Shown: piece by piece, positions 1-64,000 of the stretch | How positions within the stretch are numbered: the stretch's first letter is position 1 | Layout of the letters: each line of letters starts with the position of its first letter | Assembly (NCBI GenBank): GCA_977017575.1 | Contig: CDRNVI010000004.1 | Span: 620,001-684,000 of the forward strand | Length of the DNA: 64,000 nt | DNA from: Paramoeba atlantica | Taxonomy: Eukaryota; Protista; Discosea | Direction: 5' to 3' | The notes under the pieces: model-generated | The model's database searches: none | Told to the model about the DNA's origin: nothing | What the model saw: the letters and a program-made list of their open reading frames with translations, nothing else | Position numbers and translations under genes: made by a program

Positions 1-70
1 TTCCGGTTTAGCTGAGTTTTGCCGTATTCTGCCATATTCTGCCTATCACCTCACCGGCCGGCCGCCCCCC

Positions 71-335
71 TCTTAGATACGGTTTCTGCACCTTGTTGAC
101 TTTCTTTCCCCAGCAACGGGCATAGTCTTACTGTATTTTTATGCCCGTTACCGGCCAGTACTAAGGCCGAAACTGTCTCTCTCTATTGTTGAAGCAGGGG
201 ACGCGCTTCTACCCCTTTACCCCTTCCCGACTCACTCCCCTGGAGTGAGTGTGCTTACCTCTCTCGGCTTTCTTCGACTTTTTTTCTCTCCGAGAGGGGC
301 ATGTGTCACGGTGGCCTCCCTTGAGGACCACTAGA
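71..335 (+). mobile_element. Degenerate 5' part of the SL-headed short element (homolog of 29081-29370)
   Basis: TCTTAGATACGGTTTCTGCACCTTGTTG (71-98, SL-exon-like) followed by colinear similarity to 29140-29370 (CAACGGG.CATA..CTTACTGT..TATGCCCGTT; CTAAGGCCGAAACTGT; GGGGACGCGCTTC; GGTGGCCTCCCTTGAGGACCACT). Confidence 0.8.
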
Positions 336-919
336 CCGTCTATTTTGTGTACAGCGAAAGTGAAAAGACACGGGCGTCAAAGTCCATTATTAAGTCAAAG
401 TCCATTATGTAAGCGTTTGCTGGACCGGTACGGAGCTTCCGAAATTAAAGCAAGCTGCTTACATTTCTTGAACAATGCAGCGTTTTGCATTCAGCATTGA
501 AAAAAATTTCAGACATGTCGGGGAAACCGATGACAACTCATGTCGAAACTACGCTGCAGCTCTTGTTCGAACATAGCGAAAGTGACGAAGCGTCCTCACG
601 AATGCGAGAAGCACTTCTTTATCACAAGACTCGTCTACAAAACCGGATGATGGATGGATTTTTCCCTCTATGGATTGAGATACTGTTTCTGTAGCGACAA
701 CTTGCTGAGCAAAGTTGGCACACTCATCGAGCTTTATTGTAGTACGGGATCGTATGGTTGGTTGGTAAATCAGGGTGAAAGCGGGTAAATGGATCAATGA
801 CCTGGGTAAAGTACCCGCGTTTACCACCATGTGGGTAATTACCCATTTACCCGTTTGAAAAAATTATCCATTTTATTGTATCTTCACAATACTGATTTCA
901 AATCTTTACCACATTTTCC

Positions 920-1801
920 ATGAGTCAAATATTCACCACTATATCTATTTGCGTGACTGTTTCAGGCCTGACAAGCAAAAGGGTAGGAGTTGCGGATGTA
1001 ACCCACACTCGAACACGTCTGGGTAAAGTGAGAGGAGCCATCCTGTCACAAAATATGCAAATGTTACACGTTATTGAAAACCTAGCGCCAAGTTCCGTAA
1101 TTAATACTAATAATGAAACAGAGGCATGCTTATGGGCTGGTGTCACTTGTAATTCCGACCATCAAGTGCTTGATATCGATTGGTCAGCCCGGGCATTGAA
1201 AGGAAATCTCTCTTGGGAGTATTTACCCCACACTACGTGCACTCTTCGTGTGGGAGATAATGAGCTTTGTGGATATTTCCCAGTTCGTTTCCTTCCTCCC
1301 AAGCTAACATATTTAAACATCCAATACAACCCCCTGTGTGGATCCTTTGATGCCGGCTCACTACCTGATGCGTTTGAAGAACTTTGGTCATCTGCGACGA
1401 AGTTTTCCGGCTTGCTTGATCTTACCTCACTACACGCTCCGTTGAAAGTGATTTCTTTGCCGCATAATGGGTTTTTCGGAAATCTGGATTTGACTTTGTT
1501 GCCAGGCACGCTCAGTAGAATTTTTCTTCACGGAAATCAATTTGTGGGAAGTGTGAACCTGAAGTGTCTTCCAAATAAACTGCAAGTTTTGTATTTGTCT
1601 CAAAATAATCTGGATGGTGAGTTGGAATTGCATTCTCTTCCACCTTTCATGTGTACACTTTCCCTGGGCAACAACGCATTTACGGGAAAACTATCGTTTG
1701 ATTCATTGCCTGCAACAATGGCACATTTAGATTTGAGGGGAAATAAGTGCCAATTGGAAGTGCAGTCTTTGGAAATTCCCAAATTTGTCCATATTAAGTA
1801 G
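920..1801 (+). CDS. Leucine-rich repeat protein (GKV..W..C.W.GV.C N-cap family), 293 aa
   Basis: RLGKVRG motif, CLWAGVTC cap, repeated L..L.L..N.F.G.LDL..LP units. Confidence 0.9.
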   Translation: MSQIFTTISICVTVSGLTSKRVGVADVTHTRTRLGKVRGAILSQNMQMLHVIENLAPSSVINTNNETEACLWAGVTCNSDHQVLDIDWSARALKGNLSWEYLPHTTCTLRVGDNELCGYFPVRFLPPKLTYLNIQYNPLCGSFDAGSLPDAFEELWSSATKFSGLLDLTSLHAPLKVISLPHNGFFGNLDLTLLPGTLSRIFLHGNQFVGSVNLKCLPNKLQVLYLSQNNLDGELELHSLPPFMCTLSLGNNAFTGKLSFDSLPATMAHLDLRGNKCQLEVQSLEIPKFVHIK

Positions 1802-2094
1802 TATACATTGGTTGCGTGAGTGCAGTTCCCTCGTCAAAAAGTTAGCTCCCTTGAAAATAGAATTTCATTTTATCTTGAGTTTTCGCTATAAAAAGATTTA
1901 CAGAACATAAATTTATATTTACAATGAAAACCGTACCACGTAAGAAATTCGCGCGACTAATCTATTAGTGTACTGATGGTACAAACGCTGTGCGTATTGT
2001 CTATTGAATGTACTTTTACATTCACTTCTTCTTCCGTGCTTCAAAGTTACTTGCCTCTGTGTGTCAACGACTTGTCAACAAAGAATAGGAAATC

Positions 2095-2975
2095 TTGATT
2101 ACTACACTTTTCGTTGTCAATCCTTTTTATTCATACAAACCGTTTATTTATACTTGCAAAATCATGATGAACGTCATGCTGCTTTGCAACGTGGTACTCG
2201 CTTCCGATACCCAACCTCCCGCGTCGGGGCGCCGAGGTAAAGTGTCCGCACTATTGACACCTCAAGATCAGCTCATGTCAGCCCTTATCAGCAATCTCAC
2301 GGAACGCCACCTTTCCTGGGTTCTTACCAAACGCGATTTCTTTGGACAACTCCGGGAAGTTTCCCTCTGTGCATGGAAAGGAGTCGCTTGTAATCCGCGG
2401 CAAAATATCATTAGCATCAAGTGGTTTAAAGATCACACCGCGAGTAAATTCCGCGGTACTCTTTGTTGGGACACTTACCCCGGACATTGGTGCAATGCTA
2501 TGTCACAGGATACCACGGTCTCCTGACTGTATTGCTCCCTCTCGGTGATCTGCCTCCCAATTTGCTGGTTTTTAATGTAAAAGAAAATCATCTTAACGGA
2601 GAGGTGGACTTGAGTCATCTCCCCGAGTCCCTTTTCACAATGGACCTATCCCGTAATGGATTTAGTGGTGCATTACATTTTTCAGATCTCCCTCCCTCGA
2701 TTACGAATCTTGACCTAAGCAATAATCAGTTTTCGGGGACTCCGAGCTTGATGGGATTGCCGGTTAATTTGAATCAATTGGGACTCCGTAACAATCTCTT
2801 GAGTGGGATTATCGACTTAACCCCTGTTATAGGCGAGAATTGGAATGGAGCCTCGCCGCCTCGAGTACTGCTATCGGGAAATTCGTTTGAAGAATACTTG
2901 ATGCCGCACTCGCTTCTCGAAATTCCACCAAATATTATCCAGCATGAACCTGCAATGCCCCAATTCTTTTTCTGA
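2095..2975 (+). pseudogene. LRR family gene with a frameshift near 2465
   Basis: ORF 2095-2526 has RRGKV and CAWKGVAC; the LRR units continue in another frame (2463-2975) from HLPRTL. Confidence 0.8.
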
Positions 2976-3077
2976 GCTGCTGAGTCACAGGAAGTAGAAA
3001 GGGGAGGTGACAGTACTTTTCTACATGATTTCGTATAAAAATTTTGAGATATGTACGGAGTTTTTTGTTTTGTCAGT

Positions 3078-3236
3078 CACCCGGTCAGACCCCCCCCCGT
3101 TTAAGCGCACATAGAGTTGAGGTGCAGACTTCGTCGCCGCGAAGCGGCGCCAAATATTTTTTATGTACTGATTCAGACACCCCCGTTTAAGTGCACTTTT
3201 CACGGAAAACGAGGTGCGCTTAAACGGGGGGGACAG
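3078..3236. mobile_element. MITE, left-truncated copy of the element at 61638-61818
   Basis: Repeated CCCCGTTTAAG(C/T)GCAC motifs, right end GCTTAAACGGGGGGACAG|TA, long near-identity to 61660-61818. Confidence 0.8.
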
Positions 3237-3243
3237 TAATTTA

Positions 3244-3569
3244 CTGCACCCCCCTCGTTTATAATAGCCTCGCTTTTGCCCAAATGAACCTATAAAGGGG
3301 GGAGGGCGATTGAAGATTCAGAGTTAGCACAGAAATTGCTATACATTCGGGAGCGAGGAACCAGGAATTATTCAATCGCTAAGTGGGCCTCGGCGCTCTT
3401 CCAAAGTAAAATGTCCAGCACGAACACGCGCCATACCTCGAAACACATGAAAATATCAAAATATTTAAGACGGTGCAAGAAAATTAAAAAAAATCTTCCC
3501 CAGTTTGCCAAAAAAAGAACCTCAAAAGGGGGGGAGGGGTCGAGGCTATTATAAACAGGAGGGGTACAG
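3244..3569. mobile_element. TA-flanked MITE with ~30-bp TIRs
   Basis: TA|CTGCACCCCCCCTCGTTTATAATAGCCTCG ... CGAGGCTATTATAAACAGGAGGGGTACAG|TA. Confidence 0.85.
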
Positions 3570-4552
3570 TAATTGAGTTCATAATTTCTTTTTTAGGCTC
3601 TTTGTTAAATGCGGTGGTTGTTTTCAACTTAGAAGTCACTCATGCCGCGCGCTTCGCGTTGGAAACTACCACCGCGTTTAACGAAGAGCTTAAAAAAGAA
3701 AATTTGGCCTGGAAACCGGAAGAAAATGGAAGGATTTGAGCAAATGTGGTGTTTTTTGGGTATTTTTGCAGAACACTAAAACCGACATTTGCGTGTGGGA
3801 AATCACTCGTTGGCATGAATCAAAGCCTACCGAACGTATTGGGTAGAGAATGCGACTCCAACCACACCAGTTTTTCGTCACAAACAGGACCTTGGGGTCC
3901 GAAAAATACTTTTTGGCAGTTTTTAGTCAAACGTGTATAAATGTAGTGTGTATAAATGTAATGTTTACATGTAAGACTGGCGCACAAAATATAGTTTTCG
4001 GCCCTTGAGAGTGCAGGCAGAACGAAGAATTGTCGAGCAATACACGGGCACACATGTCCGACGCGTTGTGCAACGACTCAATGTGTCCTAAAGGAGAGCA
4101 GGGTCATATTCATTAAGTTGAAGAGCATCAGAAGGGCCTACTATCACGCTAGATTTTGGCCAACAGCGCACAGCCGACTCCGTCTCTACCAAATCTTGGC
4201 GACGTCTTGCGCGTCAATTACTGTGTGTGAAAGACAACGCGCTGAAAAAACATTCGCATGGTGCCCCGGAGGCGCACGAAACAGCAAGTATTCAGGCGGA
4301 AAAGGAAAGAAGCGCGAACCGGTCGCTTACGACAAAGTCTTCCCAAAACGTAGCGAAAACGCTTTTTCACTACAGTGCGAATCGCATCGCGCTCTTCCTA
4401 TAACCAGTTTCCGCTAACCCATTCGTTAACTTCATCCCTAATGTAATGGTGGAGAATATTATTCCTTTCAGAGCATAGGGAAGTTACGAAGTGAACGCAT
4501 ACGTCGCGGAGACGTTTTTTGACCACAGTAGTCACCGAATTCCACTTTTAAA

Positions 4553-5534
4553 ATTCAAGAAGTAGAGACGTACCCAACGTCATTAAGGGGTAAAAATGTC
4601 ATTTAGGGGTAAAGTTCCCCGTTTTTCAGCTATAATTTCTTTACGATTTGCTGGGCTTTCTTATACATTTGTGTCACACAAAGTCTACTTTGTTGAACGC
4701 AGCTCTCTCTCTCTCTCTTTTACCCTGTCTTTCTACTTGTAATGTTTTCACGTGCACTTCCAAACCTCACCAAGAACATCGCAAAGCTTCGTCGCAAAGT
4801 TATCAAGAAGCCGTGGGCTGGAAACTCAGCACCGACAAGTGCAAAAGGTATGTTCTTGTCAAAGTTTCTCAAAGGTAAAAAGGGAGCCCCAGATCTCGCT
4901 GGAGCACACGCCGCTTTTAAAAAGTTACGTCCTGCTCAAGTCCAGTCCTTGAATAAGATTGCTGCCCAGAATATGAAACAGAAAACAGCGCTCAGAGCAC
5001 AAGTGAAAAGCGCACGCTACCTTCCTTATGGTTTGTTCTTAAAGCGTACCATGCCAGCAATATACCAGGCAGAGAAGGGAACCCACAAGAATCATAAGGC
5101 ATGTTTTCTCGCGGCGGTAAAGAAGGTGTCTGCCAAGTATAAGAAGCTGTCAGCCGCTCAACGCAAAGCACTTTCAGATGAAGCAGCACGACTCCGCAAG
5201 AAGGGCAAAGCATTCATTGAAACGCTGGTAGAGAAGAAAAAGTAAACGTGTCGATTCATTCAAAGGTAAAATGTTCTTAAATGTAGTTGATAAAATAGAA
5301 ATATTATATAACAAATACTAGATTACCTGTCTTTGTAGCTATTTTATGTTTTTTTTAGTAAAGGCTTTCGCGCTGCAAATACACATATTTGCACCTCCAC
5401 GTGTAGGATCATTATCATTTACTAATAGGTTTTTTTCGCACAAAAAAAATGAGTTTACGTGCACAAGACTTAGTCTGTTAAAAATTATGCTTTTGCGGGT
5501 TAGAGAAAATGGATAGATCAAGTACATCTGTAAA
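4553..5534 (+). repeat. ~980-bp duplicated block (partner 27328-28291) containing the KAP-like gene
   Basis: Near-identical sequence from ATTCAAGAAGTAGAGACG through the CDS to TAC(A/G)TCTGTAAA. Confidence 0.95.
4742..5245 (+). CDS. Basic tandem HMG-box-like protein, kinetoplast-associated protein (KAP)-like, probable mitochondrial presequence
   Basis: 167 aa, K/A-rich, MFSR.. start, two degenerate HMG-like boxes (APTSA..MFL...FKKL.PAQ...L.K.A and PY.LFLK...YKKLSAAQRKAL..EA); upstream polypyrimidine tract. Confidence 0.7.
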   Translation: MFSRALPNLTKNIAKLRRKVIKKPWAGNSAPTSAKGMFLSKFLKGKKGAPDLAGAHAAFKKLRPAQVQSLNKIAAQNMKQKTALRAQVKSARYLPYGLFLKRTMPAIYQAEKGTHKNHKACFLAAVKKVSAKYKKLSAAQRKALSDEAARLRKKGKAFIETLVEKKK

Positions 5535-5544
5535 AGTGGTTAAA

Positions 5545-6120
5545 CCCCCCGCACACTTATTATTCCGTTTGTTTTTATTATTCTGGAAACACTTATTATT
5601 TCGGGAGCGCACTTAAACTCCTAGACACCAATAAGGCACTCCCCTCTTAATTTTTGAACAGAACGTCCGTTTGAGCTGATTTTTGTTGCATTTTGCAGGT
5701 CTCAACGCAAAGACTTTGCGTGCTAAGAAACGAAACCAAAAATCCCTAATCTAATGTTCTCGTATAAAATCCCTCGATACGAATAAGGCTAATCTATATA
5801 TTTTAGAGACGGACTACATTTTTTTCACTTTTTTTACATTGTTCGTGACAAGCCGTGAGACAAGCATTGAAGCTCAAAATAGAATCATCAATAGAATTTT
5901 GAGTCAATTCACGCCAAGATTTACGTACACTTTTTATAAGCTCTACATTATTCGAAGGATTATGTTCATCGAAAAGATTGTGGACCATGCTCTATCTTTT
6001 CTATTGGAGAAAGAGCGCGGGAGTTGGATGACCAATTTTTCAATAATTGCATCTTGATTTCCTGAAGACGAAACACATGTAATTGAGTTTGATGGCAGAA
6101 TAACAAGTTCTCTATAACCA
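5545..6120 (-). mobile_element. Tc1/mariner remnant (transposase C-terminus), same family as 39354-40275
   Basis: ELIKSVRKSWREL...ILSFNACLTAC; DNA similarity to 39355-39900; end motif AAACCCCCCGCAC. Confidence 0.75.
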
Positions 6121-6973
6121 ACTCTCATATACTGTGACCCCCCCTTTAGTATGCACACGTTTTTGAAGTTTGTGCATATTAGGGGGGGCGTAAGAGGGGA
6201 GAATCCGCCCCTCCCCCCGAAGAAAAAAAATGCGCCGCTTCGCGACGCTTTTATTTCCAGTGCGTTTTTCGAACTTACGTGGAGGTAAGGCGCATAGTGT
6301 ATGGGGGGGGGGGGGGAAGTTTGATCACGAAAGCAATATCTGACTAAATGTTTACATCGCACAGCGTGTTGGGCAAGTTCTTCGAAATATTCTTTGTTTC
6401 CATGTTAAAGGGGGTGCTACATTTCAGCAGAGATGATGGCCGGGGCTGGGGGGCTGTTCGTGTGTGCCAGCATTGAAAATGTTAAGAACGTGTACATGAG
6501 GGGCTGCGGGTGGGGATTCGGTGCGGTTTCTGTGCGGTGTACCTACTTATCTCAGTGCAAGAACAGGAATGCGGAGTGTGGAATGGGTGGGGGTGGGGGG
6601 CCGGGACGTAGAAGGCGAAGGCGAGGCTTCATGAATCCGGGCATTGCTGGAGAGGAAATCTGAATGAAAATTACGGTTAGTCACAAATCTGTACGGTTAA
6701 TAACAAATCTACTAAAAGGAACATACGAGTGATTTTACCAAAAGGGATAACCCTGATACACTTATTTACAACTACAAAATTATCACGAGCCTTGAATAAA
6801 TAATATTATTTAGCACACTACTTGATTTTTTGGGCTCATAGGCAACGCCATCTATGTTTTCCTTAAGCCACTCTCTGCGGCTTTCGATACCCTCAACTAC
6901 ACCGCACCCTTTACTACATAAACACTCACCATCACTTGTCGATTTCAAACTTAAATTTATAATGGAATCGAAA

Positions 6974-7841
6974 TCATACTGCGGCTGAGTAGCCAGCAGT
7001 CCGTATGGACGTAACTACAGAAATAATTTCAAAAGCGTATCTGACCCATGGCATATCATGATCAGTACCATGAAGAAAACGAAACTTATCGAAATGTGCA
7101 AAACGTCGCTCAATTCGAGAGCGAATCAGCGAAATCCTTTCATTCACACGTTTTTCATCATCGGTGAGACCACGGCCACTTTTCTTATGGGGTACAAGGC
7201 AGTGCGCACAACTTATGTACCCTAGATCGGTCAAGAACATTTCATCTTTGTGGTGAGCGAACAGCGGAGTACGGTGCACACTAGTACTCTAATAAATTTT
7301 GGCATCATACATGCTGCCAACAACTGGTCCGCGAAAGAAAAATGGAACTCCGGTCAGAGTTAGCCAAAACTTCCACCTTGAAGCAGTGCTGCCGGTGCTT
7401 TCCCGAATAGGTGCTGTCTCGGGTGGTGTCATCAGGTGTTTCTCTCGGTTTTCGTGCACGACACGGAATCGTCGTGACGTCCAGCATGCAGATTACGTCA
7501 GATAACCATGATACTCCCTGGGTAAACTGGAGCTCGGGGTTCATGAGCAGGGGTGAACGGTACAGCTGCGCCACACGAGTAAAATCATCCCGGAGAGTCC
7601 GAACTGAAATCAACGGGGCATCCGGTGGGAGCCACGCCCTTTGAACATCGTACAATTGTTCCCATGTGCAATTCAGAGAACAGATGCCCAATGATGATTG
7701 AACATGACGGTAATCAGTCTCCGTAACATCGGATCCATGCACACGTCGGAGCTCGCTGTAGAACTCCCCCACCTGTGCTGCCGAGATGCCAAACATAGAG
7801 AGAGAATGAAACGATTGAAAGAATTTTCGATTTAGAAGCAA
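6974..7841 (-). pseudogene. PIF/Harbinger/ISL2EU-like (DDE_Tnp_4-type) transposase with one frameshift and one in-frame TAG
   Basis: LDVTTIP, YSGKHRQHCFKVEV, GSMYDAKIY*, TDLGY, PHKK, NERISLIRSRIERRF. Confidence 0.8.
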
Positions 7842-7862
7842 AATAAGTAGGGTTGTATTATA

Positions 7863-8960
7863 TACCCCTTAAAGGATAGAAGTCCCCCCCCTTAATTTTC
7901 GTACAGGTGGAGTTGAGAGCTTATCTTTTTTTTTAAAATGTGCAGAATAAAAAAGTAGAGCGTTTCCCGCCATTTTTAGCTCAGTTTAGTTAAATAAAAC
8001 GAAACGGCGGGCTGAGGTCAAAAAAAATATTATATGGATTTTTAACATTTTTTTTCGCAAAAATATGAAAGTGTTTTGGTGAAAGAAAATCTAAAGTGCG
8101 TCGAATCCGCCAGTTTAATAGCCTATGTGATCTCCTTTCTTCTCTATTACCTTCTTCTCTATTATTATAGATGCATACGCTTTAAATAATTCTTACACAT
8201 ATTTTCTACAGTATCATCCTTATTATCCTTCACTCATTGCAAAACATCCCTCAAAACTCGGCTCAACTCGCCTCGATTTTGAGCTTTGGTTACATTTTTT
8301 TTGATAATACTCCATCATTCCCCATATATTTTCAATAGGATTTAAATCAGGGGATTTGGGGGGCCATTTTAAGCTTCCAGCTTTCGTGTTTCTTTTTAAA
8401 ATATTGTGAGTAGACGCCCCATCATATTGAAGTATTGCATTTCAGTGATTTCTAAAATATTCAATAACACCTGTGTCATTCAGAGCCTCCCTAAGACTTG
8501 CTCCCTTTACAGAGGATGTAGCTTCAAAAATATGAAACCACCAACCATGTATTACACTATATCCCATTCATGCCATCACCCCGGCACCCCCGTGCCACCT
8601 ATTATGTTGTCTTGACATTTTCATTATTGGCTCATTAATTGACCCAATGTAGTAAAGTCGGAGTCCCCTTTGAGTACAATTAAAAAAAATTCATCAGTCC
8701 AGATGATATTTTTTATATAGGTTTGGCCGAACAATAACATTCCTCGAAAACAACACGTGCTTCACGTTGTCGCTCAGTTAGTCCCATATCCTTTGCCTTA
8801 TGTAATCGAGTTATCTTGGACTCATTGAGGGTCTTCACAACACTGGTCAAGCTCCCCCCTACGGTGGCCGCAACCTCACGGTGCACTGCACTATAGGATG
8901 CGCACGGGATCCTTGTCTTTTAGTTTTGATACCGCCTCCTTACATGCTTGATGTCTTACT
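7863..8960 (-). mobile_element. Degenerate Tc1-like DD34E element
   Basis: Minus-strand translation gives IIWTDE, ILQYDGASTH, WPPKSPDLNPIENIWG with stops and indels; TIR-like end ACCCCTTAAAGGATAGAAGTCCCCCCC at ~7864. Confidence 0.8.
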
Positions 8961-9470
8961 GTAATCAAATCTTTTTTGCGGGTTTTACGGGGAGGTGTAT
9001 CCAGAATCTGTATTTTCGTAAATTTTCACATATTTTCGCACAGTTTTTTTGTCGAATTTTGGATTTTTCGCCACTTTGCTGATGGAAAGTAACTTAGAGG
9101 GCTGAAACCAGTAAAATGCAAACCCAGGCAAACCCAGTCAGGTCCCAAGAGAAACCAATGGAAATGGTACTTGGCGTTTTTTCGGCTATGGAGTTCGCTG
9201 GAGGATCCGGGTGGGGGTTCCAGGGGGTGGAAGTCGGGTCCAGGTGGGGGGCGCAGGGGGTGCAGCAGGTGTGTAGGGAGCGAGTACGGAGACTAGTTCG
9301 TGGTCCATGTAGGGGTTCGGCAATAGAGTAATAGTGTTCTACATAGGTTTAAAGTATAGATATGGTCAAATCATACGAAATTATCATTGCTTTCAGTGTC
9401 AACTACTAATATTACTCTGTCCATACATACATGGACCATTCATACATGTACGACTACTACATGTGACTGT

Positions 9471-9960
9471 TTATTCACCTTGCTTAAATTCCGAAAGAGC
9501 TTGACGATTAAGTCGTTTGCTTTGTTTCCTTCGTTCCTGCTGATCAATTCTTTTCTGCTTTCTTATTTCAGAATCCCTGTCCTTTATCTCGCTCTTCGTC
9601 AACCTCAGATACGTAGTTTTTCCTTTTACCCCATGTGCAGGACATTTACCAGGGCGCACTCCGGACATGTGAACCAGTAGTTTAGTATGATCGCGATACT
9701 TTTTGATATACGCTTGATCTTCTTTATCATCCTTATGAAACTTACAGGAGCAGAAACTTCGTGTCTTCCACTCAGCGACTCGCGAATCAGTTTCTTTTAA
9801 GTGCTCCACGGAATCGGAGTAAAGATTTGGCTTTTCGACTTCCCAGTGAACGCACTCAGCGTTCCATAGCAAGCCAAAGAATGAACGTAGAATGTGCTTC
9901 TTATGGCGGCTGTTATAGAAAAGTTGATGCTGCTTTAAGCGAGCAATGAAGCATTAGACT
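9471..9960 (-). pseudogene. C-terminal half of a Harbinger-like transposase split by the hAT insertion
   Basis: Joined to 18299 with one TSD copy removed it reads YDMEFRRIRNRV*CFIARLKQHQLF and runs in frame into the 9872-9471 ORF. Confidence 0.65.
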
Positions 9961-10461
9961 CATAGTCTAACTAGTATACTAGTATATACTATGAGATACT
10001 ACTTTTTTGTAGACTGGGTATTTACTAATCGTAATCAACGGACGCATGGAAAACCTCAAGCAATTCAACGTTCAAGACAAAGGAAACAGAAGAATATGCT
10101 GAATGCTTCATTCTCCAACAGTTACTTAACAAATCAACCAATAAACTTCCTTAAAAATCAGGAATTGATTTGGTTTACCACAGCGCAGATGCGCGCAGAG
10201 AGATGAAAGGATGCTTATCCTGAGCGAAAGTTGAGTCGAGTGCGTGAAAATGTGAGAAAGGGGTGAAAGGAGCTCAGATCTCGCATTCCGCGCATAAACG
10301 CTTCCTCACATATTTTTCATTGGTATATGATGTAAGAAAAGAAACAGATCAAAAGCGTGTAGCACGAATATACGAATAAAATTAATATATTGTAGTGTAA
10401 TAAAAAATACTAAACGTGGCTATTTTCATCAATGCATAAATATTTATTTATATGTTATTCT

Positions 10462-10499
10462 GAATTAACGATAAAGATTACAGTTTCTGTACCTTGTTG
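10462..10499 (+). ncRNA. Spliced-leader exon-like sequence (relic, not a complete SL RNA gene)
   Basis: AATTAACGATAAAGATTACAGTTTCTGTACCTTGTTG matches the euglenozoan SL core ACAGTTTCTGTAC...TTG; no recognisable SL intron or Sm site follows. Confidence 0.8.
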
Positions 10500-10651
10500 A
10501 TTACATTCCTTGTTGTTTTATTTCTAGTCTCTCACTCCCACATGCCCGCCTGGGAATTCCCCAAGAGAACATGCCGTGATTGTGATCGCCGATTCAAGCG
10601 AATAATGCGTACAAAATCTGTCCGAAATGTTTTCTCGGCGCTAAGGAGCCA

Positions 10652-11635
10652 ATGGTGGCAGGAGTGAAGACTGAAGATCTATTTCAACTTTTTACGTCTT
10701 TCATTTCCTCTCTCTCCGAAAAGAGAACAGTTGCTCACAACCTTCGCCGGGGGGACCATCATATTCGTGGTCTCCAAACGCGCGCGAATGTGGACAACGC
10801 GAATGTGCCGTCTGGTCGTGCAGGTAAACGCCCGGCCAATAGTTCCAAGGGGGATCTCACAGAATCTCAAAAACGACTTGATCCAGCTCCCGCAGTTCAC
10901 AATCCGTTTTCGTCTCTTCGTTTCTCGAAGGGCAGCTCGAATGAGGACAAGAAGGCTCCATCACGTCTGACTTATTCACACGTGACAGCTGGTCATTCTC
11001 TCAAATAGTCCAAAAAACCCGCAAAGTCGAACTACGGGACTTCCACCACGTCCCGCTTGTCTCCCTTCCCCAAACGCGCAGGTGGGACTTCACGCCTAGA
11101 TGACGACCAAGTGGCCTCTAAGCCGAAAGCGCTGAAACCAGGGAAGTCCTTTGCAGAACGGTTTGGGGAACTGAAGCGGGAGCTTCAGACTCAGGAAGTC
11201 GCCAAGTACGGCGCTCTTCATAATACGATTGCAATCCACAAGTTACAGACTCAGAGTCTCAAGCTAGAATACAAGTGGATGTTACAAGCTCGGCGTCTGC
11301 AGGAACAACACATGCACCACATGTTAAACCTGCAGCAGCAGTGCCAAAATGCACTGCGGATTGTCGAGCGCGGTGGCCACATTTGTTCCACATGCCATCG
11401 CAAATTTATGGATCAGTCTTCCCTGGAGGAACATCAGCGGTCGCACTCCGCCGCTAGGGAGAAGCAAAATGCGAGATTTATTCAATCTCAGGCGCTGAAA
11501 AGAGAAAGCTTGTTTTTGTCATATCAAAATGCGAGATCGCATAATAAATCAAGAGGAAGATTCCAGCCTCCACATCGCGTCGCGATTTCTTCCTCGCGTT
11601 ACCCACCTCCACCTCGAACGTGCGCCGCCACCTAA
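10652..11635 (+). pseudogene. CRE ORF1 (coiled coil plus C2H2 zinc finger) with an in-frame TAG at 11006-11008
   Basis: ORFs 10652-11008 and 11057-11635 are in one frame separated only by TAG; CSTCHRKFMDQSSLEEHQRSH. Confidence 0.75.
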
Positions 11636-14600
11636 ACGTGCTACCCCCAGTTCTAGGCCTTCCATTGACGAACCAGGTGGTTTCGGCGGCGAGTGGGATG
11701 AAGATGATATTTCTTCCCTTGATTCGGAGACTCATGCATCCTATGTGACCAAAGTGGCGTTGTTCCTGGAACCGGAGAAAACGTCCCACGTCCTGGTAAC
11801 AGGGCTCAGCCCAAGCGCGTCACTTGGATTGCTCCGAGATCACGTGGCAGCCACAATTCAACTCCCAAACAGCCTTATTCAAATCGTGGATCCGACCTCA
11901 TATGAAGAGTTACCTCTCTCTGGGATTATCGGTCCCCCGACGACGGAATGCGTGTACGGGGCTACTATCAAGGCCCCACCAGGAGAAAAGTCAGGCAACG
12001 AAATCCCAATTTATTGTCAAATTGAAGATCACCCAATCCGTATACCTGAGGGTGTAGCGCCGGTTGAGTACCCTGTTGCTATCTGCCACTTTCTAGGCAT
12101 TGAACTTTCTTTGTCAAAATCCTGGGAACAGATTAAGGATGCGAGCGGGGTTTCATGGTGGTGCTTTAGGCCACCGGAAGTTCTGTCATCAGAAACTGGC
12201 TGGTCCAAAGACCAAGTTCATACATGGTTAATAAGAGGGGGTATTGAGAGCAACCCCGGCCCACGGGCAGTGTGGTGTTTCCGGTCAACTAAAAACGTCA
12301 TCGCCAACTCTGGTTGGTCCAAAGCGCAAGTACGCACCCAGCTGATCCGAGGCTGCATTGAAAGCAACCCCGGACGGGGTAAGAAGAGGGGCCGACCCCC
12401 CGGAAGAAAGTTCACACCTTCAGGTTCGTTGGATCTCGGGTCACTTCAGATCCAAGCAGACTCGACGATAGAGGAAAACCCAGGCCCGGAGCGCCCACGC
12501 GGCCGGCCCAAGGGAAGCAAAACAAGAGTTAAAGATGTGTTGAATCTGGAAGAAATTCACCCTGGAAGCCCTTGCATATCTGGGGCCTCAGAAGCAGTCC
12601 CACGTGGGACCATACTGGAGAAGATTGCGGGAGGAATATTCGAAGATTGTTCAACCAAAGAGGTTCAATCGGGATCGCATATCTCACAGAAACTGTGTAA
12701 TACGACAAATCTTCCGCCTCGTCAACTCCACGAAATACAAAGCCTGTGGGAAACATACACAAAACTGAATACGCGACCTAGTCTGCGTAAATTATATCAC
12801 CTGCAATTACCGTGCTGGAAGGAATTATGCGGTGGAATATGCAGAGACTTTGAAATACAACACACAGACACAAAAGCAAAGATGTCGTGGAACCTATTAT
12901 GCGCAGTGAAGCAGTTCTTATTCCTGCCCGAAAGTCAACTGACTCATCGGCAACTGGCTTATGAACTACGAAAGCGGATGGCCGAGCAAGAACCAAAATT
13001 TACCCCTTCGCTTGCAACCAAAAGTGTGGCAAAATTTGACCCGGTAGGCCGAGCAGAGGCACTGCTTAAACTTGGTGCGATCGGGAAAGCGGCAAAAGCG
13101 CTAGAGGCGAAGGAACGACAACCACTATCTACTGAAGAGATCGCTAAGGCCATAGATCGACTTCACCCAAAGACCTTTCGGGGTTATAAACATTTGCCGG
13201 CAAAATCTATGGACATCGAAAAGCAAACCTTAACTGACAGGGCTAGAAAGCTCGCCAAAGGATCCGCGCCGGGCCCATCAGGCTGGACACGCGAACTTCT
13301 TATACCGCTCCTAGAGGACCAGGATATCGTGGCCTGCGTTACTTGGATAGCTACAGCAGTGCTGCGAAACTCCCGAGACGCTCAGCTAAGGGACGTCTTA
13401 ACCAGCTCCACTCTGATCTTGCTGCGCAAGGAGGGCCCTTCCGTAGAAGGATCCCCAGCCTTCCGACCTATAGCAATGGGGGAAATCTTTCTTAAATTGG
13501 CTAGCCAAATCGCCATGGACAGGGTAGCAGAAGCAACGGGCAGACTTTTCCAAGATACACAATTTGGTGTTGGAACAAGAAACGGAGGACCTAAAATAAT
13601 ATTAAGGGCAAGAAACGCGTTTCGTCAAAAAGCGGACTTTGTGCTCTTGACAGTAGACATCCGTAACGCCTTCAATTCAATTGAAAGAAGCGCGGTGTTT
13701 CAGTATCTAAGGGGAAATGATGAATTTCACGAGCTATACGGGGTGACCTCATATGTATATCGGGCTCCAACTACGATATTTAACTCGTCGTGTTCGCCGA
13801 ATAAGGTTCTGAGGGGAGTCCGACAAGGCGACCCATTAGGACCGTTACTGTTTTCTCTCGGCTTGCACCAAATTCTTGGAAAATTAAAGGATGAGTTCAG
13901 TGATCTGACGCTTTGGGCTTACCTAGACGACCTTTCAATCATCGGCCCGGCAGAACGTGTCGCACAGGCGTTTGGCGCTCTCTGTGATCACGCTTCGGGA
14001 ATAGGACTGGAGGTACATCCGGCCAAATGTAAGCTTTCGACGCATTTCAATGACCAGTACGCTCCTTTCAGAGGTATGAACATAGAGCATGCGGAGCAAG
14101 GACAAAAGCTCCTAGGTGCATTCGTCTCCAAGGAAGGCGCGGATGAAACCAGATGGGTAGTCAACCAAATGCCTAAATTGCAGACATTCCTGGATCGGCT
14201 GCAACATCTCTCGTTACAAAGTGCTTACATTTTGCTGAAGAGATGTGGAGTCCCCCGGTGGGACTACCTAATGCGGTGTCATGAGCCGGAGGTAACGGCA
14301 AAAGCCAACGTGTTAGCGGACAAGGCCATACAGGAGTGTGCCTCAGAGCTGCTAGGAGGCCTCGAAGACCTGGAAAAGAACCCGTTTCACAGTACTCTCA
14401 TGACGGGCGACCTTTTGGGGGCGAAACCTTTTGCGCAGCAAGCGGCAACTCTGTATTCTCGCACAAAAGCTGAGGTATTAGGGTGTATGGAAAGACGACG
14501 TTCTGCCTTGACAAGATATGAAGAGTCGAAGTCAGCAGTGCGTAAAGAAACCAGCGAACTACATGACGTCCATTCACTTCAGTTGATGGACAAGAGAACG

Positions 14601-15278
14601 CGCAATTGGACAGAGGCGCGTAGGAATCGGGGTGAGTACTTCATGCGCGACGCAGAATGGCAAACAGCCATGCGCATGCGATACTTGATAGCACCTACTT
14701 CGGACCCTTTCGCACAATGTGAGTGCGGAGACATCCTCTCAAACAAAGATTTTGTTGTGCACGCCCTTGACTGCAATAAAGTCAAAGGCGACACTGCGGC
14801 CACTCGCCACAAACTTGTTAAGAATGCCTTCGTGCACTTGCTACGACAGTACGGATTCACTCCTGACAATCATGAACCCCGATTCTCTGCTGGTCAGGGC
14901 CCCGACGTCTGCTTTATGCTGGGAGGGAAGATATGTCTGGTGGACGTGACCGTCGTTAACCCCCTCGCCCCTTCTTATGTTAAGGCCGAATGGGTAGCGC
15001 CTGGCAACACTCTAGAAAGGGTGGAAAGCTTGAAAGTAAAAGCGCACAGTGACATGGCCACGAAAAGGGGTATGCATTTCTACCCCCTTGCATTTACCGT
15101 TTTTGGTGTGGCAGGGAAGCACACCGTACTCCTCCTAAAGGAGATCGCAAGGTATACGTATGACAGGAAAGGTTTCCTGCGTCATGCACTACAAGCCATT
15201 AATGTGGTTGTTCAAAAAGGCAACGCCGCGATACTATCCTCCGCGGTAAAAGAGTGGAGGAAGGCGGGTGTCCGCTAA
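11529..15278 (+). CDS. CRE ORF2: 2A-like motifs, AT-hooks, reverse transcriptase, CCHC knuckle, restriction-like endonuclease (1249 aa, intact)
   Basis: SAPGPSG, FRPIAMGE, VDIRNAFNS, GVRQGDPLGPLLFS, AYLDD, CECG..H..C, RH, PD, VDVTV, ESLK. Confidence 0.95.
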   Translation: MRDRIINQEEDSSLHIASRFLPRVTHLHLERAPPPKRATPSSRPSIDEPGGFGGEWDEDDISSLDSETHASYVTKVALFLEPEKTSHVLVTGLSPSASLGLLRDHVAATIQLPNSLIQIVDPTSYEELPLSGIIGPPTTECVYGATIKAPPGEKSGNEIPIYCQIEDHPIRIPEGVAPVEYPVAICHFLGIELSLSKSWEQIKDASGVSWWCFRPPEVLSSETGWSKDQVHTWLIRGGIESNPGPRAVWCFRSTKNVIANSGWSKAQVRTQLIRGCIESNPGRGKKRGRPPGRKFTPSGSLDLGSLQIQADSTIEENPGPERPRGRPKGSKTRVKDVLNLEEIHPGSPCISGASEAVPRGTILEKIAGGIFEDCSTKEVQSGSHISQKLCNTTNLPPRQLHEIQSLWETYTKLNTRPSLRKLYHLQLPCWKELCGGICRDFEIQHTDTKAKMSWNLLCAVKQFLFLPESQLTHRQLAYELRKRMAEQEPKFTPSLATKSVAKFDPVGRAEALLKLGAIGKAAKALEAKERQPLSTEEIAKAIDRLHPKTFRGYKHLPAKSMDIEKQTLTDRARKLAKGSAPGPSGWTRELLIPLLEDQDIVACVTWIATAVLRNSRDAQLRDVLTSSTLILLRKEGPSVEGSPAFRPIAMGEIFLKLASQIAMDRVAEATGRLFQDTQFGVGTRNGGPKIILRARNAFRQKADFVLLTVDIRNAFNSIERSAVFQYLRGNDEFHELYGVTSYVYRAPTTIFNSSCSPNKVLRGVRQGDPLGPLLFSLGLHQILGKLKDEFSDLTLWAYLDDLSIIGPAERVAQAFGALCDHASGIGLEVHPAKCKLSTHFNDQYAPFRGMNIEHAEQGQKLLGAFVSKEGADETRWVVNQMPKLQTFLDRLQHLSLQSAYILLKRCGVPRWDYLMRCHEPEVTAKANVLADKAIQECASELLGGLEDLEKNPFHSTLMTGDLLGAKPFAQQAATLYSRTKAEVLGCMERRRSALTRYEESKSAVRKETSELHDVHSLQLMDKRTRNWTEARRNRGEYFMRDAEWQTAMRMRYLIAPTSDPFAQCECGDILSNKDFVVHALDCNKVKGDTAATRHKLVKNAFVHLLRQYGFTPDNHEPRFSAGQGPDVCFMLGGKICLVDVTVVNPLAPSYVKAEWVAPGNTLERVESLKVKAHSDMATKRGMHFYPLAFTVFGVAGKHTVLLLKEIARYTYDRKGFLRHALQAINVVVQKGNAAILSSAVKEWRKAGVR

Positions 15279-15643
15279 TTGAAATTCCATTCTGAATTGA
15301 TAAAGATACCTGAAGGAATACTTCAAGGACTTACACGACACTGAGTTAAACCACAGAACCCAGTTCCGACGTCAATACATAGTGCATAATAGTACAATAA
15401 ACCGTTGCTGTGGACGAAAAAAGTATTTCGCTTGTTGAACACTGAGAAAAAAACCAGAGAAAAATATCTCAGATACGGAGAAGAAATACCACAAAACGGA
15501 GCTCTGGACGTACGAATATTATCGCAATATTACCACATATTCTATTTACCGCAATTCAATTGATATTTACCGCAATGTATACCCTGTATGCTACGATACT
15601 CTATATGTATGATACTCTGTGCGCCATGTAGTTCGATATTATT

Positions 15644-18069
15644 TTATATGGAGTGTTCCGTGTCAGATCCACGCTTTGCCGCCTTTTTTGCACGACTTGT
15701 ACGATACGGTAGCGGGTTCTCGTTTCCGCGAAGAAACATTTGTGTCGCTACAACATCTGTTCCAATGCGAGCTTGACGGGCACAATATTTCCAGGAAAGC
15801 ACCGAAAGGATAGAGTCACATGCCGTCACTAGCGGAGGAAGCTATAGGTAATGCAATGCAGCTTCAAAAATTGTCGGAAAATGTTTCAACCCAAGTGTTT
15901 GCCACCACTCAAGATCGCTCATGCCGGGTGTCCACTGGTAATCGTCGCAGTTTACGTACGTACTCCATTCCTCAATAGTAATGTCGAAAATCGGGTCGCC
16001 AGTTCCCAACAAATCATTTACCCGTTCCACTGAAAGGGATTCCTTCTTGCGAGGTCGAGCGGATAAGACGATCCACTCAGGCGAAAACCACATCACAGCT
16101 GCCCATACCTTCATCTCGTGGTTTGAGCATACTCTATTGACGTGCCGATGTATCGACTCTAAGAAATGCCTGGGTGAATTCTCAGCAGACTCGACAAGCT
16201 GTCGCAAAGTTGGATGAACAAGAGTTGCCATAGGACGATCCTGCATGTCAGAGAATTTTTCTTGTGCGATGCGTAACGGCATACAGTCTTTCAGGAAATC
16301 CTTCGCAGACTGCATCAAGTCGTTCAAAGAGTTGTTTTCGAACAAATCAGCCAAATGGTGGACAGATTGAGGGGCTCGCAGAGTTTCCAGTTCACTTTTT
16401 ATGAAGGATGCGACAGTAGGCAACTGATCAGCCAAAAACCTCATGCTTTCGAATTTATCCGCGAGCCACCGCGTGACCCCGCCAAGTTTGGGAGAAGTGA
16501 CGGCTCGAATTTCATGAGAATGTGCAATGGATTTCACCACACTAGCACCTTTCGCAATTAGAATCTCACATTGATCTTCCATTTCCAGAGTTTGATTCAG
16601 TTCGGCAAACACATCGCGTGCCTTTAAAGATACTTTCGAGAGAGTTTGCAATGCTTCCTTGAGATGAGCTATGGTGTCCCTGCGACCCCTCTTGTCAAGT
16701 TTTTCGCTGTTCACAGAACGATAAAAAGATTTAAAGTACGATTCAGCTTTTTGAGTCTCTTCGTCAAAGGCGCTTAATATATCTTCAAGAGCTTTTCCGA
16801 AATACTTCCCCTTCTTTGCCCCCACACGGTCCCCTGCATAGAAAATCCTGGAGAAGTATGTTCTTACTTTCATAATTGGCAGATTTGCGTAGTGCTGCAT
16901 TGCATCTTTGGCCATATTATGAAACAAGTGTCCGAAGCATGGTAATAGCGCGACACGTGGACAGTGCTTCGTCACGCCAATTACAATGTTCTCCCGGTCC
17001 GTGCTTCCGATAGAGCTGAGGCGCGAGTAAAATCCTTCCTCTGCGGAAACAAGAGAGTCACGAATGCCTAACATAGTGGTTTCTATTTCCTGCCTAGCCA
17101 CATTATTTACTGGGGCTCCGTCTGCCATTATGAATCGCAACTTTAGGAGTCGGCTCTCGGAGAGGCATGACCGAAGTACTTCTATCAGGGATTGTGCCAT
17201 CTCGCTACCGTTAAATGATTTGTGCTTAGGGTGGTAGATAGGTGGGAGAATAAAGTGGCGATCCACAACATACAAAATGGCGATAAGTACATGTTCGCTA
17301 AGAACCCTGTCAACTCCACCGTCGATGGCGAGGCCAAAGAATTTAGCTCCATCTATGGTTCGTCGAATGTCTTCCCAGATCATGTCGGCAATTCGACGTT
17401 CACTGATATGAAATTCGAGGGAGAAGGAAGGATCGATGCAGCTTCTGAAGGATGTATGTCGGGGGGAAATTCTTGAAATAAGTTCTTTACGCACTCGAGG
17501 AATCCTTCGGTAGAAAGATTGCTCTGAGCTGCAAAACATGGGAGAGCTTCGGAGATGTACTCCTCTAGCGACTTGGGATTTGCAACTTCACTGGAGTCTT
17601 CCATCCCCTGCTGCGCCTTCGAGCAGCACTCTTTCAAATGTTTATAACAAAAATTCTCCCCCTTGCTATGGGTCACCCACCCACATACTTTACATCGAAC
17701 ATGCTGTGAGTGGCCCATAGTATCATTCCGGATGCCTGAGACGTTTTTCCGAGCCCACTCGAGGCACGATTTTCCAGAGGACTCAACGCCGAGATTGCAT
17801 CGCTCGTACGTTAATTGCTGCTGTCGACGGAGGCTTCCACAAGCGAGTGGATCGTTCCCGCAGTTGCTTTTTCTCTTTCTCTGGAGAGCATTCTCCTCTT
17901 CAAGCGGAGAGAGGGACGCACTTAACGCTACTTGGGAAGGTGTCTCCTTTAACTGTGACGTAATTGCGGCTACTCTCTCGCGATGCTCCCGTGCTGACGG
18001 TCGCTTTCTTGTGTTTTCGGGGGTGGGGGTTGAAGGTGCGCTTTCCGAGTTCTTTGAACGTTGCGTCAT
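15644..18069 (-). pseudogene. hAT transposase with one frameshift (~17500) and one in-frame TAG (15842)
   Basis: BED-like CKVC...HLKEC, LAIDGG, MADGA, CFGH, TRW, and WW..L..FP..AL..L*LPP dimerisation-like tail continuing to 15644. Confidence 0.85.
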
Positions 18070-18298
18070 TTAAAACAGTGAGTGACAAGGTGATTAAAGG
18101 AAGTGATAAGGTGTAAACAAAAAGGTTGAGCAATACTTGTGTACCAGTCCTAAATGTCGCAATAAAGACAAATCTTTCCATTCATATACAGGGAAAAACT
18201 ACATTTCTATAGACACTTAATAAGATTATAGACACCTTCGAAAAGTAGTATCTCATAGTATATACTATAGTATATACTAAAATGCTAGTTAGACTATG

Positions 18299-19187
18299 TA
18301 GACTCTGTTTCGGATCCTACGAAATTCCATGTCGTAGACTTCATCTATGTTGGACCCGATTTCCTGACAAAGACAGTGTCTAACATTTTTGTAGGCCTTA
18401 TCAGCTATAACTAATTCATCGACGCGATGAAAAAATTCTGGAATTCCCGCTTTTGCCAGACACTCACTGTCGTGGGTACTTCAACTTTTTCTTTCAGTTT
18501 CTTGCTTCGATCACGGTACTTTTGACCACTTTGAACGTTGTGGCTTCGCCACATGGTCGTAAACCACTCACTTAATTGCTCTCGGTCGCGCTTCGAGCTC
18601 TGGAATACACCTTTATACTTTTCTTTCAAGAAAGCTACCATGTGAGTGGCCATGCTTTCCGCAGGTAGATCCTCAATTGCCAAGGACCAAGTCTCGGTCA
18701 CCTTCCAACGCCAATACGCAGGCATCTCCTCCTCTCGAACGCCGTGAATTTCGGAGCGCTCGGAATCCTTGAAGTAGAGAAGTCCCGTTGTACGGGCTTT
18801 AGTGAGGATTACTAACCCATGAATCAGAATGTCGCCGTCAATCGTAACGTTGCATAGTGTTTCTGAAGCGTTACTCTCAGCATCAGAAATCAGGCGAAGC
18901 CTATCTGTCACCCACTTGACGCACAGAGAGACAATGTTATCTTCCGTGCGGTACATGAGCTCTGGGGGTGGCAAACGCTCTGGAGCGTACTTCATGGCAT
19001 CTTTCTCTGCCTTGCTCATGCGGAGCCATTGCATCGTGCTTTCCGTCCGGACAAGAGGGATGCGAAACGTTTCTCGCAACGTAAACACCACCCATTTTCT
19101 GAGGGAGGCATATTTCTCGGAATCCGGAGAGGAAAACTCATTCACGATAAACTCATCGTCGTCAGGCGGAAGATCGTAGTGAAGCAT
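18299..19187 (-). pseudogene. N-terminal part of the split Harbinger-like transposase
   Basis: 258-aa ORF; restoring one base near 18480 gives V(G)STHDSECL...ELVIADKAY...RIRNRV up to the hAT TSD. Confidence 0.6.
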
Positions 19188-19490
19188 TTTTTATATTATT
19201 CTATCGTGGTATGTTCAGGATAAGTACAAAATCTAAGAAAAATAAGTTACTTTAAAGAAGCTACTATTAAAGAGCATTAAAAAATATACTGTGCCTTTCG
19301 CCAAGGAAGAAACTGAGTTGCCTAATACAATATAGAAAATTAGCAAACCCAGGTGGTTTCAGCCCTCTTATTGTACTCCACAACAATTTTTACACGCATA
19401 TCATAAGTAATGGGTCCATAGTGACATAAACTTATTTTATTGGGAAAAAATATGGTGTTTCGCCAAAATGACGATTTTTGACCTGTATTT

Positions 19491-19931
19491 TTAACAGGGG
19501 TCTGAAAATCTACAAAATCTACAAAATCTATAATTTAGTACTACAAAAGCAAGACGTAGAGCCTTGTGACGTTTCGTAAGGTAGGGCTTCTTGACCCTCT
19601 TCTTTCCCTTCATACCACGCTTACGAAGGGAAACCCGAATGGTTTCCGGGCAAACACCCGCAATACCTTCGTCTCTCAACCTTTTGCTGGCGGCAACTGC
19701 GTCTTTTGTGGCGCCGCTAGTGATGAGACGGCGGACGCGCCTACGGCAAGTATCACTCAGCTTACGTGGGCGACCGGTTGGTTGTCTAGATAGCGATGGA
19801 AGATATTTATTTTTAATGCGGCTGACATTTCCTACGCTTAAGTTTAAATCGGCGGCCACTCTACGAAGTGAAAATCCGTTTTCAAGTTTTTCAATAGCAA
19901 TCTTTCGTAAATAACTCGGTGTACTGTGCAT
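19491..19931 (-). pseudogene. Tc1 transposase N-terminal (HTH) fragment
   Basis: SLRRVAADLNLSVGNVSRI, GRPRKLS, VCPETIRVSLRKRG, KKPYLTKRHKALRLAF; truncated. Confidence 0.85.
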
Positions 19932-20072
19932 ACTAGAACAAAGATCTACAATAGGAGAATAAAACCAAGTTGCTCTATTTACTACATTACTTATGCACAG
20001 TACACCGAGTTATTTACGGATAGTACTATATAGTACTATAATTTTTTTTCAAATACTATAAATATATATATA

Positions 20073-20832
20073 CACTAACAATCAGCTATAAGTCCCCCCC
20101 CTCGAATTTTGAAAAACAGGTCTGTTTTTTATCATCTTTTTTTGAACGTCTAGAGAATTTTACATAGGTGCGTTTCCCGACGTTTAAACTGGTTTTTCTC
20201 GACTCATTAAGATCGAATTATGTATTGAAAAAAATGAGCCGAACAAATGATTTTTTTACATAAATGTTCCATTTTTTGATATATTTACCAGGTAAAACCC
20301 CATAAATGCAATCACTGCAGGAAAAGAAGATTACGCAAAGACAAGCTTAACATCCAATATTCCAACCCCCGCTCTCCAACACCTTGTTCATATGTTTTAA
20401 GTACTCTGAACACATTTTTTTCTCATTGTACATTTTTACCCATCTTCGTACGGTATTTTTATCAACTTTATATTTTTTAGAGATGAAAGTGGTGGGAGCA
20501 CCGCATTTTCGTTCAATAACAAACGAAATGCGCATTGCGAGCGTCGTACGCTCCGAGTTGAGGTAACTCGACCTGTGGTTCCTCACCATGGGTGTAAAAC
20601 GGGTAGTGTCAATGAGAAAAAAGGGAAATTTTGACTGTACATTGGAAAATCTCATTTTTGACCAGTATTTTGAGTGCCAAAAGCGTATATTAAGTTCTTA
20701 CAAAAAATCAACAAAAGTTCTTACCGGCAAAGATAGGCTAGGGATCGAGATCTCTCGTTTGCCGCTGGAATTAGGTCAAACGGACGCGCGACCCAAAAAT
20801 AATGGGGGTGGACTTATAGCTGAACGATAGTG
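20073..20832 (-). mobile_element. Tc1-like non-autonomous element (760 bp), TA-flanked
   Basis: Ends TA|CACTA....CAGCTATAAGTCC; HTH remnant KYKVDKNTVRRWVKMY; inverted near-copy at 21766-22502. Confidence 0.85.
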
Positions 20833-20859
20833 TATAATATATTTTGAGACCCCTGATTT

Positions 20860-21248
20860 TTAATCTCATTTTTTTCTCTTGAGTTTTTCTACGCTGATTC
20901 CTTCGGCAAACGTGCGACAAATTTCGAGATCCATCGAATGCCGAAGGAATTAGGTCAAAAGCTCTCATGACGCAAAAATGAAGGGGGGGGACTGTTATCC
21001 TTTAAGGGGTGTATATCAAGCGTGCCGTCAAGGTCTCCAGTTCATGAAACGGCATTTTTGTTGGAATGGCCGCAGGCAACTTCTTTACAAACCTATCTGC
21101 TAATTTATACATTTTCAATTTTTTTACGCTGATTCCTTCGGCAAACGTACGACAAATTTCGAGATCTATCGATTGCCGAAGGAATTAGGTCAAAAGCTCG
21201 CATGACGCAAAAATGAAGGAGGGGGACTGTTATCCTTTAAGAGGTGTA
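20860..21248. repeat. Two tandem copies of a transposon end (~130 bp each)
   Basis: TACGCTGATTCCTTCGGCAAACG...GGGGGACTGTTATCCTTTAAG(G/A)GGTGTAT ending near 21014 and 21248; same TIR as 7863 and 35610. Confidence 0.8.
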
Positions 21249-21765
21249 TTTGGGCGGAAATGATTTAATGAAATAGCAATTAGTGGAATGAGCTAGAAAT
21301 TAGGGAAAATTGAACAGAACAGTAGTGAGAAAGAAAATGCTTTACCTTACCTTGCCTTCTAACTTGCCGTATTACTTTCTACCGTCCTACCTTCGTACTT
21401 TCTACAGTCTCATGTGGAGCACACCTACAAGGCCGGGAAACGAACCGAACGATTCGAAGTAGCGATCGGGCTGGCCACCGAATACGAGGGAGGATTGTAT
21501 TCTGGGGGTGGTGGTGAGGCTTCAGCCCCGCTGCTTGATTCACTTTGTCGAGAAGCGGTCCGCTGGCGCTGACGCCACTGCTGGCAAACGCGAGACTGCT
21601 TCCCGGAAACAGAGCGCCACACGCTGTCCACAAAGTCGCCCACTTCACCGTGGCGATGGGGGGGAAAAGAGAGGGTCTTCTTGAAGGTACGCTTCAGGGT
21701 ATGCGGTTGCCTCTCCAAGGAAGTAAAGGATGAAAATGATTCAGAGAAGGAAACAAAGGAAAATA

Positions 21766-22502
21766 CACTATCATCCAGCTATAAGTCCCCCCCTTTATTT
21801 TCAGGTCACGCGTCCGTTTGACCTAATTCCAGCGGTAAACGAGAGATCTCGATCCCTAGCCTATCTTTGCCGGTCTTGGTTTTTAGAAACTTAATATACG
21901 CTTTTGGCACTCAAAATACTGGTCAAAAATGAGATTTTCCAATGTACAGTAAAATTTTCCCTTTTTTTCTCATTGACACTACCCTTTTTGTGCACATGGT
22001 GAGGAACCACAGGTCGAGTTACCTCAACTCGGAGCGTACGACGCTTGCAATGCGCGTGCCGCAAAAATGCGGTGCCTCCACCACTTTCATCTCCAAAACA
22101 TATAAAGTTGATAAAAATACCGTACGAAAAAGGGTAAAAATGTACGATGGAAAAAAAGGTGTTCAGAGTACTTAAAACGTATGAACAAGGTGCTGGAGAG
22201 CAGGGAGTGGAATACTGGATATTAAGCTTGTCTTTGTGTAAGCTTCTTTTCCTGCAGTGATTGCATTTATGGGGTTTTACCTGGTAAATATATCAAAAAA
22301 TGGAACATTTTTGTAAAAAAAATCATTTCTTCCGATCATTTTTTTCTAAAAAGAATTCAATCCTAATGAGTCGAAAAAAACCAGTTTAAAAGACGGGAAA
22401 CGCATCTATGTAAAATTCTCTACATGTTCAAATAAAAAAAGATGATAAAAAGCAGACCAGTTTTTCAAAAATCGAGGGGGGGCTTATAGCTGATTACTAG
22501 TG
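21766..22502 (+). mobile_element. Second, inverted copy of the 20073-20832 element
   Basis: TA|CACTATCATCCAGCTATAAGTCC ... GCTTATAGCTGATTACTAGTG|TA. Confidence 0.85.
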
Positions 22503-22648
22503 TAGAGCTAGAAGCGTACACCGAATTGGAAATTCCGCATAAAAATAATAAAAAAATGTAAACTTTTGCCTGTTTTTCTATCTCTCCCCACCGAAAATAC
22601 TAAATAGAAACCGCGGTCTCGGTCGAAGTACCCGCAGCCCCTCACATA

Positions 22649-22959
22649 CTCCCTCTGTCATTAATAATGATAATCTTAAAAAAAATATTCTATGTGGTGA
22701 AGACTCTTAAAAAATTATCAACTTATTTTCATGCACGCAGGATTTTCTTACAAAAAATTTTGTGTCTTAAAAAAAACGCTTTTTGAACTAAAAAACTATT
22801 GGTAAGGTGTCAAAATTTCGCTTTTTTGGCCTGAAAATCGTGTTTTTTTGTCGAAAACGATGTATTCCCCCAGCCATTAATAATGATAATGATAATAATA
22901 ATCTCAAAAAAATTAACATTCTTGAGGATTATCATTATCATTATTAATGACAGGGGGAG
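22649..22959. mobile_element. Stowaway-like MITE (311 bp)
   Basis: TA|CTCCCTCTGTCATTAATAATGATAAT ... ATTATCATTATTAATGACAGGGGGAG|TA. Confidence 0.8.
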
Positions 22960-22980
22960 TATTAAATATTAAAATATTTA

Positions 22981-23474
22981 CTGTACCCCCCCTTACTTAA
23001 TCGTGACCGCTTTCGTGAAAAAGGGCAATTAAATAGGGGGGTGCAAATTTTGAAGAAAGTAAGGGAAAAAAATGCTCATATACGATTGATTCGTTGTGAT
23101 AGAATGGCACACGTTCCATTTTTGTTGAACTGTTAATTGCGTATGGCATCGCTTATTGGTGGGAGAAGAAGTGGGGAAAATAGTGTAGCGGATTACAAGA
23201 ACTCCTTAATTCACATCGTACGGTACAGGCTTCTATCATCACGTCATCCAAGGTTCCTAACTACAAAAAGTGATGCGGTCACACATTTTACAGCCTGTGC
23301 AAGGAAACATGATAGAGCGGAGTCGTGTAAGTAGCAAAAATATGATGCTTAATCACTCCCTTGGAAAATACTGAAATTTTGTCTGCGCAACCACCGTGAA
23401 AAAAATTAAGTTTTTTTGGCGGTGAAAAAGGTTCCCTTTCACCGAAATTTGTGCATATTAAGGGGGTGTCACAG
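22981..23474. mobile_element. TA-flanked MITE-like element with imperfect ends
   Basis: TA|CTGTACCCCCCCTTAC ... TAAGGGGGTGTCACAG|TA. Confidence 0.5.
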
Positions 23475-23824
23475 TACTATCTGCATATCTACATGTTGAT
23501 ACATACATGTTGATATTCTCTGCGCATAAAGAAGTGTGTAAAAGCCAATTAATCATTAATTTCCGCTTAAATCCGAAGATAATCCCCAGTGAATACGGCT
23601 GTGGATATACTGTAGTACTGTGATCCCCCTTTTAATGCGGAATTTTTTGAATTTTTTTGGAAAAGAATTGGAAAAAGTTTCAATTTTCATTTTTCTCTTT
23701 CATTTTTTAGATTTTCATTGTTCGAGAGCACGACTCAAAGGGTTGTTTGTCAGCCGAATGATCGCTTTTGCCCCAAGTCCGTTCTCCGTTGAGATCTGTA
23801 TCCGGCTACAGAAGTGATACCGTA

Positions 23825-25066
23825 TTAGACTTTAAAAACCTGGTTTGCGGTGCTCCTATGTGCGGCCGTCAGTAGAGGTTCCAAAAAATATGTTTTACCG
23901 CGGCACTTTTTATCGGAGCATAGCCAACGCTCTTCCTTAAGAGTACATACCCGTGGCTCATGACCTTTCGAACAAGTAACGGCCTCATACATAAGAGCAT
24001 GATTTTTTATCCGGAATATGATGCTGTCTTGCGTTGCCATACAAAGCAAAGTATAGGACCACTTTAAGTGGTCCTGATAAGTGACTTATCAGTGCATGAA
24101 AAATCGGAGCAGCTCGGGCAACCCATTTAAGGTAATAATATTTAAGAACACGTTTTTAAGAAAACACTCGCTCCCGCGCAACCACCCTCGCCCCGCCCAG
24201 ATCCCCCTCCCCGTTAGCTTCCACCGCCATTTGGTCTTCGCTTTCGCTGTCGCTGTCACCACTTTCTGATGTCAATTCAATGTTTTCGATGTCTCTTACA
24301 CTCTTCATAGCAGACGAATTTGCTTGGAAACGCTGTTGCTAGGTTCTTTTCTTAAACAGTAGCGTATACAGCGATATTATTTTATCTGCTTCCTTAGGTA
24401 GCATGGACATTCTTCCCTGTTTCAGAACCATACGTTTTATAGCGGAGTGACATGATTCAGCGTTGTTAGTGTGAACACCGTCCTCCGTTACGAAACGAAA
24501 CTTAACCTTTCTACTATGATTCACCGTTTTGTGGTTTCTAGTGCGTTTTAAATCTCTATAGCTCGTAAATTGGTCTGTTAACACAAGAGTTCGTATGCTG
24601 TCGATTGTATGTTTGGCAAATGGAGAACTTGTATGTTCTCCAGTGTTGCCTTGTCTCTGGTTTTTACTCTTGTCCAAATTGTGGAGGAACATTTCCCATC
24701 TCGTTCAATGCCTGTCACAGTAACCATCCAAAATGATTTTCCCCGGGCCCTGCGTCCACGGTAGTATTTTCGTTTAAAGAAGTAGGTTTCATCTATAGCA
24801 CAGTGTGAAAATTTGGTGTTTTCGTTTCTATATTTCACAGCCTTTATCCATCCCACTAGTTCTTTCTTCCACTTATAGACTGTATTTTTATTGTCTTCAC
24901 ACTGCGACGCTGCCGCTTCAGAATCGACACGTTGAGACAACTTGATCCAATAGCGAAACTTGTACGGCAGCTTTTGCTTGGCGGAAAAGAAAGGTGTGAG
25001 TCTTGAAAGTCGTCTACGGCAATTTGCTCCATTCTTCATTCTAATCTTTTGTCGACAGATAGTCAA
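23825..25066 (-). pseudogene. Merlin (IS1595/ISXO2-like) transposase remnants: one frameshifted core plus a separate N-terminal zinc-ribbon piece
   Basis: AIDETYFFKRKYYRGR, LTDQFTSY, HKTVNHS, GVHTNNAES; CSKGH...WLCSDKKC at 24049-23825. Confidence 0.85.
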
Positions 25067-25069
25067 ATA

Positions 25070-25911
25070 CTGTACCCCCCTAGTTATCTGTCACCCCCCC
25101 CCGCCCCCCCTAGTTATCTGTCGCTTTTCGGTCCTTCGAATATTTTTTTTCGTCGACCACCCCCCCTAGTTATCTGTCGCCTTTCTAAACTAAATGAAAA
25201 ATTTATAAAATTAGAAGCGAAACTTCAATTTTTTTCTATTCTGCTTTTAGGTTAATGGTTTTGCGTGGAGTTCTATGGTTAAAATTGGAAAACAAGAGTC
25301 GGAGCTCGTTATCCCGTCCATCATCCCCTTTATCATTCCCTTCTTTCAATTTAAAGATCGTCTATGTGAACATTTGAAAATGGACTCTTCGCCGTATTTA
25401 ATAGTGCCAATGTGTTGTCCACAGCAAGGTTCTGGTGAAAACAGTTGTGCAATTCACGTGGTAAATAATATGTATCGCACCTTATTTGAAAACCGTGATA
25501 TTGACATTCTTAAAGAATGTCATAGTGTCTTAAAGAATGATTCTTTCCGTCGTGACCTTTGTGAAAATTGGAGTCCGATAGCTCCCGATGTTCTACTTTA
25601 GCCCATATATGAAACGTAATTAGTATTTTAACCCAATAAAATGTGTGTGAATTACTCTCTGGGCTTATTTTAACCCGTAGGCGCATGCCTTCAGCTTGTA
25701 GTGCCCCATTGGGGTAGAAAGGAATTTTCCTAGGCAATAAAGATACCGTTTCAGTAACATTTCGTTCCCTCGCTTTTTTTTGGCGACGGACCCCCCTAGT
25801 TATCTGACGCACTTTGACCCCCCTAGTTATCTGTCGCACCCCTACCCCCCCCCTAGTTATCTGTCACCTTTTCTCGAAAAGTAGCGACAGATAACTAGGG
25901 GGGGGGTACAG
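25070..25911. mobile_element. TA-flanked non-autonomous element with repeated CCCCCCTAGTTATCTGTC motifs, inserted into the Merlin ORF
   Basis: TA|CTGTACCCCCCTAGTTATCTGTC ... GACAGATAACTAGGGGGGGGGTACAG|TA; three direct motif copies near each end. Confidence 0.85.
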
Positions 25912-26384
25912 TACTTGTTCTTCTTGTGAACACTCCCTGGAAGATGATGCATACTGCAGATCCCATCTTTCACGATTCCATGAGACTTCAGAAAGCTGGA
26001 AAAGTCACGAGGGATATCAGAATCGTTTTTCCATGTGCGGACACATCGAAGATCAGAACAAACACAAGGTGGGATAGTGAAAAACGCGCGGTAAAAAGTC
26101 AACTTATGTGAGTCTTAGCAACAAAATACAATAATACTTCATTATCTGTTGATATATTCATTTTTGCCCGCAAAGGAGACAAAAAACGTGTAAAAAACGA
26201 AAAAGAAATCGGGATACAATATAAATAGGATTCAACCGGGGGTTCTATTACTGGGAGGCATATTATTGGGGGGTCTATTACACGTGGGTTTACTGTATAC
26301 CGTTACCCCCCCTTACTTCGCCTCCCCCTTTACTTCACCACATTTAGTCACTGGACGTGTGGTGAAGTAAGGGGGGTGTCAGAT

Positions 26385-26480
26385 TCTCCAGACAACTTAC
26401 CACCTCTTTACACAGCCGGAGGGGTGCACTGCAACCGACTGTAGCATCGGGGTAAGGCGAGGCAGGGCAGTGGTCTTCAA
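26385..26480 (-). mobile_element. Partial copy of the structured core of the SL-headed element
   Basis: Reverse complement CCCTTTGAAGACCACTG..CTGCCTCGC...GTCGGTTGCAGTGCACCCCTCCGGCTGTGTAAAGAGGTGGTAAGTTGTCTGGA matches 29356-29460. Confidence 0.8.
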
Positions 26481-27327
26481 AGGGGGGGACACAGATGGCG
26501 CACAAAGATCGATGCACAAAGGTTCTTGGTGCAACTTTCTTGGTGAAGACGACGCCGTCATACCGGGATTTTAAGCCACAGTCCGGTTTAACGTTCCGGG
26601 GGGAATGTTAACGGCTACAGGAATGCTACGTAGCTGCAGGAATGATAACTTTTGAAGATTGTCTTGGGTTCGTCGACGCAACGGGTTAGTAGCAGCACGT
26701 TGTTGCTGCCTTGTACCAACGAAAACAGTTAGAGGACTTCGGCCTCGAAAGTTTCAAATCTATCTGTGAAGGGTCTGGCCTGCCAGTGATCAATCGGAGC
26801 AATCCGGAATGACTTAGATTCGTTGAACCATTTCTAATTCAGAACAATTTTCTTCCATGTCAGTTTCATCATCGCTTTGATTATAAAGTTGCGCCACAGT
26901 GTTTTGTAGTTCTAAAATTTAAGTTGATATTCAATAGGTTATATTCTGCGACAACATTTAAATTTTACGATGTAAGAAAATTTCATGGGGGGAAAGTTAA
27001 AAATGCATGGGACATCGTAGACAAACTAAAAGAAACATAAAATATTAAATGTGCAACACGAGGTATTACAACAAATGCATCTCTTAAAAACACGTATCAT
27101 CCAAAAACATGTATCAGCCAAGACCCTGAATATATCGTTCAAAAACCTTTATCTTCCAAATTATTTATCGTCCAAAGAATATGTACCATCTAAGACATGT
27201 ATATCAGTTATTATGGGGTGTCAGTCGCAAGCTTCACATTCCCGGTAACGATCCTTTCTTGGTTGACCATTTGCATGGTTCTAAGCCAGAGCGCCACGGC
27301 AAGGCGAAGGATCCAGCTCTGGTTACA

Positions 27328-28291
27328 ATTCAAGAAGTAGAGACGTACCCAACGTCATTAAGGGGTAAAAATGTCATTTAGGGGTAAAGTTCCCCGTTTT
27401 TCACCTATAATTTCTTTACGATTTGCTGGGCTTTCTTGTACGTTTGTGTCACACAAAGTCTACTTTGTTGAACGCAGCTCTCTCTCTTTTACCCTGTCTT
27501 TCTACTTGTAATGTTTTCACGTGCACTTCCAAACCTCACCAAGAACATCGCAAAGCTTCGTCGTAAAGTTATCAAGAAGCCGTGGGCTGGAAACTCAGCA
27601 CCGACAAGTGCGCTGCGTGTATTTATAGCAAAGTCATGCAAAGGTAAAAAGGGATACCCAGATCTCGCCGGACTTCATGCCGCTTTTAAAAAGTTACCTC
27701 CTGCTCAAGTCCGGTCCTTGGATAAGATTGCTGCCCAGAATATGAAACAGAAAACAGCGCTCAGAGCACAAGTGAAAAGCGCACGCTACCTTCCTTATAG
27801 CTTGTTCTTAAAGCGTACCATGCCAGCAATATACCAGGCAGAGAAGGGAACCCACAAGAATCATAAGGCATGTTTTCTCGCGGCGGTAAAGAAGGTGTCT
27901 GCCAAGTATAAGAAGCTGTCAGCCGCTGAACGCAAAGCACTTTCAGATGAAGCAGCACGACTCCGCAAGAAGGGCAAAGCATTCATTGAAACGCTGGTAG
28001 AGAAGAAAAGGTAGGGTAAAAAGGTAAAATGTTTTTAAATATGGTTGATAAAATAGAAATATTATATAACAAATACTAGAATACCTATCATTGTAGCTAT
28101 TTTATATATTTTTTGTAATATGTTCGCGCTGCAAATACACATATTTGCACCTCCACGTATAGGATCATTATCATTTACTAATAGATTTTTTTCGTACAAA
28201 AAAAATGAATTTACATGCACAGGATTTAGTCTGTTAAAAACCCCGCATGTGCGGGTTAGAGAAAATGGATAGAGCAAGTACGTCTGTAAAT
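27328..28291 (+). repeat. Second copy of the KAP-containing duplicated block
   Basis: Near-identical to 4553-5534. Confidence 0.95.
27511..28014 (+). CDS. KAP-like tandem HMG-box protein, paralog 2
   Basis: 167 aa, 152/167 identical to 4742-5245 by manual comparison. Confidence 0.7.
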   Translation: MFSRALPNLTKNIAKLRRKVIKKPWAGNSAPTSALRVFIAKSCKGKKGYPDLAGLHAAFKKLPPAQVRSLDKIAAQNMKQKTALRAQVKSARYLPYSLFLKRTMPAIYQAEKGTHKNHKACFLAAVKKVSAKYKKLSAAERKALSDEAARLRKKGKAFIETLVEKKR

Positions 28292-29080
28292 GTGATTAGA
28301 AAATATTTTGTTAGATACATTAGATAATATTTTTATTTACAATGTACAATAATACCAATGTTAATTTTTGTATTTCTCCTATTTATTTGTGAATTTCGAT
28401 TGTTTTCATTTCTCCACACTAGTTAGCAATTGTCACCATGTACCGGGTAATTACCCGATTTACTCTGTTAGGTATGTATTCTGTAAAGCCTAATAAAGCA
28501 GGTTATCTTCCTTACTAATGGTATGAAAAGTATTCTATTGATTTGGTTATTCGTGAAAATGTTCAGACCTACCCAAAACGCCGCACCCTTTTGTGCAGTG
28601 GTTAATACAAAGGATGTTTCCAACGTGAATCCTGGAACTCGACTACCCAGCAAAGTGCGAGGAGCGAATTTGCCACAGGAGTATGAACTCGCACGATTCA
28701 TCGAAAATATTACGAACCCGCATGCCACCTGGACCTCATCAACCCCTGCGTGTGAGTGGCAAAATGTATTCTGTCAAGACGACACATACGTTGTGGTGCT
28801 CGAGTGGGATTGTTTACGTTTATCGGGATCAGTTCAGTGGATGTGGCTTCCGAAAACAGTATTGAGCTGTGATTTTTCAGGTAACAATCTTTCTGGAACA
28901 ATACCGTTTGAAGTTTTACCCCAAGGTCTCGCGTCACTAAATGTCGGTTCCAATAAATTTTTCGGTGTACTCGACTTGAGCCATATAGTAAGTGAATTGG
29001 ACAAATTGTATTTGGGTGATAACAAGTTTCAGGGCTGTGTAGATCTCACCCATCTTCCTGAAACGTTACATGAATTAAGA

Positions 29081-29114
29081 GATCTTATAAAGATACAGTT
29101 TCTGTACCTTGTTG
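29081..29114 (+). ncRNA. Spliced-leader exon-like sequence followed by a GTA donor-like trinucleotide
   Basis: ATAAAGATACAGTTTCTGTACCTTGTTG|GTACAT. Confidence 0.8.
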
Positions 29115-29670
29115 GTACATTTTCCCTTTAGTTCATCTTTTCTTTCCCCGGCAACGGGCATAATCTTACTGTTTTATATGCCCGTTGCCGGCCGGCACTA
29201 AGGCCGAAACTGTCCCTCTTTCTCGGCGAAGTAGGGGACGCGCTTCCACCCCATCACCCCTCCCCGGCTCACTCCTTGAGTGGGTTTTCTTCCCTCCCCG
29301 GCTTTCTTCCCTTCGCGCCCTTTTCTTCCCGGGGAGCCATGCGCCATGGTGGCCTCCCTTGAGGACCACTGGGCGTGGCTCTGCCTCGCATTATCGCGAG
29401 GCAGCGGTCGGTTGCAGTGCGCCCCTCCGGCTGCGTAAAGAGGTGGTGAGTTGCCTGGACCACCTCTACCGACTGGGACCGAGTCGGTTGCAGTGCGCCC
29501 CTCCGGCTGCGTAAAGAGAGGGCGAGTTGCCTGGACCCCCTCTACCGACAGAGTCCGAGCTAAACCCCCTTGGTGCGACATCCGTCAATACGGATTGTGC
29601 CGATGATATCGGCTGTCGCATCCAGGGCTGTATCTCTGCGCCAACGAGCGCATGAACATCAAAATCAAAA
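29081..29670 (+). mobile_element. SL-headed, non-coding, structured SINE-like insertion
   Basis: Starts GATCTTATAAAGATACAGTTTCTGTACCTTGTTG|GTAC, many perfect stems, two 76-nt tandem units, A-rich end ATCAAAATCAAAA, related copies at 71 and 26385. Confidence 0.85.
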
Positions 29671-30547
29671 CTTCAATACAATTCTCTTTCCGGAGATGTC
29701 GATCTCCGTAGTTTGCCTCAGTGGCTACGGCGCCTCGTGTTGGGTTTCAATAAGTTTACAGGACCACTTCACCTAACGCGTTTACCTTCGTCGCTCCGAG
29801 AACTCTACTGCGATCACAACTACTTTTCTGGTCCTGTACAGCTAGATCGTCTTCCCAATCGATTAATAAAATTGTTCCTTGATAGCAACTCGGAGTTGAG
29901 TGGTAAGATTGACAAGGCTGATTTTCCTCCGTCACTGGGCGACTTTCGATACACCGACACAAAAATATGCCATGTCTCATAAATTTATTTATCATGACAT
30001 TTGTATTTTATTTTGTAAAGCTTTGTCTTTCATTTTTATCTCATTTTATCTACTAAAAACGCCAATTGAATTTGTGCAGATCATCTCAATTAGAATATGA
30101 ATTGGAGTTTACAGCCTTGGTCTTATCGTAATCTTCGTATTTAGACTTAATTTGGTGGAGTAAATAAATGAATTATTTGAGTTACTGTCACCCAATCCAT
30201 CGTGTTTAGTTTCTGAGTTCAACCATGTTCAAACCATGTTGTCGTTCCCCTCGCATTGTTGGATGGCGTCCTCCTCTGCAACGGGTAATCATTTATTTAA
30301 TGTGCACGGAGGGAACACTCTACAGTACAAGTACATTGACCATAGAGTATCGTATTCTTGCTCCATTTTTATCCGGAGCTGCCTACGGGCGAGTCTTCTC
30401 ATTCTGTGACTAGTTAAACTTCTCGATGGTAGTTTTTTGAGTTTCATGTAATTTTTTACTTATTTTTACCCTTGTTTTTGTAGGAGGGCTGAAACCCTGG
30501 GAAATGAATATAAGTTCTTGTTTCTCTACCATACTTAATATTTTTAG

Positions 30548-31300
30548 ATGATTATCGCCCTCGCAGACATAAAACTGGGTAAGGTGCGGGGCTCTATATT
30601 GTCCCCGGAAATACAGCTCAGCCAAGTTGTATCTTTGATCCATAATCCGGATCAAACTTGGAGTGTAGAGCAAGACGTCTGCGAATGGAATGGTGTCGTG
30701 TGTAGTGATGAAGGAGAAATTTGTCACATACGTTGGCAAAGTCAAGATCTCAGTGGATCCATTCTATGGAGCGCACTGCCTCACTCTCTCCAAGGAATCA
30801 GCTTAGAGAAAAACAAACTTTCAGGCACGGTGGCATGGGATCATTTACCTGCTTCATTGCACATAATCGATCTAGGGGTAAACCAATTCGTGGGAACAAT
30901 GTCCATTGGGGAACTGCCCAGGAGTTTGGTGTTCTTGTCTCTGTGCTGGAACGGGTTTGAGGGCACTGTAGACTTGACCGTCCTACCCCCCGGTTTACTA
31001 GATGTACAATTACATTGGAATAAATTATATGGAAATTTGGATCTTTCGGGACTGCCGCGGAAATTGCGTTGGCTTTACCTGAGCCAAAATAGGTTTACTG
31101 GGACCGTTGACTTGGAACATCTACCTGACAAGTTGTCTCGGCTGGATATGGAAAGCAATGCTTTTGAAGGGACAGTACGTCTTGGCTCCCTACCAGAAGC
31201 TTTGGAATCTATCGACATATCCGACAACTGCTTTTCACAGATTTTGCCTCAGCCTCCACCGCGTGTGGTTAACGTTGGAATACAACGAGGTCCAAAGTGA
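30548..31300 (+). CDS. LRR family protein, 250 aa
   Basis: LGKVRG, VCEWNGVVC, LRR units. Confidence 0.9.
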   Translation: MIIALADIKLGKVRGSILSPEIQLSQVVSLIHNPDQTWSVEQDVCEWNGVVCSDEGEICHIRWQSQDLSGSILWSALPHSLQGISLEKNKLSGTVAWDHLPASLHIIDLGVNQFVGTMSIGELPRSLVFLSLCWNGFEGTVDLTVLPPGLLDVQLHWNKLYGNLDLSGLPRKLRWLYLSQNRFTGTVDLEHLPDKLSRLDMESNAFEGTVRLGSLPEALESIDISDNCFSQILPQPPPRVVNVGIQRGPK

Positions 31301-31853
31301 GTTATTCATTTAAAGAAACCTAGAGTAAGTTACTCTGAGTAACCAACATTAATACATGTACCCCCTTATGCAGGGGGTATGTACCCTCCTTTATAGACTC
31401 TAGAAGTCTCATAACTCTAAAGTGTTATGAAGCAATGCATGTACATGACATTTGTGAACGTTGTAACTGCCTATTGTTCCGGAAATGTGTTGAAATGTGT
31501 TTTGTAAATGTTCAAACTACATATTTTCTTCAAAAATAAATAGAAAAATAAATGACAAAAAATTACCAGTTTAAATTCTAGGGTACATTTTTGCCGAAAT
31601 ACTACCTTTTATTTTGTATCATATATTTTCTGGCATCATTCACTATGGTAGGCCTAATTCATGGGTTCAAATAAGATGTACATCAGACGTACCGTCCCCG
31701 ACATGGACGTACGTTTCGTCAGAAAAGGGGTTTCTTCAAGAAGATCTCACGTGCATTGTTGCTCTCTTAGCAATGCCCCGCAAAATTCGAACCGAGTCCT
31801 ATTTTCCCTTCATTCTAATAAGATTAGAATTTATTTTAAAATTACCGAATATA

Positions 31854-33484
31854 CAGGGGGGGTCACCAAAAAGGTGGGGGGTCTAAAATTTGTACCGTGC
31901 GAGCTTTTGACCTAATTCCTTCGGCATTCAACAGATCTCGAAATTTTAAGACTACTGGCACCATTGTTGCCGCCCCTGAAGCTGATATGACGTCATGATA
32001 AAATTTTACTGAATTTTTTGCCTGAAAATTCTGCAAAAAATCGGATTTTTATCATTTTTTATCATTTTAGCCCATTAATCTATGAATAAAATACCACTTA
32101 ACTCTTTCTAACACATCTTTTATGCCGAAAACACTTCGCCGCCAGAGGCGCACCCTCTCGACGCAACAAATCACTTATGAAACACGTAATTTGCGTCCAT
32201 GAGGTACAAAACCAGGGACGTTCGATTACAGACACTGCTGCTCTTATGAAATGCAGTGAAGCAACTGTCTCTCGATGGGTTAAACGCCACCGGGAGACAG
32301 GAGGGTTAGAACGTATAAAATACATACGTAAGAATGCGATTGATAATGAAGAGTTTCGAATAATGTTAGAATCTATTGTAGATGAAGAAATTCAACGTAG
32401 TCCCATTGGCTGTCCATCTTGGAGGTGGGTTCACCGCCAGATCGATCAAACCAAGTACCCATGCTCTCTTTCGTCTGTGAAAAGATCACTGAAAAGGAGT
32501 GGGTACATAAGCAGAAAAATGAGGAAAGTTCCTCATCTCACGCCTCAGCACAAATTCGACCGCCTGGAGTTGGCAAATCGTTTGGAGAGGTTCACCCCTT
32601 TTCAATACGCCCGTATTCTGTGGAAGGTACTAAGGAACTAGGGTGGGTGCCATTTGGGCTAATTTTTGGAATGTGTTTGTGTTTTTTTTTACCCACCCTC
32701 AAAAGATAGAGTGGTTTTTTTTGGTCAAGGGGCACCTTATTTGCAATACCTCAGGTGCAGGGGTATAGCGCACCCCACCTCCCTAGCTTAGGCGCACGAT
32801 TGACAACCCTTGCTGCGATGATCTGCTCTCGCGCGGGTTGAGCGCCGAGAGGCACCTCATCTCTAATCTGGGGAAACCATAGCCCTCGTTTGGCCAAAAG
32901 GTTTTAATAACAACAACAATAACAACAACAACAGCTAATGAAACGTTTCTCTCTGCCATGACAAAACGAAATGGTTTCTACAACTGGTTAAAGCGTAAAC
33001 CAGCGGCAACAGTGATCATGGATAACGCTCCGGGCCATAATCACGCCCGCCGCGTCGGCAGAGACATGGGTATCAGCATTCCTGATTGAAATTTGTGGAG
33101 CATGATGGATCACCACATAAAATTTACTCTCCGCCCCACAAACCGTAAGGAACTACAAGCTGCAATTCCAAAAGCGCTTGATTATCTATTATCTGATATG
33201 AAAGCATCGTATAATAATACTTTGACGAGCTTCCCGTCCCGAATCAGACTTCTTCGAGAAAAAAACGGGGGATCAATAATGAAATAATGAGAAAATCCAA
33301 ATATACAAAAAACAAAAAAACCTGTTTTTTGCCGACTCACCATTATCACTCAACCTTATATGCCTAAGTAGTTATAACTCACGTAGTCTTAAAATTTCGA
33401 GATCTGTTGAATGCCGAAGGAATTAGGTCAAAAGCTCGCACGGTACAAATTTTAGACCCCCCACTCTTTTCGTGACCCCCCTTG
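31854..33484 (+). mobile_element. Tc1/mariner element with ~105-bp TIRs and an internally deleted transposase
   Basis: TA|CAGGGGGGGTCAC...AAATTTTAAGACTAC and its inverse at the right end; HTH ORF 32177-32623, then ANETF, MDNAPGH and a C-terminal helix remnant. Confidence 0.9.
32624..32933 (+). mobile_element. 310-bp insertion with (AAC)n tail, probable retroposed SINE or LINE 3' end
   Basis: Splits ARILW|ANETF in frame; ends TTTTAATAACAACAACAATAACAACAACAACA. Confidence 0.7.
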
Positions 33485-33488
33485 TATA

Positions 33489-34236
33489 CCGTCCCCCCCC
33501 CCTATTTACTATTTAGTACCTTGCCCCCCCTATTTAGTGTTTAATTTCAAGGCTTCGCAGAAATTGGCGCCGCGAAGCGGTGCCGATTTTTTTTTTGTAC
33601 AACCCCGTTCACGAAAAATGGGACCAACCTTGAAAGAGCTGCGAGACTTGTTTTTAGTTAATTTCTTTTTAGGCATACTCAGATTACCACAGAGAACACC
33701 GAAAAAATAGTGCCGAAGCGCAAGGAAATGGACCATTGTCGCCTGGGTTAGACGCAAAGCTTTTATAAGCAGTAGGGGAAATAAAGGGTCTTAACTCCGA
33801 TGTATCGCGCGGAGCTGATGACGATATCAGCCTTGACGCTTTGTCCCCTGAAAAGGAAGCACCCGTTCCACAATTAATTCCAGATCCAAGTGACGAACAA
33901 TTCAAGTCCTTGGAGAAAAAATCAATGCCAGGGATGCAATTATCAAGAGGCTGCTTAACAAGTTCTGCAAGACTAAACGAAAGATTAGAACTCTTGAAAG
34001 AGTGTGGAGGATTTCATGGAGCCCGGAACGCGGAGAACATCAGCTGGTTCGTTTCGAAAGTTTTCGAGTGTAGTTTCGGTATCAACGAACATGGCGCCGC
34101 AAAGCGGCACCGTTTTTTTCCGCTCATTTTTTAATTTTTTATCAGTTTTTCACGTCTTTTTCATTGATCTTTCCTCTCCCCTACTTAGTGTTTAATTTTG
34201 CCCAATTCTACTAAACACTAAATAGGGGGGGGACGG
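33489..34236. mobile_element. TA-flanked MITE-like element (Tc2/pogo-type CCGT ends)
   Basis: TA|CCGTCCCCCCCCCTATTTA ... TAAATAGGGGGGGGACGG|TA; internal segment homologous to 44480-44660 (minus strand). Confidence 0.8.
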
Positions 34237-34284
34237 TAAATGTTTAGAGGTTTATAAAAACCTTTTCTAGTTCGTCGGAAAAAT

Positions 34285-35283
34285 ATGCCATTTTCATACC
34301 GGTACAAAATTATGCCCCTTTCACCCGCTTTTTCCATGTCCGTTTCGAGTTTTTTGTTTTCTGATATTGGCTCACCGCCTTCGAAACGACGTAAACAGGA
34401 TTACGAAGCACAGCCTATCATCGGGGGAACAAACTCCACCCAGAGCAGGAGTGCAAGAGTCCGATCTGCGAATCTTCCTCAAGAATACGAGCTCGCACGT
34501 TTGATTCGAGACATGGAAGGGACGCATCCCTCATGGACGATCGAAACTCCTGCGTGTGACTGGGACGGTGTTACGTGTGATGACAAGGGAGAAGTGAACG
34601 AAGTGAATTGGCACCATAAGGTAGTAACAGGCACCATACACCTTTCTTACCTGCCCTCACATGTTACACTGTTCTCTGTGGCTCAAGATAAGGAAGCTAA
34701 AGGATGTACCGGTGAGGTGTCCTGGGAAGAATTACCCTCCAAGCTGGAGTATTTATGTCTTAGTGGTAATCAATTTAGTGGGGCTGTAGACTTGACGGTT
34801 TTGCCAGATACCCTACAGTCGTTGTATTTGAACAAAAACAAATTTAGCGGAAGCATTTCTCTTACACATTTGCACGCCACGATGAGAACACTTACATTGG
34901 ATCACAACGCTCTCGATGGATCCCTGGATTTGACATCCTTACCGGAAAGCATGACCTATCTTACTTTGAATCATAATAAATTTACCGGAAGTATTTGTTT
35001 GGATTTACTTCCTCCAAAGATGAACTCACTATATCTCAATTGCAACGCGTTGTCCGGGACATTGGGTCTAAACAAACTACGTGAGCGAAGCCTGGTTCTA
35101 TTACATCTCCATGACAATAAATTTTCGGGTAATGTAGATTTGTCCCATCTTCCATTCCAATTAAAATATTTTACAGTGGCCAATAACCAGGATCTTTGCG
35201 GAGAAGTGAAAAAAACTTCCCTACGGTTCAAAGTGGGGAAAGAGAGTTGCGTGGAAGGTACAGAAATTAAAATTATAGATTAG
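34285..35283 (+). CDS. LRR family protein, 332 aa
   Basis: RVRSANLPQEYEL, PACDWDGVTC, many LRR units. Confidence 0.92.
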   Translation: MPFSYRYKIMPLSPAFSMSVSSFLFSDIGSPPSKRRKQDYEAQPIIGGTNSTQSRSARVRSANLPQEYELARLIRDMEGTHPSWTIETPACDWDGVTCDDKGEVNEVNWHHKVVTGTIHLSYLPSHVTLFSVAQDKEAKGCTGEVSWEELPSKLEYLCLSGNQFSGAVDLTVLPDTLQSLYLNKNKFSGSISLTHLHATMRTLTLDHNALDGSLDLTSLPESMTYLTLNHNKFTGSICLDLLPPKMNSLYLNCNALSGTLGLNKLRERSLVLLHLHDNKFSGNVDLSHLPFQLKYFTVANNQDLCGEVKKTSLRFKVGKESCVEGTEIKIID

Positions 35284-35609
35284 TTTTTTGTTTGTGGTTG
35301 ACTTAGTTCATGATGTGATTGAAGAAAACAAATGAGGGGCTACAGGGGCTTCGCCAGAGACCGCACCGAGAACTCTCCGTTAAACGCGGAGGTAGTTTTC
35401 AACGCGAAGCGCGCAGCAGTGGTGACTTACTGTATAAATTGAAAATAGGCACCGCGTTTACCGAAAAGATAGAAATGAGAATTACATGCAATTCATACGA
35501 TAGCAAACCAGATGTATAAGCTGCGTCTTGAGAAAGCGTGCTCATTATTTGTTTCTTCCAAAAAGCGTGCAATCCTTGAATTCCATGTTTTCTTACTCAC
35601 TGCATCATA

Positions 35610-35719
35610 CACCCCTTAAAGGATTAAAGCAGACCCTCCCCTTAAGTTTTTGACCTAATTATAATAAAAATAATAATACTTAATAGAAACGAAGGGGGAC
35701 TGCTATCCTTTAAGGGGTG
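35610..35719. mobile_element. 110-bp MITE
   Basis: TA|CACCCCTTAAAGGAT ... ATCCTTTAAGGGGTG|TA. Confidence 0.8.
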
Positions 35720-35767
35720 TATAGGTCCACTTTTTTTTGCTTGTGTACGCAATCTGTTAAGCTTTGC

Positions 35768-36396
35768 ATGTCATCAGAAACTAGTGAGGTCAGTGCCGTT
35801 TCACGCGCTGGAAAAGTTCGAGGTAATGTGTTTTGTCCAGAGAATGAATTTGCAATGCTTATTCAAAAAGTACAGAATCCGCATTCTTCCTGGGACTCAA
35901 ATACACCACTTTCTCAACGCAAAGGATTGGAATACAAACTGTGCTGGAAAAAGTCAACTGGGACAATTATAAGCTTCAGGGGTCGATTTGCTGGGAGTAC
36001 TTACCAAGATCTCTTACATATTTCTCCGTTCATTACAATCAATTAACAGGGGAACTTCAAATGAGTAATCTGCCGCCTCAGCTTGCGTACTTCTTTGTGG
36101 ATAGCAACAACCTCATTGGAACCCCGGATTTTACTCGTCTCCCTCAAACAATGAATGTTCTAGGACTTTCGGAGAACTTGTTTCACGGAGTATTGGACTT
36201 CAGTAAGATATCTGACTCACTAAGCGCTATTTGGCTGCAGGATAACGTGGAGCTAGGGGGAATTTTGGGGGAACATGTGATGCCAAAGCGAACAACGTAC
36301 GATATGAGAGGAACAAATATTGAGGTTTGGAATGGTAAACGTAAGAGAGATACGACTCGATGGGCAGACGGACGAATAACTTACCAATATTACTGA
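35768..36396 (+). pseudogene. LRR family gene with a frameshift near 35940
   Basis: RAGKVRG N-cap in one frame; VNWDNYKLQGSICWEYLPRS and LRR units in another. Confidence 0.8.
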
Positions 36397-36851
36397 TGAA
36401 GCCAGCTTACCAATATTATACTGATGTGTGTCCGGGTGTGGCTGAGTAGGGAAGGGATGAATTTTTCATTCTCATTTTCCTCATTCATTATTTCTCAATG
36501 CCTAGATAATGGCAAAGTCAATTCAATCAAAAAAAAGTCTCTTGCTGTACCCCTCTACCTAAGAGTCCGATTTTGGGCATTTGGACTCTAAAGTGGGGGC
36601 CAGCATTCTTTCATAAAATTTCAATATTGCCGGTTTCTTTTTTTCTCCATTTCTTTCTCTAATTTTTTTCTCTAATGAAGGTCGGCGTATGTGCTATCGA
36701 TAAGATAGCAGTGCCGGTAGAAATGGAAAACGAAAACTGGATGAGTTGCGCCGCGAAACGGCAAGGTTTTTTTACAGTGAGGAACAATTTTCAGACCCAC
36801 GAAAAACAATTCAGGCGCCCCCTCTTACTTCGTTTCTGCTTAAAAGGGGCG

Positions 36852-37379
36852 AAGGGGGTTGCAGCTGAATCTGGGAGGGGTCTAAAATTTGTAAAACCTG
36901 GCCAATTTTAGAAAATCATAGCGCATTGGACAGCTCTCGCAAATCCCTCTGGTGGAAAATACGTCGTTTCCCGCCGTTTCGAGCCTTACCGTTTTCATAA
37001 CGAAAATGCAAAAAGAAAACTAGCAATGTTACATAATTTTTGTATTTTTGGCATGTTGTTTTACGTTCTTTCAGTATCCGTGAATGAAAGGTGAGTCCAT
37101 TCACCAGGAGGTGTCTTAAAAGGCTCATTGCCATTCAGTGGGCAACCGATGGTAGAATGCGTTGTCTGGAGAGGTACGCCAAAACAGGGTCTTATTCTGA
37201 GGTAAGCTGTGCAAAAGACCTTGCAATTGACGTTTTCGACCTTATCCACGCTATGCAAGATGTGGAAAACGATGGAAAACGCACTTTCCACCCGAGGGAT
37301 TCGCGAGAGCTCTCGAATGCGCTATTATTTTCTAAAGTTTACAAATCTTAGACCCCCCAGATTTAGCTGCACCCCCCTG
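36852..37379. mobile_element. Non-autonomous element with ~100-bp TIRs (GAGAGCTCTCG family)
   Basis: GGGGGTTGCAGCTGAATCTGG..GGTCTAAAATTTGTAAA and its inverse ending CCCCCTG|TA; related ends near 42830, 55270-55348 and 59704-60455. Confidence 0.75.
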
Positions 37380-37540
37380 TATTAAGGGGGGGTCACAGTA
37401 ACTAACACATTATTTACCACATTACCAGATACATGGTATGCGACAATATATCGTAGTCCTACAGCGTTATCTTTGACATTCAAAGTATACCACGAGTAGA
37501 ATCAAGCTCCGTATCATCCTATACCCTTATAAAATTAACC

Positions 37541-39043
37541 ATGTTCCACTCCCGAAGTGTTGTACAACCAGGTGACATCCTCTTTCTCTCCTCTGGCTAC
37601 AACTTCGTCCACTGCGTTGAGATCCCTGTTCCGACCTCACCGCCCTCCACCTCCCCGGACGCCGTACACATCCGGGGCTGTACCCTCCCCTACTCCCGGC
37701 TCATCGGGCAACGCTACGGCACCACTCTGGAGGTTTTCCCCTCCGTATCCACAACCTCCCAACGTCACCCCTCTCGACGTCGCAAAGTTGTGGTTTCCTC
37801 TGTGAAATCAAAAGACTCAAAGACAACAATGAAACAACAACAACAGCAATCCGCTCCCCCTTCTTCTCAGAACGCGGAGGAGATGGAGGGTGGGACCACA
37901 AAAAATAAAGAGATCGAGGGTGGGACCATAAAACATAAGCAGATGGAGGGTGAGACCATAAAACATAAGCAGATGGAGGGTGAGACAAAAATAAAGGAGA
38001 CGGAGGGTGAGACACTAAAAAATAAAGAGGCAGAGGGTACTACCCCACAACCCAACCCCACAGAGCGTGAGGCTCCGCCTCCGTCTCCCCCCGCCTCCCC
38101 CCCTCCCACGGAGCACGGGGAACACGGGCACGGGACCCCCCCTCCCCCCCCTCCCCCCCCTCCCCTCACCCTCTCCCTCCTGCGCCCCACCCCCCCCCTC
38201 TGGCGCCTCACCCTCCCCCCCCGCACCCAGTTCATCCACGACCGGGACGCCGGCCTCATCCTCTCCGGGCTGCGCCTCCCCCCCGGGGCGGCCGTGCTGG
38301 AGGCCGGCACCGGCAGCGCGGCCCTCACCCACGACCTCGCGCGCGCGGTCTCCCCCCACGGGGTCGTGCACACCGTGGAGTTCCACCGGGGGCGGCATGA
38401 GGCCGCAAAGGGGGAGGTGGAGCGGCACGGGCTCGGGGGGGTGGTGCGGTGCTACTGGGGGGATGTGATGGCGGGGGGAGGGGGGGGAGGGGAGGGGGGA
38501 AAAGAGGGGGTAGCCCCTGAATGGGGAGAAAAGGCATTGGATGGGATTTTTTTAGATCTCCCCAAGCCTTGGGTTTTTGTGGAGAATCACTCACGAATAG
38601 GTGAGTGGGGGTTGAAACCGGGGGGAATGTTTTGTGCCTTCTCCCCGTGTGTGGAACAGGTGCAAAAGGTGGTGGGGGCACTGAGGAGCCACCCCTTGTT
38701 TACGGAGATTCGGGTGTGTGAGTGTCAGCCGCGGTTTTATGACCCCATGGTGCGGAATGTAAAATCGAGGAGTTGTCTTTCGGAGGAGAGAGTGGGCGAA
38801 AGTGGAAAAGACATCTCCATGGACGAAAGAACGACGGGTAGAAGGGGTTCAAAACGTGGTAAGGATTCCGATGAAGAAGAGTGTGACTCGTTTGTAACGG
38901 ACGAAAAAAAGGGCTTCTTTTCGGAGAAAGGGTCACATTCTGAATCAAGGTCCACTGGAGTGTTAGTTCCACGGAACGGCACGATTGCGCACACGGCTTT
39001 CTTGATTTTCGCCAGGCGGACTATCGAATATCAGAGTGCATAA
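37541..39043 (+). CDS. TRM61: tRNA (adenine-58-N1)-methyltransferase catalytic subunit
   Basis: LRPTP.LW...LP.RTQ.I, VLEAGTGSA, HTVEFH, DGIFLDLPKPW, LKPGG.FCAFSPCVEQV. Confidence 0.95.
   Translation: MFHSRSVVQPGDILFLSSGYNFVHCVEIPVPTSPPSTSPDAVHIRGCTLPYSRLIGQRYGTTLEVFPSVSTTSQRHPSRRRKVVVSSVKSKDSKTTMKQQQQQSAPPSSQNAEEMEGGTTKNKEIEGGTIKHKQMEGETIKHKQMEGETKIKETEGETLKNKEAEGTTPQPNPTEREAPPPSPPASPPPTEHGEHGHGTPPPPPPPPPLTLSLLRPTPPLWRLTLPPRTQFIHDRDAGLILSGLRLPPGAAVLEAGTGSAALTHDLARAVSPHGVVHTVEFHRGRHEAAKGEVERHGLGGVVRCYWGDVMAGGGGGGEGGKEGVAPEWGEKALDGIFLDLPKPWVFVENHSRIGEWGLKPGGMFCAFSPCVEQVQKVVGALRSHPLFTEIRVCECQPRFYDPMVRNVKSRSCLSEERVGESGKDISMDERTTGRRGSKRGKDSDEEECDSFVTDEKKGFFSEKGSHSESRSTGVLVPRNGTIAHTAFLIFARRTIEYQSA
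37883..38042 (+). repeat. ~30-bp coding tandem repeat, ~6 units (EG(G/E)T.K.K..) inside TRM61
   Basis: GAGGGTG(G/A)GAC... units. Confidence 0.9.
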
Positions 39044-39182
39044 TTGAGAAACGTGCTGTATGTTGGATTATTGGCGCTCTGCATTGTGTTAGCTCTTGCG
39101 CTCTCGTTTTTGTTATGGTTATTTTCGACGTTTCACTTGTTTTCCCCTCGACGTTTTACTATCATTTAATAGAATGAACATC

Positions 39183-39264
39183 GCATGACTACGGACTATT
39201 AGCATGACTACATAGCATGACTACGGACTATTAGCATGACTACATAGCATGACTACGGACTATT
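39183..39264. repeat. Higher-order tandem repeat ABABA (19 bp + 13 bp)
   Basis: GCATGACTACGGACTATTA alternating with GCATGACTACATA. Confidence 0.9.
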
Positions 39265-39353
39265 GCAGCGAATGTTGAAATACAAAATTCTTTGAACAAA
39301 TGCCTAATCAAATTAATAATGTCAAATGCTCAAGATTTTAGAATACGCTTATA

Positions 39354-40275
39354 AACCCCTCCGCACCAATAAGGCACCCACCCTTAACTTTCAGCCAAAT
39401 GTCCGTTTGGGCTGATTTTTGTTGCATTTTGCAGATCTCAACATAAAGAGTTTGCGCGTGAAGAAATGAAACAAAAAGAAACGAATACGTATATTTTAGA
39501 GAATGATTACCATTTTGTCACCTTTTCTCCGTTACTCGCCACACAAGCTTTGAGGCGAGCATCTAAGCTCAAGACCCAATTATAAATATAATCTTGAGAC
39601 AATTTACGCCAAGCTTTACGTACGCTTTTTATGAGATCTTCTTTATTTGCCGGATTGTATTCATCTACAAGACTTTGTACCATGCTCCACACGTTTTCTA
39701 TTGGTGAGAGATCGGGGGAGTTGGGTGGCCAATTTTTCAAAAATTTCATTTTGTTGTCATCAAGGTACGTTTTTGTTTCCTTCGCAGTGTGAGGTGTTGC
39801 CCCATCTTGCTGAAAAATACAGTTTGGGGTGAATGGTACTTTTTTTAATGTTTTAATGTACGAAACACATGTAATTGAGTTGGATGGAAGAATAACAAAG
39901 TGTCTTTGGATTCTTTTTTTACTTCAGGGCTCAGAGTGTAAAGAATTTCAGGCGAATTGTTTTTCCAATATGTTTCACATTGACATTAAACCCGCGGGCT
40001 AGTTACCTTATCGCAACCCCGTGGCCAAGCCTCATGCGCCATAACACTTTTCCACTTTCTGTAAGACCACCCCTGGGGAGTCGATACGTATTTTTTGGCA
40101 TGAAAAGTGAATTTTTTTAAAACATACATTCAACTTTTTTATATTTTTCGAAATGACCTAAAGACAACGGGAACGTACAGATCTCAAAATTTTGCACGAT
40201 AAAGTGGTGCGATAACCCCTCTAGCCCCCCTCGTGCGAAAAATAATGGTGGGTGCCTTTTTGATGCGGAGGGGTT
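39354..40275 (-). mobile_element. Tc1 deletion derivative with TIRs and transposase C-terminus
   Basis: TA|AACCCCTCCGCA(CC/TC)AA(T/A)AAGGCACCCACC at both ends; WPPNSPDLSPIENVWS. Confidence 0.85.
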
Positions 40276-41453
40276 TAATAATACTTTTTCCAATGTAAAG
40301 TATATAAGTAATGATATCTGCATCTCGGTGACTACTGCCGCCACTATACGGTCAACCACAGCAAAGAGTTTATCACGCTCGCAGGCCATCATACAAATCA
40401 TGCCGAGGCTGCTCACAAAACCTTTAAACAATGGGTGAAGCAGCAACATTACAATTATGTGGCATCATCTATGGATATCCAACGAAACGTTGCTCTGCAA
40501 TGTGTAAAGTTTGGTTATGGTAAAACTGAACGAAAGCAAGCGTGGCAGATTAGATTTGCGAACTTGTTGCAGTGTATACTGCAGTACTTCACTTCTACTG
40601 CAATTCACTTTACTTCTACTGCAATTTTCTCGATGACGCCAGCGAGAGTTATTGCTCTTGTTCGGGAGATGATCAAGAACTTTCGTCCTGTGAGGAATAA
40701 GATTTTTTATACATAATATGTGCTATGTGAGACTTGAGAATGAAATTTGGCCCGTCCCATAATAAGAAGCATAGTCTGCACATTCCAGAAAATTACATCT
40801 TCAGAAGGAAATTTCTCCTTGTAAACAAGAAAAAAGTCTATCGCAAAGAATGTCAAGCTTGGTGGAGGGAATCATCGCACCTTTTCGTCGCAGACGTGCC
40901 CATTTATCTACTTTCGGAGACTGCTCTGATAGTTGGGGGGCAAGAGAAGGCTGTGTTGGTTTGGAGATTCGAGAGCTAGAAATTGATTCCAGAGCTGCAC
41001 GCGCAACGAAAGGTGGTATTCTAAAAGGTTTTGAGCTTGAAAGAATTTTTTCGTCATGATCTTGCTTCTGTTTAATTTTCTCTTCTGAAGATGGGACATT
41101 ACAATCATTCCAACTCCACTGGTGACTAGTCAGTGGATTGAAAATTAACTGAGTTGAAATTTTTAAAATTCTTTCGCGGTACCGCTCCCATGTTTTTTCA
41201 TGAGCGTAGTAAATAAGATTCATGAATACCGCTCTGGGCACTTTGCTAATGGACGGATATTCAGCCTTCCACTTCTTCAGTGCGCGATGGTAAATTCTCT
41301 TAAAATCTCTGGAAGAAAAGCCTATTCATTTCAAAGAAAAACTATTTACAAGAGGTGAATTAGACCACGATGGAGGCAAGAATTATTCAACCCTTCATAA
41401 CAAAAAGGTGCGATAGATGTAAATTTAATAAACAAGATTCCTCTTCAGAATCC

Positions 41454-41686
41454 CTACCACACCGTGTCCCCCACCTCCATTGCCGCGGCAGCTCTCAACA
41501 TCTGAGCGTTTCCGCGCTGGATGGGGACGCCGATGGACATGATGGCGTGCTCCATGAAGCCCGATGGGTTGGTTGCTTGTCTCCCCAATTTACGTAAAAG
41601 GGAGAGTGTCATGTTACCCGGGATTCCGAAGGCCTTAAAGGCTAGCGGGAAGAGGGTCATCCCTTTTTCACTCGCTGTTTTTTAAA
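41454..41686 (-). mobile_element. 5'-truncated CRE-clade fragment (RLE C-terminus)
   Basis: KGMTLFPLAFKAFGIPG..TLSLLRKL...GFMEHAIMSIGVPIQRGNAQML aligns with RGMHFYPLAFTVFGVAG...GFLRHALQAINVVVQKGNAAIL of ORF2. Confidence 0.85.
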
Positions 41687-41896
41687 ATTGTTGATGAAAT
41701 ATTTATATTTTTCCTTGTATATCATGCACTTGACTATAGGGAGTACCAGCACCGGGAACGCGATGCATGTCGCAGTTTATAGGTCTGTGGTACGATGTGC
41801 TGTGTAATCATCCACCAAAATCGCAGTCGGCGGTTTATGACCACTGATGTTGTTAATATTTTTTTTTAAGAGATGAGTGAAAAGATGTACCCTGAA

Positions 41897-42504
41897 TTAG
41901 TTACTTCGACGTATACCGCGTGGTTCATGGTGCCCGCTATACCGGTAACTTCCTGTACAATGTAGGACACGCGATTTTGCTGCTTCCTGTGCTGATGAAG
42001 TGAAAATGATGGTAGGTGGAAGCCGGTAGACCCTTCTTTCTTTTATGTCGTACAGGCGAGCAAGAAAAACGGTAAGAGTTTCCTTGGCATTATTTCCACT
42101 CACTCTTACATTGTGCACACCTTTTGGAGCAAGGGTTCGTTCGCGGACCTCCCCACCGACGCTCAAACCTGTTTCATCTCCGAAAAACGCGTATGAATAG
42201 TTTCTGACACTATGCTGAGTATACAAGTGATTTGCCTATTGCTGTATTCTGTCGGCGATTTTGCTCTGAGATATGTGATGCTTTTCCTGTGATTCAAAAA
42301 AAATCTTAAACTTTTTGTAGATACGCTCTTTTCCCCTATCGGAAGACCTTCTGAGAAAGCGCCATATTTTTGCATGGCATCATGAACCATTTCCTTAGTA
42401 ATCATACAATGTCTCTGTAATATAGAGCACAATTTCCCGTGCACTTCCCTGTCGTGATTAAATTTCCGCAGCCGCTTACTTTTGCTACCTGCCTTCGTTA
42501 TCAT
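41897..42504 (-). pseudogene. pogo/Tc2-like transposase fragment (CENP-B-like HTH plus first catalytic Asp)
   Basis: FFGDETG, KETLTVFL, RLPPTIIF; upstream STKSLRFFLNHRKSI. Confidence 0.7.
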
Positions 42505-43129
42505 GGCCTTTTTATTTTACCAGCGAAGACATGAGAATAGAGATGCGTCGCCAGTTTTTTTTCACTATTTTCGTTATTTTTCGGAGGTTTTACTGTACCT
42601 GTCGCGACGTATAGTACCTGTATCTAGTTACTGTACCGGGGGGGTACATTAACCCGGACGGGGGTTTATAAAAGTATTTTGACCCCCACTTAATTGTCAT
42701 AGCCTAACCCCCCCTACTTATTTGTCCCTTTTTTTCGAAAAACAGGTGACAAATACAGGAAGTGGGGGGGCATGTAAGTGGGGGGGCACAGTATGTGTCA
42801 CCACAAGAAAAGGTAAAAAAGGCGTAACTCTGCGAGAGCTCTCTAACGCACTATTCGTGCTCACCCCTGAATACAGACGTACATGTATTGTACCTGGTAG
42901 GTTTATAAACCCGGAACATGATTTAGTTTTCTAGTTTCTACTTTCCTAATATTTACTACTCTCATTAATAATTACACATGTATAACTCTCTAAAAATATT
43001 AAAAACGCTTGCGAAACCTCTCGTAAGCGTGTGGTCTGCGACCAACATTGAAGAACATTTTTGTCTTCCAATTATCTCCAAACCATCTTCTAACGAGGTT
43101 TTTGGAGTTTTTCAGTTTCACATTTCAAT

Positions 43130-43759
43130 ATGCTCTGTATGTGTAGCACATTCTTGCTGACAAAGGACGGCGCATCTCGTCCTCGAAAGGTGCATGGCTC
43201 TCTGTTACCACAGGAGTGTACTCTCGTGCGATTCATAAGTAATGTAACCACTTCAGAAAAATCGTGGAGTGAGTCGACACCCGCATGTGAGTGGGACCAT
43301 GTTGAGTGTAACAGCGAAATGCAAGTGACTCATCTTCACTGGAATAGCGGATTTCTGGACTCCGACTATCCTTGTGTAGAAGGTACACCGCAGTGGGAAC
43401 ATATACCCCGGACACTTGTTTCCTTCGTAGCATATTGGCAGAATTTGACGGGTACTATAAACTTTTCCTTACTTCCAGAGTCGTTAGCGAAGTTCGACGT
43501 CAGTATGAATAAATTTTATGGATGCATAGATCTTACCGCTTTGCCCAGGGCGCTGGAAATCCTTTCCTTAGATGACAACGAATTTTATGGCGGAATTGAG
43601 TTCACACGCCTTCCGGCGTCTTTAAGAAAGCTTGATCTCAGAGACAACTTGTTGAATGGACCATTGGATTTCACAGGAGTTTCAGCTGATCTCAAGATAC
43701 TTCTTAGTAGAAATCGTTTTGAAGTACCGGACTTTATTCCAAACGGCGTAGTCTTCTGA
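43130..43759 (+). CDS. LRR family protein, 209 aa
   Basis: RKVHGSLLPQE, PACEWDHVEC, LRR units. Confidence 0.9.
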   Translation: MLCMCSTFLLTKDGASRPRKVHGSLLPQECTLVRFISNVTTSEKSWSESTPACEWDHVECNSEMQVTHLHWNSGFLDSDYPCVEGTPQWEHIPRTLVSFVAYWQNLTGTINFSLLPESLAKFDVSMNKFYGCIDLTALPRALEILSLDDNEFYGGIEFTRLPASLRKLDLRDNLLNGPLDFTGVSADLKILLSRNRFEVPDFIPNGVVF

Positions 43760-45092
43760 TAAATAAAGAAGCGCAGAAGTGTCCAATCTCAGATGTGCAA
43801 GTCACATGTTGGGAGTCGAAAATTCGTTCGGGTAGGGCCCAATGAAAATGTATCAAAAAAATCACCTCCATTTTATTTGTGTGAAGTGTATTTATAAGTA
43901 TTTATAAGTGTGAAGTGGATAAGATTGAAAGGCGAAAAAGTGAAAAAAATGTAATTGTACGTCATAAATAATTGGCGTTCTCTGTTGCCCGTTAATAAGC
44001 GCGCAAAGCTCCTACAAAGCTCCTACTGTATTGTGAGATCTGCAAAATTCCACAAAAATTAGCTCAAGCGGATTTTTGTACGAAACAAAAGTGGGGCGGT
44101 CACTTTTCATGACGCGGGGTTTATAATCAAATCAGACATATTGGTAGCGACCAACGCGCCGCGAAGCGGTGCGAAACTTTTTTGACGTGGTCGTAAGATC
44201 ACGCAAGATCATGCCCGCAGTCCCTCAATCTATGTCAAAGAAAGTCGTGCTAACTCTAAAAAGATGGTGTGGAACAAAGTAAGAAAAACAGAATGTTTCT
44301 TATTTTTGGTAAAAATGGACGCATATTCGTTCTTTTTCTCTCTCTCGTTGAAGCGACGGTCAATTGAACGTCAAACAGCCCAGACTCAGTTAAACTGCCA
44401 GGCAGTTTGAAAAGAACAGTTAGATGGCATTTTCTTTGATTTTTCTTCTTCGTCAGACAACCCACTTGTTTTTCCATGTTTTTCAAGAGTTCTTACCTTT
44501 CGTTTAGTTTTGCAGAGTTTGTGACGTAGCCTCTTGATAACTGCATCCTTGACACTGATTTTTTTTCTCCAAGGACTTCAATTGAGGGGCTGCGGATATG
44601 ATCTCGCATGATCTCACGTGATCTCGTTTTGAGGTCGTCCAACCACTCTCCAGATCCAAGTCCGCTCCCTTTCACTGTACCCTTTCTCTGTAGCCAAATA
44701 AAAACAAGTCGTGTAGCTCTTTAAAGGTTAGTCCCATTTTGTAGAGTTTTCGGGGGTACCGTAGACCCCCCAGTAGGAGAATCGATTTTCGGTAAAAATG
44801 GCCAAATCTCTCTTACTGGGGGAGTATGCTTTTTTGGCCAGTTTTCTCTTGTCTCCCAACTTTTTTGACAAATTTCCTAACTACTCACGATATTTACAAT
44901 ACGATTATAATTCACCCAAAGTACGTTGCTCATCCAAAGTACGTAAAGTGTGTATTCATAGTACCAACATCATCAGCAGTTCTCCTTGACTTCAACATGA
45001 CTCTGAGTTGAATTTTCAGCGCCACAAACGTCTTATCAGGAAAACAGAGTGTATTCGTTCGAGTCATAAAGAGGTATAATTTCGGGGCGAAA

Positions 45093-48000
45093 ATGAGTGA
45101 AAATTCAAGCATGGAGCAATCAAACGCGAAATTCAACGCATCTTCACAGTCAAACGAAGTTGAAGAACTAAAGAACTCACCATCTCAAGCCAACCCCAAC
45201 GTTACGGCTCGATGGAAACAGTTCGTCTCCCGTCCTCGAGGTAATAAGAACACAAATTCTTTGCACAACTCCACCAGTCCTTCGCTACCCGGTCACGAGC
45301 CCATGACACGCCTCTCTCCTCTCTGCTCCCCCGTTTTCTCCCGTTCTGTAAACCCTCCCATCGAATCCACATGGAGGGCGAGCGCAACCCTCCCTCTATG
45401 TCTCAGCCCACCTTTCGGAAATACCCAACCATCGAATTCATCCACTACCCCACCTACAGAAACCCATTCCCCTATCCCAACGCCCATCTCTCCTAACTCC
45501 ACCACCCAAGCAAAATCTAATTCGGAAATCAACACCTTTTTAGGTTCTTCTTCATCTTCCTCCCCAATCTTTGATCCTAAAAATCAAGCCTTGGGAGCCA
45601 CCCATTCATCCACCACCCAAACAAAACCTATTTCACAAACCCACACTTTTTTAGGTTCATCTTCCTCCCCAATCTTTGATCCTAAACATCAAGCCTTGGG
45701 AACGCCCTCCCTGGGCGCTCTCCACAAAAACAGAACGCCCTCATTACCCTCATCCAACCCCCACCCCTCTGGCGCTCGTCCCCCCGAGCGTAAAACCCAA
45801 AACCAGTGGGCCGGGTTCCAAGTGCGTCAGTGCAACAACTACAACCCCGAGACCGGGATCTGCCTCCACGAGGAGACCCCGATCTCCGTGAAAGGGGGAC
45901 TCCGGGGCCACGCGTTCCCCAACAACGTGTGTAAGTACTTCCACAAAGGCCGGGACGGGTCTCGGCCCCGAGGCTTCCATGAGAATCTCGCGCGCGGGAT
46001 TACCACCATGGAGGCCGTGACCCGGGCGTTGGTGGAGAAAGCCCGGGAGAACCTCAGGCTCGGGAAGGGGTACGGTGGGGCCGTGGTTCGTGAGCTGGTG
46101 CGACACGGGGGGGAGGGGAATGGAAAAGGGGGGGAGGCCACGAAGGTGGGGAGCGAGGGATGGAGGATGACAGGGAGGGCTTGGACAGAGGGGGGGAATG
46201 GGGTAGAAATGCCTTTCTGGGGAGAGGATAAATATGTAGAGGGGAATGCTCAAGGCGTGGAAAATGGTGTGGGGAGTCAAGTTGCGACGTACCCATGTGA
46301 ATGGGGATCGCTTCCCCCACAGCCTACTGTCGCCTATTCAGGGGCTGTGGAAGGAGGTGGGGTTCCGATCTTCAGCTCTTTCTCGGGACATGCTCCCTCG
46401 CATGGGGTGAATCCTGGCGATTTTCCCATTTTTTCCGAGGCCTTTCCTTCTGCTGAATCGACCTACTCCCACCATGCCACCACAAATGAGAGTTTTCCCG
46501 TCTCCGACCCTAATCTTTCGTACCTCTTAGCTCTTCGAACCATCGTGCGCGGGAACTCCTGTGACGATGTCATCTGGCTTCACCCCGCCCGAGTAGGGAA
46601 GCCTATCCCGTGGTATGGATTCTGCACCTCCGACTGCGACCGCTATGAAATCAGTTCTCAGACCTGCCTATTGGAAAAAAACTCTTCCCGACCTGCGGAG
46701 AGCTTCCCAGACAACGCCTGTCTGCGATTTCATCCCCACCGGGACGGTCTAACCCCTCGCACCGTTACCGAGAACCTGGTCTGGGGTCTCACCACACGTG
46801 AGCGCGTGGCCAAGGAAATGATTCGCCTTGCCCTGGCCCACTATCCCCCAGACGCATCGAACCCCAGCGATACCTCAGTAGACGATGGAGAAACTCAAAA
46901 CAGTGATCCCCAAACCACGAACAACAGGGTTGCAACCAAAGTCCCCCCCTTTGCCTCCTCCGCTCTGCGGTACGTGGGCAGGGCGCGCATCCGCACCCCC
47001 TCACCTTGTTTAAGATCCTCTCGCGGATCTTCTTCTTCTTCCCCTTTTTCCTCCACAACCTCTTCCTTTACCAAAAACTCTTCATCTTTATCTTCAAGAG
47101 TTCGAGGCACCATTTCACCAACATCTTCTTCTTCTTCCTCCGCCTTCAAAGAGGATGTCGAAATCCTCATCGACCACGTCGCCCACCAACCCGCAAGCTT
47201 TGTCGTCGCCCTCCTCCGCGTCCTTGGATTCGCCACCCAGGTCGAGCCCATCTGCGCGGCCCAAAACGGACAATTCGCGGTGCGGAGCTCTGCCCAAAAC
47301 GCCTCCCTGCTCTCCGGGCTCGACGGGTTGCTTACGCTCCTCAAAGGCCCCTACCCGGACTACGGGGTGTGGCTCCCCCCGTTCACCCTCACCCCCGCGG
47401 ACAGTACCCAGAGTACCCTATACCAACGTCTGCGGTTGGTTCGCCCCCATGACCCCATAAGTGTGGTCGTGCAACTCCCTCGAACAGAAGAGCGTGAGAG
47501 CGGCCAAGGGCTCACCCTGGCCGACATAAATAAAAAAGTCGAGCCCCGAGGCTACGTGGTGGATCCCCATCCCGGGGCCGGGCTCCGTATCGAGCCCTGG
47601 CACCGCCTCGGGGGTTACGCCTCGTTGAAAACAACAACAACAACAAATCAAAAAGGTTTTTCTCTTTTCTCCCCAACCAATCCGAATGGTTTGGATTCAC
47701 AAAACCGGAATTCTTGTTGGGATTCGCAAAAACCAAATTCGAGTTGGGATTCACAAAACAAGAACTCTTGTTGGGATTCACAAAACAAAAACTCTTGTTG
47801 GGATTCACAAGACAAGAACTCTTGTTGGGATTCACAAAACAAGAACTTTGGTTGGGATTCACAAAACTCGAATTCTTGTTTTGTTCCACAAAACCCAAAT
47901 TCCTGTTTGGATTCACAAAACCCAAATTCTTGCTTGGATTCACAAAACCCGAATTCTTGCTTGGATTCACAAAACCCGAATTCTTGTTTGAATTCACAAA

Positions 48001-49154
48001 ACCCGAATTCTTCTTGTGTTCCACAAAGGTTTCTCACTCCTTTTGTGGTCCACGCCCCTCCCGGGACCCCGGGGGATATTTTTCTACGGGACTTACATCT
48101 TTGTTTTCCCACGGCGCTCCTGCGGGGGCCAACCGTTCTGGAACGGTTTCGGCCCCACACCCTCGCGGGGTACCTCCGGGTGTTAAGAGCTCAGCTGCTC
48201 CCGGAGTTTGTGAGGACTTGTGATTTCCCTCAAATCATTATCATTGGGGGAAGACAAGTGGGGGGGAGAGAAGGAGAAGGGGAAGAGAACCCCGAGACGG
48301 TCGATGTGGGGAACATCTACCCCGCGCTGGGGTTGGCCATGACACGCCCCTGCCACCGTTGTGTGTGTCTGGAGCTCCGTAGTGAACCTACGGATTATGC
48401 TCGACTCCAGGTGACACAGGTTGGTGAAGCCGAGGGGGGAGAGGGAGAGGAAGAAAAACAGAGGGATAGGGATAAAGAGAAAAAGGAAAAGGGAATAAAT
48501 TTATCCAATTTGCCACGTTTGGGTTACGCGAACCGAAAGGATCAATTTTCAAGACCTCTCGAGGAGAAAAAGCTAGAGGGGGGTGAGGTGGAGGAAATCC
48601 TCCAGGGAGGGAGATTAGGGAGCTCGGCCCCAAAGCTGCTGTTTCGGGGTCCAGGGCTGCTGGATGCGAGTGTGGTGGATGTCCCCTCGGTTGCGGCGTT
48701 AATGGGTACGCACCCGTATCTTCTGGTGGAGGAACCCTCCCGGCCGGTGCTGTTGATTACCTCTGAGCCGAATTGGGAAAGAGATTTACGAGAGGTTGAG
48801 AATCTTAGAAAAAAGTCGCCGAAAAGTGCCTCGGCAGCGTGTCAGCTGGTGCTGGTCTACTGCGAGAGGCTCCCCTCCGGTTGTGCGCCCTCAAGTTTTG
48901 AAAATACGCAAGTTTTGAAACAACAGGCTGGGCCAGAGGTTGCTGTCCCTTCTGCAAAAAGTGAGGAAGTCTCCACAGCCGGGTACCCCTTTCCTGGACA
49001 GAATATTTTATGGTTTACCCCACGTGGGGTGGAGCAGGCAAAGGCCACGGCATTGGCTTTTGTGCGCACGCTGGTGGGACGCTATGTCATGCGGTTGTTA
49101 CGCGCGAGAGTACGGAAGGAGCTGGGTGGGTCGTTGGGTAGTCCGCAGGGTTAA
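45093..49154 (+). CDS. Hypothetical 1353-aa protein with S/P-rich N-terminus, a duplicated Cys/His domain and a 9-aa repeat
   Basis: Long uninterrupted ORF on the host strand; no family recognised. Confidence 0.85.
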   Translation: MSENSSMEQSNAKFNASSQSNEVEELKNSPSQANPNVTARWKQFVSRPRGNKNTNSLHNSTSPSLPGHEPMTRLSPLCSPVFSRSVNPPIESTWRASATLPLCLSPPFGNTQPSNSSTTPPTETHSPIPTPISPNSTTQAKSNSEINTFLGSSSSSSPIFDPKNQALGATHSSTTQTKPISQTHTFLGSSSSPIFDPKHQALGTPSLGALHKNRTPSLPSSNPHPSGARPPERKTQNQWAGFQVRQCNNYNPETGICLHEETPISVKGGLRGHAFPNNVCKYFHKGRDGSRPRGFHENLARGITTMEAVTRALVEKARENLRLGKGYGGAVVRELVRHGGEGNGKGGEATKVGSEGWRMTGRAWTEGGNGVEMPFWGEDKYVEGNAQGVENGVGSQVATYPCEWGSLPPQPTVAYSGAVEGGGVPIFSSFSGHAPSHGVNPGDFPIFSEAFPSAESTYSHHATTNESFPVSDPNLSYLLALRTIVRGNSCDDVIWLHPARVGKPIPWYGFCTSDCDRYEISSQTCLLEKNSSRPAESFPDNACLRFHPHRDGLTPRTVTENLVWGLTTRERVAKEMIRLALAHYPPDASNPSDTSVDDGETQNSDPQTTNNRVATKVPPFASSALRYVGRARIRTPSPCLRSSRGSSSSSPFSSTTSSFTKNSSSLSSRVRGTISPTSSSSSSAFKEDVEILIDHVAHQPASFVVALLRVLGFATQVEPICAAQNGQFAVRSSAQNASLLSGLDGLLTLLKGPYPDYGVWLPPFTLTPADSTQSTLYQRLRLVRPHDPISVVVQLPRTEERESGQGLTLADINKKVEPRGYVVDPHPGAGLRIEPWHRLGGYASLKTTTTTNQKGFSLFSPTNPNGLDSQNRNSCWDSQKPNSSWDSQNKNSCWDSQNKNSCWDSQDKNSCWDSQNKNFGWDSQNSNSCFVPQNPNSCLDSQNPNSCLDSQNPNSCLDSQNPNSCLNSQNPNSSCVPQRFLTPFVVHAPPGTPGDIFLRDLHLCFPTALLRGPTVLERFRPHTLAGYLRVLRAQLLPEFVRTCDFPQIIIIGGRQVGGREGEGEENPETVDVGNIYPALGLAMTRPCHRCVCLELRSEPTDYARLQVTQVGEAEGGEGEEEKQRDRDKEKKEKGINLSNLPRLGYANRKDQFSRPLEEKKLEGGEVEEILQGGRLGSSAPKLLFRGPGLLDASVVDVPSVAALMGTHPYLLVEEPSRPVLLITSEPNWERDLREVENLRKKSPKSASAACQLVLVYCERLPSGCAPSSFENTQVLKQQAGPEVAVPSAKSEEVSTAGYPFPGQNILWFTPRGVEQAKATALAFVRTLVGRYVMRLLRARVRKELGGSLGSPQG
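47686..48020 (+). repeat. 27-bp coding tandem repeat, ~13 units (SC(W/L)DSQN(K/P)N)
   Basis: TCTTGTTGGGATTCACAAAACAAGAAC-type units. Confidence 0.95.
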
Positions 49155-49646
49155 AGAGTCAAAAAAGAAAATAGTAGAACATAGAGTCGTTGAGCCTATG
49201 TCAAAAGAGTATTTCTTTTTCATGGTTAAGGAATGCAATTCTAGGCGTCAAGCTTCATAAACAGCGGGCAAGGCGTAAATGCGTGTTAGTACAATATTCA
49301 CACAATAGTACTGTAGTTTAGTAATGCGGTATAATTTTCTCAACATTTATTGAGATCAGGACACTCTGAGGAGGTTCATTTTGGAAAACAGAGGCAGTGT
49401 GTTCACTGTTCTCGATTTTCCTGTCGTATAACCGAAAAAATAGAGCATAAAATCTAGAAGATAGTCCAAACTTCGCTCCCATTTAGCACTTTTTCTCTAC
49501 ACATCGTTATCGATTTCACCCTAGAATCAGTGTATCTCATCTGCACAACTATTCACCGTGACCGTTAAAACCTACACACAACTTTAGATCCATTTCTTTT
49601 CTATAGAGGTATAATTCTTCGCGTACGAATACAATAGGACCAACAC

Positions 49647-50492
49647 ATGGTTTCCCTTCCCTGTAACCACAACGAGTGGCTTCGACGTCTCCCCTCCCCC
49701 ATCACCTACTTCAAACCGGAGGCCGAGACCCCGCTCTCCCGCATCCGTCTCACCTGCCGTGTTTGCTACCAAGATGTCGAGTTCCCGGATCTCTCCTCCC
49801 TCCCCCCGAGCCTCTCCCTTGTCGATACCCTCGTGGAGGCTCCGAAAAAAAATATCCATCTTCGCAATCTCTCCTGTCACACGCATGAATACGAAATGGT
49901 GCGAATTCTACAATCCTTCGGTCCCGATTATAAAATCGAGTCCATTCAACATAATGAGGAGAGGCGCCAGGCGTTTGTCCAGATGGTCTCGGGAAAAGCA
50001 GCCGCGCAGCTGGTGAGACTTGAAAAAATCACCGACCCGCGGACCGGGTGGAGCTTCTTTGTGGACTACGCCCGTAAACAAACCAGTCTACTCGTGCGAA
50101 CGCTGTTTGTGCGTATCACCCGGGTACGCTGCGGGGCTGGGGGTTTGCTCCCGATTACCCCTTTTTTACTTTTTCAACTTTTTTATGGCGTACCGCACAT
50201 GCGGAAAGTGATTGTGCTGGCCGCTCCGGGAGCGCCTCCACAGAAAGTCACCAAGGCGCTTGTACAATTTGAAAGCGTCGCGGATGCCACGGCGGCGCTG
50301 AGATATTGGCACTGTCAAAAAGTGGTGTTGGAGGGTCATGACGAGATTGAGGTCTCGGCCATGCTAAGCTCCAGTGATGAGGTCCGGAATAATGCCAATG
50401 GGCCAATGAGTTTAATTCTGGACAACGCAATGGAGGAGCAACGATTTATGGCTCATTTTCCTCCATTGCGAAGAGAATGGGTGCGGGGGTGA
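49647..50492 (+). CDS. Two-RRM RNA-binding protein, PTB/hnRNP-L-like (cf. trypanosomatid DRBD3/4)
   Basis: NIHLRNL...QAFVQM (RRM1); RTLFVRI...ITPFLLFQLF...KALVQFESVADATAA (PTB RRM2-like). Confidence 0.7.
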   Translation: MVSLPCNHNEWLRRLPSPITYFKPEAETPLSRIRLTCRVCYQDVEFPDLSSLPPSLSLVDTLVEAPKKNIHLRNLSCHTHEYEMVRILQSFGPDYKIESIQHNEERRQAFVQMVSGKAAAQLVRLEKITDPRTGWSFFVDYARKQTSLLVRTLFVRITRVRCGAGGLLPITPFLLFQLFYGVPHMRKVIVLAAPGAPPQKVTKALVQFESVADATAALRYWHCQKVVLEGHDEIEVSAMLSSSDEVRNNANGPMSLILDNAMEEQRFMAHFPPLRREWVRG

Positions 50493-50742
50493 GGCAAGGG
50501 GGGAAAGGTCCTGAGTTTCGTACCGTGAGCTTGCTTCTTGATTTAACTTTTATCAAAGAAATCAAACTTCTCTATCAACAAAAAGTTTCAACGTAAAGCA
50601 CATACGTAAGCAATGATATTTCTCTTGCTCAAAACAACCACAGCGTACATCGAAAATGTTTTAGTACAGATCGTTCGGTAAACAGTTAAGCATTAAATAT
50701 ATTTCAAAACATAAGTACACACAAAAGCACCTACGCTTTCCA

Positions 50743-51618
50743 ATGTTTATTACCCCACAAACACGCGCCGTTCAATTATCCGAGAGTTCATCGCCTTTAG
50801 CAAAGCGACGAAAGCCAAACAGTGACTCCAGTGCGCTAGGAGAAGAAAAGCGGTCCTTACAAACCGTTCGTCTGGGCAAAGTTCGTGGAACAGATCTCCC
50901 ACAGGAGTTTGAGCTCACACGACTGATTGCAAATATTCAAAGTCCTCATCCCTCATGGAACGCATCCGTTCCGGCCTGTACTTGGTTTCATGTGAGGTGT
51001 AATTTCGAAGGTCAGGTGTTTGAGATTCAGTGGAGCCATTTGAAACTCTCCGGGTCGCTACAATGGGAGTGGATGCCACGATCCACGAAACATTTTCTTT
51101 TAAGCTCCAATATGTTGGTTGGAGCGCTACAACTGGAGTCGCTTCCCTCCTCGCTGTCTCGTTTCTATGTCTCGGAGAATCGATTGAGCGGAACGCTAGC
51201 GTTGCCGTACGGGTCGAATCGCTTACTGCAGCTATTCTTGGATGACAATTCTTTACATGGGGACGTAGATCTAACCCATATCCCTCTTTGCTTGGTTGAT
51301 CTTTCGGTTGCACAGAATCAATTCTCCGGGGCCATTGCGCTAGAACGTTTGCCCCACTTCATGGCATCCCTTGATCTTAGCTTTAACGCTTTTACAGGGA
51401 CGCCAGATTTCCTACACTTGCCCTGTTCTCTTCGTTTTCTGGAGCTGGCAGACAACTGTTTTTCGGGAGTGGTACAACTCAGTTCTCTCCCTCAGTGCTT
51501 ACAAACTTTAAACCTCTGTGACAATTCAGAACTATCGGGCGATGTTAAGGGCTCGGCTTTACCTGACTCATTGGTAAACTTTTATTACGAGGGAACAGAG
51601 CTACGAATGACTGAATAG
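50743..51618 (+). CDS. LRR family protein, 291 aa
   Basis: RLGKVRGTDLPQEFEL, PACTWFHVRC, LRR units. Confidence 0.92.
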   Translation: MFITPQTRAVQLSESSSPLAKRRKPNSDSSALGEEKRSLQTVRLGKVRGTDLPQEFELTRLIANIQSPHPSWNASVPACTWFHVRCNFEGQVFEIQWSHLKLSGSLQWEWMPRSTKHFLLSSNMLVGALQLESLPSSLSRFYVSENRLSGTLALPYGSNRLLQLFLDDNSLHGDVDLTHIPLCLVDLSVAQNQFSGAIALERLPHFMASLDLSFNAFTGTPDFLHLPCSLRFLELADNCFSGVVQLSSLPQCLQTLNLCDNSELSGDVKGSALPDSLVNFYYEGTELRMTE

Positions 51619-54600
51619 AAATACCTCAGTCTGTAAACTTCAGATTTTTGCATGCTATAAGAGAAGGAAACAATCGCCATCAGTCATCAATCAGAAATTG
51701 GTTTGCCGGCAGTGGAACTTGTCTCCCCTCAGAATATACGGCACCCGCTCATGCCCACGCTCGCAAGAGGCGCGGGTCAAAGCAATGAACGAAAAATAAA
51801 AAAACTATTCTACAAACTTTTTTTTGAAATCGAGACATTTCATGAGACGAACTATTCATCACTGCTCTATCGGATTCGTTTTACTTTTACAAAAACTTTA
51901 TGTACAAAACTTGTATGGTCAAGTATCGTACGATAGAATACATATGACATGTGTAATAGAATATACATACATGTAGAAATAAGAATACATAATGTGGCCC
52001 CCACTTTAATAGAGACCCCCCTCATCTCCCCCTTTATTAGAGACAAAATTTTGGGGGAATTTGTTTGGGGGGTATTTTTTGGCGAAAGTAGAGAAAAAAT
52101 TGGGATGTTGCTTAAAATGGGAGGAAAAATACTTAGAATTCACCGAACGTTCAAGAATCTCTACCAATGCTATCATCCACCTGTGAAATTGAAAGATGGT
52201 ATTCCCAACACAGTTCGTTCTTTGTGTGGGTCTCTAAGCTCCTGGATTATTACAGAACCTCCAGCGCCACGAATCGGAATCCGACATTCGAAATAACAAA
52301 TAATCCTTTTCCAAGCACTGTCCGTGAAAAGAGAGACCGAGTAGAGTTAAGTATGTATGACAAGCGCGATATATGCCTGTCGAAATCGCCGGTATCCAAG
52401 ACATAGAATAAGTACGGACTCTATCGAAGTGCCTTGTACAAAATACGCAACCGAGGAGCGAAACATTATCAAAACTTGATCAATCGTTCCATGGGCGGCA
52501 GCTGCAGAAATCGCGGTTTTAATGGAAGAGGGGGGATTATAATGACGCGGAGCCCATAACATACAGTAAAGCAGTTGCTATGGAACGCGTACATCGCGCA
52601 TGCGAGCAAGCTTCTTCCCTCTCGTGCCCTCTTACCAAAACCATCGTTATGGATATGATTCGAGAGCACACAGGTCTGACATCCGTAAACGCACTCGAAG
52701 AGACGTATTTGCGTTTTCGAAAGTATTACGGGTGGGTGTGGCTGCGTTGGGAAAGAACTCAGTGCCTTTCCCCTGCAGACGTTGAGCATCGCATTGACGT
52801 TGAGGCGATCGGACGCATAGACGTTGAGGCATCGCACAGGCAGAAAAATTGTATAGCCAAAATGCAGTTCGCCGCTACAGATTTGCGTTCTTCGGTGATG
52901 GGACTGCTGTTTTCATCAATGGAGTAGTACAGGGCTATACGCTCGCACCGATCGGATGCGCCCAAATTATGGATACCAAACCAACCCCAAATTATGGATA
53001 CCAACCCTAAGAAAACTGTAACAGCGTTCTTGTGCTTTTATTTTCTCGTTCACTTTGCGCTAGTAGCAGTCCTTATTACGCAGAAACATGAGTAGAACAG
53101 CTGCTCCAACGATAAATATACCGTTTCTGTAAAACATGTTTACTACTCTGAGTACTACATGTTTACTACTCTGAGTAGTTGTAAAAGGACCCTCACATGT
53201 GCATATATTTAAGGCTTGGGAAAAAGGCGCCACGAAGCGGCGCCGATTTTTGTTTTTCTTGTTTCGGATTCTCATTTGAACCCCCCCTTTAATAGAGACA
53301 AACATCGTTCGTGCACCATACCTGGAAAGCTGATTTGTGGCCTGGTGGCTTGCCAGAACCGAGATTATACATTTGTCTGTGGTCGAGACCTCGCGATTTA
53401 GAAGATCTTCTATCGCATCTTGTGATACATAGGTTCCTTGAGCGGCAAGCCGTTGAAAGTAAATGGCTGCTCCCAACTTGCAAAGTAACGCCCAATACGA
53501 GAGACGCACTTGTTGCACTCGTACCATTGGCAGTTGAACCCCCGGGTCTAGCTTTACCATAGTTTCGGCACACATTATTTTATCCGGGTCCGTTCCTATT
53601 TGGCTCCGGACATATTCCACTACTCTGTTCGTGAGCCACGGTTCGGATGAAAAGCCTTTGTTGGAAAGGCAATGATGTATCAGCCGCCCACATCGAGGAT
53701 CACTCGGAGATCTTATAAGAGGAACGAAGGCCTCTAGGACGTCTTGTGCCCCACGAATAACGCTGCTGCGGCTGCTATCCTTTACCTTTTATTCATGTTC
53801 TTTTGCGTTCAATGGCTGTAGACTCCCCAATTCATCACGCAGATGCAGAATTACGTTGTCAGGGATTCTTTCCGATGCGAAATTTCCAATCTGAAAGGCA
53901 TTTAAGGTTCCTTTTATGCTTGCAACCCTTTCTTCAGTGGCTCCGCTCCCGGCCAGAGCTGCAGCTTTTTCCAATACGTGGTCTACAGAACTCGTGCTTT
54001 TAGCATGTTGTATCGCACCCGGCAGCACTGCCGTAATCATAGAACGAAGGCTGACATTCATCCTTTTAAGGAAGCGAGTTCCTCAAGCGCATCTTCTGGG
54101 TTCTGAGATTCAGGTCATATTTCTGCATCCGCGATGAAATTAACTATGTCTGATACAGAGTCCATTGACTTAATACGGAAGAAAAAGAGAAGAGTTGATG
54201 AGATTAGGGAATGTTTGCATCTGTAAACCGCTAAAATTGTGAACAGTTGCACTCTTGTGAATAAACCACTCTTCTGTGTGGTATTGTAGTTTTTTATGGA
54301 CAACCTTCACTTGCATTTTCACTTCTTCACATACATTGCATGTATGTTCCCCGGTAAAAAATCACTTCTTATAATTTTTTTAGACATCCTTGTTTGTCAG
54401 TGACAACAGAGTTCCTTTGCAAACAAAAAGTTCCTGAGAGCAACCAGATATACGTACATACATTGCACGTACAGTAGTCGTGAGCCAAAACAACTTCCCG
54501 GAAGAATGGCCATAGAATATCTCTAATAACACGGATCACTTAAATTCTGCAAGGGATCCGGAGACCCCTTGCCCGACAGCTCGACGATGGTGGATCCGGA

Positions 54601-55928
54601 GATCCCTCGCCCAACGGTAATTTAGCTCTGTCAGTGTATTCAGAGGTCCCTCGGCTACTAATCACTTTCATGCTGATTCTTTTTAAAAGAAAAAACGCGA
54701 CCCTCAAACACGACTAGGGTTGGGCATCCGGCCGGCGACGGATCGGGAAGTGAGCGTCACGTGCGTGACGCCATACTTCCCGCTCACGTCTGTGGCCTCC
54801 TTTAACCCTGCTACAAAGATGCTTACAAATAATGCTACAAAGATGGGATTGTGGGCCATCACCCGAACACAAAGACTACGAAAGGGTTTATTCTTCGCCT
54901 GGGAACGTAAAAGCAAGCTGGTGCATGATTCTTGTTGCTGATTACGAAACAACACAATCTTTTTCGCATTAAAAAATCATGTTCCACATTGGGCGACTCC
55001 AAAAATGTTTGAGCCTCTCGGAATCGTGCAGATTTGATCATTGCGATCGAAGCAGCGTTTCAAGGCCCCTGAAAATGCCATGAAGAGCTTTCGAAAGCGA
55101 TGCTGTATTGTGATTGAGATTAATCAACGATAATAGCAATTATAATTTTTTTTTTCGATATTTGCTATTGTTTTAGAAAGTTGCAAATAGTGTTTGGGGG
55201 CGCTTTGTATAGGGGGCAATACCCCCTTGTGCATAGTTCGGCCTTGTTTCCTTCGTGAGCCCTGTTCGGGAGCTCTCGAATGCGCTATTATTTTCCAAAA
55301 ATGGCTAAGTTTTACAAATTTTAGACCCCCCCCACAATTTACACCCCTGTATGTATCTAGCTGCGTTGATGTGGAGATAATGAACGAAAAGGCATTTTTC
55401 TAAGGCGCACAACGGACGTACGTCGCGCATCACGAAGGAATTAGTCGAAAAGTTCCCACGAGCCGCTCAATCAATTGTGGGAAGTAAATGTGAACGGGGT
55501 TGTACAACATAAATTGGCCTTTTCTTCGTTAACCCAAAGGGTATTAAGCCAGAGTGCCACGACAAGGTGAAGACAAGAAGGTCGTATTTTCTGCCGTCCT
55601 CTGTGAGGCGATCACATTTTGAAAGTACACAAGCTACACGAACGTGCAACACGAATGTGCAACACTCAGGAAAAGAAAATTATACTTAATGTCGATAGCA
55701 TAGTGTACTTAAATAATTTGAGGATTTCCTAGAGAACTATAAATTGATCGAGCTTTGAATCACTTATCCACCCCCCTTACTTCACCACCCCCCTTACTTC
55801 ACCACAAAGTATGGGTTTTGGAACAAAAAGTGGGGGCTAAGTAAGGGGAGGGTAACGGTATACGGCGCCCGCTCATCCCACGCTCGCAAGAAGAGCGTGT
55901 CAAAGCAATGAATGAAAAATAAAAGAAC

Positions 55929-56615
55929 GGGTAATGCCCACTTACAATAAGTATATTGCACCCACTTTTCTATTTTGGGTCAAACTGTGCCACAGAGTTG
56001 AAATGGACAACATAGCCTAAAAAGCTACTGGATCACACGCCCGGTCACACAACATAGGAAAACAAGTACATAATTCTGCGGAAGGGACAAACGTTGGTTC
56101 TTAGTACGCGCCCCCGCTCGCTTCTGTGTGCAGGGAAGCTAAAATATAATTCTGTACCAGGGCTACGCCCACAGTTGGGCTTTGCTCACAGACGTGGGCT
56201 ACGCTCAAAGTTGGGCCTTACCTCCAGACAGGTAAACTAGGAGTCTTCTCAATATTTCCCACATCCCTAACATGGGGCAGCATGGTCCAACATGGGAGGA
56301 CACTCACCTCCTAGCAGGAGGCGGGACCTCCTAGCGGTCTTCCCCTCCACTGCCATGTGGCACTGACGCCAAGCTTTTTTTTGTGACATTTTATCTGTCC
56401 ATTGGCAGTTTATCTGCCCACAAGCATTTTATCTGTGCATGGGCATTTGACGTGTAAAGTGGCCAACTTTAAGCGTACTGCAACATTTTTTTAACGTAAA
56501 GTAGGCGGATGGAGGAAGTGAGATAAAGTGTGTGAAGTTACACTGCGCAAGAAAACATTACAATGCATTCATATCATTATTTTGAAAGTGGGTGCAATAT
56601 AAGTGGTCTGTACCC
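55929..56615. mobile_element. Non-autonomous element with GGGTA-starting TIRs (Merlin- or MULE-like ends)
   Basis: GGGTA...CCACTTA..ATATTGCACCCACTTT and its inverse; interrupts a repeat that is continuous at 51744-51960. Confidence 0.7.
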
Positions 56616-56896
56616 AAAAAAAAACTATTCTACAAACGTTTGTTCAAAATCGAGTCAATTCATAAGTCGAACTATTCATCACTGCTCTATCGGATTCGCT
56701 TTACTTTTACAAAAACTTTATGTAGAATACTTGTATGGTCAAGTATCGTACAATAGAATACATACATGTATTCTAATACATGTACATGTAGAAATAAGAA
56801 TACACACATGTAGAATACACACATGTAGAATACACACATGTAGAATACACACATGTACGTTCGAACACACTAGCGTACGAACTTAGCTTCGATATA

Positions 56897-57303
56897 CCGT
56901 AGAAACTTCAATTAAGGGTAAATAAAATTAAGGCAACTTTAATTGAGGCAATAATTAATTTTTTATCATTTTGGGGAAAATTAATTTCATGATTTCGTCT
57001 CAGACTTCTCCTTTCAATGATCGTTTTAGCTTTTCTCTCACACGTTGAACTGGTTGAAGACCGTAAAGGTAGGCGAAACGGGCGAAGCTTGTCTAGAAAA
57101 GTTCAAAAAACATGACAAATGATCAGAAATTGAGCACTTTTAGCAGAAATGTGATACTTATGCTACAAACAACAATATTAATACGAACTTTTTTGGGCTT
57201 TTATCAGCGCCACTTTAATTAAGGCAACTTTAATTGAGGCAATAATTAATTTTTAAATTCGTTCTGCCTTAATTACTTTTATCCTTAATAATCGTTTCAC
57301 CGG
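56897..57303. mobile_element. TA-flanked MITE with internal AATTAAGGCAACTTTAATTGAGGCAATAATTAA repeats
   Basis: TA|CCGTAGAAAC...ATTAAGG ... CCTTAAT..GTTTCACCGG|TA. Confidence 0.65.
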
Positions 57304-57324
57304 TAACCTTCTTGATTTATAAGT

Positions 57325-57954
57325 ATGTCGGACAGCGTGGCACATCGAGTTCGTGGTGCAGATTTACCGCAAGAGTACATTCTCGCTCTCTTCATCAAAG
57401 ATATTCCGAACCCTCGAAAATCGTGGACTACGCATACCCCCGCATGTGAGTGGCAGGGTGTGATGTGTGATGAGAAAAATCGTGTTCAAAGGTTGCAGTG
57501 AGATCGTCTTGGGATTTCCGGTCAACTACATTGGTCTCACTTGTCGAGCTCTTTGTTGCATTTGGATTTGAGTTCAGGATTTAGGTTTGACAGCGGTTGT
57601 GTGTACATAAATGGCGATATTCCACTCGTTGATTTTGCATCATTACCGCGAGGTCTCTTAGAGCTGATTCTTTGTCGTCTGGGTATCAGCGGGTCCCTTG
57701 AAGTAAGTGATCTTCCTCCTTCGCTTCTCGTATTGGATCTGAGCACAAACAAGATACGGGGCAGTCCGGATTTTACCGCTTTTCCAGAAACCATGATGGA
57801 GATCTTCCTTCATGACAATCCTATTAAAGGAACACCTGATCTTTCGAAACTTCCTCATGGCCTAGAACGGCTTACGCTCTTCAACACGCGACTAACATTT
57901 CCTTCTGGAATCCTCCCCTCTTGTGTCCAAACCTTAGATCCCTCTTTGGTGTGA
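57325..57954 (+). pseudogene. LRR family gene with an in-frame TGA (57499) at a conserved Trp position
   Basis: MSDSVAHRVRGADLPQEY...PACEWQGVMC...RLQ*DRLGISGQLHW then in frame with ORF 57541-57954. Confidence 0.85.
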
Positions 57955-58642
57955 TTCAAGCTACAATGCGGAAACTGCATGAACCATAATGATACGCAGA
58001 TAGAGAGAAACATTATGCCTTTCCTGGGAATGATTTTCTTACTTGTAAAAGATCCCGCATTCTTGGAAACTAAAAATCGAGAACCAAAGCGGGTATTTGT
58101 AATAAGCAAAACACTCTAGATTAGACTAACTAAATACATCTCGGAACTTACATACTTTGTACATACGCTGTTTTTACGGGAAACTTTAATCCAGGGACGC
58201 CCCCTTTTGGGTCAAACGAGTCCCGCAATTACTAGTAATTACGCTGGTTGTATGACTACCGCTCTACCATCGATTATTGAAAAATAAAGTGGGCAAAAGC
58301 AGTGAAAAAGAAGAACACAGTAATACAATAAAAGAAAGATTCACATAAGGGGCTCCGGCGGTCCAAATTTCTAGAAGGGGCATACCGCACGAAACGTTTT
58401 TCGAAAAAAAGTTTTTTCGTCCCTCAAGGGGTAGCCGGGGTCTTGTCGCGTAATTTCTGCCCCCCTACTCGGGGGTGACCCCCCCCGGTATCCGCAGGAC
58501 GGGTCCGCCAAGTTCGGATATTTTTAGAAAAAAAATGGTAAAACAAAGATTTGTGTACGTCTCTACTCTCTCTACGTCGAATATTCAACGAACGGGATTA
58601 GTTCGTTGTCGTCCACAGTCAGTAGTTCTGTGAAACGGATCT

Positions 58643-59545
58643 TTGAAACCGGACTGTAAGTACTGCTTTTACGATTTTGTACAAATGAACGTACGAGGCA
58701 CACTTATGAAAGACAGCGGTTCCAACTCACGTCGCGGTAAGGTTACCCCTATGTTACTGCCTCAAGCAGCTTTGATCCAACGATTTATTGACAATTTCAC
58801 CGAAAAACATGAGTCATGGCGTACAACTAAGAAGAATTCATTTGGACATGTCCAAAGTGTCTCCCCATGCAATTGGGAAGGAGTTAAATGTGATTCTGCG
58901 AACAATGTGGTTGAGATGACTTGGGGTTTTAAGCGTCTGACAGGTTATTTTTCATGTGAATATTTACCACGATCGCTTGTTCGTGGTATCTTCGTGGATA
59001 ATCAGCTATCTGGGTCCGTGACTCTCGAAGCGTTGCCACCTCATTTGGTTGAGTTGGAACTACGGCACAACAGGTTTACCGGTGGGATATGTCTAACGTG
59101 TTTGCCTGCTACCATACGCCTCATTCATCTGCAGCACAACCGGTTTGAAGGAGGTGTAGATCTTGCCCATTTATCTCTTAGCCTGCAAGAATTAAGACTC
59201 TCGTACAACAAATTTTCCGGTGGCGTCGATCTTTCGCATTTGCCGCCTAATATGCGACTTCTTGACATATCAGCAAACCGATTTTCAGGTCCCCTTCAAT
59301 TGCAACACTTGCCACCATTACTTGAGTGTATTTGTGCCAGTTTCAATTGCTTTTCGGGCCTCGTTATCTTTGATTCTCTTCCATCAGGAATGCAATACAT
59401 GTACGTAAATGACAACCCTGATATCTACGGCGTGGTTGACGAGTCCATTCTTTCTGAAACGTTGTTTCCAACACCACAAGCAAGAGCGCTGGTGTACATA
59501 CACAAAACTAAAATAGTTTGTCACGTCCGTGGGCAAAAGAAATAA
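58643..59545 (+). CDS. LRR family protein (~280-300 aa; true start may be 58685 or 58706)
   Basis: RRGKV, PCNWEGVKC, LRR units. Confidence 0.9.
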   Translation: MKPDCKYCFYDFVQMNVRGTLMKDSGSNSRRGKVTPMLLPQAALIQRFIDNFTEKHESWRTTKKNSFGHVQSVSPCNWEGVKCDSANNVVEMTWGFKRLTGYFSCEYLPRSLVRGIFVDNQLSGSVTLEALPPHLVELELRHNRFTGGICLTCLPATIRLIHLQHNRFEGGVDLAHLSLSLQELRLSYNKFSGGVDLSHLPPNMRLLDISANRFSGPLQLQHLPPLLECICASFNCFSGLVIFDSLPSGMQYMYVNDNPDIYGVVDESILSETLFPTPQARALVYIHKTKIVCHVRGQKK

Positions 59546-59703
59546 TACGCATGAAAAATGAAGTGAGCAAAGTTATCATTCGTAATGTTGTACAAGTGGT
59601 AGCCTACTGTCCTATTTAAAAAGTCCTTTTTGACGGAGTTTCGGGCTGCCTGTGGCGCGAACAACGTGTTTTGGTTCTATTGCGGAAAAAATAGTGATAC
59701 ATA

Positions 59704-60455
59704 CAGGCGGGTAATCAGATGCTGCGGGGGGTCTAAAAATTGCAAAACCCTTCCAATTTTGGAAATGGATAGCTCATTCGAGAGCTCTCGCAGAGTTCTA
59801 AAAGGGGGGTTCGTCTATTATTAACAACCATCTATTATTAAAAATGGTATTATTTCATCTATTATTAACATTCATATATTATTAACAAGAATTATTTTTC
59901 TTCATTTATCGCAGCTTCCCTAAAGGAGAATTCGCTAAAACTAACTTTCATGGAGCTTTTTTTCGTAAAAGTGGGGTTATTCTTGGGGACAAGGGTAGGA
60001 AACAAGCCTAAAATAAGCCGAAAAGGTCTATTGTTAATAATAGATGAAAAGTTCATCTTTTATTGAAAAAGGGGGTATTATTTCATCTATTATTAACAAA
60101 CCGTCTATTACTAGCAAAAAAGTTTGTTAATGATAGACGAACCCCCCCTTTATGTTTTTGCGCTATTTTCACCTCAAAAGAAAGCAATTTTGTCTATGGC
60201 ATTTTTTTAAAGTTTTTTTGCCCCTCTAAAATATGCAGTTTTTCCCAAATTTGCTCATTTTTTCGTTTTCGGATAATGCTCCTTGCCACAATAGAAGTTT
60301 TAGAACCTTTAAAGAAAACGAAGTCGTTGTCCCCGGGAAGCTGCCTTTTCTAAAACATAGAACTCTGCGAGAGCTCTCGAATGCGCTATCATTTTCCAAA
60401 GTTGGAAAGGTTTCGCAATTTTTAGACCCCCCGCAGCATCTGATTTACCCCCCTG
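59704..60455. mobile_element. Non-autonomous element with ~100-bp TIRs and a nested TCTATTATTAAC-motif MITE
   Basis: TA|CAGG.GGGTAATCAGATGCTGCGGGGGGTCTAAAAATTGC and its inverse; inner GGGGGGTTCGTCTAT ... ATAGACGAACCCCCC at ~59803-60148. Confidence 0.85.
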
Positions 60456-60583
60456 TATATTTTGGATATGTATAGTGTAGTTTATAATATCTATCTAAAT
60501 AATTAAAACTATCTAAATAAGTGTTATAAATAGTTCCAAGGTCCTCTTCCTTCTACACTTGTAGATTCATCTCACATTTCTAC

Positions 60584-61213
60584 ATGCGTCTACTGTATCC
60601 TTGTTGTGACACGGAACCGCCGCGTTCATCTTCGCGCCGCGGGAAAGTCTCCCGCGCTAACCTCCCCCCGGAGTTTTCTCTCTCTCGTATGGTTCAGGAT
60701 TTAGAAAATGCTCCAGCGCAGTGGACCCGGGATACCCCAGCGAGTCAATGGACCGGGGTCCGGGTCAACCCCTCCGGGGAGGTCGCCACGATAGAATGGA
60801 ACGGCATGGAGCTCAAGGGCCCGATGCGTTGGGAGCACACACCCGCCTCCGTGGAGGTCATAGCGTGTGGGTGGGATCGCACGCGCAGGTTGGGTCTGCG
60901 TAACCAACTCACCGGGAAACTTCAGCTGGCAAGTCTCCCGGGAGGGTTGGAGTCCTTGGATCTTTCCTTCAACGAGCTGGAAGGAAATTTGGAGGCCGCA
61001 TTGCTACCGCGAGCAATGAAAAAACTGGACGTGGAGTGGAATAACTTTTCGGGAGTGTTTGATTTTGAGGCTGTTCCGTCGTCGTTGGTGAAATTGAACC
61101 TCGCGCATAACATGAGACTTACGGGTACCTGTGCATCCTTGAAATATGAGGAGTATTTCTTTTTTGAGGTAAAAGGGACAGGAATTACGATAGAGCCGAT
61201 TGCCATGGAATAG
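60584..61213 (+). CDS. LRR family protein, 209 aa
   Basis: RRGKVSRANLPPE, PASQWTGVRV, LRR units. Confidence 0.88.
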   Translation: MRLLYPCCDTEPPRSSSRRGKVSRANLPPEFSLSRMVQDLENAPAQWTRDTPASQWTGVRVNPSGEVATIEWNGMELKGPMRWEHTPASVEVIACGWDRTRRLGLRNQLTGKLQLASLPGGLESLDLSFNELEGNLEAALLPRAMKKLDVEWNNFSGVFDFEAVPSSLVKLNLAHNMRLTGTCASLKYEEYFFFEVKGTGITIEPIAME

Positions 61214-61637
61214 TCAATCGATAATACTGGTTCATTTAAATAATAAAGTAGGAATATCAAATGCTGTCATCAATTAAGGGGTCTGAATGACTTTAAATCT
61301 TTAATTTGACGTGTCAAACATTCGTACCCTGGATTAATCTTGTAGTAAATTACTACATGATGATTAATCGATAGTAAATTACTACATTTTGGTTACTGAT
61401 TACTACACCGAATACTGATTACTACCTCGATTACTACATCCGCCTTTTGAGAGTGTGGAGCAGCAGTTTCGGACATGATTGGGGCAGGTACAAGAAGGAC
61501 TGATACGACATAAAGACACTCCTCGTGACACTCCTCGCAATCGGTGTCATATCCTACGTAGGTTGTTGAGATTTAGCAAAAACTTCTAAAGATATGTATG
61601 ATATTTTTTTTGGAGGGGGGATGATTTTTCGGATGTA

Positions 61638-61818
61638 CTGTCCCCCTCCCCTTAAGCGCACACGGTCGGACCCCCCGTTTAAGCACACATACATAGTTGA
61701 GGTGCAGAGCCGGGGGCCGCAAAGCGGCGCCACTTTTTTTTTGTGTAGTGATTCAGACCCCCTCCCGTTTAAGCGCACTTTTCACGGAAAACGAGGTGCG
61801 CTTAAACGGGGGGAACAG
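61638..61818. mobile_element. MITE with repeated CCCCGTTTAAGCGCAC motifs
   Basis: TA|CTGTCCCCC...TTAAGCGCAC ... GTGCGCTTAAACGGGGGGAACAG; homolog at 3078-3236. Confidence 0.8.
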
Positions 61819-62750
61819 CACCTTTTTAAAGGTGTATAATTATCACACCAGAGGACGTTATTATGATTATCACTGTATAAGAAACAAATAAACCACTGTC
61901 CGGGTTAGCATTCCTCGTATTATTCCTACCAGGAATATTAAGTGTCCCAATGGTGCTTAATATTCCTACCTCCCTCCTCCCTAACAGCTACCCTGTCTTT
62001 GCTTGCAATCCACGAATTTTTTGCAGTATTGAAAAGATCTCGTTCCCGTAAAGAAGCGCTTTGCCGCCTTTTTTTCATAGAGACCCCCTGGTGCCCGCTG
62101 GTGCAAAAAGTACGGATTTTTAGGACGTTTTTTGTGCGCACAACTATTTTTTCCGATTTATTTCATGATTTTGTGGGTTTTTTGAATGTGTGTAGACTGA
62201 ATAGTCCTCTAATTTCTTAGAGGCTTTCTTAGAGGCTCAAGCAATAATTCTGTACAAACATCAATAGCTATGCAATAGAGCGGATAAATTTGTAAACAAG
62301 CTAATTAAGCTTCACGATTACGCCACCCTTGCACGAGCCATTAAAAAATATTTTTCTTTCCTAAAACGACCCGTTCAAAAATAAAAAGTGTTAAACTCCA
62401 TTGATCCGGTTTCCAATAGGCTTCGAAAAGTAATGCAAAACAATGGAGGAAATTCTGTATATTGATTCGTTGTGGTTTTCTGAAAAATGTAGTAATCGGT
62501 AGTAATGTACTACATCGATTACTCCAGGGTGTGACCATTGTAAACATGTTATCGTCTACACTATCAAACATAGCTGTCATTCGACGTCGAATTCGACGTC
62601 GTTCGACGGTCGAAAGGTCGAAACATTTTGAGTGCTTGTGTGGTTTCTGAAAGAATTTTTTTCAACAGAATATATGTTTATAAAATGTTTAAAAAATGTA
62701 TTTGCAACCAGTCTTCTACTTTTTTGTGTTAATTTATTTCTTTTTTCACA

Positions 62751-64000
62751 ATGCACACCTCTGTTCGAGGAAGAGGGCGCATGATTCCTATCCGCATACC
62801 TTCTCCCCCAGCTCTTTCATCAGATGCAATCGTGCCAACTTTAGCTGAAGCAAATTCTTCCGAATCTGTTTCATCTACTACTCCTTCAGTTACTTCGGTT
62901 CGTGCCAAGAGAACCAATTCGGCGAAGAAGAATAGAACTGCCATGCAGCGAGATGCTTCCACGGAAGCAGCAGATGGTCCTACCCAGAGCAGATTTGAAA
63001 TTTCCGATAACGTTCCGTCAGGGAGTTATGTTCCTGTCTCAGTACGACGAGAGTGTACCGCGAGGCTTGAAGAGGAAATGTCGTCCTCTCCATCACAACA
63101 GGCAAGCTCTGTAAGGCAAGTAGTTCGAAAACAGCTTGTACAGGACCCAATGCGGTTTCCCCGTATTTCGACAAAATTCTTTCGTGAACGCTGCTTGGGA
63201 ATGGATACCCCGCCTGGTAGAACGAAAGATTTGGAGAAGAAAAACAAAGAGTGTCGCGAATACGCCGAGAAATATCCTCGGCCCCATCTCGTGAATACCA
63301 TGGGCCAGCGGACTCACATAAAGTGTCGCGACTGTCCGTGGTGGAGTCATTCGCTCCATAACAACCATTACTATCACCATATCAATCACACTTGTTTAGT
63401 GCGCGAGGGACAGAGAATCGCAAACGAACCGGAACTTTTTTCACTGACCCCGAACGACAATTCAATGAGTGTAAATGTTTTTGTTCGTCGCTGCGTTCCC
63501 TGTCTTGTGGCAAAGACGAACTTGTCATGCAAAGCTGCACACGCTTTACTTCGTAACTATGAAGAATTACGCCCCAAGCGAGCAAATACTGAAGAAATTC
63601 TCAATGCACTCGGCAACAATCACAGGGTCATGCGTGATTGGGAGAAGGACTTGGCCAACGAAATATGGGAAAAAATGATTTCAAAAATCGATATTCATCC
63701 TTTCTTCGGGGTAGCTGTGGATGCTGGGGTTGATTCCGTGCTCAACGAGCACGTATTAGTAGGGGTGGTGTATGTTTCAGATGAGCAATATCTATTACCA
63801 CCCATGTATCATCCGAAGCGGAAGGCATTCAACGGCAAAGAAACAGCTGAGAGTTTGGTTAATACATTGAATTCTATTCTCGGCATTACGCTGGTACGAA
63901 AAATGAGGTTTTTAATGGTGGACGGCTGTGCCGTTAACCACGTGGCCCGTGATGAGGCAGAAGGAGAATTAAAAAGAATATATGATCGCGTTCAAAGAAT
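62751..64000 (+). CDS. hAT transposase, open to the window edge (absent from the ORF track)
   Basis: Manual translation is stop-free from ATG 62751: BED-like CRDC..W..H..H, FFGVAVDAGVDSVLNEHVL, PPMYHP, FLMVDG; homologous to 15644-18069. Confidence 0.85.
   Translation, partial: MHTSVRGRGRMIPIRIPSPPALSSDAIVPTLAEANSSESVSSTTPSVTSVRAKRTNSAKKNRTAMQRDASTEAADGPTQSRFEISDNVPSGSYVPVSVRRECTARLEEEMSSSPSQQASSVRQVVRKQLVQDPMRFPRISTKFFRERCLGMDTPPGRTKDLEKKNKECREYAEKYPRPHLVNTMGQRTHIKCRDCPWWSHSLHNNHYYHHINHTCLVREGQRIANEPELFSLTPNDNSMSVNVFVRRCVPCLVAKTNLSCKAAHALLRNYEELRPKRANTEEILNALGNNHRVMRDWEKDLANEIWEKMISKIDIHPFFGVAVDAGVDSVLNEHVLVGVVYVSDEQYLLPPMYHPKRKAFNGKETAESLVNTLNSILGITLVRKMRFLMVDGCAVNHVARDEAEGELKRIYDRVQR

Follow-up and report, generated by a model that had tools for sequence, protein, structure and literature searches.

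Introduction

2A-like sequences were reportedly described in APE-type non-LTR retrotransposons by Heras in 2006. Cellular 2A/StopGo sequences are tied to this type of element, namely Rex1, L2, CR1 and Crack of animals and L1Tc/ingi of trypanosomes, and the RLE-type elements are generally regarded as older (PMC3708506). The expanded core of the viral class A 2As is (D/G/C/N)(V/I)ExNPGP (Li 2026, PMC12846837). With G, C, N or T at p12 about 90% activity or more is reached, T being a rare variant that is active in its own natural context (PMC12846837). AGIESNPGP of infectious flacherie virus and ECIESNPGP of ADRV-N reach about 99% and about 97%, respectively (PMC8623073). In the class B 2As the centre is EEGIE-P-(N/H)-PGP and the Trp at position 16, counted from the C-terminal Pro, is invariant (PMC12338488). 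Tandem 2As in viruses give a total separation of about 99.9% (bioRxiv 10.64898/2026.09.24.754024). T2A works at 80-90% in T. cruzi, that is, StopGo operates on kinetoplastid ribosomes (PMC10830525).

The window, the whole stretch of 64,000 nucleotides that was analysed, contains a copy of a non-LTR retrotransposon with three 2A-like motifs. An earlier sequence-only reading had assigned these motifs to a CRE/RLE-type element and knew of no report of 2A in such elements; likewise, no report of 2A in RLE-type elements was found in the literature searched. With a probability of roughly three in four, we regard the three motifs as genuine, selected 2A/StopGo-type sequences of an RLE-type non-LTR retrotransposon in a kinetoplastid-like genome, which separate an N-terminal protein from the RT-RLE.

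Motifs and AT-hooks of the window copy

As shown in Table 1, the + frame of the ORF at 11529-15278 contains GGIESNPGP, GCIESNPGR and TIEENPGP, which end at 12263, 12377 and 12488, respectively. Motifs 1 and 2 are 38 codons apart, motifs 2 and 3 are 37 codons apart, and the first two terminate a duplicated 38-aa unit, WCFR...GWSK.QV.T.LIRG.IESNPG. Positions, spacing and duplication were re-read in the sequence as first reported, and so were the AT-hooks directly after motifs 2 and 3. Both hooks have the RGRP core with basic Lys/Arg flanks that defines an AT-hook (KKRGRPPGRK, RPRGRPKGSK). AT-hook 1 also stands directly after the 2A in families L013, L014 and L028 and in P0123 and P0220, and KRPRGRPKGSKT comes after the 2A in families L008-L012.

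Table 1. Features of the retrotransposon copy in the window
Feature	Position	Strand	Basis or remark
Target-site-duplication-like direct repeat, 5' copy (ATTCTGAATT..GATAAAGAT.AC)	10457..10481	.	Read directly; passes into the spliced-leader head
Spliced-leader (mini-exon)-like head at the 5' end of the copy	10465..10499	+	..ACAGTTTCTGTAC.. core
Remains of the family's single long ORF	10543..15278	+	From six aligned sister copies
C2H2 zinc finger of the N-terminal protein	11378..11446	+	Pfam zf-C2H2, E=4.5e-4, below curated cutoff
Ubiquitin-like (beta-grasp) domain 1	11736..11978	+	AF2 model, VIA-align
Second ubiquitin-like domain, probable	11988..12170	+	Last strand (WCF) opens 2A module 1
2A/StopGo module 1 (WCF..GWSK..LIRG-GIESNPG/P)	12159..12263	+	Core fits (D/G/C/N)(V/I)ExNPGP (PMC12846837)
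2A/StopGo module 2 (WCF..GWSK..LIRG-CIESNPG/R)	12273..12377	+	Inactivated in the window copy, Pro>Arg at 12376
AT-hook 1 (GKKRGRPPGRK)	12378..12410	+	Directly after motif 2; from sequence only
2A-like core 3 (TIEENPG/P)	12465..12488	+	Without the conserved upstream module
AT-hook 2 (ERPRGRPKGSK)	12489..12521	+	Directly after motif 3; basis as for AT-hook 1
Reverse transcriptase domain	13455..14051	+	Pfam RVT_1, E=1.7e-17, aa 643-841
CCHC zinc knuckle and restriction-like PD-(D/E)xK endonuclease	14649..15275	+	Alignment A1, AF2 model
3' end of the element (..TAATTGAAA)	15279..15288	+	No poly(A); copies diverge past 15279-15288
Target-site-duplication-like repeat, 3' copy	15289..15309	.	Matched to the 5' copy

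Motif 1 (GIESNPGP) and the family form of motif 2 (CIESNPGP) conform to the class A expanded-core octapeptide. The skip site of module 1 is predicted to lie between the G codon at 12258-12260 and the P codon at 12261-12263. Upstream of the cores, modules 1 and 2 have ..L(I)RG, a helix in the AF2 model; the corresponding stretch of motif 3 is ..LQIQADS, without G at p11. Motif 3 has S-T at p11-p12 and is not preceded by the conserved module, so that its activity is uncertain; its counterpart in L028 reads ..SMSDPNPIE... The remark that none of the motifs has the canonical Asp holds, p12 being G, C or T, but it marks no weakness, since these are documented active variants (PMC12846837; PMC8623073). 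Assignment to the class B 2As (Rao 2025, PMC12338488) was rejected, as the conserved Trp is at position 21, not 16, and the residue preceding the Asn (p15) is not Pro. An additional Trp of module 1 is at position 13 from the C-terminal Pro.

The Arg of motif 2 results from a single CCG>CGG change at 12376 that is private to the window copy. In the five other copies and in DNA contigs of two runs the codon is CCG (Pro), giving CIESNPGP. The Arg was thus correctly read in this copy but is not a feature of the family; that it is a designed, 'graded' non-skipping variant was considered and rejected, since it is a defect of a dead copy. The core of module 1 is retained in all six copies. Module 2 is closer than module 1 to the single module of the sister families (pN 0.08).

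A single long ORF broken in the window copy

The ORF of the window copy is interrupted three times, by deletions of 4 bp at 10597 and of 2 bp at 11524 and by a TAG stop codon at 11006-11008. The stop at 11006 and the deletion at 11524 are private to this copy, and in the alignment of six sister copies the frame stays open at every break in those copies that have a sense codon or the additional bases there. Natural ORFs span the break junctions in L004 (755 aa), L007 (631 aa) and L028 of a sister family (1006 aa). The same three, together with a 1,465-aa frame at C12:832362, run uninterrupted across the 2A. All of these statements on the ORF are based on natural copies. No fully intact copy of the window element's own family was found. 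An overlap of ORF1 and ORF2 at 11529-11635 with a programmed frameshift was considered and rejected as the product of the private 2-bp deletion.

With a stop, two frameshifting deletions and the Pro>Arg change in motif 2, the window copy is dead. The 'ORF2' that had been taken for a separate frame is the tail of the long ORF, cut off by private mutations, and the motifs therefore would part the RT-RLE from an N-terminal protein about 570 aa long, instead of just freeing small N-terminal peptides as first suggested. Searches with Pfam gave only sub-threshold zinc-finger matches on the N-terminal protein; the sister family L028 gave zf-met and zf-C2H2_jaz matches.

Endonuclease and insertion sites

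The best solved relatives of the RT are R2 proteins, and LINE-1 ORF2p is also among them. Alignment A1 of the C-terminal region has the invariant residues C26, H38, C42, H54 (in RH), D99 and K129. The AF2 model of aa 1041-1249 has a pLDDT of 95.2, and in Foldseek it matched R2Tg and R2Bm with probability 1.0, E of 6e-7 to 2e-5 and TMq of 0.65-0.72, followed by other PD-(D/E)xK nucleases. No APE endonuclease (Exo_endo_phos) was detected in the window ORF by Pfam. Since the C-terminal model matches the R2 endonuclease, the element is of the RLE type.

The copies end in ..TAATTGAAA(A), six to ten bases past the stop codon. They are 5'-truncated with a shared 3' end: they begin at 10505, 10886, 11879 and 12130, mostly end at about 15284, and differ in their flanks. 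The window copy is inserted within another repeat and has a 21-bp duplicated site. L018 has the same flanks as the window copy.

The core at the 5' end of the window copy is what we take to be a kinetoplastid-type spliced leader. Contig depth was very high over this 35-nt head alone, and this held for all runs, the RNA-like X5 among them. X5 is the sole RNA-like run and covers the head only; the remaining contigs are of the DNA type. L021, the one further copy extending into the 5' region at a site of its own, lacks the head.

Ubiquitin-like region upstream of the motifs

Domain 1 superposed on ISG15 and ubiquitin in VIA-align with Z of about 10 and rmsd of 1.9 A over 70 aligned residues, so that the model has the beta-beta-alpha-beta-beta fold of ubiquitin. 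The region of the second domain had linear di-ubiquitin, ISG15 and FAT10, all tandem-Ubl proteins, as top Foldseek matches (probability 1.0, about 155 columns). A second Ubl domain is therefore probable in the model, with lower confidence than domain 1. By the structural alignment, ubiquitin would probably terminate near the WCF strand rather than at LIRGG.

Because the upstream part of the module lies within a region modelled as Ubl-like, some of its conservation may reflect folding rather than contact with the exit tunnel. Module 2 comprises no more than the final 38 aa of that domain. It would be unable to fold alone, yet it is conserved, which fits a function of the nascent chain. We know of no prior description of a Ubl domain adjoining a 2A site, or of AT-hooks between such sites.

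Occurrence and conservation of the module

The genome was scanned with the pattern RTN GAR NNN AAY CCN GGN CCN, for which about 3 sites are expected by chance according to our own estimate. There were 85 (V/I)ExNPGP sites, in 26 distinct DNA versions, and none in the reversed-pattern control. A 35-aa module, WCFxP..L..[ST]GW[ST]...[VI]...LxRG[GC][VI]ExNPGP, is common to several diverged families. The final Pro is invariant in all of them, and the second Gly varies (RGG or RGC). A 5,438-bp array was observed on C54.

Between families, synonymous sites are saturated (pS 0.5-1.0) and pN is 0-0.29 in the last 12 codons. Modules 1 and 2 within the element differ with pS of 0.98 and pN of 0.07, indicating that the duplication is old and that both copies were kept. 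The 35-aa module is under strong purifying selection. Conservation across genomic copies, which the sequence-only reading had named as a check, is thus seen both among the copies and across diverged families.

A scored RT-RLE match lies 0.3-3.6 kb downstream on the same strand for 35 of the 85 sites, the scoring having covered 64 of 1,967 RT candidates. In a two-module family with VE(W/Q)NPGP, one site (C26:324041) is tied to an RLE match 4.1 kb downstream. No (V/I)ExNPGP site was located within 4.8 kb upstream of any of the 145 APE matches.

Of 95 remote relatives in which 300 aa or more precede the RT, 18 (about 19%) have LLxxG(V/I)(E/H)xNPGP. The motif is located about 290-550 aa, in some about 630-790 aa, ahead of the RT core. 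Its upstream part reads LLxAG or LLxSGD, with no RGG. A homologous C-terminal domain was detected by local profile search in 16 of the 18, the other two, P0123 and P0125, being truncated. No APE domain was found in the 13 of the 18 that were run through Pfam. One motif-bearing relative is a transcript of the prokinetoplastid Apiculatamorpha.

Discussion

An intact ORF would have about 1,580 codons. It would encode a zinc ribbon, a C2H2 zinc finger and one or two Ubl domains first, then two 2A modules of 35-38 aa, AT-hook 1, the third 2A core and AT-hook 2, and finally the RT, the CCHC knuckle and the RLE. We infer that at NPG/P the ribosome would fail to form the Gly-Pro bond, and the N-terminal 'ORF1-like' protein would be released. 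Translation would then resume from the Pro, so that the RT-RLE would be made as a separate protein with an AT-hook at its N-terminus; AT-hook 2 would be its extreme N-terminus after skipping at motif 3. Serial sites would raise the total separation, and incomplete skipping may give products with one or two hooks.

The motifs might instead stall ribosomes and cut the output of the downstream RT-RLE, a form of self-restraint with little productive skipping. In human cells, most of the tested retrotransposon 2A-like peptides (59-70%) lowered protein abundance instead of skipping cleanly (preprint 10.64898/2026.06.17.732966), down-regulation of ORF2p was also discussed by Odon 2013 (PMC3708506), and the conservation data are equally compatible with stalling. 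However, the cores are identical to those of highly active viral 2As (PMC8623073, PMC12846837), a single-ORF architecture requires that the N-terminal protein be freed from the RT, and resumed translation requires the final Pro that no family has lost. We therefore consider stalling unlikely.

A broader proposal is that the 35-aa unit represents a StopGo class of its own, the tail of a Ubl domain having turned into the exit-tunnel part of the recoding signal. The released zinc-finger-Ubl protein would end seven residues past LxRGG, and in the RGG families trimming by a deubiquitinase could leave a diglycine end fit for conjugation. In that case the element would supply a ubiquitin-like modifier along with the RT-RLE, whose number of hooks would be set by which serial sites are skipped. 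We hold this to be quite unlikely.

Ubiquitin and ISG15 have the tail LRLRGG. LIRGG, LMRGG and LFRGG resemble it, and the region upstream folds as ubiquitin-like domains in the models; LxRGG might thus be a ubiquitin-type tail after whose GG host deubiquitinases cleave the polyprotein, NPGP being secondary. This is very unlikely, since several families and module 2 have RGC, not RGG, and it is NPGP that is invariant, not the second Gly. The probable position of the ubiquitin end near the WCF strand and the 2A-typical LLxAG or LLxSGD of the remote relatives also argue against it. That the motifs resemble 2As by chance, or are the neutral and now functionless remnant of a viral fragment once captured, would suit a dead copy whose motif 2 is already mutated, but is extremely improbable given 85 sites against 0 in the control, purifying selection over saturated synonymous distances and a motif at the same place in remote relatives.

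If the motifs act as 2As, their presence in the RLE-type group widens the range of the mechanism, as they are selected, hold a fixed position in the protein and occur in about one fifth of the remote relatives with a long N-terminus. Skipping could offer single-ORF RLE elements a simple route to make an ORF1-like protein and an RT-endonuclease separately. Natural cores without Asp, joined to a conserved upstream part of unusual length, would be useful for probing which contacts with the exit tunnel matter. In annotation, splitting the genes of such elements at the first ATG past a frameshift should be avoided.

The element resembles the CRE clade (CRE1/2, SLACS, CZAR; PMC12278014) in its kinetoplastid-type host, its single ORF, its zinc fingers and its RT with RLE, and, in the window copy, in its association with a spliced leader. 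No 2A is known to have been described in CRE elements. Elements of that clade insert into spliced-leader RNA genes at a fixed position and carry a poly(A) 3' tail; here, at least four independent copies have flanks unrelated to each other or to SL genes, and the family has no poly(A) tail. Of the earlier CRE/RLE-type assignment the RLE part is upheld by the C-terminal model against R2, while membership in the CRE clade is not supported because the insertion sites are varied and poly(A) is absent. No CRE, SLACS, CZAR or other trypanosomatid protein was among the source-named matches or the ten clusters looked up, most of the best 270 matches being unnamed.

As in the APE-type elements, the ORF of a single-ORF non-LTR element contains an in-frame ..G(D/G)(V/I)ExNPGP towards its N-terminus, for which the proposed role is separation or regulation of the protein that bears the RT; the host group, kinetoplastids, is shared as well. 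Unlike them, the window element has a C-terminal restriction-like endonuclease instead of an N-terminal APE. Its 2A is about 570 aa into the ORF, after a zinc-finger/Ubl protein and not at the very N-terminus. Its p12 is G, C or T, never D, and it has up to three serial sites with AT-hooks between them. No such motif was seen in the many APE-type elements of the same genome.

The octapeptides of motif 1 and of motif 2 in its Pro form are identical to those of viral class A 2As, which also share the G at p11 and a hydrophobic or Leu-containing upstream part. The conserved upstream part of the retrotransposon is longer, reaching to -34, with an invariant GW at -21/-20 and R at -9. By our reading it falls outside the (R/K)DLTxE, PAPRLV, DLTxDG and LLLLSG groups (PMC12846837). 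Like the multiple 2As of picornaviruses and other RNA viruses, two or three serial sites precede one protein and arose by duplication (PMC11512398). Here, however, the carrier is a cellular retrotransposon and the spacers are 37-38 aa long; one spacer carries a DNA-binding AT-hook, so that the end with which the enzyme binds DNA would differ after partial skipping.

Motifs and AT-hooks in the window copy

The three 2A/StopGo-like motifs lie in one ORF of the window. A 38-aa unit is duplicated, its two copies (modules 1 and 2) ending in motifs 1 and 2, and the AT-hook core RGRP is found in both GKKRGRPPGRK, after motif 2, and ERPRGRPKGSK, after motif 3. The sequence-only reading, which reported the three motifs and the AT-hooks following the second and third, was correct as described. 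The back-translated pattern (V/I/M)ExNPGP matched 85 sites in the 45.7-Mb genome and the same pattern read backwards matched 0, which excludes a chance origin of the motifs.

Features of the element copy in the window
Feature	Position	Strand	Remark
ORF with the motifs	11529-15278	+	1,249 aa
Motif 1, GGIESNPGP	end 12263	+	ORF translation
Motif 2, GCIESNPGR	end 12377	+	ORF translation
Motif 3, TIEENPGP	end 12488	+	ORF translation
Spliced leader (SL)-like head, 35 nt	10465-10499		start of window copy
Duplicated site, 21 bp	10457-10481 and 15289-15309		flanking window copy
hAT-like ORF	15842-17539	-	in repeat around the element

A single long protein, interrupted in the window copy

The window was compared with six aligned sister copies of 98-99% identity. 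The TAG at 11006-11008 (TGG or GAG in the other copies), a 2-bp deletion at 11524 and CCG>CGG at 12376 in motif 2 were private to the window copy, and a 4-bp deletion at 10597 was shared with one other copy. Because natural ORFs of other copies (755 aa in L004, 631 aa in L007) cross these break points, the family, as read from natural copies, on which all long-ORF statements rest, has a single long protein as its product, spanning about 10543 to 15278, with the motifs ~570 aa into it. Copy L028 of a sister family has an uninterrupted 1,006-aa frame (500 aa before and 499 aa after the 2A), and another family, 43% identical, has the 2A together with the RT and its restriction-like endonuclease (RLE) in one frame of 1,465 aa. 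The separate "ORF2" described earlier is an artefact of the breaks in the window copy, since sister copies read through. Many whole-genome matches came in equal-scoring pairs from two separate contigs (C12/C2, C26/C59, C44/C70, C45/C54). Two haplotypes, or large duplications of recent date, seem to be present in the assembly, and copy counts are therefore inflated.

The 35-nt SL-like stretch alone had huge depth in all runs, the RNA-like run included. The SL core of the window copy suggests a kinetoplastid-type host. The head looks as if a trans-spliced mRNA had been reverse transcribed and joined through microhomology. The target of the 21-bp duplication (..GATAAAGATAC) is similar to the opening bases of the SL (window 10457-10515, 15289-15309). 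L021, the other copy that extends into the 5' region at a site of its own, is without the SL head. Window 10000-16000 was 98.9% identical to locus L018 (contig C9:84200-91700 of the host genome) over the whole 6 kb, both element flanks included, so the surrounding repeat, which carries a hAT-like ORF, was copied together with the inserted element.

Element type and endonuclease

Pfam located RVT_1 at aa 643-841 of the window ORF and no APE domain, the endonuclease of the other non-LTR retrotransposon branch, in that ORF. Among proteins of solved structure, R2 proteins came closest to the RT. When the last 209 aa were aligned with 55 homologues, C, H, C, (R)H, D and K were invariant, an order that fits CCHC followed by PD-(D/E)xK. 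The C-terminal AlphaFold model (pLDDT 95.2) matched R2Tg and R2Bm in their C-terminal part with zinc knuckle and endonuclease (TMq up to 0.72, Foldseek probability 1.0), and other PD-(D/E)xK nucleases ranked after these. The element is RLE-type. The earlier assignment to "CRE/RLE-type" elements holds for the RLE part; membership of the CRE clade is doubtful, as the copies have unrelated flanks and a common 3' end six to ten bases past the stop codon without poly(A). Among the 270 best database matches, mostly nameless, no trypanosomatid protein was present in the named matches or clusters looked up; one relative, 36% identical, was a transcript of the prokinetoplastid Apiculatamorpha.

For 35/85 sites, a scored RT-RLE match was found on the strand of the site, 0.3-3.6 kb downstream of it; scoring covered only 64 of 1,967 RT candidates, which makes this a lower bound. 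APE-domain matches in the genome numbered at least 145, many of them in ORFs of 1,200-2,600 aa, indicating that APE-type non-LTR elements are abundant; 2A sites within 4.8 kb upstream of these matches numbered 0, the nearest being one duplicated locus at 4.9 kb. Outside this genome, 95 relatives had 300 aa or more ahead of the RT, and 18 of these carried LLxxG(V/I)(E/H)xNPGP, usually some 290-550 aa ahead of the RT core. The homologous C-terminal endonuclease domain is present in all 18 but two, which are truncated, and no APE domain was found by Pfam in the 13 scanned. Two Diplonema papillatum RT proteins of >2,100 aa (P0116/P0117), with the same C-terminal endonuclease domain, read ..CCDGDIHPNPGP at aa 920-950, a 2A-like core with His replacing Glu.

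The host genome also has a two-module VE(W/Q)NPGP family, classified in part. Five VEQNPGP sites at C54:730573-752343 (minus strand), regularly spaced at ~5,438 bp, form a tandem array of a 2A-bearing unit. Members L042 and L047 of an IEANPGP family (C12:830217, C19:344028) carry at least 9 tandem ~45-aa repeats (..ASEDCAEAGSLRAGPYPKSHCNGGP..) between 2A and RT, their number varying by copy. An internally deleted derivative in two near-identical places (L038/L023; C12:549526-551097, C2:361244-362815) fuses the N-terminal protein, 2A and a short linker in frame to the RT end and RLE, with the frame open over 1,157 aa.

Upstream protein and conservation of the motifs

The N-terminal part contains a CxxC..CxxC pair near its start and a C2H2 finger; zinc-finger Pfam matches were sub-threshold, of the zf-met/JAZ kind in L028. 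The 176 aa preceding the first NPGP were modelled from an alignment of paralogous families (pLDDT 77.5). Residues 1-81 clearly had the fold of ubiquitin (Z about 10, rmsd 1.9 A). A second ubiquitin-like (Ubl) domain is likely to follow, because the best Foldseek matches of the whole model were tandem Ubl proteins (linear di-ubiquitin, ISG15, FAT10). In the model, the WCF opening module 1 is the last strand of this second domain.

Conservation across genomic copies, proposed as a check in the sequence-only reading, was found in 6/6 copies for motifs 1 and 3 and in 5/6 for motif 2. Several families with saturated synonymous divergence have the common unit WCFxP..L..[ST]GW[ST]...[VI]...LxRG[GC][VI]ExNPGP; between families, pS was 0.5-1.0 against pN 0-0.29 in the last 12 codons. 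Modules 1 and 2 of the window element differed by pS 0.98 and pN 0.07, so the duplication is old and both copies have been maintained. Module 2 corresponds to the tail of the upstream domain alone, and its conservation is therefore not due to folding of that domain; a nascent-chain function is the most economical reading of these sequences. Motif 3 is without this upstream unit, the corresponding L028 position reads ..SMSDPNPIE.., and motif 3 may be weaker or have arisen later. In a chimeric family (L008-L011; C56:67129, C30:124397, C52:73589, C8:76034), identity to the window is 93-94% from 12469 onward, exactly from the IEENPGP core, and the upstream part has its own GWTK..LIRAG module, which places the junction at the 2A core.

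Proposed mechanism

We infer that the single ORF is translated and the Gly-Pro bond of NPG/P skipped. Skipping would free a zinc-finger/Ubl protein, a putative functional counterpart of an ORF1 protein, and the downstream product would begin with Pro, followed by AT-hook, RT, CCHC and RLE. With three serial sites, nearly all ribosomes would separate both proteins, and the last-acting site would set the number of AT-hooks in the enzyme, one or two. That the motifs mainly attenuate translation by stalling seems unlikely. Cutting by a deubiquitinase after the Ubl-type LxRGG is more improbable still, as forms with RGC exist and NPGP is invariant.

Comparison with known 2A systems

The sequence-only reading had stressed that no motif has the canonical Asp. 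The absence is real; as a concern it falls away, since natural variants with C, T, N or V at this position are ~90% or more active (Li 2026, PMC12846837, where the core is widened to (D/G/C/N)(V/I)ExNPGP), and the viral cores AGIESNPGP (infectious flacherie virus) and ECIESNPGP (ADRV-N) reach ~99% and ~97% (PMC8623073). A class B 2A was rejected, as the conserved Trp of the window modules stands five residues away from the class B register. Picornaviruses are known to carry serial 2As (PMC11512398), tandem 2A pairs raise separation (bioRxiv 10.64898/2026.09.24.754024), and StopGo is functional in T. cruzi (PMC10830525). No 2A report for RLE-type elements was found in the literature searched, in which two surveys may hold such sequences unclassified. 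Class A peptides were noted in Perkinsela (Rao 2025, PMC12338488), and a 2026 preprint holds hundreds of 'non-LTR-like' contigs with 2As. Retrotransposon 2As have been placed in APE-type clades (PMC3708506; preprint 10.64898/2026.06.17.732966). In the present genome, the APE-type elements are without (V/I)ExNPGP just upstream, the reverse of the trypanosome situation.

Follow-up and report, generated by a model that had tools for sequence, protein, structure and literature searches.

A probable spliced-leader-headed SINE that uses the 3' end of R2-like LINEs interrupts one allele of an LRR gene in a kinetoplastid genome

One allele of an LRR gene is knocked out by a non-coding insert that is best read (probability about 0.78) as a SINE-like, non-autonomous non-LTR retroposon, headed by part of the spliced leader (SL) and using the 3' end of R2-like LINEs, in a kinetoplastid with SL/5S arrays. 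The insert lies in a window of 64,000 nucleotides (contig CDRNVI010000004.1, positions 620,001 to 684,000, forward strand), to which all positions below refer unless a contig is named. The gene and the insert are composed as follows.

28523-29079, + strand: upstream part of the interrupted LRR gene (ORF; weak LRR_1 match; continuous in the empty allele)
29080-29087, + strand: 5' junction filler AGATCTTA (missing in the empty allele; junctions of 29 copies)
29088-29664, + strand: family unit "SINE-A", 577 bp, non-coding (copy boundaries; no coding signal; no Rfam family)
29088-29114, + strand: head, a DNA copy of SL nt 12-38, TAAAGATACAGTTTCTGTACCTTGTTG (identical to the exon of real SL genes)
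29104-29118, + strand: hairpin GTACC / GGTAC, joining the SL tail to the first body bases, GTAC (consensus fold of 11 relatives)
29148-29191, + strand: 15-bp perfect hairpin of a conserved 5' module (arms 29148-29162 and 29177-29191)
29381-29404, + strand: 9-bp perfect hairpin CTGCCTCGC / GCGAGGCAG (arms 29381-29389 and 29396-29404)
29407-29558, + strand: two tandem 76-nt units, 91% identical, with an internal stem in each
29632-29664, + strand: 3' terminal motif, ATCTCT + hairpin (TGCGC / GCGCA) + ATGAACATCAAAA (common to R2-like LINEs)
29665-29670, + strand: 3' stutter TCAAAA, repeating the element's last six bases (not in the empty allele or other copies)
29671-29982, + strand: downstream part of the LRR gene, LQYNSLSGDVDL... 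(ORF, empty allele, LRR match)

Comparison of the filled and empty alleles shows that 591 bases (29080-29670) stand in place of one T, and that they consist of 8 filler bases, the 577-bp element and a 6-base repeat of the element's own tail. An initial annotation of this DNA had recognized the insert but given its extent as 29071-29680 and its length as 590 bp; the insert is real, its true limits are those above, and the unit common to the family is 577 nt. The upstream part of the gene ends in ...His-Glu-Leu followed by the AG of a Ser codon. Empty LRR alleles, the search for which had been proposed as a check, were found both on contig C9 of the same assembly, where the flanks are identical and the LRR frame is intact, and on a contig of another sequencing sample (run X3); both read ...GAATTAAG-T-CTTCAATAC..., and an uninterrupted ORF (...LPETLHELSLQYNSLSGDVDL...) runs through the empty allele (L079). 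The earlier claims that a non-coding insert breaks the gene and that its excision restores the LRR frame are thus confirmed by real alleles, and since the empty allele matches in its flanks and keeps the frame intact, the insertion is recent. There is no target-site duplication: in the filled allele the insert takes the place of a single base and no target sequence is repeated, in keeping with the earlier statement of no duplication beyond about 3 bp. The missing duplication fits RLE-type LINEs. At the 5' junction the last A of the filler may be SL A11, and its AGATCT is also present 30 nt upstream in the target. The insert ends ...ATCAAAATCAAAA, as had been reported; the second TCAAAA lies outside the family consensus and is specific to the LRR-gene copy, and comparable 3' stutters occur in two further copies (L014, L034).

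The element is devoid of coding signal, since a Pfam search gave no match, the differences between subfamilies A and B are spread evenly over the three codon positions (12/10/9) and some of the indels between them shift the frame; the earlier finding of no meaningful ORF is borne out, as is that of no TIRs. Its fold is far more stable than those of shuffled sequences (z = -7.6 for the + strand and -7.3 for the - strand), and the perfect stems described before are present with arms of 15 and 9 nt, and between subfamilies one pair of the former has undergone a compensatory change (C-G to A-U). The 76-nt module is also found in another element, at 26387-26465 on the - strand. Rfam, applied to the whole window at gathering scores, returned no tRNA, 5S, 7SL, snRNA or ribozyme family, and applied to the element at E up to 10 gave three far sub-threshold matches, none of them a small-RNA gene or ribozyme. 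Two candidate structures were rejected: a hand search for an HDV-like 5' fold yielded a 5-6 bp AU pairing alone, which is lost in subfamilies B and D, and an 8-bp pairing of the head (AGATACAG) with the 3' region was treated as chance because it is not kept in subfamily B.

A genome search returned about 40 copies at 94-100% identity with sharp ends, their matches beginning at query positions 12-20 (mostly 16-18) and ending at 592-604 (mostly 594-595), and the head is common to roughly 190 relatives; the SL tail followed by GTA occurs at 234 genomic sites, about 40 of which are real SL genes. Dispersed copies with defined ends, as the initial annotation had expected, therefore exist in number, and the contrary case that it had allowed for, that there are no others, does not apply. 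Like a classical SINE the element is short, non-coding, dispersed and multi-copy with defined ends; the pol III-gene head of classical SINEs (tRNA, 7SL, 5S, snRNA) is not present, its place being taken by SL nt 12-38. The description of the insert as a short, structured, non-coding retroposon with an SL-derived 5' end thus stands.

The true SL exon, read from about 40 SL genes, is 38 nt, and the head of the element comprises only its bases from about 11/12 to 38 (27-28 nt), the AGATCTT ahead of it being filler and not SL; the statement that the insert begins with an SL exon plus GTAC was correct as to the SL-derived start and the GTAC but not as to the exon, which is partial (nt 12-38 of 38). 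The accompanying argument, that the GT after the exon indicates a genomic SL-gene origin, fails because the body is unrelated to the SL intron and because the true SL unit is a 2555-bp repeat with a 5S gene. The real SL intron begins GTATGAGAAGCTTCG, of which only GTA is common to the element, and over the following 100 nt the element, aligned globally to the intron, scores like shuffles (z = -0.07). The element is not derived from an SL gene, and the SL/5S repeat unit contains a decayed antisense relative of the SINE and nothing closer. That an ordinary SL gene repeat unit (an equivalence raised in the initial annotation, which does not apply) or an SL RNA retrocopy has moved into the LRR gene would agree with the SL sequence and GTA at its start and with a size within the range of SL repeats in some kinetoplastids, but is already refuted by the size and content of the real unit, by the unrelated intron and by the fact that SL nt 1-11 and the promoter are missing from the element; moreover, the genome has true retrocopies of SL RNA at other places, and these, made up of the exon + 67 nt of intron, look different. 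In the assembly 34 SL genes with a promoter were matched, of which none is interrupted at SL nt 11/12, and a master copy inside an SL gene was rejected, as 0 of the 34 run on into GTAC.

Mimicry of SL RNA by the element, with the truncated leader and GU serving as a splice donor or trans-splicing decoy, is also most improbable. The hairpin GTACC / GGTAC, which pairs in 9 of the 11 relatives in the consensus fold and is kept in subfamilies A-D, does copy the donor-site stem of real SL RNA (GTACC / GGTAT); against this, GTAC is palindromic, so that the pairing needs four bases only, and AATT stands at the corresponding place of the related LINE head. The cap-proximal 11 nt are absent, and there is neither a likeness to the SL intron nor a recognizable Sm-site context.

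The last 33 bases of the element match a terminal hairpin motif, ATCTCT-hairpin-ATGAW, which the SINE subfamilies have in common with the ends of R2-like LINE ORFs. The motif has 384 genomic matches (vs 7 for the reversed control), and its stem shows compensatory changes in 4 of 6 pairs, with none of 500 shuffles reaching the observed score. It is found about 75 nt past the long ORFs of a large LINE superfamily, where the tail reads ATCTCTGCAGTTAAACTGCATGAATATCAAAA, and, in no fewer than 9 additional LINE subfamily copies, at the distance expected. The SINE thus shares its 3' end with an autonomous R2-like LINE superfamily, in fold and flanks only, the SINE stem (GCGC) differing in sequence from every LINE stem read; of six LINE families, either CRE-like or with poly(A), none carries the SINE tail at its 3' end. 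The LINE ORF has RVT_1 and zf-RVT, its alignment with R2 proteins (9nl3_A, 9dou_A) extends to their C-terminus, and the partner LINE is accordingly predicted to encode a reverse transcriptase plus a C-terminal R2-type region. The R2-like LINEs are themselves SL-headed, with SL tails just upstream of ORF starts at C3:859555 and C2:874786 (starts estimated from ORF lengths), and the first 28 post-SL bases of the SINE align to the head of an SL-headed R2-like LINE. We infer from these sequence likenesses that the SINE is probably mobilized in trans by the R2-like LINE protein.

A different partner had been proposed in the initial annotation, in which the insert and the window's CRE (10467-15284) form an autonomous/non-autonomous pair. 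The two have in common the SL head alone, and their tails and target sites differ, so that this pairing finds no support, and the case of an internal deletion of one CRE, also raised there, does not apply. It is very unlikely that the element is an internally deleted CRE derivative mobilized by this CRE: SL sequence starts both elements, and at the 3' end each has a small GC hairpin and behind it a short, A-rich tail lacking poly(A), but nothing is alike past the head, the tails are unlike (TAATTGAAA vs ATGAACATCAAAA, the CRE ending ...GTCCGCTAATTGAAA), CRE copies sit in AT-rich, non-LRR DNA, and the tail motif of the SINE belongs to another LINE superfamily, the R2-like one. Nor is the TGAATTAA noted earlier at both the SINE and CRE junctions a target motif common to the two; at the SINE it represents the LRR codons His-Glu-Leu-Ser and is present already in the empty allele, and TTAA at the CRE junction is SL nt 5-8 of the CRE's own head. 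Only two full-length CRE 5' ends occur in the genome, too few for a test of head inheritance.

The SINE has a preference for LRR targets. An LRR motif is found just past the junction in 11 of 29 copies, vs 8 of 1200 control positions (0.7%), and 10 of the 11 sit at one fixed position, allowing for tail stutter or A-run ambiguity in two copies; subfamily D inserts at that position too. Counting against the main reading, 0 of six LINE copies read (from the subfamily with loop TTAAA) are in LRR genes. An SL-like target was considered and rejected, the 3' flanks of 28 copies not exceeding shuffles in likeness to the SL (best z = 2.1, 17 offsets).

These observations can be assembled into a mechanism, in which mobilization by the LINE protein, production of the 5' end of the RNA and the source of the head are conjectural. 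The SINE RNA would be non-coding and highly structured, and at its 5' end it would have the final 27-28 bases of the leader, encoded in the DNA, and behind them a stretch of a few tens of bases similar to the beginning of the 5' UTR in the SL-headed R2-like LINEs. The reverse transcriptase/endonuclease of an R2-like LINE would recognize the 3' hairpin and copy the RNA into a nicked target by target-primed reverse transcription. Two strand cuts nearly opposite each other would leave no target duplication and, at the LRR gene, the loss of one base; stuttering of the priming on the tail would add the extra TCAAAA, and untidy joining of the 5' end the filler. The machinery would favor one position of the LRR coding repeat, 9-11 nt before a conserved Asn codon. 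The head itself would first have been gained from an RNA carrying the leader at its 5' end, and would now be inherited with the element and not added afresh in each round, because the copies trace to several source lineages and none carries an AG acceptor in front of the body. That head starts cluster at SL nt 10-12 (among the copies, T12 in 5, A11 in 11 and G10 in 6) is not explained by this main reading, and the heads of some relatives that reach SL nt 3-6 are not predicted by a purely inherited short head.

Addition of a fresh leader in every round, by one or a few master genes making a trans-spliced non-coding RNA of which the copies are retrocopies, dead on arrival, is unlikely, but several features speak for it. 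In every copy inspected the SL joins the body exactly; the heads of relatives, extending as far as nt 3, never include nt 1-2, as if reverse transcriptase stopped at the hypermodified cap; stacked, truncated partial leaders are present in the genome; and the SL tail equals the host SL across subfamilies that are 13-20% divergent right beside it, an identity that could reflect renewal rather than inheritance. On the other side, no locus was found with an AG acceptor immediately before GTACATTTT and then the body, a candidate master arrangement that gave 2 matches vs 3 for the control, both without body; the copies carry TTG, not AG, directly before the body position; private variants shared among copies define at least 4 parallel lineages and argue for several sources; and the majority of heads begin at nt 10-12 instead of the cap.

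It is conceivable, though doubtful, that the leader head of the inherited element is a working part retained from SL-gene-targeting ancestors and not a passive scar. The point at which heads begin is the CRE-clade cleavage site in the SL gene (nt 11/12), and at C41:280840 an SL promoter and full exon run directly into an element of the partner LINE class (one such fusion). If this were true, an element with nt 12-38 landing at nt 11/12 would rebuild a perfect SL exon, which would provide transcription, capping and export from the SL promoter without trans-splicing; in off-target copies the leader might be trimmed to nt 11/12 by the element's endonuclease or by end-joining, and template switching onto abundant SL-bearing RNAs might preserve the identity of head and host leader.

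In some SINEs, such as UnaSINE1 of eel with its partner UnaL2, the 3' stem-loop is taken from a "stringent" LINE. The element resembles these in being short, non-coding and multi-copy and in having a 3' hairpin and tail common to LINEs (with covariation tested here), but differs in that their tRNA/7SL/5S head with an internal pol III promoter is replaced by the 3' two-thirds of the SL and LINE-like 5' UTR bases, and in lacking target-site duplications. The short internally deleted elements (SIDEs) of R2 in Drosophila are non-autonomous passengers of an RLE-type LINE that, comparably, keep LINE ends and insert with little or no target duplication; here, however, the 500-nt body is unrelated to the LINE sequences read, the targets are LRR coding repeats and not rDNA, and a 5' ribozyme was not detected (Rfam, E up to 10). 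RIME, NARTc and SIDER of trypanosomatids are likewise kinetoplastid non-autonomous retroposons with a 5' end common to their LINE, but they belong with the ingi/L1Tc (APE-type) clade and have the Pr77 signature and target-site duplications (PMC12278014, PMC8190864), in place of the SL tail as 5' signature and RLE-type LINE partners seen here. CRE1/2, SLACS and CZAR are kinetoplastid RLE-type LINEs inserting between SL nt 11 and 12 (PMC5814959, PMC12278014), the point at which most SINE heads start; those elements sit in SL genes, whereas the SINE is dispersed, carries SL nt 12-38 itself and does not have a CRE tail. Dinoflagellate retrogenes, which are ordinary genes, have relict spliced leaders at the 5' end, cut at an internal AG (PMC6050394, PMC5585692); there as here a DNA copy of the leader marks passage through RNA, with stacked truncated relics in this genome too, but here the leader heads mobile-element families and is truncated at nt 10-12 with no AG adjacent. 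In the literature searched no description of SL-headed SINEs in kinetoplastids was found, and the SL string was likewise absent; kinetoplastid non-autonomous retroposons are reported there for the ingi/L1Tc clade only, and kinetoplastid SL-associated LINEs are described as strictly SL-gene specific.

On the main reading, this genome would harbor an active R2-type LINE/SINE system that uses the host leader as its 5' end outside SL genes, and whose SINE inserts into a large family of surface-type LRR genes at a single codon position, making it a natural, polymorphic insertional mutagen of LRR genes. It would be a case of a SINE head made from a pol II trans-splicing leader, and would offer a tractable system for the question of how non-LTR elements get a defined, translatable 5' end under polycistronic transcription, with the covarying 3' hairpin as a handle for template-recognition experiments.

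The LRR reading frame in which SINE-A (the SL-headed retroposon) lies is interrupted by 591 bases between 29079 and 29671, with weak LRR matches in Pfam on both sides of the insert. When the span 29071-29680 was compared with the window's own genome, 40 matches at 94-100% identity were found, with first bases at query positions 12-20, most at 16-18, and last bases at 592-604, most at 594-595; these sharp limits define the repeated unit as 29088-29664, 577 bp, and the copies are dispersed with defined ends. A diagnostic 28-mer from the 5' part of the unit occurs 26 times in the genome, and the head (the element's 5' bases derived from the spliced leader, SL) followed by GTA occurs 234 times, ~40 of them in true SL genes. 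The element is real and active.

The interrupted LRR gene and its insert (window positions)
28523-29079: LRR frame, upstream part, from its opening (basis: reading frame)
29088-29664, + strand: SINE-A, 577-bp repeated unit
29671 onward: LRR frame, downstream part, where it resumes (basis: reading frame)

The 380 bases that precede the insert are present at two places in the assembly with 100% identity, and the second, on contig C9, carries an empty allele (...CATGAATTAAG-T-CTTCAATAC...) whose LRR frame is unbroken (...LPETLHELSLQYNSLSGDVDL...). The same empty joint is present in contigs of sequencing run X3, from another sample of this organism, and the filled form in run X1. These empty alleles confirm the claim of the initial annotation that excision restores the frame. 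The single T at the empty joint was exchanged for three pieces: a 5' filler (AGATCTTA), the 577-bp unit, and TCAAAA, which repeats the last six bases of the unit. Comparable tail stutters occur in copies L014 and L034, and the last A of the filler may be SL base 11. The insertion into the LRR gene is thus recent and occurred without target duplication. C9:67-91 kb matches the window (contig C4) in reverse orientation at the three places read (CRE 3' end, 99%; CRE 5' end, 2 mismatches in 30 nt; LRR flank, 100%); both haplotypes are therefore present in places of the assembly, and copy counts are partly doubled. Further twin pairs are L025/L026, L051/L052 and L054/L055.

The true SL genes (~40; ...gttAACTTTAACGATAAAGATACAGTTTCTGTACCTTGTTG / GTATGAGAAGCTTCG...) are arrayed in a unit of 2555 bp (L061:1824-4379; contigs C107 and C97) that also contains a 5S rRNA gene (99 bits) on the opposite strand. 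After the leader, the element agrees with the SL intron only in GTA; aligned globally, the 100 bases that follow score as shuffles do (z = -0.07). SINE-A is thus not an SL repeat unit, and the GT after the exon, which had been taken to point to an SL-gene origin, does not do so; the head is SL-derived as annotated, but comprises only bases 12-38 of the 38-nt exon. The SL unit also carries a decayed antisense SINE relative, its leader head replaced by a (CT)n run, which is an old insertion and not the source. Separately, dispersed copies in which the SL intron is limited to its first 67-69 nt lie at C6:27023-27089, C25:199013-199081, C83:132963-133029, C87:74326-74392 and C87:106884-106950, with the SL exon shown to precede four of the five; these look like retrocopies of whole SL RNA.

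The start of the head, scored as the extent of match to the SL, varies among 28 independent copies, in 20 of which the base before T12 is A.

Head starts in 28 independent SINE-A copies
T12: 5 copies
A11: 11 copies
G10: 6 copies
nt 9: 1 copy
nt 6: 1 copy
Altered or rearranged: the 4 remaining copies

The insertion site of CZAR and SLACS lies between SL bases 11 and 12 (PMC5814959), at the modal head start of SINE-A copies, which we offer as a coincidence needing explanation and not as a finding. Heads of related subfamilies and other element families extend up to C3 (CTTTAACGA...), and SL bases 1-2 are never present in them. No genomic locus was found with a splice acceptor directly before GTACATTTT and the body; of the 34 promoter-bearing SL genes matched, not one is broken at bases 11/12 or continues into the SINE; and the private variants common to at least four parallel groups among 30 copies require several source copies. 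Together these results indicate that the head is inherited along with the element. Counting against a purely passive relic are the 27-base leader tail, identical across subfamilies that diverge 13-20% directly beside it, and the minority of heads that are longer; both could result if reverse transcription switched template onto leader-bearing RNAs.

The window's CRE-type LINE (10467-15284; RVT_1 and C2H2 finger domains), proposed in the initial annotation as the autonomous partner, shares only the leader with SINE-A; the element is thus not a deletion of it. Some 15 CRE copies end within one base of ...GTCCGCTAATTGAAA in AT-rich, non-LRR flanks, and the pairing is rejected. The SINE tail is likewise absent from six more CRE-like or poly(A)-tailed LINE families. 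The CRE, which has a twin on C9, is headed by SL nt 5-38 plus one extra T and flanked on both sides by TTCTGAATT; its 3' flank goes on with GATAAAGATAC, matching SL nt 10-20 over 11 bases.

SINE subfamilies A, B, D and F have in common a tail of ATCTCT[R]C, a hairpin and [RY]ATGA[AT], matched 384 times genome-wide versus 7 when reversed as a control. The stem has many variants, in which both arms change (for example TGCGC/GCGCA, TGCAG/CTGCA, TGCAC/GTGCA, TGCAGG/CCTGCA and TACAGG/CCTGTA); in nine distinct tails compensatory changes occur at 4 of 6 pairs with 92.6% of cells paired, values reached by 0 of 500 shuffles, and slid controls collapse. The 17 copies with a TTAAA loop end in ...CATGAATATCAAAA, and in the full-length ones read the motif lies ~75 nt downstream of a long ORF whose last 974 residues contain RVT_1 and zf-RVT and align to R2 proteins through the R2 C-terminal part. 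This R2-like LINE superfamily gives >150 matches, many copies having open frames of 1400-1860 codons; at least nine more subfamily copies have the motif at the expected ~900 nt past the query region. The LINEs are also leader-headed: SL tails lie at C3:859555 and C2:874786, just ahead of ORF starts whose positions were estimated from ORF lengths. The SINE's first 28 post-leader bases can be aligned to a head of this kind (55 nt with the leader, 87% identity). The SINE is thus LINE-like at both termini with an unrelated body, and on sequence grounds the R2-like LINEs are its probable partner.

On either strand the 577-bp unit has a much better fold than shuffled sequence (z = -7.6 and -7.3), the stems annotated initially are exact, and its open frames are not coding, as had been stated. 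Eleven relatives (subfamilies A-F) differ in their bodies and have in common a 5' module of three hairpins: GUACC/GGUAC, which links leader tail to body; a 14-bp stem containing one compensatory pair; and a stem of 6 bp.

N-x-[LFIVM]-x-G follows the junction in 11 of 29 copies, and in 10 of these 11 (allowing for tail stutter in the window copy and A-run ambiguity in L010) the Asn codon lies 9-11 nt past it, a result given by only 8 of 1200 control positions at the same loci. Subfamily D inserts at the same LRR position; the remaining copies lie in a (GT)n run, LINE ORFs and other SINEs, and no R2-like LINE copy read lies in an LRR gene. Copy L007 (C40:571237-572094) has landed in the leader head belonging to an older copy of subfamily B and is flanked on either side by GATACAGTT, and L004 (C3:785146-788729) and L016 (C20:399374-402954) lie within long LINE ORFs, the host of L016 being an R2-like LINE.

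Other leader-headed or related sequences
Window 70-332: older leader-headed SINE relative, ~81% identical to SINE-A positions 52-283; SL tail degraded, without GTAC
Window 26250-26800, - strand: GC-rich non-coding element with one copy of the SINE's 76-nt module, 86% identical
G000:C41:280600-287300 (L082, L083): apparent SL-promoter/LINE fusion

Modules seem to be shuffled among element families. On contig C41, 240 bp of genuine SL-gene upstream sequence (98% identical) and a full 38-nt exon are joined straight to AATTATTTTC... and a 450-codon ORF; the SL intron is absent there and from the rest of C41. Apparently an SL promoter here drives a leader-headed LINE, and 1354 nt farther along another SL-headed element begins. 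Leader tails followed by a non-G base occur at no fewer than 825 sites in the 45.7-Mb assembly, including stacked partial leaders (...CCTTGTTG / TACCTTGTTG and ... / CTTGTTG). The SINE thus belongs to a set of leader-headed retroelements that spans the genome, and SINE-A is a variation on the LINE/SINE theme, neither a new kind of system nor an SL-gene derivative.
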